NCBI GenBank assembly: GCA_001662655.1
Contig: KV460208.1
Source of the DNA: Pseudogymnoascus verrucosus
Lineage: Eukaryota
Strand: one strand, 5' to 3'
DNA length: 64,000 nt
The notes below the pieces were generated by a model. The model was not told where the DNA came from. It saw only the letters and a list, made by a program, of their open reading frames with translations, and did no database searches. The translations under genes and the position numbers were made by a program. This document shows positions 1-64,000 of the stretch, piece by piece. Positions within the stretch are counted from its first letter, which is position 1, and every line of letters starts with the position of its first letter.

Positions 1-1094
1 CTCCCCCTCTCACTCATACAAATCGTCTGCCCGAACCCAACCAGCAACCAATTAATCTCCGCCCACTTCTCCCTCGGCACCCACCCCTCCAGCCTCACCC
101 TCGTCTCCTCCGGCCCCTTCGTGCCCCCTCTCCCATGCCACCCCCACAGATTCGTAATCCGATGCACATGCACATCAACCCCTATCCCCTCCACCCGTCC
201 CCACGCAGCCGAGAGACACAAATACGCCATCTTCGGTCCCACCCCCGGCAACGCCATCAACCCCTCCGCCGTGTCCGGAATATCCCCCCCATGCTCATCC
301 CGCAGTATCTCCGCAGCTCCCTTAATATACCGCGTCTTATTATTATGGAACCCCACCGCCCAGATCAACTCATTCAGTCTCTCCGCAGGCACAGCGAGTA
401 TATTCTCCAAATTCAACCCCGGACTTCCCCCCGGTGTCGCAGAGGGCAGCTCATTGTAAAGCTTCTGCATCACAACGTAATTCGTCGTATCCTTCGTCTG
501 ACTCGACATCATCAGCGACACCAGCGTCTGGAACCGCTGGTCCCGCGGCGAGGCATCAGGTTGCGCGAGGGTATGGCACCCCATCGTGTCCACCGCTGCA
601 TCGGCCGCTACCCCACCTTCAGTCCGCATCTTCATAACGAGATCGTAGATGCGTTCCCAGTTCTCGGGACCTACCGCGGAGCCAGCGGTGGGCGGAGGGG
701 AGCGCTTAATCCGCTTCACAGGCTGCCTCCTTGCATTCCTCACCGGCGGGGTGACCGCGCGACTCGACGGCGCAGACGATAACTCCGAGTCCGACGCATC
801 TTCTTGCTTCCCTCTCCACGCCGCCTTATTACCCGCATCGTCCTCTTTCTTCACACCCCCACTTCCCGCAGCCGTAGCCACACCGGCCCGTTTCCTTTTC
901 CCTTCCCCACCGGCTGGGATCGCATCCTCGATATCCCCTCCCCCTCCTATCGACGTGCCCGTAGCAGACCCGGCATTGAGTGAGAACTGCGCGAGTGCGG
1001 AGCGCGTGAGGCGCGTGCTTCGGGGGGGGTGTGCCGCGGAGGTGGTGGCGTTGAGGGCACGGGTGGTGTCTTGGGAGATGCGGGAGGTGCGCAT
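1..1094 (-). CDS. NTH1: Endonuclease III-like DNA glycosylase/AP lyase (HhH-GPD); 3' end runs off the window
   Basis: Absent from the ORF track because it has no stop in the window. Manual translation from ATG 1094: MRTSRISQ...AVDTMGC...[16 protein letters not shown]...[12 protein letters not shown]...[20 protein letters not shown]...[17 protein letters not shown]...[13 protein letters not shown]. This includes the helix-hairpin-helix Lys and the VDVHV Asp motif. Confidence 0.95.
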
Positions 1095-1899
1095 TGTATG
1101 TTTGTAAGGGGTGTCGTGTGTGTATCGGTTTGTGTATAGCAGCCTCTCCAGGGCGCGCCTTCGGTGGTGTAGAGAATGTGGATGTCGAGGGCGAGGTGGT
1201 GAAGTTGGTGGCGGCTGCTGTGGTGGATGCCGCAGCACGCGCTGAGGTATGTGTGAGATCGGTATATTCTCAACTCCAATCCGATTATCCCGTACACAAA
1301 ACCCAGACTTTTCCCTGCGTAACCCTCCTTCCCTTACTTCTCCCTGGTGCTGTTGTTAGCTTGCTTGCAGGTTTGTTGCTGCTTCCCTTTGCTCCTGGTG
1401 CCTGGCGAGATACAGCACACCGCCTTACCGTATCTGGTTGGGCGATCTCGCTAATCGTTTAGAGGTTTAGGGGTGCAGGGTCGGCTGCCTTTGTTTCCCC
1501 GGATTCTTGGTAATGGGAGGGATAGGAAGGGTTGATGGGGGTAGGGGTCAAATGTTTGTATGTTTGTCATTTTTGTGGCAAGGGGTCGAAATAGGGTTGA
1601 AAGGCTGAAGGGACTTGGTGAAGGGATTTATTTACTTTGTTTAGGAGGCTAAATAGTAGGTGTATGGAAGATGTAATGTGAGATTGAGATTTGAGTATGG
1701 CTATTATTGACATGCGTATGTATGTGTATGAGTTGTTGCGAAATATATTATAATCGACCAGAATCCTGTGAGCCGTATGTTATCTAGAGGGCATCTTAAG
1801 CTAATGTGGCTATTGTATAAACATGAGGTACAATATATTTAAGTGGCGTCCCAGATTTCAACAAACTAAGCCGCCGCCATGCCTCTGACCCCTAAATGT

Positions 1900-2171
1900 G
1901 GAAAGAACGGTTACCAAGCAAAGCCTCTGTCGTTGCTTCCTCAATAAGTTTTAACCTCTAATTAGGGAAAGAACAATTACCAAGCAAAGCCTCAGTCGTA
2001 GCTTCCTCATATGTTTCAACTTCTAGATAGGGAAAGAACGATTACCAACCAAAAGCCAGTCGTAGCTTCCTCATAAGTTTTAACTTCTAAATAGGGAAAG
2101 AACAATTATCAAGCATGCAGCAGTCGCAGCTTCCTCAGAGCTTTCACGTTCGAGATATAGAAGGAATGATT
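1900..2171. repeat. Tandem array of ~65-bp units (4 full + 1 partial); same family as 30810-31080
   Basis: Units start near 1900, 1966, 2031, 2095 and 2160. Consensus GGAAAGAACRRTTACCAAGCAAAGCCTCAGTCGTAGCTTCCTC followed by an AT-rich tail. Confidence 0.95.
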
Positions 2172-2202
2172 GCTACTATTGCGCCCTCAGTCCAAGGCAG
2201 AC

Positions 2203-4092
2203 CTACTTCTTCTTCAAGTTCGTCCACCTCTCCTTCAACGCATGCGCCGCCGCCTTTGGCCTCCTATCCCTCGTAAACACACCCTTCTTATTCCCATCCA
2301 CGCGTCCCGTCCCAATAGTCGTCTGAAAGTCCGCGAAGTTCCACACATGCTCCCCAGCCATCGCCTTAATCGAGTCAAACACCTTATGATACATCCCGAG
2401 CATCGCCACCTGGTACTCCTCGCTCCACGGCAACCCGAGGACGGTGTGCAGCCCCGACACAGTGTCGGCGCCGTACTCGGTCATCACGATCGGCTTGTCG
2501 AACTTCTTGACCCATCCCTGCAACTCGGTAGTGAGCACGACCTCGGCCTCGGCAAGGTCGCCGGTCTCGGTGTACCACCCGTAGTACCGGTTGAGGCAGA
2601 GGACGTCGAAGAGGTCGGAGATCTTGTCCGTGAGGTAGGTCGCGAAGCCCACGTTAGCAAAAGTGATAGGTCTGCTTGAGTCGAGCGAGCGAGCGAGCGC
2701 AGCCAGGGGCTCGAAGTAGGCCCTCGCGCCCTTGTCGTCGGACGCGGGCTCGTTGGCGATGGACCACATGACGACGCTGGCGTGGTTCTTGTCTCTGTGG
2801 ATGAGCTCGCGGATGGCCTGCGCGTGCGCGGCTTGGGTCTTGTTGTTAATGAGGTCCGGGCCAAAGGTCACGCTGCCCGGGGTGCCCAAACCGAAGTTAA
2901 GTCCCACGGCGGGGGTTTCGTCAATGACCACGATGCCGCGGCGGTCAGCGTACTCCATCATCTCCTCGGTGTAGGGGTAGTGGGAGGTGCGGAAGGAGTT
3001 AGCGCCGATCCAGTTCAGAAGCTGGAAGTCGTGGACCATGTAGGCTTGATCGTGGCCTTTGCCGCGGACGTTGGTGTCCTCGTGCTTGCCGAAGCCAGTG
3101 AAGTAGAAGGGCTTGCCGTTGATGAGGAATTGGGTGTTCTTCACCACGATGGTGCGGATGCCGGTCGCGAGGTTGTAGGTGTCCAGGGTCTTCTTGGAAG
3201 AGTCAACGATGCTGGCGCGGAAGTTGTAGAGGTATGCTGCTCCGGGTTGCCAGAGCTTCACCGAGGGGATATTGATGGTTCCGGTAGCCCCTGAGCCTTC
3301 GGCAACGGTCTTCCCGCTCTCGTCGATGACAGCGATTTGGACCTTTCCAGTTGTCCCCTTAGCAACGGTGATGTTGTAGTTGATCATGCCGGTGTTTCCC
3401 TTATAATCCGTGACAACAGTGATGTCCTGGATATGCTGCTTAGGCACAGAGTACAGCCAGACCGAGCGAGCCAAGCCCGCATAGTTGTAAAAGTCATGAT
3501 AGTACTTCTGCGTTCTCTTTCCCGTCAACGCGCTTGTCAGCACCTTTCCAGGCGGAAGAGTCTCAAACGTGAGAATGTTGTTGACCGCGATGGTGAGACG
3601 GAACTGCTGGCCCGCAGTCACAAGATCGGTCACATCAGCCTCGAATGGAGTGTAACCGCCCACATGATGAGCGACGAGACGGTCATTGACATAGATCTGG
3701 CCTTCGTGGGTAGCGGATTCGGCGCGCACAAAGTACTGCTCTCCTGACCAGCCCTTGGGGACAATCACATCCCGCTGGTAGTAGACCCATCCGACATGGT
3801 CGTGGATCGCGCGGTCGACAAAGATGTCGTTGTAGGAAGCTGGGACCGGGCATTCGAGGTCGGTGACCAATGGTCCAGTCCAAGGCTGGGCGGTGCTGTT
3901 GGGGCTGGTTGCAACGGAGAATTTCCACAGTCCATCTAGGTTGACAAGATCTCTGGACAGCGAACGCTGTGGCTTGAGCATGGGGAGGGCGTTAAGAACG
4001 ACATCTCTGCTGGCGATCTGATTGTCATTTGTTGGAACCGCTAACGAAGACGGGATGATAGCCAGGAGCGAGAGCCTAGCGAGGAGTTTCAT
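2203..4092 (-). CDS. gusA: Secreted beta-glucuronidase, GH2, intronless
   Basis: 629-aa ORF with an N-terminal signal peptide. GH2/GUS motifs: GFGKHED, FRTSHYPY, WSIANEP (acid/base), NRYYGWY, MTEYGAD (nucleophile), WNFADF, and the GUS-specific GNKKG. Confidence 0.95.
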   Translation of the reverse strand: MKLLARLSLLAIIPSSLAVPTNDNQIASRDVVLNALPMLKPQRSLSRDLVNLDGLWKFSVATSPNSTAQPWTGPLVTDLECPVPASYNDIFVDRAIHDHVGWVYYQRDVIVPKGWSGEQYFVRAESATHEGQIYVNDRLVAHHVGGYTPFEADVTDLVTAGQQFRLTIAVNNILTFETLPPGKVLTSALTGKRTQKYYHDFYNYAGLARSVWLYSVPKQHIQDITVVTDYKGNTGMINYNITVAKGTTGKVQIAVIDESGKTVAEGSGATGTINIPSVKLWQPGAAYLYNFRASIVDSSKKTLDTYNLATGIRTIVVKNTQFLINGKPFYFTGFGKHEDTNVRGKGHDQAYMVHDFQLLNWIGANSFRTSHYPYTEEMMEYADRRGIVVIDETPAVGLNFGLGTPGSVTFGPDLINNKTQAAHAQAIRELIHRDKNHASVVMWSIANEPASDDKGARAYFEPLAALARSLDSSRPITFANVGFATYLTDKISDLFDVLCLNRYYGWYTETGDLAEAEVVLTTELQGWVKKFDKPIVMTEYGADTVSGLHTVLGLPWSEEYQVAMLGMYHKVFDSIKAMAGEHVWNFADFQTTIGTGRVDGNKKGVFTRDRRPKAAAHALKERWTNLKKK

Positions 4093-4188
4093 GATGCCTA
4101 TATTGTTCTTTCCGACGAGATGCTTGTGTGAGGCTGTTCAATAATCATCTTAGAAATGAGAAACTATGGAATACATATACTCACCCAA

Positions 4189-4350
4189 TCCAACATCGGC
4201 AATTGACTTCCACAGCCATCGATAACTAGTATTCTTGCACCTCTTAGGCAGAAACAAACAAACCATCTATCTCCAGCATCGGCAATTGACTCCCACACCC
4301 ATCGATACCTAGTATTCTTGCGCCTCCTACCCAGAAACAAACAAACCATC
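4189..4350. repeat. Two-copy 83-bp tandem duplication in the proximal glucuronidase promoter
   Basis: CATCGGCAATTGACT(T/C)CCACA(G/C)CCATCGATA...CAGAAACAAACAAACCATC starts at 4194 and again at 4277. Confidence 0.9.
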
Positions 4351-4399
4351 CCCCCAACGTCCTAGCCTCTCCAAATCTAAACCTATCAAATGACGCTCC

Positions 4400-5350
4400 C
4401 TTTGCGGGGGAGGGCAGGGGAGGGCCTTTGCAAGGATACCACTTCGCGGGGAAGCGTCCCACGACAGAGGTCAGCTCTCACCCTCACCAGCTCCAAAAAC
4501 GCGGGGAAAGCTGTCAGTAAACACCCACATTCCGCTCCTTGCGGTGAAAGATCCTCGCCATGTCGTCAACAACCCTCCCAGACGCCAAAACTGCGGGGGA
4601 GTTAGTACCAAAAGCCGATCCTAGCAGGTTCGGGCCCTGGGCCATACCGTAAACTCAATTGTCACAAGACGCCAAGATTACGGGGAAGAGCTGTCAATAG
4701 CCGCCGAAAGTCCCCCCCCCCCTCCCCCCGCCCCCCAACTTTGCGGGGAAAGAGGCACAGAATTGGAAGTTGGATTTATTAGCAAGGTCGGCTCTCACCC
4801 TCACAACAGACGCCAATATTGCGGAGAGAGAGCAGCAGCCGCCTGTCAATAGACACCCAGATTCCCCTCTTTGCGGGGGGGCAGGGTCGTTAACTCTCAC
4901 AGTCTGTCTCCAAAAGGGCGGGGGAGCCGTCAATGGGACACCAAATTCCGATCCTCCTCGCAGACGCCAAGAATACGGGGGGGGCTGTCAATAGCCATCA
5001 AAAGCCGCACCATGCCATGCCAGGGACGGCCTGGGCGTATCGTCAACCTGCCGCCAAGACTGCCGCCAAGAACGCGGGGAGGCTGCCAATATTCACCGAC
5101 CTCCCCCGAGTTTGCGGGGAAGGTCCTCGATGGGGTATATTACCAGAGTCGACACTCACCCTCGAATACAGGGAGCTATCCTGTCAATCATCCCCCATGG
5201 GGGAATCGCCAAGACACTCGGCAGTTCTCCAATGGCATTGTGCACATCTTTAAGAGTTAAAAAAAAACCCCAAGCCGGGTCGGGGGACGGAATCCGGGGA
5301 AGCTTGTGCTTGATTGACCCCCCTCTCGGATGCCAAGACAGCGGAAAGAC
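4400..5350. promoter_or_regulatory. Array of repeated CCAA-N4-RCGGRG(+CTGTCAAT) modules upstream of the glucuronidase; many CreA-type SYGGRG sites
   Basis: About 10 copies in the same orientation with fixed spacing (listed in findings). The regulatory role is inferred. Confidence 0.65.
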
Positions 5351-5574
5351 GATAGTAGCTTACCTCCCTCCAACGGGCAAATCCTACACCAATCGGAAGG
5401 TTTGTGGACGTTGTTTACAGAGCCGATGAAAAGCCGAGGAACGGGTGGTAATATAATTTCTTCCAAGGCATGTATAACATAGCTTGGGATCATCTATCCT
5501 CTTCTTCTACTTGCAGGACTGGCGGTCGGTGGCAGGGCAGGGCAGTGGTAGGTTCCTCTTCAACGACTAAGAAA

Positions 5575-5659
5575 ACGGCAGCTGGGCTGTCGAGAGAAAC
5601 TACTGCGTCGCTACGCATAGTAGCGACGCAGTAGTTTCTCTCGACAGCCCAGCTGCCGT
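5575..5659. repeat. Perfect inverted repeat, 40-bp arms, 5-nt loop
   Basis: 5575-5614 ACGGCAGCTGGGCTGTCGAGAGAAACTACTGCGTCGCTAC is the exact reverse complement of 5620-5659; the loop is GCATA. Confidence 0.97.
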
Positions 5660-5884
5660 CTCGAAACTTTGATCATTGGAAATCGAGGATTGGTATCATT
5701 AAGCTATGGAATTATGTCTTTTAATCATCTCTGCATCCCCATCATCGCGCCCATATACACTTCCCAGCACCGTATCGGCACATGAGACTCGCGCCCCTTC
5801 ATCCATCATACACATCATCCCACGTCCACATTAAACCCCTTTCCTTTCCCTCCCCCTTCCAGATCTCACAACCCCACGAGTTGT

Positions 5885-6691
5885 TTATCTCCTCTGGTAC
5901 CAACGTCTCCTGGCGGGCCTGCCTGGTCCATCAACAAAACCCGGCTCGGCCTTCCTTACTCCCCCGCGCTTCTTCTCCCTGCGTCCCGAGCAGCACGTAA
6001 GCAGCACCAACACCGTTCCAAGGAAGAGCACCACAAACGCGGCAAGCAGCGTCCAGATCCCCACCTCAAAGCTAGCATGGCTATTCCCATCATCATTGAC
6101 CTTCTTCTTGACGATTCCCCAGGCGACAAAATCCGTAATCAGCACGACGAGAGTAATCAACCACGCCACGGAGGAGATGAGCGCGGCGCATAGGGAGCCG
6201 AAGATGGAAGCACCCAGCGAGGCGAGGAAGGCGAGGAAGGCAAGACCGCATGCGACGGGGTGCAAGACCATGACGCGGGTGAGGGCGTCGGCGGTGTTCT
6301 TGGATGCCGAGCCGTAGTCGCCCGCGCCGAGGGTGTCGAGGAGGGGGACGGGGGAGTAGCCGATGCGGGCGTTTGTGCAGGTGTTTCCGGCGTCACTAGG
6401 AGGGAGGTTAGTTGTTTGCACGTGCTTTTGGTGGTGGGTGGGAGGTGTGGATCGGGGGGAGATTGCAGAGGTGATAGAAGGTGTGAAGAGATTTTGAGAA
6501 AAGGGATGAGAAACGTACCTTAGGATGCAGTACCCGAAGGTACCAAAGTTGACGGTGTCACCATTCTGGAGGTCGACGCGCAGGATGGCGAGGTTCTTGA
6601 TGACGGGGGCGGTGATGGTGGTGATGATGAGGAGGACGCAGGCTGCGAGGAGCAGGAACGAGCCCAGATGGTGGAAGAATCCGAGGACCAT
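5885..6691 (-). CDS. SUR7/PalI (Rim9)-family membrane protein
   Basis: Exons 6691-6519 and 6395-5885; in-frame 123-bp intron GTACGT..CTAAC..TAG. Motifs FGTFGYC and LTRVMVLHPVACGLAF, four hydrophobic helices, basic tail. Confidence 0.9.
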   Translation of the reverse strand: MVLGFFHHLGSFLLLAACVLLIITTITAPVIKNLAILRVDLQNGDTVNFGTFGYCILRYVSHPFSQNLFTPSITSAISPRSTPPTHHQKHVQTTNLPPSDAGNTCTNARIGYSPVPLLDTLGAGDYGSASKNTADALTRVMVLHPVACGLAFLAFLASLGASIFGSLCAALISSVAWLITLVVLITDFVAWGIVKKKVNDDGNSHASFEVGIWTLLAAFVVLFLGTVLVLLTCCSGRREKKRGGVRKAEPGFVDGPGRPARRRWYQRR

Positions 6692-9600
6692 GTTTGCGAT
6701 CTTGTCTCTTTTCTTCTTCTTTTTTTATTTATCAAATTTCCCTTGCACTCAGATCGATTGGATAGACGTTTGCTATCCTCGTATATTTATGATGCGTACA
6801 ATGGATGGCGAAGTTTGTTTGATTGATATACCAAACAAAAAACAATAAGAAGAAGCACAACTAAAACCAAGGGGGACCTGGACCCTTTATTCTTCTCGCC
6901 TCCCTTCCCTCCCTCCCTCCCATCCCCATCCCACAAGCGCAAGACCAGCCAGTCAGCAGAAAAAACAACAAACCAAAAACCAATAACGCCGCTACTCCCT
7001 ACCGCATCGAGCGGGTGCGCCGTCCGCCAGCTGTCAGAAGTTGGCACGGCCAAGCTGGAGAGGCCTGGGATCGACGTCAAGCTATCGGCATATCAAGGAT
7101 CAAGCTCGTGAACCTGTCTCACACGTCATCATACTGTGCCGGGGCCTCAGCCACAGCCACGCATCCCCTGGTCGGTAGGGGGTGGATTGGTGGATTGAAT
7201 GGTGGGTTAGGTGGTGGTTGGGTGGGTGGCTGATCGGGTTCAGTTCAGCTCGCACTACAGGTGGATGGGACGAGACTGGGCTGGCCGAGTACATACAAAC
7301 AGACGAATAAACAAACAAACCGACAGACAAAGCTCTCACCATTTCACAGCACAATGATGCCGTCAGATCTCAAATATTAGCATCTCACCGTCTGTGGCGT
7401 CTAATTTCACCCTCATCTCACGACCCTAACTAGCCTTCCAACTCATCCAACTTTACCTTACTTTCCTCTAACAATGGGAATCCGCCATGGGCAAATTTCA
7501 CAATTCCAAGACACACACCCCTGAAATCGACCCTCCAACCGCCAGGGTCCTCGCCTCGGTAGTGGCCTCTCGCCCTTTCCCTAGCGCCATTATCGCCTCG
7601 AATAGTGGATGATGACGTATCCACACACCGCGCCAAGCTGTGGCTCAGTCGTCGCGTCCTTGATTCCGCTTGTTTATTGCTTGTGCTTGTGCTTGTGTGG
7701 GCAGCTTGTTTTTTTGTCCCACCGCACGCACCTACGTTGGGAAGCTCCACAGGCGTGGCTGGGCTGGGCTGGGCTGCCGTGGTGGTCATAACGGCTGGAT
7801 GATCGATCTTGGTTGGGCAATGTGAGTGTGGTCGGCAGTGGGCAGGCAGACGTCAACTCGGACCGCGCATTTACATTACGCTAACTGTGGGCTTTTGTGT
7901 GGTGAGGGAGGGAGGGAGAGAGGATACGAGGAACGAGGGAGCTGGATTGGAGTCCAATGGGGGAAACGGGTAGTGTCTAAAATTAATCACAGGCAACGAC
8001 GAACGGACGGCAATGGACGGCTCACTCGGCAGTGCGGTGTGGAATGGCTTGGGATGGGCTTGTGGGTGCCGATTTTACAAGTTTTGTAGGGGATCGATCA
8101 GGTGCCGTGGTGTGTGTGGTGTGTATTTTTAACATAGTATGGTGAGTGGTGAGTGGTGATGGACAGACGAACGGCTCGAATGGCGCAGTTCATGACGACG
8201 ACGACGACAACCCTCACTGAGACACAAAACTAACTCCCTCAACTCGACATTGGGCTGCCTGCGGAGTGGGGGGGAGAGACGGGAGGAAGTCGTAGGAGGA
8301 GTTACGCGGTGATGGGCGTGGATGGTGAGTGGTGGTTTTGTGTGATTGTTCGAATCGTGGATCATTGGTGGTTTGTGCGATGTTCGATCGTGGATCGCAC
8401 AGTTTTTTGTGCGATGTTTAACCCGGCTGTGTGTTGCGCGTCTTGTGTCCCGTGATGGGATGATGGGGATGGAGGGACGGAGTGGGTGAGACATGATGGC
8501 GGTGGAGTGGGAGGGAGGAGTGGGAGAGGAGGTGAGGATGGAGTTGTACTCGTGGTGTGGTGCGCAAACATGCTCTTTCTCTCTCGCGCTCTCTCTCTCT
8601 CACACACCCTCACTCTCACTCTCACTAGATCCCTCCCTATCTCTCCTTCCTTTTCCTTCCTTCGCTCTCTTTCCTCGGCTACTACACTCTTACACCCCTT
8701 AACTCCCTCCCAGTCTCTCTCACGTGCAATGCAACCGGGAAAAGGCCACACAGTTCTTCCGTCCCATCTCACTTTCGTACGCACCCACGCACCCACGCAC
8801 CTACCACCCCCAACTCCCAACGCCAACCTCAACCTCGGCGTGTTTCATCCTCTCCTGTCATATCCCCTCCCTTCTCTGCCGCGCCACCAAACAAAAAAAA
8901 ACATCCCAGCACCATCCCGTCCCCTAAATCCCACCCACCCGAACCCCTAAGAAAAAAAGGAGGAGCACAGCAAGACGGATATAACACCCACATCAGGCAT
9001 CCGCTAGCAGACTTTTCGCCGGCTGTATACCTTGTCTTTGCAGCGACAGGGCATGGGGGGTTTTTAATAGAACGCGGTTGCATTTGTTTCATGGTATGGT
9101 ATGGGTTGTTGCTTGTTCTGGTTCCTGGGATTGTGGGATAGGGATTTAGAGTAGGGGAGTAGTGCCGTGCTGTGCCATGGCGCTGTTTTCGGCTTGTTTT
9201 TTTTCCGTGCGTGTGCATTGTCTAGGATGCGAGGGAGAAAAGGGGGAAAGAGAGGAGAGAATAGGACCGTTGGGGATGAGCATAACAAGGAGTGAAGCTT
9301 CAATCGGGCCACGATCGCGGTGTTTCTTATCACCGAATCGGTCCATCTCCTTCTTCCCCAGATAAACTCGCCGCGCCTCCCGCGTTACAGCTACAGCATG
9401 TGAGTAAGTGCTGACACTGACTGACAGTTCACGCCGTTATCTATCCTCCCTCGTGGCACCCCCGACTCAGTCCCCCTTTGCAGTGCAGTAGCTGCGTGGC
9501 AGGGTATGCACTCCTGCAGCAAGCACCCCTATCCAGGAATCAACCCCATCTGCTACCCCCTATCTCCCCATCCTTTCCATCCCTTCCGTATTGTACTGAC

Positions 9601-10834
9601 CTCCACCTCCTATCAATCCCTCCACCACCTCCCATCCGTACCATACCATACCATACCTCCACCTCCCATCTCCCCCCGCGGCGGGCGGCACAAACAACCT
9701 CCCCTCCTGAAACAACCGAGCCGATCCCGCCGCTGCCGGAATTTCTCGCCTCTCTTCTAGTTTACCAGCACCACCACATGCATGGTTGAGAATGGAAGCT
9801 CATCCATCCGCCGTTCACACAAGGTAATGATTTTCACGAGTAAGATACCGCGGTAGATGGACACTGTACTTCTACAAGAAGTTACCATGATCCCCACTCC
9901 ACGCCTCGCACCGCACCGCATGCGTACTGTACTGTACTGTACGTGCCGAGGGCCGTTTGTCCACGCTGCTTCCACGCGGGCGACACCACCAGCATGCAAT
10001 CGCGCGAGCAGCCCGGCGTCGTACATACACGGATGATGCCGGCCGAGGTGGTGGTGGTGATGGTGGGTGAGTGTAGAGGGGGGCGTACATACACGAGTGC
10101 ATACACCACAGCACTGTCGCACGATCGATCGAGCTCTCGAAACCAGGTCGTACAGGTACAGTAGTCTAGCACTGCGGTGTACGGGTAGCAGGTAAGTGTT
10201 GCTGCATGCGGAGAGGAGGACCCTTGTGGTATGCAGGATGATGGTCTAGGGTATGTGAGGGTGCTAGAGTCTGTCTGTAAAGTACTCTACAGCTGTAGTG
10301 CATGTGTGGAAAGTAGAGTAGAGTGCTAGAGCATGTAAAGTACTCTTCTCTGCATCTACAGTGCATTCAGTCCCCTACTCCTCTACGGGAGCCACTCCGT
10401 AATGAGCTTCAGCACCAGAGTGGGCAATCTATTCGCGGTGCGCCGTGGCGAGGGTGAGGGGCCAGGGGGGGAAGTGTAGCGACGGTCCTTAATTTTACTT
10501 TCTGCTCAAAAGCGTGCAGGGCGCACGCGGGTGGGGATGGATGGCAGTCTGATATCGGGCATGGGCTTAGTGGATTATACTGTACCTCTCTCTTTGCGCT
10601 GCAAACTGTACTTTTGCAAGAGAGTTGGTGCAAGCGTCGGTCGGTGTTCTTCGGTGAAGTGCAGAAGTGGATTCGCCGGCTTTGGTGTATGTGCGCACGC
10701 ACGAACACCAACACCACGCTTTCGGATAACGCCAATGCCGCCGGCGCGAACCCTTTGTACGCTCGCGGCCAAGCGGGAGTGCCAAGCATGCGCTGGTGAG
10801 GAGGTAGAGGAAGGTCTGTAACACGCCGACTGTC

Positions 10835-11038
10835 ACTAAGGGAGGGGACGTGCGGTGTCTGTTTTCGATTGTGGCATCTCCCATCTCCCATGTCTATATG
10901 TCTGTATGTCCGGTATGTAGGGTGTAGGGTATATAGACTAAGGGAGGGGACGTGCGGTGTCTGTTTTCGATTGTGGCATCTCCCATCTCCCATGTCTATA
11001 TGTCTGTATGTCCGGTATGTAGGGTGTAGGGTATATAG
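10835..11038. repeat. Exact 102-bp tandem duplication
   Basis: ACTAAGGGAGGGGACGTGCGG...GGGTATATAG at 10835-10936 and 10937-11038. Confidence 0.95.
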
Positions 11039-11107
11039 ATTATGTCGAGTACATCTCCTCCCCACCTGTATCCTTCGAGATCAGAAGTACCCATCAAAGG
11101 CGGCCAT

Positions 11108-11157
<50 letters not shown>
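11108..11157. repeat. (CAAG)n microsatellite, ~12 units
   Basis: Directly visible. Confidence 0.95.
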
Positions 11158-12109
11158 CCGCCAAGCACGCCAAGAAAAGCCCCCCTTCTCAACAACGGTG
11201 GGGCGTCATTCACCCATTCTGCGCATGTACGGCAAAGGGAAAAGGGAGGTTCATGATTGGCTGCAAGGGGGATGATGGATGAAGGCGGCGAGCGAGAGAG
11301 AAGATGGGAGATGAAAGATGAGGGGCCAAGAGGGAGGGGGTCCGTGTGTCCTCGCAGCGTGGTGGCCGGGGAGCTAGACCTGCGAACGGACTAGTGGGGT
11401 GTGGGTAGCGTGAGTAGCTTGCTCACCCGCCGTCCCCGGCAGGCGTGCCATGAGGTTGTGGTGCCATGGGGGGGGGGGTACGGGGATGGTACTTGGGGGG
11501 AAGGTTGAGGTGGTTGTGCTGTGTGTGGTGGGTGTGGTGTGAAGGTGTGTGGATGTGTGTGGGGTGTTGGTAGTTTGGTAGGAGGTGTGGTTGGTTTGGT
11601 GGAAAGGTGTGGGTAGTTTTAGTAGTAGTTGTGTAAGAATAGCTGTGTGGTGGGAGAAGGTAATGGTAATGGCAGTAACGGGATGTACCCCCTTTGTACC
11701 TGTAGCTTGTGGCAGTGGTGGTTAGAAGGTTAGAGGGGCTTTGGACGGGTGGGCTAGACTGGAAGCGGACGAGGAGGAGGGTAGGTAGACATGGGGCCGG
11801 GATGACGGAGGTAGCTTTTGTAATGCTTTGTATGCTTTGTATGCTTTGTCACTTTCTTCATTAGACGGAATTGGCACTTTTTTGCTGCGTTTTTTTCTTC
11901 AAGGGGTGGTGGCGCATTGGGGAGTACTTGACTGTATAGCGAAGAGTGTATGGGAGTGGATGTACTTGCTATGCTTGCTTACTCACTTTAATCTACCATG
12001 TATGCGGGCATTTCACACTCCGCATCATCGCTGTTGAGTTGATCATCGGAGTTGAGTGTATAGAGTAGTGTAGAGTTACTACGGTTTTGTTGTTTTTGTA
12101 CTGAGTCTG

Positions 12110-12620
12110 TACGACTACTACTACTAACTGCACTACTACTGTACCTACTACTACTACCACTTACCACTGCAAACTACCTCTACCACCTCTACCACTACTA
12201 CCACTACCTCTACCGACTACCAATAATAATCTTTACCTCTACTACTCCCACTGCCACTACCTCCACTACTAACGTACAACTCCACTACTAAAAACTTACT
12301 GTACTACCGACTACACACTACTACCGACACACTTCCATTTCACTACTCCAACTATCCACTCCACTTATCCACGACTATCCACGACTATCCTCAACTATCC
12401 TCGAACTATCCCACCCAGTGCCGATCAATGGTCTTTGACACTGTTCTAAACAATCTAATTAACTACTAACCCTACCTCTACTCTACTACCTTCCTCCTCC
12501 ACTTTCTCTACTTCCTCTCTGTCCCACTACCTACCTACCTAATCTACTACCTCCTCTATTTCCGAACGGAAGCAGCAGCAGTAACAAAGTACCACAACCC
12601 ACAACTACCTACTATCCTAT
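12110..12620 (+). repeat. Low-complexity (CTA/CCA)n-rich tract upstream of the G-alpha ATG
   Basis: Degenerate ACT/ACC repeats and ACTATCC repeats; very G-poor. Confidence 0.8.
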
Positions 12621-12952
12621 CCCATCCCCCTACCCTACACCTGCCTCGACCAAACTACCACCACCTGCCGCGACGACCTGGTCCGTGTCGAGGCCTACTT
12701 TGCCCTTCCTGTCCTGTCTTGTCCCGTCTCGTCCGACTCTCCTCTCCTCCTCCACCATCACCACCACCACCGAAACACCCGCCCTCGTCATCCCTCCTCC
12801 TATGTCCTGTCCCACACATCACCAACCACTTCCCAATTAGCTCCCCGCCCGCGCTGACACGAACCGCGAAACCACCACGACCACCAACCGGAAACAAGGA
12901 AACAAGGAAACAACCCTTCTCACAAACTCCCAGACAACCCCCCTCAAGCAAG

Positions 12953-14414
12953 ATGTGCTTCGGCGGCGGAGGTGGCGGCGCCGTGGACCAGGAGGGTCTG
13001 GCAAAGAACCGCGAGATCGAGAAGACTATCAAGGCTGATCAGAAGAAGGCCGCGAGGGAGGTCAAGCTGCTGCTACTAGGTGAGCAATTCTCCCCGTTCC
13101 TAGTTGCCAATTGGCAATTCCCAGCCCCCAATCTCCAATTCACACAAACCGACTCCCTCCCTCCTTTATCCTCTCATAGTTGCCGCGGCTAACAATGGCG
13201 TGCGATCCCCAGGTGCCGGAGAGAGCGGCAAGTCCACTGTGCTAAAACAGATGCGCCTTATCTACTCCCAAGGCTTCTCTAAGAGCGAAAAGGAGGAATG
13301 GCGCGCCATCATATTCAACAACATCCTCACGGCCTTCCGCGTCATAATCGACGCCATGGAGGAACTCGAGATCCCGTTCGAAGACCAATTCAATAGCGTA
13401 CGTCCTTCTGTCCTTCTCCGTCATTTCCCACCTCCCGGCGCCGTGGTTACGGGTTTCGGTTGGGGCGTTGGTGCGTGCGTGTGTATGGGCTAACGTGTGT
13501 GATTGCTGCAGAAATATATCACACTCATCCTCGTCGATCATGATTTGGGACCGAAGGACCCGTTACCGACGGAATACAAGACGCCGTTTAAGGGGTTGTG
13601 GTCCGATGCAGGGGTGCAGAAGGCGATTGAGAAGGGGAACGAATACGCTTTACACGATAACTTGAACTAGTGCGTACACCTTATAACCCCCTTACATTAA
13701 CACTCCGCAAGAGTCAATGCTAACATATATCCCCCTCCCGCAGCTTCTTCGAGGACGTCGACCGCCTATTCGCGCGCGACTACGTGCCCACAGACCAGGA
13801 TGTGCTGCGCTCGCGCCTGCGCACAACGGGTATCACTGAGACGGTCTTTGATCTCGGGAACCTGACATACCGCATGTTCGACGTTGGAGGACAGCGCTCT
13901 GAGCGCAAGAAGTGGATCCATTGCTTTGAGAATGTTAACTGTCTGCTCTTCCTCGTCGCCATTAGCGGTTACGATCAGTGTCTTGTTGAAGACAAGGATG
14001 GCGTATGTCTCCGCCTTTTTTGGCCCCAACACACGCACCGAAGCAGGCCCCGCTAACCTCTTTTCTTAGAACCAAATGCAAGAAGCCCTCATGCTCTGGG
14101 AATCGATCGCCAACTCGCAATGGTTCACGCGCTCGGCACTGATCCTCTTCCTCAACAAGATGGATCTCTTCAAGTCCAAGATCAAGGACAACCCGATCAC
14201 CAAGCACGGCTTCCCCGACTTCGTCGGCGACGCCAGCGACTCGAAGGCCACCTCGAAGTACTTCCTCGACAAGTTCAAGGCGCTCAACCGCAACCCGCAA
14301 AAGGAGGTCTACGGCCACTTCACCAACGCTACCGACACGAACCTGCTCAAGATCACCATGGATTCCGTCCAGGACATGATCATCCAGCGCAACCTCAACC
14401 AGCTCGTGCTGTGA
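12953..14414 (+). CDS. gna-2: Heterotrimeric G-protein alpha subunit, fungal group II
   Basis: Exons 12953-13079, 13213-13397, 13512-13669, 13744-14002, 14070-14414. Motifs [43 protein letters not shown]. The MCFG N-terminus (no Gly2 myristoylation site) fits group II. Confidence 0.95.
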
Positions 14415-15712
14415 GCCGCCCCACTCCCGCGCCTGAGCGAGACGGCAATGGCAGCGCCCCGGCTATTTTGCGTAGGGACTGTCGCACGCGCGCGCAGGCC
14501 GTCTCGTTGCGGTGTTGTGCTGTGTAGTGTCCTTCGCTGACCTGTCACAAGAGCTAGATGAGAGGCGGATCCGCCCTGAACGAACGACCTTTGAAACGAC
14601 CCTTTAAACGAAACAATCACCGTCCTGATACCGACACCGACATCGACATCGATACTGAACCGCGAACACACCGCAAAACGCACGTCTGAATCTTGTTTTT
14701 TATCACATCCTCCCATAGCACGTGCGAAATTCGATTTTTTTTTCTGTACACTACCGACACCTTCCGACGGACACTGGCGCGGCACCGAAGCTGGTTTATT
14801 TTTATTCTCGATCGCTGGGGTTCTCATGGTTCTCATATTTCCTCCCATCACGCACGCTTACGCGCACACGCACACGCAAATACCTCTATCTCCGATTCGG
14901 CGGCAGCGGCGCACTCCTTATATCTTATCCCCGCCACCGGGTACCAACCGATGCCGACCTCGACTTCGAATCTTCTATCATTTTTTATATTTATTTCCTT
15001 GTGTCTTGGATTAGAGGGGCATCTTCTCATTCACTACTACTCTTTCTTGTTGTTTAAAATCTCTTCTTTGGCTGGCTTCTTGTTATTTTTTTTTTCTTGA
15101 GCTTTTGGATCTTTTTTATTTTGCGAATGGGGCGGGCGGGCTTCCTGTGTTTTTTGTTTTGAGTGGACAGACAGACAGACATACCCCATGAATGGTTCTT
15201 TCTTTTGGGAATGGGTATTTTTGTGGTGGGAGGGAAAAGTAACTTTTGGAGGATTGGCGGGGGGGATGCGGAGGGATGGATGGATGGACCGTCGCAGTTC
15301 GCGCCTCTATAGTTGCGTGCGTTTGAGACGAGGGGATTTATTGGATTTGGGTTGTTGATGGGATGGAAATGCATGAGCTGTCGTGTGAGGAGGGGAAGGG
15401 GATGGTTTGAAGATGAGGGAAAAGAGGGGGATAGGAGAGGGAAATGGGAAGGGGGGGAGAAGGGAGGGGAAAGAGGTGTGTTGTGTGTTGTGTGTAGACT
15501 TGGATTGGATTGGATTTATTGATAACGAAGATCACGACGGCATTACCCACTCACTTGCTCATCCTTTTGCATCTCGTGAAATCTGTATATATAATCTGCG
15601 CGCGCGCGTATTTACTCAGTCCCCTATCCCTTCCTCTAAGAGCAAAACCAACCTCACTCACTCCTCTCCCTTCCGCCCCGTCAACATCTCGCCCTATCCA
15701 CCATCGCCTCTT

Positions 15713-15754
15713 CCTCCCTCCCTCCCTCCCTCCCTCCCTCCCTCCCTCCCTCCC
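15713..15754. repeat. (CCCT)n microsatellite
   Basis: Directly visible. Confidence 0.9.
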
Positions 15755-17656
15755 GATCCCACACCACACCTCGCCTCCTCGCCTCACCTCTCCGATCCCG
15801 CACCGCGCCGCGCCGCGAGGGGGCCACCCACCCTCGAGCACGGACCGAAGTAGACATAGGTGCACAGACCGACCGACCCGGCCGTAACGCACGTCCCGCC
15901 CTCTACTTAGGACTATACAGTAGATTACAGTAGCACGGTCGATGCTCGGCCCGGATGATGTTGTTTATTTGGGGTGGACCTTGCGAGAGTCTGCACGCCT
16001 AGCGGCGGGGTCTTGGCGTGGTGGTGGGATGGGATGGGATGGGGGGGAGAGAGGCGCGCGCTACGCTGGTGGGTTTGGTGGTCGTGCTAGAGTTGAGTGT
16101 TGTGGGGAGGTTGGGGAGAGGTTGGGGGGTTGGTTTGAGGACGGTTGATGATGACGATGTGCTTGATCTAGGAGGGAGATGGGACGAGGTAGGGGAGGGA
16201 TGGAGGGAGATGCGAGGGGGTGTGCGTGGCTAGACGAACATATAGACGGCTGTCTGGCTGGTGGATTTGAGGTTACGGATTGCGGATTGCGGATTGCGCG
16301 GCTGGATAAAATATCGATAGATGGGATGAGAGTGTACCCGGATATGAGATACCCACGTCTTCTTGATACGAGATATACCCTCCTAGATAGCATCAATCTC
16401 AGAATCAGCAACCCCCCCAGCGCACGCACAGACAGCCCTCTCTCTCTCACATGCCTCCCCCTCCCCTCCTCACCCCCTACCCTGCCCTGCCCTCCTCCTC
16501 TCGTCTTGCCCCTCCTCGCCCTCATCCAACTTTCTCATACCCGAGATTAGAACCTCAACACAACCGACGCACGATACCCGTGCACGCCCGCCCGCCGCCG
16601 GCCTTTCAAGGCGCGATCAAACAAGCCAAACAAGCCCACCTGCAGTACGAAGGGAAGGGAAGGCCCGCATGGACTGCGGCCGCGGGGGAGAGGGGGGGTT
16701 TGGGGTTAGGGTAGTCTTGGGATCTGCGCTGTTGCTGGTGTTGCAGTTAGTTAGTTCTACTTCGTATAGCGTGATGAGATAGATGGGTGCACGATGAGGC
16801 TAGGTCGGCGCGATGATCAAACGCGCGCCGATATGGAGATTTCGATGGCGCGTCTTCGTCCCATAATGAAACGAACTGAGCGAGTGCATCGGCCGCCAGC
16901 CCGAAAGACGCCGAGGGAGATCGGGGCGTGGCCGTGCGGCCGCTTGTAGGGTGTCAGGGGGGGAACCCTGGGGTGGTCTGTATAGCGCTGGTTATAGTGG
17001 TGGACTAGGTATGTGTGTACTGTACTGTGCGTATGTGGACATCTGCGCAGGGGACAGGGGGGAGGAGGTATACGAGGGGGTCGTGGTGTTCATATTTGAC
17101 GGCTTGCGAGGTAGGGCCGGCTGGAGGGGGGTGTTGGATGTAGAGTGCTGTGCTTGTTATTGTCCCGAGCATGGACGTTGTCTTTGATGGCTTGTGAGTA
17201 TGGCATTGTATCCGGTGGGGACTTGAGGGAGCTCACGGCGAGGGATGGCGGCTGTGCTGTGCTGGATGTGCTGAATAGCCTGTTCGGTCGTCATTTCCGG
17301 TTGCGGGCGTGGCGGCAGAGGGGGTTTAGCCGCGGGTGTCAGTTTGACTGGTTGTTTCTTTTCTGAGGTGGTGGGGTTTCCGTTCCAGGAGGGGGCTAGG
17401 TCTTGTCTTCGCTTTGATGATTGCTGCTGCTGACATGAGAGTTTCAGGAGACTGAGATGGGATAGAAGATGCATATTGAGATTGAGCCTGTGATATAACC
17501 TATTATCAGGGTTCTCTCCCCCCGAGTTAGGACAGCAGACTCATGTTTCAAGGTTCTCAAGTATGCCCGATTGCACACTCGATGCAGCTAAGGGTACATT
17601 AAATTGCTACCTAAACAATCCCATCTACCCGGGTAGTACACTACACTCACTCACAC

Positions 17657-18721
17657 TCAAGCACTCCCCTTGCTAACATCAGGATACACATCCCACCTCC
17701 TCTGCGTCGACACAGGTATATTCCGCCTCACCTCCTCCATCGGCTCCGGGTTCAACTCAGCAATCACAATCTCCTGTCCCTCCCCGGCCTCACCCAACAC
17801 CTTCGCCCACGGATCAATAATCATACTATGTCCCCACGCATGATACCCCGCGGTCATATCCCTCGCCGGACTACACAACCCGACAAACACCTGGTTGTCC
17901 ACCGCGCGAGCACGTCCGAGTAACTCCCAGTGCAGCGCACCGGTGGTCAGGTTGAACGCACCGGGGTAGATGAGCGCGAATGCTCCCTTCCGAGCTGCGA
18001 CCATGGCTAGCTCAGGGAAGCGCACGTCATAGCAGATAGCCACCCCCACGCGGCCGTACTCGGGGAAATCGATAATCGTCGTCTGAGACCCCGCGGTGAG
18101 AACCTCGGACTCCTTGAATGTGATCTTACCAGGGATATCGATGTCGAAGAGATGCACCTTGCGGTGGGTGTCGAGCAGGGCGCCAGAGGGCGAGAAGACA
18201 AGACTGGTGTTATAGTATTTGTTCGGTGCCCCAGCCGTAGCGGACGTGTTCTCCGCGTCAGCTTCGGGGATCGAACCACCGATCAGGTAGGCATTTGCCT
18301 CCTTAGCCATAGCGGAGAGAGCATGGAAGGATGGGGATTGCTCGGCTGTGGGCGGGGAGGGGAGCAGCGTCTCCGCGTAACTGGGGAAATGCTGCGTGCC
18401 GTAGGGCGAGTTGAAGCACTCGGGGAGGACGATGATTTTGGCTCCCTTGGAGGCAGCGGCGAGGACTTGTGTGCGCGCGTTGGCGAGGTTGACGGCTTTG
18501 TCGGAGCCTGTGGAGGTTGTGTTAGTATTTGGCACTGATGGGGGAAGCGGGGGATGCATACCGCTTGCGAGCTGCACGAGGGCAAGCTTGACGGGTTGCT
18601 TCAGGACTGTAGACATGGTGGATAGGCTTTTTTGATATGCTCTGTTGTGAGATGGTTGAAAGGTCGAGGTTAATGGGTATGATTGTAATGTTCTTATAAC
18701 ACGATTCACTAATTGGCGCAT
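17657..18721 (-). CDS. NIT3: Carbon-nitrogen hydrolase, omega-amidase (Nit2/Nit3 type)
   Basis: Catalytic Glu-Lys-Cys motifs VLPECFNSPYG, HRKVHLFDIDIPG, ICYDVRFPE. In-frame 54-bp intron 18561-18508. Two in-frame ATGs (18721 and 18616). Confidence 0.93.
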   Translation of the reverse strand: MRQLVNRVIRTLQSYPLTSTFQPSHNRAYQKSLSTMSTVLKQPVKLALVQLASGMHPPLPPSVPNTNTTSTGSDKAVNLANARTQVLAAASKGAKIIVLPECFNSPYGTQHFPSYAETLLPSPPTAEQSPSFHALSAMAKEANAYLIGGSIPEADAENTSATAGAPNKYYNTSLVFSPSGALLDTHRKVHLFDIDIPGKITFKESEVLTAGSQTTIIDFPEYGRVGVAICYDVRFPELAMVAARKGAFALIYPGAFNLTTGALHWELLGRARAVDNQVFVGLCSPARDMTAGYHAWGHSMIIDPWAKVLGEAGEGQEIVIAELNPEPMEEVRRNIPVSTQRRWDVYPDVSKGSA

Positions 18722-19613
18722 TGAGAGTTGGGAAGTTGGTGAGAAATGGGGTTTGATTGATGTTGGGGATGCGTTACCCCGCGGCGACAGGGATGATGAC
18801 AGCAGAATTGGGGTTTCGGCTCGGAACGGGTCTATCGTTCCGCCTCCTGTAGCCTTGCAAGTGTAAATGACCTCTCAACATTTTGTTCCAGGAGTCTTAT
18901 ATAACCATTTCATCAAACTTCATTCGGTGTGGATTTTATCTGGGCTTTTGATAGTTTTTGATAGTTGACAGAGTGCATCAGATGTTGGCAATTATGGTAG
19001 GTAATTATGTTGGACATGGGTCTATTTCGTCATGTATGCCGGCGGAAAACACCTTGGGAAGGAAAGAACGCAGGACTGCCTTGCTCCTTCCTTACATTCC
19101 TCGCAGTGCTATTTCATTTTGAGATGGTCGCTCCTGCCATGTTGGTCAAGTTATTTCATTTGATCCATATTAGATAAGTCCGAATTTCCTGTCGTCCACA
19201 CATATTCTCTCCAAATCCTCACAATCCTTTCCCTCGTCAACAGCATCATTATTCGCATATATACTATTCGTTTCTACTCCTATAATTTCTTTTCCTAGTT
19301 GATGCATCTATCCTATACCCCATCGTTACGGCAGATGTATCATTCCTATATTCATTTTTACAGACTGTCCGATCACTCTCTTCTTCAATCCGGACAGCCA
19401 GACCATCAGATTGCCTTCATCCCTCGTGCCTGAGCGGCCATCCGGCAAGAGAACAGCCCTCCTCCAATGATATGCTGGGTATCCTGATTGTTGCAATCAC
19501 AATCGTATTTTTGGGCAGAGTTTACGTCAGGTTCGTTCGAAAATTATCCAGGACTCTGCCGTACAATCCAACCTTTCGCTATTACTGGAGACACTGAGCC
19601 CTCTCAAGTTTAG

Positions 19614-22600
19614 ATGTCAGATACTCCGAGTTATCAGGGCAAGGCCTTGGGAACACGTCTTCTCAGAGGTCAGGGCTCACGGAGGCTGCCAACCAGACGA
19701 CATCGAGGAGCCGATGGCGTTGAAAGCTTCTATTCATCAAGCCCTCGGAGGCCAGCTAAAATTGGCAATGCGACAACGACTGAGGCTGCTGCCGATAATA
19801 CCGCTGCCAATGACGCCGCAAATAGCCATCCAGTTGGGGATCTAAGCCAGCATGATCGGACGATCGAACCTCCAAATTTGGAAATTACAGACAAGTCCCT
19901 AGGAAACTCCCTCTCGCGCAAAAGCGAAGAACTGGCGGATTCGAATCCCAGCTTGGCCGGGCATTCCCACCAACGAGAGGAGTCTGATTTCCATGCCTCC
20001 AAGGATGTTGAACGGGAAACCTCATCGGTAATTGTGGCGCGCAATTTGGACCAGCAAAGTGACGAGAAATTCTCATATCAGCCGGAGGTATCAAACACAG
20101 TCGATGATGCAAACTCTGAGGGTCCAAATAACTTGGATGGGAGTGAAACCGCCACGATTGGAGCCGACTCTGTCCCTAGCCGCAGACAATATGAAAGACC
20201 GTGGTCTCGTACACGTCGTGAGACCGGTAGCCACAGATTTGGATACATCTCGCCATCTATAGTTGAACGGATATCGGCACATGATGAACCGGTGAGCCCT
20301 ACCAACTTGAATGTACTTGCAAGACTGGGCCTGGCTTCTTCTGTGACCCAGCCATCCTCGGCACCAATGGCGGAAGTGGAGGCTGGGAGAACTTCAAGTC
20401 TGCCAATACTGTCGGAGCCAGCAGAACCATCCCCGTTCAGTTCATACTTCTCGCAAGAGGCCGCCGCCCGTCGAAATCGCCAAACCTTACGGAGAAAGCC
20501 GCCGATGCATAGAGGGGATCTTTCAGCTCGACCGGCCCCAGCAGTGTTGCCCCATATCACCATGAGCGGTCATAGCTTAAGTCGAGAGCCTGACCACATA
20601 GCACGGGTTGCACGGGACATCACCATGCCAGCTGTGGCACATGTTCGAAATTCTACCACTGATCGCGAGTTGGTTTTTGAACGCGATGTTGTCGCCCCCT
20701 ATCCAGGAGGTGCTATGCTAAACACCAACCATCTACAAGATTGTCAGCTACATCCCGTTGCAACAAGCTATGATGGAATCGCTTCTATGCACAGCTATAA
20801 TACTGAAACACCTGTCGAACCGTCGACATTAGAATCTATTTATGAAGATGCTTCTGATGAGCCAATATCGACAACGCCCAGGGAAGAGAAACCGGCGGAC
20901 AAGGGCTATCAAAAAATTACTGCGAGCTCTTTTATAGAATCTGCGAGAAAGGCGGGCGAATACTTGCGTGGAAGCCCACGTCCACTTGAGCCATCAGTGG
21001 CATCTTCGGATCCTCAAAGTTCTACAGCCGTCAAATCAACGGGGCGTGGGCCCGAAGTGCGCCGGAGTCGAAAACAACACGCAGACAAATCTCAGGCAAG
21101 TTCCTTATCAGAGGCCGTGGCTACTAAAGCGGGTTCTTTAGAACAGCCAAATGTGTCAAAACGAGGGTGGCCGCCATATAGGAAGAGCCTACCTGTGAAA
21201 TCCGCATCGTCATCGATATATAGCCAACCGGAGTCACATTCTTTGATGTCTGATATTCGCGCAGCTTTTATTCGTGGCGAGGATGATACTCATAGATATG
21301 AAAGATTAGGATACCGCCATGAGGATTCAAACAGTACATTTGAAGCAATACCTTCAAAGCAATACATGGAAGATGCAGACCAGAAAGCAACGGCTCAACT
21401 AGCACAACCTCCAGAATCCAAACCTCCCTTGAAACCAGCCAATATCAAACAACAAACTTCGCAGTATACTTCTATTTTTGCTCGTCGCTCTTCTCGGAGA
21501 GCTGGTGCAAAGGAACGCACGAAAAACGGTTCCCAGCAGAGGGCTAGGCGGAGAAAGGTGCCATCTAAATCATCGCAGCTGCAAAGATTTTCTCGCAGAT
21601 TCAGACCTGGCCGTTCAAAGAATTCTTCAAAGAACACTGTTTCTGCCGAGGAATTATTAGCTTTGAAAGAAGCAACTTCAGAAGAATATGAAACGGACTC
21701 GACCGCAACTGATAAGCAATTGCCCGCCATATCTGAAAAAACGACACGGGGTCCAAAGAATTGGTTCGAAGGGATATTATTGTTTCACAAAAAGGGCACA
21801 GATCAGTCTACATCTCTATTTTCTAATCGAAAGAGCGATGTAAGGCTCAATAGAGAAGTCGCCATGTCTGGATTTATACCATATGATAAGCATGCAAGTC
21901 ACAGTGGTTCTATTCGGAAGAGAGCCTCGGAGGATACGGAGAGGCTTATTATGATGATTGAAAATCTTGAGAAGCGTCTTGATGAAGCTCTCTATCCTGC
22001 CCATAAGGTTCATTATGCAGAAGATGTGCCGCAACAGCAGATAACTGGGAGAGTGGAAGCTCATACAAGACGCGCCCCAATTCGACATACTTCACGTTAT
22101 ATCCATCCAGATAGCTCAGAGGGTTATGGTGGAACTAAGGCAAGTGACATCAGATCCCGTTTCGAAAAGGTCTCCCATGGTAGTGATACTAACGGTGCAA
22201 TGCGAGATTACTCTCTACCCGTGGCATCTAATTTACGCAGCAATAATGTCGACAATATGTCCATGAGAATGTCTGGTGCACTACCTGTTACGAGTGCTGT
22301 GCCCTTTCCTACAGAAGTGGCGACAATGATAGCGTCTCCAGAGCCAGAGCGTGGCATCATTAGTGGTCTCCTGAACGATAAAGTCGCGTTGACATCGGCA
22401 GGGGATGCAGGATCCGAGGCTTCCAGCGGGGTCCCCAAGAAGCGTATCGATGCAGATCATTACACTCCTTCTGGAGTCAGGACCCTCCGCAAGTCGCCGT
22501 ACAAAGCAACTTTCGCTGCGAACATGCGTAAGAGAACCACATTCGTTCCCCGATCAAGGGAACGAGAGCTGAGCAAGGAGAGAATATTAAGATTTGTTAA

Positions 22601-23147
22601 GGAGCATAATGTCCCGCCTATCCAGCCTCGTCGAAGCTCTCTCGTTATGAGAGTATCACGTCACAATGATTCCCAGGGTTCTGATGGATTCCCTGCCTCT
22701 CAATATGCTGCAAGAGCTCTCAGGGTCCATACAAGCATGGACGGCGCCCATGAAGCAGATGACGAGATGGAGTCAGAAATCGAATACATCACTCCTCGTC
22801 GCAAACGAAACAGGGCCATCGTACGGCGCCACCGCGTCAGCTACGAAGAAGCCCACCATATACACTTCTTGCACGGCGAGAGGGAGAACTCGGGCCAGAT
22901 ATTTGAGTGGCCGCCTCATATCACCCCAACGCGAGTTCGTGGTGATCAAGGATCGCATGATAGCACTGATACGCAGCGCGTCTATGTTACGGCGAGGCCT
23001 CGCCAGTATGGGGGTGCAGGGGATATTTCTCCAGCAGATGAAAGGCTGATTACTCTGGCGGCTGGGTTTAGCGTTGCGTTCATTTATTTGATGCTCTGTG
23101 TGTATATTGTTTTTGGCCCTGACAACAGGTATGCCTTGTCAATTTGA
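19614..23147 (+). CDS. Large Ser/Arg-rich, probably disordered hypothetical protein with one C-terminal hydrophobic helix
   Basis: 1177-codon open frame. C-terminal LITLAAGFSVAFIYLMLCVYIVF is followed by a possible donor (AG|GTATGC near 23129), so both ends are uncertain. Confidence 0.75.
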   Translation: MSDTPSYQGKALGTRLLRGQGSRRLPTRRHRGADGVESFYSSSPRRPAKIGNATTTEAAADNTAANDAANSHPVGDLSQHDRTIEPPNLEITDKSLGNSLSRKSEELADSNPSLAGHSHQREESDFHASKDVERETSSVIVARNLDQQSDEKFSYQPEVSNTVDDANSEGPNNLDGSETATIGADSVPSRRQYERPWSRTRRETGSHRFGYISPSIVERISAHDEPVSPTNLNVLARLGLASSVTQPSSAPMAEVEAGRTSSLPILSEPAEPSPFSSYFSQEAAARRNRQTLRRKPPMHRGDLSARPAPAVLPHITMSGHSLSREPDHIARVARDITMPAVAHVRNSTTDRELVFERDVVAPYPGGAMLNTNHLQDCQLHPVATSYDGIASMHSYNTETPVEPSTLESIYEDASDEPISTTPREEKPADKGYQKITASSFIESARKAGEYLRGSPRPLEPSVASSDPQSSTAVKSTGRGPEVRRSRKQHADKSQASSLSEAVATKAGSLEQPNVSKRGWPPYRKSLPVKSASSSIYSQPESHSLMSDIRAAFIRGEDDTHRYERLGYRHEDSNSTFEAIPSKQYMEDADQKATAQLAQPPESKPPLKPANIKQQTSQYTSIFARRSSRRAGAKERTKNGSQQRARRRKVPSKSSQLQRFSRRFRPGRSKNSSKNTVSAEELLALKEATSEEYETDSTATDKQLPAISEKTTRGPKNWFEGILLFHKKGTDQSTSLFSNRKSDVRLNREVAMSGFIPYDKHASHSGSIRKRASEDTERLIMMIENLEKRLDEALYPAHKVHYAEDVPQQQITGRVEAHTRRAPIRHTSRYIHPDSSEGYGGTKASDIRSRFEKVSHGSDTNGAMRDYSLPVASNLRSNNVDNMSMRMSGALPVTSAVPFPTEVATMIASPEPERGIISGLLNDKVALTSAGDAGSEASSGVPKKRIDADHYTPSGVRTLRKSPYKATFAANMRKRTTFVPRSRERELSKERILRFVKEHNVPPIQPRRSSLVMRVSRHNDSQGSDGFPASQYAARALRVHTSMDGAHEADDEMESEIEYITPRRKRNRAIVRRHRVSYEEAHHIHFLHGERENSGQIFEWPPHITPTRVRGDQGSHDSTDTQRVYVTARPRQYGGAGDISPADERLITLAAGFSVAFIYLMLCVYIVFGPDNRYALSI

Positions 23148-24594
23148 GCGGGCTTGGTTGAGTCGATGGGAGTGCGTTGTACGGGGAATCTGGAGGTTTA
23201 TTTCACTTGAAGGCCAGTAACGGTTCGTGTCATTGATACAATCAGAAGCGTCCATGTTTGGGTTTATTGAACCAGTCTCATTCTGGGGAATCTCCAGCGA
23301 GTTTGGTTGGGGTATGCGTGTGGATTTCATGAATACTATGGCTGATGCTTGAGCTGCGGCCAAGTGCAGCATACTCCATGACACGATTTGTTGGTAGCAT
23401 TGAGGCAGACACAGCTGTGAGATTGCTGACCGGTTATCTGATTATGCAAAATTCTTGGTATTTCAACATCTTGTCATGGGAGGTTTTCATGGGCAGCAAC
23501 CTGCGGGAATCACAGAATTAAAGGGGTCGTCTGCGTACTGGCAATGGTTAGTGGGCAAAGTGATGATGGAAGCAGCATGGCTTTGTGGCAAGTTGGCTCT
23601 GGTTGCGATTGTGAGTTTTAGTGGGAAGCGCATGAGGTTGATGCTCAGATTGTGCAAAGGCTCGAGGCGGTTTGCAGCGTTAACGGCGTTAAAGGGGCTG
23701 TCCCAGAGGATGAGAATGATCGGATGGTAGGACCGTTTGGATTGACGGGGAGGTTTCCTCGTTAGGTATGGAAGAATTCCGCTTTATTCTGAGAGTGTGG
23801 GGAGTGATAGGGTTCGGAATAGGGAGGTGTACTGTATTGTATTGTAGTTTATGTCTCATGGACGGGGCGAACGGAATCCTAAAAACATCACTCACTCGCA
23901 AACGCCAGGAAATGGAAAGGAATGTCTAATTTTTGTGCATACGTGAGTGAGCCCCCATTCGTCTCTCCAACCTCACGGGACACAACGTTGGCTGCCCCCG
24001 CTTTGCCAAGGGCTATGCTATCTCTACGACTTGGCATGACACGAAGTCGTGTGTCGTCTTATACCATGACGTCTACCTCACCTACCCGTTCAAGTAATAC
24101 GCGGATGCGGCCCGCACCGCAAGTGCAACCCTTACTCTCACGGAGAATTTGTAACTGGTTATTGGTTTATAAATATCATCTTGTGGTATGATTTATCCGC
24201 TTTATACTCCCGAACAGTTTTTCCTTCTTAACGGTTCTGGAAGCAGAATCAGTTGAAAAACAGCGCATGGAAGACGGCTCGGCACAGCCTTATCTGCACG
24301 TACGACGTGCTCCATTAAATGCTGCATGAAACTGCTTCAGTTTAAGGCGTAGTATTTAAAATAAACCTTGGTTACGCTTAAGCTTGCTTTACGTATGCCA
24401 TGCGAGAATAAAACACCGCAAATACCGCAAATGCCATGCATAGAAGCGCATAGTTCAGTTGTTAGGATGCGTATCCCTGTTACGACGTTGGTTGCCAGTT
24501 GCCATAAACCCCCCCTTCGTCTCCTTGAAACCTTCGTCATCAACATCTTCATCACATAACCACAACCCAAGAAAGCAGAAACAATAGACTAGCC

Positions 24595-25685
24595 ATGTCA
24601 TTCTTCAAGAAAATAACTAAGGACTTCGAGAACCTTATGGGTGATGACAAGAAGCCAAAGGATGAACCTCAGGCTGATCAACAGCGAGGTAAGTTGATTA
24701 TTTTACCCCTCATACCCCTCATACCCCTCATACCCCTCACAACCTTCACAACGCACCCCCTATAATACAACGCCACATCCAACATGCAACTCTCCACCAA
24801 ATACCTATCACTAACTCTTCGTGCGCCTTTCAGCTGCAGACAACACCGGATACGCACCACCTCAACCCCAATACGGAGGTCCCCAAGGCCAATACGGAGC
24901 CCCCCAAGGCCAATACGGAGGTCCCCAAGGCCAATATGGTGCTCCCCAAGGCCAATACAGCGCTCCTCAAGGCCAATACGGTGCTCCTCAAGATCACCAA
25001 TACGGCGCCCCTCCCCCCGGCCCTCCCCCAGGCAAATACACCGCACCACCCCACTCCCAAAGCGCGCCCATCCCGCCCACCCCCTCCCTCCCTCAAGGCT
25101 GGTCGGCGCTCTGGGACCCCGCCGGCTCGCGGTGGGCGTATCTAGAGGTCTCGAATAGCAAAGTCGTGTGGACGGTTCCTACCTCCCCTTCGTATGGGGG
25201 GCACGATGATGGGACTCGCGGATTAGATAACAACCATGGTGGTTACGATGCTGGATATGGAGGGCAGGGAGGGTATGGAGGACAGCCTGGGTATGGCGGA
25301 CAGGGCGGGTATGATCAAAGTGGGTATGCTGGACAGGGCGAGTATAAGGACCAGGAAAAGAAGAAAGAGAAGGACGATAAGAAGATGATGATGATGGGTG
25401 CAGCTGGTGGCGTGGCCGCTGGCGCAATCGGCGGTGCGCTGCTCATGAATGCTCTTGGTATGTCCACCCCTGGTTTTTTTCTAGCTTTCGGTGGTGGAGA
25501 ATGCTAATATGTTGCTTTGCTTTGTGGTAGATGATGATGATGAGCATCACGCTGCACCGATGCAGGGAGAGCTGCCTAAGGAGACGGCGGATGGGAGCTC
25601 GGTTAGTAGTAGTGATAGGGAGGAGGTCGAGGAGGCGAGAGCGGTGTATGAGGAGGCGTATGAGGATACGTATGGTTCGGATTAG
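24595..25685 (+). CDS. Gly/Gln/Tyr/Pro-rich WW-domain protein (Wwm1-like)
   Basis: Exons 24595-24688, 24834-25457, 25531-25685. PQGQYG(G/A) heptad repeats (21-bp units, ~24866-25000); WW-like LPQGWSALWDPAGSRWAYLEVSNSKVVWTVP; Gly-rich GAAGGVAAGAIGGALL; acidic tail. Confidence 0.85.
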
Positions 25686-26594
25686 GGGTAGATGTTTTGT
25701 GCTTCTTTGTGATGCTTTATGACTCTTCACGATGTTTCACTATACTTTACATAGCTTTGAGATGAGATAGAATGCTCGTCCGTTGCTAGTAAATGCCGCA
25801 AAGTCATTGCCTAGTTTTCTTGTAAGGGAAAAGGGGGCATACCTACCTGTCGGGAACAACTTTTTAAATTGTACCGTATGTTCTGCCCGTCACATACACA
25901 GTCTCTCACAAAATCACAGCAGGCGCGACGATTTCACGCCCCGAATCGGGGTTGAAGCTAGGTAGGTTGGTTGGGAGTGAGTGTATGGATTTCCAATTTT
26001 ATCCCATCTCCGCCCGCATGGACCCCTCTCCATCTGTATATGTATTTATATACCCCCGCTTCCCTCCGATCCTCGCGTATACACACGCAAAATCGGTGGA
26101 TAATATATCTCTCTCTTCCCACCCCCCACCCCCACCTCTTGGCCCGGCGCCATGCGCATCCACACAGCCGACCAACCGATCCATCCACCCTCATCCAAAA
26201 ATCGAATAAATGGTGTAAAAACTAATAAATGAGCAAAGTCGTAGGTTGGGTATCCAAAATAACATCGCCAAATCCCTCTTTCTCCAAAAATATCCGACAA
26301 CGCCACACGCACACCCACGCTAATGCACCTGGTAACACATAGGCCACCCTTTTCCTTCCTCTACGCCCTATGCTTTCCGCCCCTCTGTCCGTCTGTCTGG
26401 TCGTTTGCTGAAAATAAATAAGATCGCTCCACGCTATTGCTGATGCTTGTTGAAATAAAAAAGAAACGAAAGAACCTCAACCCCAGCTTCTCGAGGCGAG
26501 GTTGGTAAGTCCATCTAGGACGCAGCAGTTTCGCCAAATATACCGTTGTCAGTCGTTCAACGATGGCAGTGAGTGATCCCAGTCACAGCCCCCC

Positions 26595-27854
26595 TCAAGG
26601 ATCCCTCCGCCCCCCCTTCCTCTTACTAATCCTCTTCCTAACCCTCGGTCTCACCACCCCTCCTCCCTCCCTCCCTCCTCCCATCCCATCCATCCCTAAA
26701 TCACCCATCCCTCTCCGCGAAGCAACGCGCCCACACGCGCGCGATAGACCCGCGAGAAAGGCCTGTTCCCGTTCCCGATCCAGCGCTTCGAGTCGCTCGA
26801 TGACGGTGGGTTCGGAGAATCCTTCGTCGTCGACGTCGTCTTCGGGTGGGTCGGGGGTGAGGGCAGCGGGAGGGACCTGGGTTGTTGTGTGTGTTTGGGC
26901 GGTGGTGGCTGATGTGGATGTTGAAGTTGTGGCGGGGTTGGTGGTGGTAGTTGTGGTATTGGTGGCGGTGGTGGTGGTTGGAGAGGTATTCGCGGATTCG
27001 GCGATTATAATCGCCGTTGTGTGTGGTGGGATGATGGTAGGCCGGTTTATATAGTGGCTTGTGCGCCGTTTCGGGACGGGGAGGGTATCCGGGGTGTAGG
27101 ATGTTGTGGTTAGAGGCGGCAGCGGCGTGAGGTAGAACGCCGAGTACGTGTCTGAGAACGGGTGGTCGGCCTCGATTTCATCCCCCATAGGCGCGGGTAT
27201 CGGTGCAGGTGAATCCGCCCGTCGTGCGCGGTAGTCGAAAGCGACCGGTATCGACCTCGGCACCGACGTAGCTATCGACTCTGATATCGACTCCAGCGGC
27301 GCCACCTGTGCGATCCCTTCGTACTTCTCCTTCCCCTTTCCCTTGCTCTGAACAAGAAGCGAACACGAAGCCCGGCCCCTCCGCCCGATATCGCGGAGCG
27401 ACGGCATCGACGGGTCACGCTGCGTTCCAGACCGTCGACTGAAGGCATATGCTAACCGCGAGACCGTGTCAAGGTCGATGTCCTCACCTGGGTCGTCGTC
27501 GAGATCTATACTCCCCTCCGGTTCTAAACTCCGCCTATCTAGCGGCTCCTGCCTCGGCGGCCTCTGCATATATGAAGCCTGCCTCGACGATCTCTCCGTA
27601 TATGAAGGTTCTAGCCCGTAAAGATCCTCTTCCTCCTCCTCCTCGAACCCATCGTCCTCTTCTGGCTCTGTCCTCCATGACGGCCTCGCTCTCGACGAGG
27701 GATGTTCATATGGATATGCACTCTCAGCTGACGGCCGCGCTCTCGACGCAGGATACTCGTATGGATATGCACTCTCTCCAGTTTGTTTCACCGGCGACTT
27801 CTCACGCCGGCGTAGTGGCGACGAACGCCTCGCTGTTGCCGCGGGGGGTGCCAT
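26595..27854 (-). CDS. Hypothetical low-complexity protein
   Basis: 419-aa ORF with a duplicated 17-aa unit (ESAYPYE.P.SRARPS), an acidic run and a Thr-rich run. No family recognised; exon structure uncertain. Confidence 0.6.
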   Translation of the reverse strand: MAPPAATARRSSPLRRREKSPVKQTGESAYPYEYPASRARPSAESAYPYEHPSSRARPSWRTEPEEDDGFEEEEEEDLYGLEPSYTERSSRQASYMQRPPRQEPLDRRSLEPEGSIDLDDDPGEDIDLDTVSRLAYAFSRRSGTQRDPSMPSLRDIGRRGRASCSLLVQSKGKGKEKYEGIAQVAPLESISESIATSVPRSIPVAFDYRARRADSPAPIPAPMGDEIEADHPFSDTYSAFYLTPLPPLTTTSYTPDTLPVPKRRTSHYINRPTIIPPHTTAIIIAESANTSPTTTTATNTTTTTTNPATTSTSTSATTAQTHTTTQVPPAALTPDPPEDDVDDEGFSEPTVIERLEALDREREQAFLAGLSRACGRVASRRGMGDLGMDGMGGGREGGGVVRPRVRKRISKRKGGRRDP

Positions 27855-30233
27855 ACCAACAGTTTATTCGGACTCGTTTGCCGTACGTGGCGCGTTACGG
27901 CGAGGGCATTGACTCGAGAGTCGGCCGTGGTGAGGGTGAGGGTGTGAAGCTCTTGGTGGGGGCGCGTTGGTATTGGATCCCGGGGAGCTGGCGAGGGTCT
28001 GGTCCCGAGAAGTTGGGAATGGGGATGTCGAATGTTTGGGAGGGCGGGATGAGGGAAAGATAATAGATGTGAGGCGGTGGATGACGGGATGGTAAATGCA
28101 GAGTACTCGTCCGGTGTTGTGTAATGGTGGAGACGCCCATCCAAGGCTGTGTCCTGTAGTATCTCGCGTTGAATCCCAGGACTCGCGTCGTTGGGTCTGT
28201 CGGGTTCCTCTTGGCTTGGCTCGTTGGGTTCTTGGTCGGCGGGATGCGTGATGAATGATATTTGCCAGATCTGGTTGGGTGGGTTGTCGGGAGTTTGTGG
28301 TAGTACGTTGAAGACGTTGGTTGAAGAGTGAGATTAGGTGGAAGAGTTTCTTTGGAGAGAGTTGTCCCTCGACCAGGCGCTTGGGCAAGAGAAGTGCAAG
28401 CGATGTGAGGGTTTCAAGGCGGAGTAGCTGACTGACAGGGTAGACAGGGAAGACAAGGACAGGGTAGGGTAAGCAGGGCTAGTGGCGGTTCTAGTGGGAA
28501 GAGGCCAGGGACTGGGCGCTGGGAATAGGGAATAATTGGGGTCTAAGGCGGCAGAAGGGACGGGAGGGAGATACAGGGAGGTACTAAAGAATTACACGGT
28601 AAAGAGTACTATAGGTATGGTATTGGTAGATTAGTAAGACGGCGGTATGTATAGAGTACTGAAGTTAAGACGGGAACTTAGATGGAAGTTAGAGGTTTAG
28701 AGGGTGAGAGAAGTTAAAAGGATGTAGAGAGAAGTACCGGCCCCGAACCAGATTTCCAGAGAACCAGAGGACGGGGAAGCACCAAAGAACAGCGCACTGG
28801 GAAAATGCGGGAAGGGGCAGCGTATAGGGAACTTTCATAGGGTGCGTGTGTGATGGGAATGCAGGGAAGGGACAGGCATGGGACATCGCTTAGGTGTGGT
28901 TATACCAAGTGGTGGGTGTCTTACCTACCAATACTGTACCGGTGTCAGATTACCAGCTACCTGTTTTTCAGCTCGCGGAAGTCTCACCAAGCCAATATTT
29001 GTCCTTTGAGGAGTCAACTCTGCTGCACGATAGAGTGCTATACATGTTGTACATGTTATACATGTTATACTATACAGGTTATTCCTACACTATTAATCTG
29101 CGAATACTACCCTATTCTACTATATCTACGTGAGGCAGTATTACCCGAGTACTATGTACACTAGCACCTAGCACTTTAACCACATTGCTGTATTAGAGTT
29201 ATGCGTATGGTATGCAGCCTGTGAGTCCCAGTCACACTCGCTGTCCCAAAGCCCAAAGCCCGAGCCCGACCCAGCAATCCGTACATACTACCAACCCACT
29301 GTACTGCCAACCCGCCGCTGGACCGTACACAGTAAGTGATTGACAATCTGACAAGTACCCTGCAGTATCATTTCATCCATACAGCCTGTGCTACACAATA
29401 CACCCACGAACCTTCTCGGACACCACTACATACACCATCTGCAAACAACAGCCTCTCGCATCCCCCCTAATACCAACTATCTGGCCCTTCGGCACACACC
29501 GCACACTTTCTCTTCACAGAGTTGCATACACAGTTGCATACTGCAACCCTCCTCCACCCAGCTACTGCACATATACTGCACATATATAGATAGTCCACCA
29601 CTAGCTCAGCACGCCAATCCACCCCCTCGCTTCCCCCGGTAATTCCCAACCCGCCGCCACGGGAAGATACCCGCCACCCATTGGCCCCCCATCTCCCACC
29701 CACTCGGGCCAGTGACCCCATCCAGCCCTAGCGTCTTGGCGGCCCCACTCGCGTACATCTCGCTAGTCGCGCGACAAGAGTGGATACGTTATGGGATGTG
29801 CGCAGGCATTATAACCAATCACGTGTTCTCTCCGCCTGGCTTGGGTACGGACATCCATACTCCCGGTCCACAGCCTTGCTTTCTCACAACTCCAGGCTGT
29901 TCAGGCTACACACTTGAAAAAAAAACTTCCATCACAGATCTTCGTACCTGTACCTCCTCTCCCACACTCATCACAGCGACACACAAAGTAACACTACACG
30001 ATCTTCCCCAATCTCCGCCAAGACACGGCACGTTCACACTTTCGGATGAGCTAGCTTGCCGTTTAGAGACACAGCTGCAGCAACAACACGCAAAGAGGCG
30101 CAAAGAGGCGTATCGCGGCCTATTAACGGAGACGGCTGACGTAAATACGGCCACTTCCTTGCGTCTCAACCAATTCCTCGGGTCCTGTCCACCTCCGCGG
30201 AGCAGTTACTCCCGGTGATTGGGGAGGAGGTGG

Positions 30234-30315
30234 CACGTGATATTTTGGTGGTGGTGAGAATGCACGTGATTTGTCTTGATATAAATAAATTCACGTGAGT
30301 GTAAACTTCACGTGA
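30234..30315. promoter_or_regulatory. Cluster of four CACGTGA E-boxes (bHLH Cbf1/Pho4/SREBP-type sites)
   Basis: CACGTG at 30234, 30263, 30292 and 30309. Target gene unknown. Confidence 0.5.
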
Positions 30316-30809
30316 CTCTCTACCGCTACGAGGAAGAGAACGGGCTGTATTCTGGGACAAGACGTGTTGATAGAGCGAGTTGTTGTAGGGCTGGGCGGGG
30401 GAGAGAGATGAGGAGGGACGGTTTGTCAATGAGATGATGGTGCACCTTAAGTTAAAACATATACCGCAGAGCCAAGCTATTGTGGCATTCACCAGGAGGA
30501 GGTTGTGTTGCCATAGGAGAATGGGTTATTAGCCGCCTGTCTTAAACTTCCATGTTGCTATGGCATCCATCGATATTACAAGCTGGCATTTGAACCACAG
30601 ATGATTGGACGGTTTATAGAGAACATTGCCGTCAAGCAGAGACAGGAGACATACGGTGGAACCAAGGTGCAGTAGGTAGTACCAAGATCTACTACTAAAC
30701 CCCCACACAGTCCTTCCCCCTATCCCCAACTTCAGTCTTAAGGGAAACCCAACCATCTGCTTCACACAACTCAATCGCAGCCCCCTCGGAAATTTGAAAC
30801 CGTATGTAT

Positions 30810-31080
30810 GGAAGGAACGATTACCAAGCAAGCTCAGTCGCAGCTTCCTCGGAACTTTCAAGCTATATATCAATATATAAATATATAATGGAAGGAGCGA
30901 TTACCAAGCAAACTCAGTCGCAGCTTCCTTAGAACTTTCAAGCAATATATATGGAAATAGCGATTACCAAGCAAGCTCTGTCGCAACTTCCTCTGAACTT
31001 TCAAGCAATATATAAATGGAAGGGACGGTTACCAAGCAAGCTCAGTCGCAACTTCCTCTGAACTTTCAACTTTCAAGCTA
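30810..31080. repeat. Tandem array of 63-80-bp units (4 copies plus a degenerate upstream copy); same family as 1900-2171
   Basis: Units start at 30810, 30890, 30953 and 31018: GGAAGGAACGATTACCAAGCAAGCTCAGTCGCAGCTTCCTCGGAACTTTCAAGC plus a TA-rich spacer. Confidence 0.95.
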
Positions 31081-32201
31081 GGACATGATCGAATTCCTCT
31101 TTAATTGTGAGGATATTCTATATCAGTCAAGACGGCACTGCGAATGTGTGGACGTATATCACGGGTCTTGGGCCGACACAAGCAAGACCCTGCATAGTGT
31201 ACCGGGGACTGTAGCTAGCTTGTTGCGGTGTCGCAGGGCAGGGTGGCTCGGGGAGGCATGTTGAGTATTTCCGTGCTAAGAGTAGCAACAAGGTCGATTA
31301 CCTGGCTGGGAACTCCGCTAACACGGGTTCCTTTCGTAACCAGCCTTGCAACGTTCGGTCATGGAGCGACGTCGACCAGTAACGGAAGCTCGTCAAGGTC
31401 GATTGGAAGTAGCGAAGGTTGACACTCGCCCGCTGCAGTCGCATTAGGTAAGGATCCGTAGGTTATATTTTCTTGTCTTTCATTTAGTATTTCTGTTTCT
31501 CCTGGTGGTTTGTTTCGCGGTCGTCTGGTATTTCGATTTTTCCTTGAATTGCATACTTCCACAATCTAAAATCTGCTTGTCATCAATTTTGCAACTTCAT
31601 TTTCTTGTTGTACGTCGTTCAATACTGCTTGTACTAGGGTGAACCCTTCATCAACTCCCTCTTAACTTCCTAAGTTCTAAATATAACGTTCAAACGTTCG
31701 CAGCCGCTCCGCCCCGCTCCCCACGCTAACCCTGCACACCAAGCCCACCCTTATCGTGGCTCAGCAGAGCCGCCCGCGTCATCGCAACATGATCGCCCTC
31801 CCACCAGAAAAACCCTTCCCTCACACCCTCCCTCCACGACGCACAAAAAAAAAGACACTTAACCCGCTTCACCCATCCCATCCATATCGCAAACGCAATT
31901 GCGCATCGCACGGTTGCTTGGTGAATGAAAACAACGTCGCGAACGATATTTTCAAAAACGACGGCGCCCAGGGTCTACTACGCGCCAGAGAAAAGATAAG
32001 GGTTCGGCCAAGGGACCAAGCATCACTAGCTCCTCGAGCACAGATCCACGCCGCGCCAACTACCCCATCTCGCAGCGCAAAGCACAGCAGCAGCAGAGAG
32101 AGCAAAGCGACCAAGTGCGCCGTGCTCTAATCTACAAAAACACCCCGAGCGCGCAATTGCCAAGTCTCCTCCGCCTACCACACACCACACACGAAATTAA
32201 A

Positions 32202-32510
32202 ATGCACCACTCCTCACCCCTCGCCCTCCTCCTCGCCCTCCTCTTCTCCATCCTCCTCCCCCCCACCCCCGTCGCCTCCCAGGCCGCCGTAGTAGGCGGT
32301 CCTGCGCCCGCGGCCCCGACGCAATACCCGGTTGTGCAAACAGTGCCGAAGCTCCAGGTTGTGGCTGGGGTGACGCAGATAGTTCAGGTGCCGTTTACGC
32401 AGACGTTTGTGCAGGGGGCGTTGGAGACGTGGGCGTGGGGGGCGGTTAAGAAGGGGGCGGTGGGGATGGGGTCGATACAGGGGGAGGTGGGGAAGGTGAA
32501 GGGGGGTTAG
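32202..32510 (+). CDS. Small secreted Kre1-domain-like protein (102 aa)
   Basis: Signal peptide MHHSSPLALLLALLFSILL. VPFTQTF...GAVGMGSIQGEVGKVK resembles the Kre1 motif (YTQTF...GSIGLGT..GTVG). Family assignment is from memory. Confidence 0.75.
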   Translation: MHHSSPLALLLALLFSILLPPTPVASQAAVVGGPAPAAPTQYPVVQTVPKLQVVAGVTQIVQVPFTQTFVQGALETWAWGAVKKGAVGMGSIQGEVGKVKGG

Positions 32511-33351
32511 AGGGCCTTGGAGTATATAAGGGGGGGGGTTGGATGTGTACATGATAACGATGGCATTAGATGATAGGGGAGTTTGGATATATAGACAAGC
32601 AGCATTGGCTCCGGTGTGGCTGGGGACGGATGTCATATTTGCACATTATATATTGTACGATGACAGTACTAGGGTATTTTGGATACCCGAGCGAAGGCAA
32701 CGATAGACTATTGAATAGAAATAAAAATAAAAATATATACAAATATGCAGTTTCGTTGTCAATGCTAGATGTTTACTCTTTTAGTTCTAAGTGGTGGTGT
32801 TTAGGTTATTAAAATCCAGTAGCTTTCTGTGCTAAATGCTCATAAGCACTTTGCCCAACTTCGACCTGGAGAACAACCTCTAGACAGAGCGCATTTCAGA
32901 GCGCATTTCACCTTTTCCATCTCCCGTTTTTGAGACCTCTACCTAGACTGTTAAATATAGAGAGGCCGATTTTTCTCGCGACGTTCATTTAATAGTTCAT
33001 TCCGAGACGAAGCACTCCGTCGTTGAAAGACAGTGTGTTCAGCGGCTGTTAGAGGCTGACAGTGAGTTTACAGTGGGTTTACAATGGATACTGCTAGCTA
33101 AGGATACCCCTAGCCATGACTATTTAAACAAATAACGCCGTAGATCTAGAGGTTAAGGACTTGGTTGATAAATAAGGTGGGAGCCATGCTATATGTACCC
33201 TGTGGGGGCGCTGACGTAACTCAAACCCCAACTACAACCCCAACCTGACCCCAACCCAACCCCACCCCCGCACGCATGCGCACTGACTTGAACCCCGCAA
33301 CCTCTAGCCTTCCCTCTGTTGAGTGAAAAATCATCTTGATACCCATCAGTG

Positions 33352-35367
33352 ATGACTTGCTTGACGTGTCAACGACGGAAACGCGCTTGTGATGAGAGTA
33401 GGCCAAGATGCGCAGCATGCAAGACATCCCATTTAAAATGCAGATACGAACATCCACCTCAGGTTGTGGCCTTCCAGGTTAACTCCCCGGCAAGCATGCG
33501 GCAGATCTACTCTCCGGATTCGGTCGACCCTAGCACAGCGAAAGATCCGTTATGGGAATATTCGTATCCTGGGGGGGGGACTGAACCTCATGCAAAGTTC
33601 GTTGGCTATCTTCTAGAATATCTGCAATATACTCATTCACGTTACTAGTCCTCAGCTCAGCCCTTCGGCATCATCCTCCGCCCTATTAAATATTCCTGAT
33701 CTCGGGTCTGAGTCGGAGGATATGTTTTTAGGCAACTCTTTTCCATTATTGGATTTCCCACTCGCGGGGGATTTTCACCCCCAGTTTGGTCTGGATGAGT
33801 TGTCCTACTCGGGTATGGATTTTACAAGCACTTTCAACCCGCCGGCAGCCGATTGGAATGCCACTCGCGAACAAGAGCCTCCTTTAATGACCAGTATGAC
33901 ATCTCCCCAAAGTCCACTGACAGAGTCACATGCCATGGAATCTTCTCGGGCAGGTGATCGGACACCGTCACAAAAGTCAACCGATGAGACTCTCACTGTG
34001 CACTTGCTATCACAGCATTTTTCTCGCCAGCTCACTGGTCGATTCTCTTTCAAGTCGGCTGATTGGACGTTTTACAATTTCTTCTTTCACCGATTCACCA
34101 CTAGCCATCCTTGGGTGCTCTCAGCCATCCTTAGTTGGACATCAGCGAGCATCTTCTACTCAGGAAGATGGAAGGACCTCGTCATAGCAAATTCTCATTA
34201 TGAACAATGTCTTTCACAGATTATCAAAATCTATGGCCGCGGTTTCGACGACGTTGAATTTATGTGGCCTTCCGCATACGATCCTGTTACAGACCAGCAC
34301 TTTTCGGCAGCGAGCACAGAGGACATTGATGCTCTCTTCGTGAGTTGCTTCTTCCTCGCTCTTTTTGACCAGATGGCTGCTCGCCCTAATCATATAAGGA
34401 AAATATTCCGCTTTATATCTCATGTTCTACAAGTTCCAAATGTACGAAACAATATGGGGGGTGTTAGGTCTCGCGTCTCAACATGGGTATGGCAACATTG
34501 GAACAGCCCTTCGTCTTCTAAGCTAATGTTTCTATCTAGTTCTGTACCTTAGAATCGAAAGCATCTGCTTTCCAACCAGGCGATGGTGCAATTCTGTCCG
34601 CCCTTGGGGGTCAGGAAGGCCTTATATCAGCACTGAGAGCGTCGTATGACACGCTTCAGAAGGTCTACAGTGTTACGTATCCAGACGAAGAAAGAAGAGC
34701 CGATGGGCTACAACTTCCACTTCTACAAAGGATGCTTGAGCTTACCATACTATTAAGCGATATCACGCAGGAGAAATCTCGGTTGGGCGGTGGCAGTGCA
34801 GGCATATCTAAAATCCGAGCGAGCCTTAACGCACATGCACAAGTACGTTTCCATTTCCGGCTATATATTCTTTCGCTACTATTTCCCCTTGTTTGTCATG
34901 TAGACTCACAATTCTAGGCACTAGACGCGGTATCTGAGAACGAAAGTTTGGCCGGTCGCGTCCGCTCAACCTGGCTCGTCCTCCTGGCACTCTACAATAC
35001 AGCTGAGATATCCTTCTCGCGGAACCTTCACGCCAGCGAGCCTCGGCACTCAGCTGATGCATTCGCTGTGCGGATCATCCAAGTGGCGCAGAAACTCGAC
35101 GTTCTCCGCGGCGAAGCATCACGTTCCACGCCGCCGCCGACTAAAATCTGGCCGCTTCCTCTGGTTATGGCAGCAATCGAGGTGCGGGATCCGATATACC
35201 GCGAATGGGCTTTGCATAAGCTAGAGGCATATGAGGGAACGGCGGGGCAGCAGTACACGTTTGCAAAGATGTTTGTCGAGAGGATGTGGGAGAGGGAGGA
35301 GGGGGCTGGGAGGAGGGTAGATTGTGCAGGAGTTATTGCGGATATTAATGATGGGATGGTTCTCTAG
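33352..35367 (+). CDS. Zn(II)2Cys6 transcription factor with fungal-specific C-terminal domain
   Basis: Zinc cluster CLTCQRRKRACDESRPRCAACKTSHLKC. Exons ~33352-33596, 33649-34486, 34540-34842, 34918-35367, all in frame after splicing. C-terminal IWPLPLVMAAIE...REWALHKL. A further upstream exon is possible. Confidence 0.9.
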
Positions 35368-35754
35368 GGGGTATTGTTACATGTAATGCTAGCGGGTTGA
35401 TGCGGAGTTTGGAACAATGTGCTTGGATCATGAAGTTTGCATCGGAAGCATCCTAGCAGGTCTATACTATACCTATGTATTACTAAATCACACTTTATAC
35501 GTTTTGATTTTTTTCCTTGCCTAGTATTAGCCATTTTTTACAAGCTCTATTTACAAGGTTCATACATATTTCACAATTTTATTTAACTACTAACTTAAAT
35601 AGCTCAGGCAAGATTTCACTAAGCAAAAAATATCTCACAGTACACAGCACGAAGGAAATTGCTTCCGATCACTCAAATCGTATATTCAAAAACTAATCAT
35701 CAGGCCTCGGAATTTAGGCGATGCACACGTATTCCCCATCTTCGTCAATCAAAG

Positions 35755-37304
35755 TTATAGCACATAGCGGAATTCCTTGCGCTGGAAATCCGTCAAATCA
35801 TCATCATCCCCATAATCCTCCTCTGGCTGACTCCCAAGCGCATCTCGCCTCTTGTTCTCCCGGACATACATCCAGCGCAAGCCAAGCGGCATTAAGAACG
35901 TCCCGCAGTAGCAGACAAGCATGGCGATGATGGCAGTGGGATAGCCCTCTTTAGCCTCCTCATCAATGAAGAATTGCGGCGCAGCGATGTTGCCGACACA
36001 GTACCCGACGAAGAGCAAGACGGTAACTGTCGTTTTCTTTGCGAATCCAGCCACGTTCCCGCCGATAACGCTGAAGCTGACAGCGAGACTAGCGGAGTGC
36101 GTGTAGTTGAGCCAGACGCCGACGGTCCTTCCCCAACGATTGTCGCTCGCAAGGGTGTGGAGCAGGACGACGCCGACGATAGACGGGAGCTGGGAGTACG
36201 ACATGATGTAGAGCCGCATGTTGGGGACTTTGTTAGCGAAAATCCCGGCACCTATAAGGAAGATGACTTGGACAGTGTGTGAAGGTATAGTCAGAAGCTG
36301 GGTGTTGATTGCGGAGAAGCCAAAGCCTTTGATGAGGAGGCTGCCGAAGTTAGAAAGGCCACCGGCGGGGATGGTATTCAGTATGCCGAGAAGGAAGAAT
36401 ATCCATGTTTTGACGTCAAGGAAGGCTTCCTTGACTTGAGACCACTTCCAGCTTCGTTCTACACCGGTGCCTTGTCTAGCGATGTCATTGGCGGCATGGA
36501 GCTTCTCCTCTTCAGTGAAGAATCGAGCCTTTCCAGGTGAGTCAGGGAACCAGAAAAGAAGCACGATACCCCAGAGAATCGTAATGCAGCCAAAGATAAT
36601 GAATAGCAGACGCCAGGGTGTGACGGCAGAATTCTCTATGTGTCCAACAGCATACCCAACAAGTCCACCGATAATACCGAAGGTTGGTGTCGCCGCGAAC
36701 CAGATATTTTGGCGAAGTGGTTGTTCAGATCGAGTGTACCACTGTGCTGTGAGGACCACGAAGGCAGGGGCAACTGCACTTTCTAATGCACCCAAAAAGA
36801 ACCGAAGGGCGATCAAGCCCGAAAAGTTAGTTGCAAAGTTCATGCAAAGAACCACAATTCCCCAGATAAAGACAGTAACGCCGAGGAATTGAGCAGCAGT
36901 AAACTTGTGGAGAAGAGAAGCCAGAGGATATTCGGCAACGAGATAGCCAAAGTAGAACACCGAAGCAACCCATGAGTACTGCGATCCATGAAGGTGGGTA
37001 TCCTTGCGCAAGTCATAGGCTGCTGCGTAGCCAAGGAGAGCTTTGTCAAGTGCTTGCAAGCCGTAGGTTATAAACATCTAGATCATGACGAGTTAAAATT
37101 GCGTAGAGGGAGTAAGTGGTTGTAATGGGGGCATACCAAAGGCAGGAGGTAGGTGTCTATTTTCCTCAAAGTTTGCTTTCTTGTGATGGTGGTTCCGCCA
37201 GCGGTTTCAACATGGCTATCACTACCATTGGAAGAATCCATCTTCTGGTCGACTTCAAAGACAGTGCCGCTCAGCCGCTTTTCAGGGACCTGTTGTAGAG
37301 ACAT
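35755..37304 (-). CDS. MFS transporter, allantoate permease (Dal5/ACS) family
   Basis: Exons 37304-37137 and 37077-35755. Motifs RKIDTYLLPL, LDKALLGYAA, YSWVASVFYFGYL, WYTRSEQPLR, GNVAGFAKKTT, and C-terminal DLTDFQRKEFRYVL. Confidence 0.95.
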
Positions 37305-38074
37305 ACTGAACTGCTATACAGTATATGATGGGAGTTGAATATAACTGTTGGGGACTTGAAGCTGTCTGTAGTAATACCAGACGAGCTCACTTCGAGTTCG
37401 ATGTGGTTTCTAGACAGAGACGGGACCCTCTATTTAAGGATGAGCATTGATGCCAAGTTCGAACCTTCTCCAGATTCTCCAGATTCTCCAGACTCTGCCG
37501 ATCTTCGCTTTCAATATCAAAGCCCCTTTGGTGCCGGTCCACTAGACATGGCGTCGGTGGGCTTGTTCTTGACCCATGGGGTCAGTTGTCGCTATCTCGG
37601 CCGAGTTCCATCTCATTTGCGTATGGGGATGGCATGAAATGCGGCGCGAGAAATAACATCTCGTCGTTCTGTCTCAATATGGTTAGTTATATTTCCCTCG
37701 CCCATTCAGCCCGATGCAGTTTAGTCCGCGATGCTGAGTCGCCTTTTCGTCCAAGCCTGGTTAGTCTGACATGCCTTAGTCTAAGTTAGCGCTCGCGACA
37801 GCTAAGTTGATGACTCTAGTGTCGCAACGTGGCGAGTTAGTATCATAGTACACTTGCAAGATAGGAAAGTAGCGATGGCGATAGCGGCGATGAGAATATT
37901 CAGGATAATGGAGTAGGTAAGATACGAATGAGGGGTTGGTTAAAAAGGGGTAGGTCTAGTTCCGTTCTTTTAAACCTTCCAAGACTCATCACATTCATCG
38001 TTCTACTTCCCGATCATTCTCCCCACCTCAGATCTTTATTCCTCGAGCTTCACAAAACAATTCCTACCTTCACA

Positions 38075-39663
38075 ATGGCCCCAAGTGTAATAGGCTCTCT
38101 TAAGAGAAATGCGGACGAGCTCAACGGGCACTCGCCAATCAAAAAGGATAGCAGCATCAACCGGGCCTTCTCAATTCCAAAAGCCAATGAGTCGGTCAGT
38201 TTGCCTGTCTTCAACAGTCTCAACATCGAAGCTCTGCCAGTTGATACTGTCTCAAAATTCTTCATAACCATAGCTCCAGGTGTACTTAGCACAATCGATG
38301 TCCCAGTGTATGCCTACCGATCTAGCAAACCAGGCCCAGTAGTTGGCATAACATGTGCCATCCACGGAAATGAAGTAAACGGCATTCCAGTCATCCAACG
38401 GCTATTCTCTAGCATCGAACGCGGAACAACTCATAAACACCGCAGCACCCACGAAACATTGGAAGATGGACAAGAGAGTCTGAGAGTCGATTGCGGAACC
38501 ATAATTGGCATACCCGTTGTCAATGTTCCCGGCTTTGTTGCTTCCATGCGCTGCTTTGACGAAGAGTCGAAGCAAGATCTAAACAGGCTTATGCCAGGCA
38601 AAATTGATGGCGCCGCTCCTCAACAATACGCATACCGGATCTTCCACAATATCGTCACCAAGTTCGACTACCTGATGGACCTTCACACTGCATCTCTAGG
38701 GCGGCGGAACAGCCTGTACGTGCGTGCTGACATGAACGATCCCGTTATTGCGAAATTGGCAACGTTGATGAAGCCGCAAGTCCTTGTGCATGTTGCTACC
38801 AAGGGATCGTTACGAGGTTGTGCACAGGCAATTGGTGTCAAAGCACTTACAGTTGAGGCATGTTATCCACTGTCCACTTTCCTTGTACCTTATGCATACC
38901 CTCCAGCATCGAGTACCGTCGCGTGGCCGGATACCAAGAGCCCACCGCGGATTGGATCTGCTCACTTCTCGCAGTGTTGAATATTGGTGCCGCTTGCGTG
39001 CCGCTGGACTCGAGACAGCCTGTCGCAAGAATCGCCCTCGTGCTAGCCGGCTGCAAACCATCAGCCCTCCTTTCAACTCATAGCTGACATATATCCATGT
39101 AGATCGGCAACGCAAGTTCTTTCCAAAAACCATTCATCCAAGATACCTACGCTGGAATATGCAGAGTCATCTCCGATATAGGATTATTCTCTGCATCCGG
39201 AATTCCAGACGGAACCCTAGACCAAGCGACAAGCCTGGGTGTAAAAGAGTCCGTTGTCTGCTCTCGAAGCGTAAGTGAAGTCCCAATCTTACTGTTTATT
39301 ATCCGTCCGTTTATTATCCATCCACGGAGATCCTAATTTCGCATCTAGTACTGGATTTTTACTAAAACAGGGGGGATTTTGCGGGTTTTTAAAGATATCG
39401 CCGAACTCGTCCAGCCTGGCGAGCTCATCGCGCAAGTTGAGTCCATATTCGGCGATGTGATCGAGGAGGTTCATGCGCCAACAGACTACCTAACGATCGT
39501 TGTGGGCTTAGAGGCAAATCCGATCGCCAGGGGAGGGAATCGCATTGTAAGTACCACTATTTAATTTCAGTTGCCGTGACCCATACTAATCATAGTTCTA
39601 TAGGTACATCTTGGTGTCGTAGGGAGTAACTTTGGGGAAGTCGCAAATGATGGGCATTTATAA
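38075..39663 (+). CDS. Succinylglutamate desuccinylase/aspartoacylase family (M14-like) zinc deacylase
   Basis: Motifs HGNE, DLNRLMPG, DLHT, and catalytic TVE|IGN. Exons 38075-38857, 39103-39270, 39349-39546, 39604-39663; the first intron is GC-AG. C-terminal SYWIFTKTGGIL...GELIAQVESIFGD...RIVHLG. Confidence 0.88.
38905..39087 (+). pseudogene. Fragment of a fungal PKS-NRPS/NRPS adenylation domain inside intron 1 of the deacylase
   Basis: In a frame different from the host: RVAGYQEPTADWICSLLAVLNIGAACVPLDSRQPVARIALVLAGCKPSALL, which resembles the A2 core region (L..G.AYVPLD...P..R...I...C.P..IL). Confidence 0.8.
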
Positions 39664-40035
39664 AATAACAACGCCGCTAAAAAATAATTAATACCTTTTC
39701 GCAATAATAAAGTTCATATATACATATAGATAGTAGCTAAATAAATAAAATATAATTAAAACACCAAAAAATAAACCACGAACCTTGCCCCTTGTGTGAT
39801 CCCAAAGCACTCGTCGGGCTGTGGTTGTCGATACGGCGTCAACCCTAGCCGCGACCCCAGAAAATCTACAAGTTTTGCCGCTAACCGCGCCAAAACACCC
39901 CCTTCTCTCCACTCTCTCTCTTTAAACCCAACAACCCGACAATGAATACCACATCTATCCACGCCATATACTAGATACAGGCGGACTTATCCACTGCGCA
40001 CTTTATACCTCATATCTACTTTAGACCAAAAGACG

Positions 40036-40850
40036 ATGTCACGCGCCGCTGCCGCAGCGGCAAATGCAGCAGCTCACACAGCCGCAGCTGGAGCGTCCAC
40101 GTCAACGCGCGTGTTGCACATTCGCGCGCATCCAACGCCGGTGACGATGGCGGCACGACAGAGGGTGCTGGCCGCGCTTGAGTCTTTTGGCGAGGTAGAG
40201 CATTTTCGGAGCTTGAAGGTATGTTACTTCTATTTTATTTAATCTGGCTGGGTGGCTTGGTTCTCTTTTGGGGTGTATGTCGGATATTTTTTCTTTCCGT
40301 TGTTGATCAGATTGTGGCACGTGTTGTCATCGGGATGGGCGAGATTGGAGATGGATGGTTAGGATGGATTTCTGTTTTCAATTTGATGAGATGAAGCGCG
40401 CAGACGGCACATGACAAAACTAACACACTCCAGCACCACCCCACAACCCCCACCACCTCAGCCTTTCACGCCATCCTCCCCCCTACCGCCTCCCGCGCCC
40501 TCCTCGCCGCCTCCCCCATCACCATCCCCCTCACCCAACCCGCGTCAGAGTCTCAATCACCAGGCCCCCATCGGGAAAACCTAACCCTCACCATCCGCCC
40601 CTCTCCTCACCTCCCCCCCCTCTCCATCCGCTCCTCCCCCATCTACGGTCCCTACACACCCACCCACCCCCGCCGCTCCGCGATCACTGCAGACCTACTT
40701 GGCCGCATACCCCAGGGCGTCGCGCAGAAGGGGTTGTGTGACTGGGAGAGTGACGCGCCACGGGAGCGGAGGGCGTGGGGCGTTGGACTTGGGAGCGGTG
40801 GCGTGCCTTGGAGGATTAGGCGGAGGGAGAAGGAGGGAGGGGGGAGGTAG
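40036..40850 (+). CDS. Hypothetical fungal protein (~199 aa)
   Basis: Exons 40036-40218 and 40434-40850 join in frame (GTATGT..CTAAC..CAG). Contains RVLAALESFGEVEHFRSLK and KGLCDWE. Confidence 0.75.
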
Positions 40851-41440
40851 GTGGGTGTGTGGAAGATGATAGTATAGTTAAACTAGGATGGGTACGATGA
40901 TGTGGCCTGACGGCAGGGCGCAGGACGCCCTGCTGTATACCCTGGGTACATTGACCGGGGGAATGGTTCCGGGCACGCAAACGGCGCAGATGCACAGGAT
41001 ATATACTGTGCCACAATTGGCAGCTTGTTGCTGGCTGGCGATATGCTCTCGTAACGCGCCTTATGACACACAGAGGCGACCTGGGGACAAAGCTGAAGAA
41101 TGGACGAGAGATATAGTAATGGGCGAGGTATATAGAGCAAAGGACGAGAGAAGCGCAGCGAGTGAAGGATGGGCGAGAGGGAGCAGTCACTGGCGCTGTG
41201 AAAGGAGGAACCTCTCATTTACACTAAGCGGCGGCCACTAACGAGATAATCTCGTTGTATTGTATGTATATATAAGTAAATCAATCTTGCACACTGCGAA
41301 ACTACCTACATCATAAAGCAACACTCATGAACTATACCATGATACAGTGCAAACACTTGTGGACTCAAACAATCCTTGGATATTCCGTAGTATCTAGCGA
41401 GCGCTACAGATCATCTCAGCACTCTACTATATTCGAAGTA

Positions 41441-43029
41441 TCACCTACCCCTTGCCGGCTCAATCGAAATCGGATTAAAAAACAGCTCCCCCGGATCAAC
41501 CTGCGCCTTGATCCTCCGCAGCCTCGGAAGATTCTTCCCCCAAAACAGCTCCTCCGCCTCCCACCGCCCTAACCTCGCATCCACATAATTGACATACATC
41601 CCCCATTCTCCCCATTCAAGCGGTTGCGTCGTAGTATCCACCCAACCATCTAGAAACTGAAAGCCGTTCGCCGGATACGGCTCCCCTATCACTCTGTCGT
41701 AAAACTGGATGATGTACAGCTTATCCCTGTGCGCATACGACGTCACACCATTGTCATGCTCCCAGACGCCTGCGTGTGCCCCGCCGTGCAGGTCGAGTTG
41801 GAACCACCATATCCGATCCAAGTTGAACGCGACATTAAACCAGTAGTCCACGAAATTCTCAGCCGACGTGCCATTCAGCCGCGTTAGCGTAAGGCTCTTG
41901 GCGTAGAAAGTGTCGTGCTTACGGCGTGTCAGCACTATCTCATCTTCTTGTTACTGGGAGGAAGGCACTCACCTTATTATAAGGCTCTGGTACAACCAGC
42001 CCCGTATCAGATTCCGAAAAATGGAGCAACCCACCGATCCAGTCCGTCGTCCCAGCTGTGGCAATGCTCCCATTCACCCTCTCCAAAAGCGGACCCAGCG
42101 CATCATCCAGCCCCGCCCTATCTCCATAGAAAACACCATCCAGCGAACTCCCATTCGCAGACGCCATGAGCCGCATATTCAGCTCCGGCGACATTCTGTA
42201 CCTCGTAAACAATTCCAACTCCTCCAGCCCCTCCACCGCCGTCTCCCCATCCCACGGCAGCGCGGCCGAAAACCACGTCACTACCCCCGGCGCCTCATAC
42301 GTCCTAAACCGAAACTCGGTCGCGACCCCAAAACTCGACCCAGCACCTAGCATGGCAAAGAACAGAGAAGGGTGCAAATGAGCAGAGCAATCGACTACGC
42401 TTGCGTTGGCAAGCACGACGCTAATGCTATCCACCCAGTCGAGCGCGAGCCCGTGAGTGCGCGATGACATACCATAGCCCCCATGCAAGACATGGCCCCC
42501 GACCCCGACACTTCCTGGTCCGTCAGCAACTCTTCACAGACAAGTCCCTTCCGGAGTTCTGGGGGAAAACTCACCCTGGACACGTCCCGTGCGAAAACGC
42601 CCTCTTCCCCTGATTATAGATCCTCGTCGCAACATCACCCAACCTTGCCCCGGGCCCAATCGTCGCTATCCCCGTCTCCCGATTCAAACTCACACCAGCC
42701 AACCGATCGAGCTCAATCACTAAATGGCCATCTTCCCCCCCTAAACTGAGAGAAGCGTACGAATGGCCCCCCGCCTTTGGGGTTACCTTGACTTTGTGTG
42801 CGGCGCCACAGGCGACGGCAGCGGCGACCTGGGAGGTGGAGACGGGGATGACGATTGCGGTGGGGGTGTATGATACGCGAGTGTTAAAGGGGGAGGCGAA
42901 AATGGGCCAGGTGGGGGAGGTGGGAGTGATGAAGGGGACATGGGCGCTGGAGAGGCAGTTTAGTAGGGGGGTGGTGGCGTGAATGGAGGCGGCTAGGAAG
43001 CCGAGGTAGAGTAGTGCTGGTAGCTTCAT
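41441..43029 (-). CDS. Secreted BBE-like FAD oxidase (AA7, oligosaccharide oxidase type)
   Basis: Signal peptide; KAGGHSY and HGTCPGVG (His/Cys for bicovalent FAD); C-terminal YVNYVD...WGKNLPRLRRIKAQVDP. Exons 43029-42575, 42510-41973, 41917-41441. Confidence 0.93.
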
Positions 43030-43787
43030 TGTGGGGTCGATGAGGCAGAATTGAGTTTTGAAGTTTTAGGATACTTGATGTCGGCGTGGTCGTATTTATA
43101 GGCGTGTCGCATCGCACATGCGACGAGTGAGCTGCATAGTTAAGCTGGCGAGGGTCACAAGGTAATACATACCGTCTTAGGATTCTAATATTCCAAAATT
43201 CGTTGTGCAGTGGAATGTTACAACTAACTCATGGTGGCTCCTTCCATAGTTGGATGGTCGTGCCTTCCTTGTGCTGGTGACTTGAGGTCGAAGTATCCTA
43301 TATTAGTAATATCATGCTCCATGCTACTACGGCAGGAGCAAGGGGCGTGCCAGAGTCGTACTTGCCGCACTGGGAAAGCATGATGACTTGACGCGAGCAG
43401 CCATTGATTTATGGCGCTTGCCGTCCATATATGGACCTCGATGTTTACATTTTAGCTTGGCAAACTGAGAAATTAGTCATGATAGTCTAGGTTGCTGGAA
43501 ATACTTACTTGAAAGCTTGAAATTGCATTGCTCAGTAGCTTGGAGGCTAAAATATGAGACATCGCAGCCGGACACTCAAAACACAAGAAGCTCGAATGAT
43601 TTGAATGATTCCTTCATTACCCCATTGAGGGGTTCATCGTATGTGCAACACCAATCCCGTATCTCACAACTCATCAAACGTCCTAGCAATCCCTCCAGAA
43701 GCCATCAAATAAACACCCCCAAAATACGCCCCGACCCCAAGCCCATCCCCCGCACCCTTAAAAGCAAGTCAACATCTGAACCCCATC

Positions 43788-45355
43788 TCACTTCCTTGCC
43801 CCACCAGGCATAACCCCCCCTAACGCTCTCAACACATCCCTCATGCCCACGCCCCCTCCCCTCTCCTCCTTCTCTCTCTCACCCAACCGCCCTTCACACC
43901 CATCCATCACCCGTCCCGCTACTCCGTCCATCTCTTTCCCGTCTTGCTCGAGCCCATGCACCGCATGCGCAAACACATCCGTTGCCAGCTCCAGACGATC
44001 CCTCACGACATTTAGGCGTGCCGTGACGCGCGGCGCGAGAGTGGCGTTGGTACGTAGCGCTTCGAGTATGGGAGCGCTAGAGGCGGGCAGGAGGGTAGGG
44101 TCCAAGGGTGCTGATTTTTGTGGTTTTGGAGGTTGAGAGGGCGGAGGCGCGGAGAGGGCGAGGAGTTCTGCTTTCTCTTTCCGTAATCTGTGTTTGATCG
44201 TTAGTCTGCTGTTCATCTATCTGTAATTCCCTCGCGTGCTGCAGAGGATATAAAAAATAGGACATACCGTTTAACTCTCTCTTCTAACTCCGCAACCCTC
44301 GCCGCATTCCCCACATTCAATGGATTCGGCACAACCACCACCTTTTTTTCTCCCGGCGCCCGCGCAAACCAATCACTCAGCTCACTCCGCTCCGAGAATT
44401 CCTTCAGAACCTGCTCCTGTATATGCCTCGCCGCCAGAACCGCCGCGCTACCCTCTCCCATCCCGGGTCGCTCTCCCAGTGCCCTCTCTCCACACCACGT
44501 CAAAAGCTGCCTCATGCGCCGCGGCTCAGGCAGAGAACTTTCGATATGCTTGTAGAACTCGTCCGTTGGCACGGCCGCGTGCGGCGTGGCGGTGTGTCCG
44601 CTATCTATCAGTGAACTGGCGCGCCGCCCACGCAATCCCAGACTCGACCGTCGTGATGTCGTCTGGCGCAGCGCTTTATTCCGGTTCAACACTGGCGTGT
44701 CGCTGAAGGGGAGCGCGATTGTCGTCGCGTGAGATGTGCTCAGTATAGGTGTGCGCGTTATCGATTGCGACTCGGGCTCTGGTGGGGGCGGCGAGACGGT
44801 GGATACACCGCCAACCATCTCGATGGCGTCTTCGTCATAGTCTGGCTCTGCTTCGTTGCGGCGCGCGTTTTCGAGAGAGGAGCGTGTACTCCTGCGTGTC
44901 CCACGGCGCGGCTCGGGCTGTGTTGCGGGGACCTCTTTTTTCCTCCTGGTCGTGTCGCGCGCGTCTTTTTTAGGTGATGGTACTTTGGGATCAGGCCTTG
45001 CGGGTGTGGCGGAAAAGCTCATCTTCCGCTTTGAGGGCCGCCGCGGTAAATCCTTTGGCGCAACATCTTCAGTCTTCTCCTGCCTCCTACTCCGCGACGG
45101 GGCCGGTTCCGTCTCAGCTACTGCCTCTAGCGGCGCCGCAGTCTTTGTTCGTTTCGAGCCCCGAGTGAAATTGAAGTCGCCATCTGATTCATCGTATGCT
45201 GTGACAATTGTTAGCATGCCCCTCTATCTATCTATCTCACCGGGCTTGGCGCGTGGGTTGCACGTACTGGCTAATCGCTTACTGCGCCTGCGCTGCGGCT
45301 GTGTATTCATGCTCAGCGTTTCTAGAGGATTCCGCGAGCGTATGAGGGTAGTCAT
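43788..45355 (-). CDS. mis13: Kinetochore Mis12-complex subunit Mis13/Dsn1
   Basis: Exons 45355-45268, 45198-44268, 44187-43788. Motifs FSDTPVLNRNK, RRSSLGLRGRRASSLI (Aurora B-type sites), FYKHIESSLPEPRRMRQLLTWCGERAL. Confidence 0.9.
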
Positions 45356-46016
45356 TGAGCGGCGACCGAGCTCGTCATGGGCCTGTTCTCTGGTATTTGT
45401 TGGTTGGGTGGTGGTGTGGATCGCCACGCGCGAAAAATCTCGCGTTTTCGAAACTCCGGTCGGACCTGGATTAATGCTTTGGAAATGTCGACGCGATTGA
45501 TATCGAATTGGAGGGTTTGTGGTGATCGTGGGAGTCGTTGGGCGTTGCGTTGGCGTGCTTCGTGATGTTCTTGGGTTGTTCCTGCCGTTGTTTACATGCG
45601 ATGGTCGAAGTGGGCAAAGCGAGCTAGCTATCGCGCTAGCCTGATTAGGCCCGACAACTCTGACGCGAGCGCGTCAATGGACCCTCCATGCGGCCCACGA
45701 GCTTCATTTTATCTTCCCTTTGGGAATCAACGAGGTTTTATTATTAATGACCAAGGCGGTATACTTGTTTTCATTCTGAATAGTTATAATATGTCGATTT
45801 GCTGTGAATAGTCTTACTTGGCGTTTTTATGGTTTAAGCGCTTCTACTCGTACTTAATGTTGATTGTACTCTAATACTCACCCGCAAAGAATGATGAGTG
45901 CTTAAATCTTTGTTAGTCCTTTTCTTATAGTACTTCTCTTCACTTGTAGCACCCGCCCTATATTAGACCCTTATATTTCCTTATCAACACGATAAGTCTT
46001 ACATCGGGTCCCGTAT

Positions 46017-46064
46017 GACCATTTTACCTCGAAGGTGACTATAGCCGCAGTATCAAACAACCGT
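46017..46064 (+). repeat. 48-bp direct repeat, left copy
   Basis: GACCATTTTACCTCGAAGGTGACTATAGCCGCAGTATCAAACAACCGT; one mismatch to 49546-49593. Confidence 0.95.
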
Positions 46065-46082
46065 TAATCCTAGTCGTCCATC

Positions 46083-46907
46083 CTAGTCTTCTTCCATCGG
46101 ATCTGAGGAAAAGTCGGGATATCGCTCCTTTAGCGCTGCACGCACAGCTTCCAGACACTCGCGCTTGCGGTACCGCTGTAGGTCAGGCCAACCATGCTCG
46201 CGATAGATGTCTTGCATCATGGGTACCATCCCATCGTCGTCCCCGGTGGCGGGTGTGTAATCGTCCATCACCAACCGCGGGCTTATCGGGACGAAGTTCA
46301 GCTTCCGGAACTGGTCCTTGAAAACCTCGAAGAAGTCAGGGATGGCCCATGCCGCGCTGTCAGCCCGCCACTCCGCCTCGTTCTCGGCTGCATAGTCGTA
46401 CGGATCATCCGAGACTAGCTCACGCGGCGGATCGCACTTCACCTTGGCGGGGCACCCAGGCCAGTACGCGACGCCGAGCTCAGTGTCGAGCAGGAGGACG
46501 GGATTGTCGTAGTTGCCGCTCGTGAGACTGACGACGTGAGGGGGGATATCCTCGAGCAGCCAAGCACTTTCCGAACAGTGCTTGAGCACTTCACAATTTG
46601 AGGCGCCGATGCTAACATTATGGCTGTCCTGTCGCCAGTCGGCGAACTGGCACAAGGGGGCGGACTGGAGCTTCAGCACGGTGTGCTCGGGCGCGCGTAT
46701 GTAGGGCAGGGAACGGAGCAGCGAGATTACTTCGTCGGTTTTGCCTAAACCCCGTAGGTTGTCTTGTGTAATTGTGGGCCAGCCCCCGTCGGGCGGGATG
46801 AGGACATCCGACTCGTCGTGGTACATCTTGGAGAGGAAGTCATAGTAGTCGCGGACGGCGGCAACGCATTCATCGCGCGAGTAGGTAATATCTTCCAGCT
46901 CCGGCAT
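46083..46907 (-). CDS. Uncharacterised acidic fungal protein, intronless (274 aa)
   Basis: Globular-looking ORF from ATG 46907: YSRDECVAAVRDYYDFL...PPDGGWP...LGKTDEVISLLRSLPYI...IYREHGWP. The upstream extension in the ORF track is a purine/pyrimidine tract. Confidence 0.85.
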   Translation of the reverse strand: MPELEDITYSRDECVAAVRDYYDFLSKMYHDESDVLIPPDGGWPTITQDNLRGLGKTDEVISLLRSLPYIRAPEHTVLKLQSAPLCQFADWRQDSHNVSIGASNCEVLKHCSESAWLLEDIPPHVVSLTSGNYDNPVLLLDTELGVAYWPGCPAKVKCDPPRELVSDDPYDYAAENEAEWRADSAAWAIPDFFEVFKDQFRKLNFVPISPRLVMDDYTPATGDDDGMVPMMQDIYREHGWPDLQRYRKRECLEAVRAALKERYPDFSSDPMEED

Positions 46908-48091
46908 TTTCGGGGAGGGGAACTTGCGTGGAGAAAAGCACAGCGAGTACGAGTACTCGGTGGAGATGAAGGAGAGACGGTCTGTTGGAGGGGGGAAGAA
47001 GGAGAAGGAGAAGGAGACGGAAAGAGGCAGGAAAGAGGCAGGAGGGAGGGAGGAGGGAGGGAGGAGGGAGAGGGTTGTCAACTGTACGATACCGGCGCTA
47101 ACGTCGCCTGCCCTATAGCAAACGCCTCAACGAATGGAGCAACTGTGTATTTCTGCGTATTTCCCAACAGAGCTAGCTCTACCTGTACGAGGAACTTGGC
47201 TGCATCGTATGCTGCCAAAGCGTTCTGGCAATATTCGTATGCTGCCAAGCAGGCTATAGTACGTAATTTCATCTTCATTTCCAACATCTCGCATCCACCG
47301 CCACTGTCCCTCCGTCAATACTTGACGAAGAAACCAGAAAAACGATTGCGACGCCAAGCAAGAGGTTGCAGGACGAGTATGTCAGTTATAGTGTTGTTTT
47401 GGGTCTCCGTATCACATGACAGGACGTAACTGAGGGTTAACATGCGATAACATGCGGCTCTATACAAACCAACACTACTCACCTACGCACGCCTTTTAAG
47501 CTTATCCAGAACTGTCTTAACTTAAGTTAGTTATCGAAAAACTTGCTTACTATAAAATCCTTGATAGCTCCACTAGGATGCACGCGACGGGTACCTCGCT
47601 TACTAACGCCTTAACCTATGCAACGCGCTTGTGATCTTCACTAAGCGAAGACTCCAGACTCTAGACTCTCGACTCTATGGGGGTCGCTAACTAAACCTCG
47701 TACCTCCGCCACTACTATATGCAGTTTACAGTAGTGCATGTGCCTGCAGTGCACGGGTGCTAGCATGTTTAGTTTGTGGTGTAGAAGCTTATGCAACACT
47801 AGGCAGGACGACACATTTATTCCAGAACAGGGTAATAAAAAAAATTCATGGGCAGGGGGGTTAAGGAAATCGATAGTCGAGATAAAGAGATGAAATGCCA
47901 AGTTTACACCATCACAAGACGAGAATCACACACTTTCCACATTCCACCGCCAACCCCCCCCCCCCCCCCGTCAGACGAAACTGTTTCTATATGCTACTTC
48001 GAAGCTCATCCTGACACAGGAAGGTTTACCTTCCCTTCTTCTCCATTATTTTCCCTCAACTGGGTGTCCCAACTGCTGCAGCGTTGCTAAA

Positions 48092-48760
48092 ATGCGTACG
48101 GTGACCCATTTCGGTGCCCTCGCGGCCTTTGCTACTGCGACTGCATCAGTAGCGCACAACAGCCGCACCCCGAGCAGAACCGGCCGAGTCAATTGACCCA
48201 TGGCAATGCCTCACAGAGAATCTAACGCAATATTTGGACGTGCCGAAACCGACTGGCAGCTTGTTCAAGGAGCTCCAATCGCACGGCTCGAAGCTGTACG
48301 AGCCTTACCTTGCCGCCCCAACCCTCACAGCATTCTGCCCGTTCCCCGCCCAGTCAAGCTGGTGCGCCTTCACCACTTCTGCGCCGTTAGATGTGCTCCC
48401 CGCATACTCCTCTTATGCCAGCCAGGCGTACTCGTGGTGGTCGGCTCACAGCTCCTCAGTCGTCTCCCTCGCCCAGCAGTGCCCAATCGGGTGGGAAAAC
48501 GCCATACTTATGCATCCAGGGGGCGACATGTGGCTGAACGACACCATTGCCTTTGCTGGGTGCCATGCCGAAGCGCATACTACAGTTGGATCGTCGCCAA
48601 CGGAGCCGACGGCGGCAACAACTCGCTCGGGGGTGGATGTGGGTGGCGGTAGCCCAACTCCGACGACGGACGCGTCGAGTAGTGTTCTTAGCCGCGCGGG
48701 TCCCAAGATGTGATGGCTATGGTCATTGAATTCGCTGCTGTCGCAGCGAACTCTATATAG
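48092..48760 (+). pseudogene. Frameshifted gene for a secreted, Cys-containing, possibly GPI-anchored protein
   Basis: The signal-peptide frame (MRTVTHFGALAAFATATA) ends at a TGA near 48196. The body (DPWQCLTENLTQYLDVPKPTG...CPFPAQSSWC...SWWSAHSS...WLNDTIAFAGC) is in another frame and stops at 48713. A hydrophobic tail (VMAMVIEFAAVAANSI*) is shifted again. Confidence 0.65.
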
Positions 48761-49545
48761 TAGATGGTGGAAATGCTATGGGAGGCGCAACGCTACATGC
48801 AGGGCCAGACTACGTCAATGTATGGAACCCTGATACTCTATTTTATTTCTCAGCAACGAGTGTGCGAATGGGTGTCTGGTCGCGTGGTCTGAAGGAGACG
48901 AGTAGTAGGCAAAGATGGAGATTGTAAATGAAGTCAACACATTTTCTGGCAAAAAAGCATCGAAATAGAATCAGAAAATCGGCTCCCATCCACAATAACA
49001 ACCAAGGAATGGAAGGCACTGTAGGAGGGGATTACCTAATGCACATGTATTTATTACTCCTCCGTTATGTCATGATGGTCATCAAGTCTCGAAAGTTGGA
49101 AATAAATTTACAGACAAGATTGGGCCGCGGCGCTAATATGAACTCTGTAGATACCCAAAATCCAAGCAGGGTTAAACTCTCCTTCTTGGGCAAAGCGCGA
49201 GCCATCATGCGCCCCGAAGATGAAGTTTATGAGTGGTTTTTTTCAATGTGTCGTACTGCGGCAAATTCATTTCCTTAACAAGACCTCCCAACAGTAACAA
49301 AATTTCAGTGACGTCCCCCTAGGGATTGCCGATGTGGTACATCGGGGGATATTGGTTGGTGACCCCCTTTTGAGTAGGATGTAAGAATTAGACGCAAAAT
49401 CTTCTACAACCCCCCCCCCAATTGCGCACGTTCATGCCCCGATATCGAGATCCATTTTGGCGTAGAATCTTCGACAACCCCCCCTAAATCGTGCGGAATC
49501 AAGTCTGCCTGCACACCCTGCCGAAGTATGCTACTGGCGGTGGCA

Positions 49546-49675
49546 GACCATTTTACCACGAAGGTGACTATAGCCGCAGTATCAAACAACCGTCACTATC
49601 ACCACAACATGGAACAACCGTCACTATAGCCGCAACTCCTAACAATAGTCACTATGGTCACAAAACCCGACAGCA
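49546..49675 (+). repeat. 48-bp direct repeat (right copy) running into a degenerate 28-bp minisatellite (4 units)
   Basis: Units: GTGACTATAGCCGCAGTATCAAACAACC / GTCACTATCACCACAACATGGAACAACC / GTCACTATAGCCGCAACTCCTAACAATA / GTCACTATGGTCACAAAACCCGACAGCA. Confidence 0.85.
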
Positions 49676-49950
49676 GTTGCCGATCGGGTATCAACGGTGA
49701 TTTTAACGTTTTCGTTTGCGATACTGACGAACGTATTCAAACATAACCTTTCAAAAGGTCATCAACCGCTAGGCATACCATCATTATAATCCAGATAGCC
49801 ACCAACCAAACAACCAGAGAACTCCGTACAATCCTGTGGCGCCCATGACTCCTTCAATCCAACAGCTCGGCGGTGATTCGACCTGTCGAGGAAACCCGGA
49901 ATACCCGAACAGACTACTACCTACTTCAATCTCCCTCCGGCCTCGTTTCT

Positions 49951-52116
49951 TTATTCCTCGGCACCCCCATCCTCTTCCAACACACCGAGAAGCCCATCCA
50001 GTCGTTCATCCACCTCTTCCTCGCTAAGACCTAAGCACTTAGCCGTAAGCTTCCTATACATCCCCCCCTTCTCCCCCATGCCCACATCAGCCATCGCGCC
50101 CGCATATTCAGTTACTAACCCCTGTCTCCTCCCCTGCTCCTCCAACAGCGCCCTCAGAAGCTCCGCCAAACCCTCCACCCCACCCTCTTCATGTCCATTC
50201 CCATTCGCCATGCTCTCCTCCTGCGCCGCCCCAGCACCAAGCATAATCGCCTGCTGCTGCTCAACAAGACTCACTACTCGCTGCTGCGCATGCGCCAGCT
50301 GGTTCACCTCATTTTGGACCGCGCTGTCATCCTCCTCCACATTCCCCAGCTCATGGATCTGCCGCTGGATCGTCGCGAGCTCCACCTGTGAGCTCTGCAG
50401 GATCCGCTTAGCCTCCCTCTCGCTGTTTTCCCGGTCGAGCAGCTCCTCGTCGAAACTGCGCGCTAGGTCCATGAATTTCTCCGCCATGAGTGGCATCAGT
50501 TTCGTCGAGACAGATTGCGCCGCTTCGCTGTGATGCGCCTCTTTCCGCGAAGCCAGCGCTGAACTGAGGTGTTGGCTGGCGTTAGGAGTCGATTGGGAGA
50601 TGTTGATGTCATGGAACGAGGTCATCTGGCGTTGCGAGTCTGGCGCAAATGGGGACGAGGAGGCGGCAAGATTGCGTTCGCGACGAGTGTTGTTAAGCTC
50701 CTGGATCAGCTCGTCGGCGCGTACGCCTGCATTATTTGGGATGTCGGTGCTGGCTCCGCGGCCAATGAGAGCACGTACGCATTTTCGGGCCTTGTTGGTC
50801 GCGGAAATGTGACACGCAGTGTCACCGTTTGAGTCCTGGATGTCGAGGAGGCGGCGAACCTCGTCCTGCTCGGTTGTCTCGGAGAGCTTGTTGAGCACCA
50901 CGTCAAGGTAATACCTGGCGCAGTGGTGTTTAGTGCGAGAGTGGGTCAAGGCGACAGCGTGGTGAATCGCGGTTGCGCCGTGCGCATCCACGCAGTCAAT
51001 TGTCGAGATCAACTCCTGGACAACGCGGGGCATGGATTGCTTGTCGAGACAGTTTGTGAAAAGGACGGAGCGCATGAGAGGGGTTTCGCCGCGGATATTC
51101 CTGCAGGAGAGATTGGCACCGAAGCGCTTGAGCTGTTTCATCACGTCAATGTCTCCCATGGCACTGGCCCAATGGAGTGCAGTGTGACCATCCGAGTCGA
51201 TCAGCCAGTCGGGCTGAAAGTTTGGAGGCGGCTCAGGGCGGGAGGCAGGTTCGCTGGCTTGGGCGAGCATAAAGTAGTCCAGAAGCTCGTCCGAGTAAGC
51301 CATGTGGTATTGGTCGGACAAGCTCACAGCAGCTTCATCGCGCTTGCGCTTTCGGTGAGCAGTCGAAGGGGCCGAGAGATCGTAGCGATCATCTTCTCCC
51401 ATGAACGACGCCGAAGCTACAGTGGCATCGTCTGGCGTCTCGTCATCGTTGAGTTGCGCGCTGATATTGTCATACTGATCCTCCTCTATCCGAGCTGGTG
51501 CGGGTGCTGGTTCTTGATTGTTAGCCAAAAGTGGTCTGCTAAGCATGATATATTAGAAACTCACTGCTGTGGAACTTGGGCACTGCGGGCTTCTTGGGCG
51601 CCTTCGGCTTGTTCGTCGTATGCTTTGGTGCTGGGGGAGGGCTATCGTTGCCAGGAACGAATTCAAAGATTGTGCGCAACTTCTCATAAATGCCGTTGCG
51701 ATGTGCCAGTTCTTCGCCCTTTTCGAGAGGTACCCATGTTCCTATAGATGTCAGAACCGCGTTTGAATATTTAAAATTGAAAATTATACCTTGGTACTTT
51801 CCGTAGCCACCTTGAACCTTTTCGTGCAACTCTTTCTGAACCTCACGCTCCAAGATTCTCGTTCTGGCAGGCTTATCAAACCCAGCGGCTTTCAGGATGT
51901 GTGTCGCATTGATCCAGTCGTCGTGCCTCCGGCGCATAACATGTTCTTTCAGGTCGACACCGAATTGGAACTCATACACCGGAATCTAGGTCGGTTAGCG
52001 GTTTTCATCGGGAAATTGGGCAAGTTCCAGCGCCGAAGAGCGGCATATAAACGACAGAGACTCACGTTACTGTATGTTGCGCTATACACTCCCGGCCCTG
52101 CGGCACCTTTCACCAT
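49951..52116 (-). CDS. MBP1: MBF/SBF DNA-binding subunit (APSES/KilA-N domain, ankyrin repeats, coiled coil)
   Basis: Exons 52116-52066, 51985-51790, 51741-51565, 51512-49951. Motifs [41 protein letters not shown]; ankyrins [20 protein letters not shown]. Confidence 0.95.
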
Positions 52117-52527
52117 CTTGCTGGCGATTGACGTTTGCGCAGCGCAAGAGCGCTGTCACGCTATGTCGCTGAGTTCTGAGATTCGAGAGAGTCTTGTGGA
52201 GCGCAGACGTCCGGTAGTACCATTAAGTAACCTTGATCCTAATTCACTTCGTAGAAATATCCGCTCTCGGCTTTCCACAGACTGATTTCGCTTCTTGTGT
52301 CGTTCGCGCGGCCGTTCGGTTTGTCGCGGGCAGGGATGATAAACGAACGCGATCAAACGCGTTGTCCGCGGCTTTGACCGCGTTAAGTGTAAATCTAGCG
52401 CTAGTCCACATTGGTAGTAGCGCATCCGCGAGAAACAACCTCGACCGACAAGACGTCTGTATGTATGCCCCGCAAAAGCGAACTACCCAAACCCTCCACA
52501 ACATCGAACGAGGGCCAATTGAGCAAT

Positions 52528-53008
52528 ATGACGGTCGTTGAAACTGTGAAGTCGGCCGTTGGCCTTAGTGATGCGCCTGCTCGTGAGTTCCCCCCGGTCC
52601 AATGGGTCGCCGTGGCGCTGTTTCCGGAGTGCCATGAAGTCTCCAGCGATTGGGAAGCTATGTTTGCTAATGATTACTGTGTGAACAGCTGCGACAAGGG
52701 CCCAGATGTCCGAGGCCAAGCTGCCTATGGCATACAGAGACTCCTGCGCCAACCTCCTCATCCCCCTAAACCGCTGCCGCTACGAGGAATACTACTTGCC
52801 ATGGAAGTGTGAGGTATGTTGAGCAAGGCCCAATGAGTCCATACTTGCTGGGCCTGTTGGATGATGGCATAATGGGGCTTCAGGTGCTGACTAGTTCCTA
52901 CAGACAGAGAGACACAGCTACGAGAAGTGCCAGTACGAGGAATTCAAGAAGCGCGTCGCGAAGATGGATGAGCTCAGAGCAGCGAAGGGCGGAGAGAGGA
53001 GTAACTAG
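52528..53008 (+). CDS. NDUFB7: NADH:ubiquinone oxidoreductase B18 subunit
   Basis: Exons 52528-52582, 52689-52813, 52904-53008. ATRAQMSEAKLPMAYRDSCANLLIPLNRCRYEEYYLPWKCETERHSYEKCQYEEFKKRV has twin CX9C motifs. Confidence 0.95.
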
Positions 53009-53350
53009 AAGTGGGAAGCCCCGGGTTGTGTGGATGGGTGTATATAGACTGGAATGGAACGATATTGATACTTCGGCTACAGTCGGTGGACTTGTGAGTG
53101 AAGGATGGATCCGCTTCGACCCAACTGTGACAGGAAACTACACACCTTCCCATGGAGCTGGATGGAGAGTGCCATAAGGAATACATGCTATGGTGGAGTT
53201 ATTCGATCATATAAGATTGCCGTCGACTAATTTATTAAGCTACTGTGGTAAGTAGGATCTTAATGTATTGCATTCATAAGCTATTATTTGGAGTTCCATA
53301 CACTATTCTACGGCTGATGCTTTATCTGCCCTTGGTATCATTTCAACAAT

Positions 53351-55204
53351 TTACCTCGATGTTCTCAACGGCATAATAAAGGCGGCATCAGAGGGGCCAG
53401 AATCGCGATTCTCTGGAGCCATATTAGCATCCTCCGCCACCTCCCCAGCTGAAAACCCGTTTGAAATCGCCATCTCGGGACTCAGATACTTCGACTCCCA
53501 TCCAGTCGCACTCGTCAACTTGCTCGAGTTTCGGTTTGCTGCTAGGATTGGCCAGTTTAGCGGACCCTCGACTGTTGCCCTTGGATTCAGCTCACCCACG
53601 GATGGCTTCGGATTCAGACCCATCAGTGGCGTGGTCGAGAACGTCCCGTTAGAAAGAAGAGGGCTGACGACGGCGCTGGCGTCAAACGTAATACTTGTGA
53701 GGGCGGGGCTGATTCCATTCGCATCTGGTACACTGGTACCGATACTATTGGCACTGAAAGCTCGCTGATTATGCTGGACCAGCTCCTCATCAGGCGGGTA
53801 TGGTGCCCCGCAAGGCTGCCTCGACGGCGGTGCAACCTTTTGTATATTAAGTCCATCCTCTCTTTCCCTTGTGGACGTGGATTCCAATTCTGGTGGCCCG
53901 TATCTGTTCCTCCCTTCCGCACTTGTATTTCCTGACTGAGCGGCAATAGTCTTCCAGATCCCCGCGGCAGCATCACCACTCCCAAATCCTATCTCCGCTC
54001 TTCCAATCGTTCGATCCACAGAATGTTCCGCATCTGCTCCCATTTCAAATAAGCCCTTGTTTCTATTCTCCAGATTCGCCAGTGCTTCTGCGGTATTCAC
54101 TCGCTTGATAACCTCGATGGGCGAGAAGTAATCTTCTGGATCATTTGCAATCGACCTCGCGACATAACCTGGTGAGTCAGGGTCTGTGTACGTCGGCTGC
54201 GGGGTATCTGGACCGTCATTGATAGGAGAAGGATGGACGGGTTGTTTCTGTGACCTATCGCCGTTTCTTGGGCCACAGCTCGCGTCAATGACACGCTGGA
54301 TTTGGTCGCGGCGCTTGCAGTAGCGGCGGTAGCGGAGGTAAGCAATGATGGCCATAATTGCGAGGGCACAGATTACACCAATAACGATGCCTACAATGGA
54401 GCCAGCAGAGAGCTCTGATCGGGGTTGAGACGAGAGGTTGGAAGTGGGGATGGTAGCGGTCGGCGAGACTGGGCCCATGGTGGACTCCGAGGTTTGGGCA
54501 GTCTTTGATCCCGTGGTCATGGTGGCACCACCAGGAGGAAGCGCCATGGAGCCAATGGTGACCAGGTTCTCGTAGGAGGATGTGTATACGGCTTCTGTGA
54601 AGCTGCAATAGAATATGTGCTGTTTCGCCACGACATTCGTGACCGTAACGCATGCTGGAAGATTGGAGTCTGAGCTATGTCTTGTTAGCACTGGGTACTA
54701 TTTTGGAAGCCAATTTAAAGTATCTGCCGTAAACAAGTCTATTTCGTAGCAGCTACTACCAACAGGAACTGGGGGACTGGGGTTACCGTACCAGCTCCAG
54801 CAACCACCTGAATTTGGATCACATTTCTGGGAACCCTTGGAATCATAGGGAATGCAAGTAGTTCGCGCTGCACATGAGGTCCTGTGGAAAGGTTAGAATA
54901 TATTAATATAATGTGCAAAGATAGGTGCATACGTAGAGCAGCATCCGATGTAGCCGTCGGCCCCAGTATAACAAGTCCCAGATGCCTGTGGACACCAGAC
55001 TTTCAATGTCAGCTTGAACACACCAAACAATATTTAGAACTTACAGATATGCTTCCCATCACACTCATGAAGGGAGTCTATAAGAGCGGAGCCTGTTGGT
55101 GTTGCTCTTGGCAATACTGCGGGAGATGTGATAACACCCGCAGCTGCCCACGAAGCTATCAATACCATTGCCCAAAGGCAACGGTAAACAACCTGAGAGA
55201 TCAT
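53351..55204 (-). CDS. Type I membrane protein: signal peptide, Cys-rich ectodomain, Ser/Thr stalk, one TM helix, long cytoplasmic tail
   Basis: ATG 55204 (MISQVVYRCLWAMVLIASWAAA). Short Cys-rich exons at ~54990-54935 and ~54880-54790 (GYIGCCS, CAARTTCIPYD, GGCWSC); last exon ~54674-53351 with TM IVGIVIGVICALAIMAIIAYL followed by RYRR. Small-exon boundaries are approximate. Confidence 0.75.
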
Positions 55205-55892
55205 GGTTCAGTACATTGGAAGACCCTTTCTTTCACTTCTCTTTGTGGTGGATATCCCTGCACCACGTGCAGCAAAGCATGGAAATGTAGAGGAAGAAAG
55301 GTAGGCGAACAGAGAAGAAAGGTAAACAACAGGTACTATAGGTAGCCTTGATGGTGTCAACTACTAAGCGCGCGTGGCTGCACTAGGGTTTGCTTAAACA
55401 TTGAGGAAGAACAAAGAAAACGCCACGGCTATGGGAAAATTCATCGGGGTATTCTGAGATACGGGGAACATGTCAAGTTAAGTTGTTTTCACCCCCAACA
55501 GACAGCCGTGCGGGACAAACAGCGCCTGCAGGAGGCCGCCCATGCAGGACCAGGCTTCGTTGGTAGCACGAGTCCACCAACAACAAGAAACAACCAATTA
55601 ACTTGACTCTCAAATGTCCGTGAAATGTTGTATATCTATTTCGGTACAGATGTGCTTGCAGCTAAGGACAGAAGCAAACGGGCAGAATGTGCAATTTGGA
55701 CGATATTCTCCGACTGGCAGCTTTAAACACAAATCATGACAAAATTAATATCTGAGAAGGCAAGTGCATATATCAGCCAGTGATATCCCTCTTTGTATGC
55801 TTTCATATTATATCAACGGTGTACGTCCATAATTGGTACCTTATATGTCTTTGGAACGGTGATTTGGATTTTGTACGCAGAATCATAAATAT

Positions 55893-57434
55893 CTAGAAGC
55901 TCACCCGTTCACTGCTCATTGCCGGCTCGCCTGGCGCAATATAATATCCGTGGTGAAGAACAATGGAAAGCTGAACATTATAGGTTGCACATGCCCGTTT
56001 CAAGATTGTCAGAGAGCTGCTATCTGCCGTCTCCCGCTGTATCCCGTCAAGGACGAGATGCCGCAGGTTCGGAACGCAGCCCTCTTTTTTCAACACCAAC
56101 TCTTCAAAGTGCTGCATGTTCCGCAGAAGTGACGTCTCTTTTCTCGACACCGTGTCTATGAACAATCGCAAATCGGCCGAAGCTAGGATATCCTCCGTAG
56201 CTATCGAAAGGAACCCAAGGGACCTAGGCATGATATCGCATAGGCTCGAGTGTTTGATAGGCTTCCCATCCCAGATCAAAAGCTCCAACTTGACGGTCAA
56301 ATGGGTGAGTGATTCAAAGTCCTTCAGAGATCCCAGCGTCTGGTCGATATGGCTGTAGTTCTGGTAATATAAGGTATTAAATCCTCGAGCCAGTTCTAAC
56401 CTAGTCAATGTCTTCTTTGACCTCAGCAAACTCTTAGGCAAAGGCCCTTTATTATATACCATCATCCCCATGTTTCCGAACATATGGTATTTCTTATCTC
56501 CAATCCCGTACTCAAGTATAAATTCCTCAAGCACCTCGCAGGAATCCAGTAGGTACCGCAACGTATCCGCTGACACCATACTCTGTTTTATCACAAGCCT
56601 TTTGAAGAAAAACTGCAAATTTCCCCAGAGTCTATGGCGCTCAGTACCGCCAGCCTCAATCTTTGGATCGACTCCGACGAGTTCGATAACTGATGAGTAA
56701 AGGAAAGGTGTGAGCGACTGTAGTAGGATGGGCCGGCCTGGGCTTTTGGTCTCGAGCGAGAGGTGCGCATGACGATAGTGTGGGAGGATTGGTACGGGGC
56801 CGGGCATTTGGGGGTGAACGCGTCCTGGAGCTTTACTGAGAGCTACGCCGCTCATAAAAAACGTGAAAAAGTAGAAACCGGGATATGTAGGCCCAATTCC
56901 ATTCCAACGGTCCCATTGGAAACCCCGGAGCTTTTCCAAGCCGGAACAGCAGTACAGCATAAGGGAGAAGACGGCATCCCATTGACCCTCGCGCACGTTA
57001 TTATTCCAAGTCTCCTCTGAGCCGGCACCGTCACGTCGGTCTGTAGTATGTAGGATGTTCTTTGCAAATAACTCCTCTGTAAACAATCCCGTCTTGTACA
57101 ATCTGGCAACCAGACTCCTCACCAGCACCCACTCTTCTTCAGAAAAGCAACTGACATCCTCGCGTTCTTGGCCTGGTAACTTGAGCTGCACCTCGATTAT
57201 CAGACTCCCCAGCGCTGGGCTGTGTAGGAGTGTCCGCAACAGTAGCGGGGTACGTCGTGGGTCGTGTGGCGCGTCCTCATGCTGCTGGATAATGCGGTAG
57301 AGGGAGGGCGTTGCAACAGAGCCAAAATAGCGCGAGACACGGCATAGGGCTGCGAGGGTCGCCTGGTCACCATGGAGGTGGTCGAAGATGGAGGAGATGA
57401 TCTCGTTGGGGAGGCCGTCAAGCGCGGGAGGCAT
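55893..57434 (-). CDS. F-box-like protein with a C-terminal LRR-like region, intronless
   Basis: N-terminal LDGLPNEIISSIFDHL...TLAALCRVSRYFGSVATPSLYR; LxxL repeats (LTRLEL, LKDFESLTHLTV, PNLRHLVL). Confidence 0.85.
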   Translation of the reverse strand: MPPALDGLPNEIISSIFDHLHGDQATLAALCRVSRYFGSVATPSLYRIIQQHEDAPHDPRRTPLLLRTLLHSPALGSLIIEVQLKLPGQEREDVSCFSEEEWVLVRSLVARLYKTGLFTEELFAKNILHTTDRRDGAGSEETWNNNVREGQWDAVFSLMLYCCSGLEKLRGFQWDRWNGIGPTYPGFYFFTFFMSGVALSKAPGRVHPQMPGPVPILPHYRHAHLSLETKSPGRPILLQSLTPFLYSSVIELVGVDPKIEAGGTERHRLWGNLQFFFKRLVIKQSMVSADTLRYLLDSCEVLEEFILEYGIGDKKYHMFGNMGMMVYNKGPLPKSLLRSKKTLTRLELARGFNTLYYQNYSHIDQTLGSLKDFESLTHLTVKLELLIWDGKPIKHSSLCDIMPRSLGFLSIATEDILASADLRLFIDTVSRKETSLLRNMQHFEELVLKKEGCVPNLRHLVLDGIQRETADSSSLTILKRACATYNVQLSIVLHHGYYIAPGEPAMSSERVSF

Positions 57435-58256
57435 TGTGAGTGGAAGCTGGCCCACGGATATTTCATAGGCAGCCTCGTTAATAATGGAAATGGTTACACC
57501 TTAGCCAAGGCGTGTTGTTCGATGAAAATCTCTCCCAGACTGGCCTTCAAGTATGACTCCAACAAATGCACCTGGTCATGCGAGACGTCCGCCCACCGAG
57601 TTGGACTACACTCCCAACAACTTCACAACCAAAGCGGATCTAGTCCGAAGCAAACCCCAAAGTTAATTCGATTGACATAAACTCGAATTGGGACTTCCAA
57701 CTGCATTAGTACTCCACACAACTGACGTGGCTGTTGCCTGCGTCGTTAGCGGCGCTTAAGTCGACAAGGCATCCATGGGCTGCACTGGCGGGTTATGCGA
57801 CAGGTCGTACCTTCTCTATCCGGGGCTGAGGCACGAGGCTTGCGTTGGCTAGAGAGAGGCTGAACCTTTCAAACTTTCGGTGAAGAAGAGGTCCAATGTC
57901 GGTCACGCTCATGCAAGGCGTCTTGGGTTGGCTGTGACAAGTCGCCAATTGTATACTTTCCCCCCCGATGCAAGAATCCCCAAGTAGATCAACATGCAGC
58001 GGCCCCCAACAAATTGTTAATTTCTGGAGAAAATAAAAAATTCATATCTATGTACTAATCTGGTAATACAGAAATCTATTCCGTAACGTCATCTATAAGG
58101 AGTGTATCCCGAATCCGCGCCGCAGACGACGGGCAAGCGCCAAGCGCCAAACAAAAATCCAACAGCACCAACACCAACCCCCCATCATCATCTCATACAC
58201 AGCATCTCCACTCTAGGCTCCCTCAGCCGTCCCACCCTTCCAGACCCTATGACCAC

Positions 58257-59194
58257 CTAATCCCTAAGAGCGCGCGCAAACCGGCGCGCGCGGAAGTTGA
58301 ACTCGACCGCGCGCTTCTTCGCCGCCGAGCTCTGCGTGAACGCCACCGAGCCGCCAAATGGCCCAGCCAGCGCTGAGTTCTGAAGCTTTGCGATACATAC
58401 GTTGTTTACACCTGCCACCGTCGCGGAGCACACCATGCCGGCCGGCATCTGGATCTTGACGGGGAAGTCGGTGCTTGTTGCCGTGCTGAGACCTGCGATG
58501 GCACCGGGCACGTTCTGGACTACCTGCGCGCTCTTGAAGGCCGCAGGGTCGGTGCCGCCGGAGGTTCCGTCAACGGCGGCAGTGAGAGGGCCCGCACCAT
58601 CCTGGTTCACTTGGTGAAAGGTCATCGTGAGAGTTCCATCGTCGGCGGTGGTGGGGAGACCGGACTCGGCGCCCGACCCAGCTGCTGCCGCAACGCCGGA
58701 TTCCGATGTGCCCTTCACGGTCTTGACGCCAGTGCCGGTTGCACCCCCAGCAGCTCCACCGCCGGCACCAGCACCAGCACCGGCGCCGCCACCACCGAAG
58801 AAACTAGAGAAATCGACGCGCTTGGACATGTGGGCGTCGCGAGCCGCGATGTTCTTGGCTCCACCCATGAAGTTGGCGACGGCGGCAGCGGCATCGACCG
58901 GTCCGCCACCTGAGGTGCGACCAAGTGCCGAGGCCTTGCTGGTCCCAAGCTCGTTCTTGCGGGTGATGGCCGTATCAGCCTGCGCGCCGCAGCCTGCGCT
59001 GGAGCAGTCACGAGGAGTGCCGTCGATTACTATGACTTGTTAAATGGGTCGTTTGGAGTATGAGCGCTAATATTCTCACCTGTAATGCCTGGCATGACGA
59101 CACCATTAGCGCCTTGAACCTCGGTGATAACTCCATGGCCGTAAACAGTTGGAATGGCGAAAGCGGCCAGGACGATGACTGAAGTAATCTGCAT
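58257..59194 (-). CDS. Secreted Egh16/GAS/CAS1-like (DUF3129) protein
   Basis: Exons 59194-59080 and 59029-58257. Signal peptide then HGVITEVQGANG; DGTPRDC; MTFHQVNQDGAGP; MPAGMVC...C..KLQNSALAGPFGG. Confidence 0.88.
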
Positions 59195-60675
59195 ATTTGC
59201 TTTTGTGAAAGTGAAATGTAATAAAAAGTTTTAATAGATTGAAGCAGAAAATTTATGCGACCGGCGCTTGAGAAGTGAATAGAGTACTGAAAGGGTGGTG
59301 AAGACAGAGAGAAGCGGCTGTGGAGCTGATGGAGAACAAACATTGTGAGGGGATTCTCCTCCCTTTTATCTATCCACGGACACGTTGAAAGTCATGGAGA
59401 ATATAAAATTGTTCCTTGCTACAGGGCAATGGATACATAGCGCCGGCCGTGAATAGCCTGTCACATATATGGGCCAATCGCATTCTGCACTGATACAATC
59501 CCAGGCTAGAAAACCGGCACTTACAGGTGTTTCGATCACCACGCGCTGTGCGGAAACAGGCCGACCGCAAGCAGTGTTTTTGTGACAGCATAATTATCCA
59601 ATGAAGTGTCCTGAAGTACGACCCAGAGGGCTCTCTCCGAAGCTATCTGTTCTCAGACTCAACTCCTTACCGTTTCTAATCATGTTTCTCCAACTGCACA
59701 GCCTCCTCCACAGCCTGAAAGGGATAGGCGGCAACAAAATTCCTACCAGTTGCACCGTTCAGGGACTTTATTCTCCATAAGCGCGGGCGCCAATGCTCGT
59801 AATGTGAGGCTCTACACGTCTCGGATAGGCCCGAAGAGGCCCAGACAGGCCAAGGCTCAAGGCTCCGCCATAGTTTGACAGCAATTGGATTTAGAAGTGC
59901 CGAAGGCCCAGAAGATGACGAGAAGAGAACGAAGGGACGCCCATGCACGTATCTCTGCGCGTATCATAATATCTCTACGCCAGTACAGAGAGATCCGGGC
60001 ATCTAGATGCTTTGAAATTCTGCGTGGGATATCACTGTCCCGGTCTTCCGACCTGTCGACAACCCCCCCCCAACAAGGCACCATGTTTTGCAAAACTCCC
60101 CGCGAGCGCCCCACGGATAGGGCCCCGAGATGCACAGATCTCCGCAAGGTGCCCCGGCGCCACCAAGTAGATCACAAACGCCGGCTCCTAGTTCACACAA
60201 GCTCGGGCCTCGTTTCGAGCAGCCTGGCAGGATATCAAACCTGCAACTGGACCAGCACAGCTCTATTCGGCGCATTCTTTGCAGAAACGCATGATGCCAA
60301 GCTGTCTAGGTTCGCAAAAAGTCCCCGATGTAGAAATACCTTCGAGATGTTGCCGTTTTGGTCGCTGGGAGCCTGGGCGTGATGAGAGCTGCATCGAAGT
60401 CAAAACGGACACGAGACAATCTACGCTGAGGCAGCTTGGCTCCCAAGCTACATGTCATCTCTAGAGCGCTCCCTACTACATTTTGGAGGCCAGTAGCAAC
60501 CAATCGCAACTGAGATCTGATATTAGAGGGCGCCGTACTCTGTTCTTACCTATGTGAGGTTGCGACGTTGGATGTTTCGGTATCGGGAGTTAAACGCTAT
60601 TCCCAAACTAGCTCTGGAAGCTCCAGTATCACGTGAGCAGGATATAAAAAAGGTGTCACGTGATATATGAGTGAT

Positions 60676-60715
60676 GCTTATGGGAAGGAACGATCCATCG
60701 TTCCTTCCCATAAGC
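60676..60715. repeat. Perfect inverted repeat, 19-bp arms, 2-nt spacer; the arm contains the head motif of the 65-bp repeat family
   Basis: GCTTATGGGAAGGAACGAT-CC-ATCGTTCCTTCCCATAAGC. Confidence 0.95.
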
Positions 60716-61269
60716 TGGATCTCGGTAAGTAAACCGCTTGATGACACGGGGATCGCGACCAAGTTTATATCTGGCTGTTTTGTAGTACTGAAGGGCCTTG
60801 CAGCAACACTCAGCATTTCGTGTGATATTCAGCCTCTCGGCAACTAACCATAGTTTCCGCCAACCACAGGGGGAAGCAGCCATATAAAGCGGGTACGGGG
60901 ATTACCCCACACGTTTTCCCCGCAATCTAATTTGTGCCGAGGGTGACCACGGTAAACAGCTCTTACCAAGCCCGACTATATATCTGATTCTGGTTAAATG
61001 ATTCTGTTAGAATTGGCTCCTATCTGCGCGAGGCTGACATTTTAAGCACTAGTAGCTATTGACTTACTGTATCTACCTAGCTAATTGGTAGGAACCTTGG
61101 ATCCATATGCGTACGTGCATAGGACTATGCGAGTGCGGATATAAGAATACAACTGATCATCGCTAACTTCTCCCAACGTTGTTAACCCTCTATTCTACAT
61201 AAACGCCATTTTTCTGCCTTTGTATGCTATAGTCCGCTATTCGAATACCACCTAGCCCTCTTGCTCAAA

Positions 61270-63088
61270 ATGATTTACGAATCTGCATCCGCGTTGGCCC
61301 CAATCGAATCCCCATCGCTGCACGAATGGGTATTCGGGTCGGTATCTGACCCAATCCCCCACAAGGTCGCATTCCTTGATGCCACACGCCCTGATACCCA
61401 TTACCTGACGCTGGCATCGTGGAGGCAATGGTCAAAACGTGTAGCTGCTGGTCTGCAAAAGGCTGGCCTGCAACCAGGTGACCGCGTGCTGGTTTACTCC
61501 GGCAATGCGCTCTTCTACCCCGTTATATTCATGGGCATCATGATGGCCGGCGGTATATTTACAGGAGCGAACCCTACATATGTGGCCCGCGAGCTGGCGC
61601 ATCAATTGAAGGATTCACAGGCTCGGTTCATGGTGTCTTCTGGGGCGAGTTTGGAGGTGGCACTCGACGCCGCCGGAACTGCGGGGTTCAGCATAGATAA
61701 CATTTTTATATTTGACGACGAAATCTACCAGGGAGGAGGCGCATCTCGTCTTGGCGTGAAATATTGGGATGCGATCGTAGCGAGCAACTTGGAGGGTGCC
61801 CAGTTCCAGTGGGCGCATCCGAAGGAACCCAAGAATACGACCTGTGTCATCAACTACTCTTCCGGCACGACTGGGGTTGCAAAGGGCGTCGAGATCACAC
61901 ATTATAACTACATGGCCACTAGCACCCAGATGATCAGCCTCATGAAGGAAGATCCTGACTACGAGAAGAATTTAAAGGTTGCGAGAGGCCTCTGCATGCT
62001 ACCGTATGATCCCCAATCAAGTTTACAGACTGTATTCGACATATACTAATTACCTTGTAGTCTTTACCACGCATTTGGACAGGTGCTGTACAGCTCTATT
62101 GGGCCCAAGCGCGGAATTCCAATCTACATCATGCCCAAATTCGACTTCCTCGAGTTCCTGGGACACATCTCAACCCACCGCGTCACCGAGCTCCTGATCG
62201 TGCCGCCCGTCGTCACTGCTCTTGCCAAACACCCCGCGGCTAAGAAAGCAGACCTCAGCAGCGTCAATTACGTCTCCTGCGGCGGTGCGCCACTAAGCTC
62301 CTCTCTCGCCCGTGAGGCCGAGACCCTATGGGGTGGCAATCTGAACATCAAGGTGAGACGCTCGCGTGCAACTTACCTCTCCCATTAACAGACTAACAAC
62401 CCCATAGCAAGGTTATGGCATGACAGAAACCACGGTTATAGCCACGGGAATGAACCCTGCCTTGCTCTCTACCGACGCTTCCGTTGGCTCCCTCGTCTCC
62501 GGCCTCTCTGCCCGCCTCGTCGACCCTAAGACTGGCATCGACGTCCCCGTTCATCCCGATTCGACAGGTGAGATCTGGGTCCGCGGTCCCAACATCATGA
62601 AAGGCTACTGGCGCAACCCAACCGCCACGGCGGGCACGATGAGTGACGGGTGGCTAAAGACCGGTGATATGGCGAGGGTTGAGAATGGCCGCTGGTTTAT
62701 CGTTGATCGGTTGAAGGAGCTGATTAAGGTCAAGGGGTTCCAGGTTGCGCCGGCGGAGCTGGAGGGACTGATACTGGAGAACCCTAAGGTGGGCGATGTG
62801 GGTGTGGTGGGTGTTATTGTCCAGGGTGAAGAGTGCCCGAGGGCATATGTTGCGCTCAAGCCGGGGATGACAGCGACGAAGAGGGAGATCGCCGAGTTCG
62901 TCGAGAAGCAGACCACCAGGTATAAGTGGCTCACTGGAGGTGTCGTGTTTGTGGATGAAATACCTAAGAATCCGGTAAGTTTTGCGCTCGAGAATGATAG
63001 GTGGGACTGCATGCTAACGATTCCATAGTCCGGGAAGATCCTTAGAAAGGCTCTGCGGGACCTTGCGGCGAAAGATTCGAAGCTATAG
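61270..63088 (+). CDS. 4-coumarate/phenylacetate-CoA ligase-like acyl-CoA synthetase with peroxisomal PTS1
   Basis: Exons 61270-62003, 62061-62352, 62408-62974, 63029-63088. Motifs YSSGTTGVAKG, PLYHAFG, QGYGMTE, WLKTGD, DRLKELIKVKGFQVAPAELE, PKNPSGKILR; the protein ends in -SKL. Confidence 0.95.
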
Positions 63089-64000
63089 TATCATTGTGAG
63101 CACTGGTGCAGCATCATCATTTTTGGAAGGACCATTTTCAATCCATCTTAGCGTAAGCGTAGATATATATAGATATGTTGCCATATACCATCACACTATA
63201 TATATACACACGAATGGCTTCAGATCTTCCATAGATGGATTTCATATGCCTTCTTTGCTCTCGCACTGGTTTATACATTCCCATTCGTTGCGTATCACTT
63301 TCGCTTCCATGGCATGGAGGAGCATTTCTCTGGAAGTCTCATGTTCTATTGGGCTTGTTATCCAAGTATGGCTTACTTTTGCATCTCACAGTACAATCCG
63401 GCGAGCAACAACGGAAACAGCATGGATACGAAGAACATCACTGATTTAATACATAGAAACCTTGGTTATGAATTCTTCAAGATAACACATTTCCTTGATG
63501 TTGTTATATTCATGATAAAGTTCATCTGGCATTGCGGCAACGACACTGTCGAAGTGCCCAGCGATAAATTTATCCTACATTCTTGTAGATACTTATTTAA
63601 CTAGAGATGCTGCGCACGAGGCAGATCTAGCGAACATAACCCCAAAAAATCCAACGAGCATAGCAATCTTCAAAGAATCTGCCACATTAAATAATAAGCT
63701 TTGTATTTATGAAGAGGGGCGCGAGTCGACCATGTTGGGGGAGTAATGATATATTAGAGCCATTCAAGTTCTAACGGCTAATGCTATAGTGGTTCTAGAG
63801 TATCTATTGTGGAATTTATACGAGATAACGGGCACGGGGATGGACATAGTAGTGAGTAGTTTGATCTGATTTTCTAGTTGCAAATAATTAAATTATGTGC
63901 CATCCTATTCATTTAACCATACAAATATGCTCCATGCAGTGATATAGCAACACCAGGCAAACCGGTATTAGAGCCTATAGGCCCGACTAGCATTTGAAGT

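Follow-up and report, generated by a model that had tools for sequence, protein, structure and literature searches.

Intron 1 of a deacylase gene in a 64,000-nucleotide stretch of Pseudogymnoascus verrucosus DNA (contig KV460208.1; hereafter the window) contains a captured piece of the coding sequence of an adenylation (A) domain. Comparison of filled and empty alleles indicates that this fragment enlarged a pre-existing intron of about 74 nt to 245 nt and did not create one. The capture of ectopic DNA in intron 1 is real and traceable, and it is probably neutral. The best explanation as a whole, to which a probability of roughly 0.8 may be given, is that capture of filler DNA enlarged intron 1 and that the captured piece then drifted neutrally while splicing of the intron was maintained.

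Positions 38075-39663 on the plus strand form a deacylase gene of the AstE/AspA family (succinylglutamate desuccinylase/aspartoacylase). Exon 1 (38075..38857) has 261 codons, of which the last is the Glu codon GAG, and matches the catalytic-domain profile of the family (Pfam PF24827, AstE_AspA_cat) with an E value of 9e-23. The nearest named proteins to exon 1 are from Pseudogymnoascus species with 90-98% identity; the identity is 98% to P0001 and 100% to P0397, which reads the same as the window downstream of exon 1 too. Exon 2 (39103..39270, 56 codons) was placed by orthologue alignment, and joining exon 1 and exon 2 with exon 3 (39349..39546, 66 codons) and exon 4 (39604..39663, 19 codons followed by TAA) gives a product of 402 amino acids. 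Residues 1-402 of this product form a gap-free alignment with residues 1-402 of P0004 at 93% identity, including the same protein end at ...DGHL followed by the stop, and the product also aligns end to end, with gaps, with Sporothrix proteins. Intron 2 (39271..39348, 78 nt) and intron 3 (39547..39603, 57 nt) are both GT-AG introns on the plus strand; a contig of sequencing run X19 skips precisely the 78 nt of intron 2, and intron 3 is defined by the joined 402-aa product. In the insert-bearing strain 24MN13 (P0001), exon 3 enters the +1 frame and reads RLPNDRCGLRG..., which is the alternative frame 39441..39629 of the window, and this frame switch hints at gene decay in strain 24MN13.

Intron 1 (38858..39102, plus strand, 245 nt, phase 0) is a GC-AG intron. 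The GAG codon at 38855-38857 is followed by GCATGT, by CTGAC at 39084-39088, by TAG at 39100-39102 and then by ATC GGC AAC, which encodes IGN, so that the splice sites read GAG/GCATGT and TAG/ATC and removal of the intron produces TVE/IGNASSFQ, where the slash marks the joint. The TVE/IGN joint is present in nine orthologue models (P0004, P0005, P0394, P0397, P0402, P0010, P0012, P0014 and P0019). U2-type introns have consensus donor positions and a CTRAY-type branch site. In agreement with this, intron 1 has GC at its 5' end and AG at its 3' end, its remaining donor positions follow the consensus (G at -1 and ATGT at +3 to +6), the CTGAC motif is 15 nt from the AG, and the frame is colinear with those of the orthologues once the intron is removed. 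The Glu encoded by GAG is conserved and aligns with the Glu of tELGG in the solved structures 3cdx and 3na6, and it is presumably the catalytic residue known from work on aspartoacylase. The first-pass annotation had proposed that removal of the 245 nt restores the deacylase frame, that the intron is far longer than the other two and lies directly after this Glu codon, and that its retention truncates the enzyme at 38980. All four proposals agree with the gap-free 402-aa alignment with P0004, with the intron lengths recovered on joining the exons, with the alignment of the Glu to the two structures and with an in-frame TGA at 38978..38980, which ends the open reading frame 37865..38980 if intron 1 is retained.

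A canonical GT (CTT/GTACCT, 38885..38886, plus strand) lies 27 nt 3' of the GC donor and has no G at +5. It is used by two public gene models of relatives, P0003 and P0398, and its use would add nine residues, ACYPLSTFL, after the Glu. These nine residues were found in no orthologue outside the genus in the orthologue comparison. The predicted RNA fold of intron 1 showed no special structure (z 0.63; 139 of 200 shuffled sequences folded equally well).

The frame that starts at 38857 is open over 76 codons (38857-39087). Residues 21-72 of this frame match positions 47-98 of the 384-position AMP-binding profile (Pfam PF00501) with an E value of 2.5e-8 and 33.6 bits, above the curated cut-off of 29.9, and this profile match bears out the resemblance of the intron interior to an A domain that had first been noticed by inspection. 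The matched stretch (38917..39072, plus strand) holds LNIGAACVPLD, which resembles the A2 core. A phmmer search with the 76-aa frame against 1.84 billion representatives yielded 4357 proteins with E<=1e-3, including 405 with E<=1e-10, and the 150 matches listed are all large, NRPS-sized proteins. The search confirms kinship with A domains, but multi-module NRPSs dominate its ranking, which is uninformative for naming the donor. GC content is highest over the insert, at 0.575, compared with 0.46-0.50 in the flanks. Of a complete AMP-binding domain only profile positions 47-98 of 384 remain, and the fragment is no functional adenylation domain.

The state of the intron in 24 relatives of exon 1 was read from translated ORF models that run from exon 1 into the intron. 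Since these are translated models and not DNA, details of the junctions rest on codon inference. The insert is present in six of the 13 rows that read into the intron (the window, P0001, P0002, P0391, P0392 and P0399), where some filled rows, like some of the sequencing runs, may be one strain sequenced twice, and the tail of the filled rows reads ...PYAYP(P/L/A)ASS.V.W..TKSPPRIGSAHFSQC.... The other seven rows have a short intron, which is 24 codons plus 2 nt (74 nt) long in six of them (P0006, P0393, P0395, P0400, P0401 and P0008) and 19 codons plus 2 nt (59 nt) in P0403. The rows outside these 13 are spliced models or end early and carry no information on the insert. In the translated read-through models, filled and empty alleles differ by one precise block: the window without 38903-39073 has a 74-nt intron reading ACYPLSTFLVPYAYPQLIADIYPC, and P0395 reads ACYSLSDFFVPYAYPQLIVDIYPC. 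Since deletion of 38903-39073 reproduces the empty allele, the event is a precise insertion of 171 nt (38903..39073, plus strand) into an existing intron. The 5' part of the original intron (38858..38902, plus strand, 45 nt) has the exon-frame reading ACYPLSTFLVPYAYP and matches the empty alleles ACYSLSDFFVPYAYP (P0395) and VCYPLSAFLVLYAYP (P0400). The 3' part (39074..39102, plus strand, 29 nt) contains the branch-site-like CTGAC and the acceptor TAG and reads QLIADIYPC without the insert, compared with QLIVDIYPC in P0395. The first-pass annotation had offered gain or expansion of an intron as alternatives to be separated by comparing orthologues, and the short intron in seven rows decides for expansion and against gain, because a 74-nt intron was already present in the orthologues.

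Contigs of four sequencing runs were aligned on 37900-39800 of the window. In X2, a DNA run of a relative, the entire filled gene lies on a single 57-kb contig that shows no indel within intron 1, and X2 differs from the window at 76 positions over 1901 nt. A separate 43.6-kb contig of X2 (record 9) matches only 38906-39073 of the window, with 150 of 168 nt identical, 18 differences and 0 gaps. The flanks of this match are unlike the window, and the A-domain frame continues into them as ...QIANALLES-G-IEY... and ...ALL-CHQETVDNLT. The same donor-like locus is represented in X18 by a 205-nt contig with 16 differences. Since the second copy in X2 lies in frame within an intact A domain, it is the donor or the donor's orthologue, the intact source copy being seen in the genome of this relative and not in that of the window's own strain. 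The proposal that a piece of a secondary-metabolite gene had been inserted and could be traced is thus upheld by the filled and empty alleles together with this donor-like copy. No second copy of the fragment was found in the 64-kb window by blastn of the intron or by tblastn of the donor-like protein P0271, which otherwise gave weak matches at chance level, and no PKS or NRPS gene is present among the 12 large open reading frames of the window (Pfam: MFS, BBE, nitrilase, GH2, ankyrin, F-box and Mis13).

When the fragment was searched against proteins of 101-2000 residues, one cluster was returned, P0271, a protein of 979 aa with an AMP-binding domain at 15-369, a PP-binding domain at 545-611 and a reductase domain at 655-837 (A-T-R). 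With P0271 the fragment shares 82% identity over 98% of a 57-aa query (47 of 63 by BLASTP), and the residues flanking the matched part of P0271, QIANVLLES.IEH... and ...VLCHQETVENLT, are those of the donor-like locus. Relatives of P0271 with about 44% identity include 1600-residue pieces (P0274 and P0275) in which the ACP of an HR-PKS comes first and is followed by C-A-T-R, and several relatives are named 'hybrid PKS/NRPS ACE1' by JGI, indicating that the donor family is the NRPS module of PKS-NRPS hybrids. All five donor-cluster ORF models in the two closest clusters (P0271, P0404, P0405, P0272 and P0406) share one start Met, about 14 residues ahead of the A domain, as would be the case for a stand-alone A-T-R gene but also if an intron lay at this position. 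The PKS-NRPS origin suggested at first holds for the family, with its ACP-C-A-T-R relatives, whereas the five donor-cluster ORF models read A-T-R. A search of the ESM Atlas with residues 1-400 of P0271 returned generic bacterial AMP-binding clusters only and is uninformative on the choice between a hybrid and a stand-alone protein.

The captured fragment has diverged from its source. For P0002 and P0392, least-change codon inference gives ...AVWKIGAAYVPLDSRQP... in the A-domain frame, the same as in the donor proteins; the window reads ...AVLNIGAACVPLDSRQP.... The donor-like VWKIGAAY is deduced for the sister alleles in this way, compared with VLNIGAAC in the window (W to L, K to N and Y to C), and P0399 most likely has a stop in this frame (TGG to TGA, again by codon inference). 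These substitutions and the probable stop in P0399 show that the fragment is decaying and has not kept the A-domain frame open. In the deacylase frame, only the lineage of the window has the TGA at 38978, and the sister alleles have G (P0002, P0391 and P0392) or E (P0001 and P0399) at this position. RIP-like mutation of the duplicate was considered and rejected, since the three changes deduced to be specific to the window (G to T, G to T and A to G) are not C:G to T:A.

The insert landed 45 nt past the donor site and 10 nt ahead of the branch-site motif, leaving all three splicing signals intact. By codon inference, the empty site reads ...TACCCT/CAACTC..., and the donor is flanked by ...GGAGTCTG upstream and by GCCACC downstream, so that no more than 1 nt is shared at either junction. 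There is no target duplication, no loss of intron bases and no terminal repeat. The 168 nt of 38906-39073 match the donor-like locus, and the junction codon at 38903-38905 is CCA (Pro) in the window, a Leu codon in P0002, P0391 and P0392, an Ala codon in P0399 and CTG in the donor. The template may have supplied the entire 171 nt, with later drift of the junction codon, or 168 nt, to which 3 nt were added. Since the insertion is precise, without base loss or target duplication and with at most 1 nt of homology, filler-DNA capture is the most likely route. The starting state was a phase-0 intron of about 74 nt next to the conserved Glu codon. A-domain coding sequence, 171 nt of it, from an A-T-R type gene of the PKS-NRPS family elsewhere in the genome was copied into the middle of this intron in the ancestor of one sub-lineage, most likely when a stray DNA fragment was captured as filler during end-joining repair of a double-strand break. 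The fragment has since drifted as non-coding sequence, while intron 1 would still be removed at GAG/GC...AG/ATC by the major spliceosome and the gene would have been kept under purifying selection.

It is possible, although doubtful, that the 171 nt were instead copied from the donor gene by a template-switching repair polymerase in synthesis-dependent, microhomology-primed repair, or that they are a reverse-transcribed piece of the donor mRNA. The relative's genome still has an intact donor copy, and hence the sequence was duplicated, not relocated; this and the location of the fragment entirely within coding sequence are consistent with either process, and the 6-mer CCCTCC occurs at both 38899-38904 and 39065-39070. 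However, the donor flanks and the deduced empty site share at most 1 nt at either junction, the insert has neither a poly(A) tract nor a second template segment, and nothing here tells such routes from the capture of a fragment.

Whether the insert and the GC donor arose together can be judged from the first residue of the read-through tail, which is Ala when the donor is GC and Val when it is GT. GC is found in all six filled rows, in four of the seven empty rows (P0006, P0393, P0395 and P0403) and also in P0003 and P0398. GT is found in the other three empty rows (P0400, P0401 and P0008) and also in P0009, and the donors of P0400 and P0401 are read as GTATGT from the residues V-C-Y. P0395 with GC and P0401 with GT have only one difference in 261 exon-1 residues. 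Since both GC and GT occur among the empty alleles, the GC donor is independent of the insert, and since the two alternate among near-identical alleles, GC is a polymorphism that is tolerated here, as opposed to a fixed special trait. The GC donor reported by the first-pass annotation is therefore present but has no relation to the insert. As read from these alleles, it appears to be a tolerated variant of the strong donor G/G(T or C)ATGT.

No contig of the four runs on 37900-39800 joins 38857 to 39103, and a search of sequencing runs listed no RNA run for the locus, so that splicing at the GC donor is deduced solely from protein colinearity. The RNA-like contig of X19, with a depth of 2.1, has intron 2 removed, yet keeps the last 65 nt of intron 1 (39038-39102), suggesting that some transcripts may retain intron 1. 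A contig of X15 (38621-38866) has its own end 9 nt into intron 1 and is uninformative on splicing. The X19 contig raises the question of whether the insertion damaged the gene, such that the GC-AG intron is poorly spliced, premature stops arise and the gene either drifts to a pseudogene or uses retention as a switch, the latter being akin to the regulatory weak splicing that the first-pass annotation had put forward as a possibility. The +1 frame of exon 3 in P0001 would be in line with such damage, as would the rarity of GC donors in fungi, where GT-AG accounts for 98.7% of introns (PMC7072748). However, the window, P0397 and P0391 have open frames in all four exons, and the exonic differences between the window and X2 are mostly synonymous (12 of 20, with 8 of 20 not synonymous, among the exonic differences listed; 46 further differences between the two are outside the list). 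In addition, the GC donor also occurs in empty alleles and hence GC alone is tolerated, and a single contig of depth 2.1 may be unspliced pre-mRNA. Damage to the gene is accordingly unlikely, and the deacylase gene appears to be still constrained by purifying selection.

It is similarly improbable that the insertion is non-neutral, with the tripled GC-AG intron lowering splicing efficiency and giving a large share of retained, prematurely stopped transcripts in the insert-bearing strains. If this were true, the insertion would either control deacylase output conditionally or mark the beginning of gene death, with the frameshift of 24MN13 coming later, and the filled and empty alleles would form a natural series that measures the cost of intron length and of a GC donor in a filamentous fungus.

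The direction of the change, from empty to filled, agrees with a tree of exon 1, which was counted without P0397, which does not differ from the window, and without P0398, whose exon 1 is that of P0395, and with nine rows of unknown state left unlabelled. On this tree a single change accounts for the six filled rows, and in each of 200 bootstrap trees (100%) they fall to one side of a branch; the support for the branch itself is weak (68/84; 60/75 by the clade test). Empty rows stand beside the filled rows in one well-supported 10-row clade (99/98) and are found in every outgroup with data. The weak resolution within the 10-row clade is all that would favor a long intron as the ancestral state, from which the short alleles arose by precise deletions. 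This is highly improbable, because the outgroups with data (P0400, P0403, P0006, P0393 and P0008) are all empty, because several independent deletions of the same 171 nt would be required, and because the fragment is 89% identical in DNA to a living gene, too close for an old feature; it is rejected. An artefact, either an assembly chimera, which the first-pass annotation had named as a possible source of error, or a chance open frame resembling an A domain, has no point in its support and is practically negligible, because the Pfam score exceeds the curated cut-off, 405 library proteins match with E<=1e-10, and the filled intron recurs in protein models from NCBI, JGI and Logan and in the 57-kb contig of another run. 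A metagenome scan with exon 1 found three distant loci with 32-33% identity, which are taken to be bacterial by this identity level, and no fungal DNA.

Capture of filler DNA at double-strand breaks is known from yeast, plants and primates (numts); related papers are PMC1976456 and PMC2567098. The insertion in intron 1 resembles such captures in that a short piece of unrelated genomic DNA was inserted precisely, with little or no homology at the junctions and no transposon features, while the source copy is intact elsewhere; here the filler is a nuclear coding fragment with a nameable donor, and the break itself is inferred. Double-strand-break repair is one of seven proposed routes of intron gain, with five unambiguous events counted, in the review PMC3443670. 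Unlike in those gains, an existing intron was lengthened here and no new one was made. Intron 1 is also like U2-type GC-AG introns, with GC at +1/+2, an otherwise consensus donor, a CTGAC branch site and a phase-0 position kept across relatives, and is unlike a fixed GC-AG intron in that GT and GC alternate among near-identical alleles. The fragment resembles the A domains of HR-PKS-NRPS and A-T-R 'NRPS-like' proteins, as its identity to P0271 shows, but covers only part of the profile and has changes in the window at residues conserved in the donor family. As with insertions of transposons and introner elements in fungal introns, there is extra DNA inside a gene, tolerated in both cases because it is spliced out; in contrast to those elements, the insert lacks terminal repeats, is not framed by a target-site duplication and belongs to no multi-copy family, and the only other copy seen is a single-copy coding gene.

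A literature search found general papers only and no report of this insertion in intron 1. This lengthening of a short intron in a fungus by ectopic coding DNA of traceable source adds a new example to a known type of event. Introns whose sequence can be assigned to a source base by base are few. Close strains still carry the donor gene, the exact block and both the empty and the filled alleles, making intron 1 a clean natural example that shows how compact fungal introns lengthen through capture of ectopic DNA and how the captured piece later decays.

The insertion also has consequences for annotation. Public models of the deacylase gene use four different junctions at intron 1, namely the GC-AG junction, a GT at +27 that adds nine residues, a GT at -6 with loss of the conserved Glu, and a GT within the insert that adds about 43 junk residues, and the GC donor together with the open frames in the insert gave rise to this variety. 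In addition, the stray AMP-binding match inside a hydrolase gene could mislead the mining of genomes for biosynthetic clusters.

Comparison of public gene models with window positions 38852-39102 has shown that intron 1 of the AstE/AspA-type deacylase gene (38858-39102) is annotated with four different junctions. The GC-AG junction is used in models P0397, P0004, P0394, P0005 and P0402 from relatives, and P0003 and P0398 splice from a GT at +27, gaining 9 residues. A GT at -6 is chosen in P0396, resulting in the loss of Val-Glu, including the conserved Glu, and a GT inside the adenylation-domain insert is chosen in the models of the insert-bearing relatives, P0001 and P0391, adding about 43 residues. 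The donor dinucleotide itself (38858-38859) is found both as GC and as GT, alternating among near-identical alleles. The first intron codon encodes Ala in P0395 and Val in P0401, two empty, short-intron alleles that differ at 1 of 261 residues in exon 1. This alternation implies that T/C changes at +2 of the strong intron-1 donor have happened repeatedly.

The hexamer CCCTCC is present just 5' of the insertion point (38899-38904) and again at 39065-39070, where it ends 3 nucleotides short of the 3' end of the insert. Its recurrence could be due to chance in pyrimidine-rich sequence or could be a trace of microhomology use.

Comparison with the window has also shown that P0001 departs from the deacylase frame within exon 3 (39349-39546). 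Four clustered residue changes (VQPG to EHLR) precede the frame switch, and past it the model reads the +1 frame of the window (RLPNDRCGLRG…SHCK). In the strain of P0001, this frame change marks either a pseudogene created by a frameshift or a faulty assembly.

Most other deacylase models start at MAPS (38075), whereas P0397 starts at ATG 37928 (MRGWLKRG…), 49 codons upstream in the same open frame. The upstream part (37928-38074) has no counterpart among Sporothrix or Penicillium orthologues, so either start may be the true one.

Of the window's open frames, the longest (19614-23147, 1177 residues) has no match in Pfam at E<=1e-5. Directly 3' of the deacylase stop codon, the region 39640-39790 is very AT-rich (GC 0.315), with A runs and TA repeats, and is probably a 3' UTR or terminator region common to the deacylase and the next gene. 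Further downstream, 40400-40850 has a GC content of 0.65-0.69, a strong C skew and proline-rich open frames in several phases, and resembles low-complexity sequence, either coding or repetitive, within the downstream gene.
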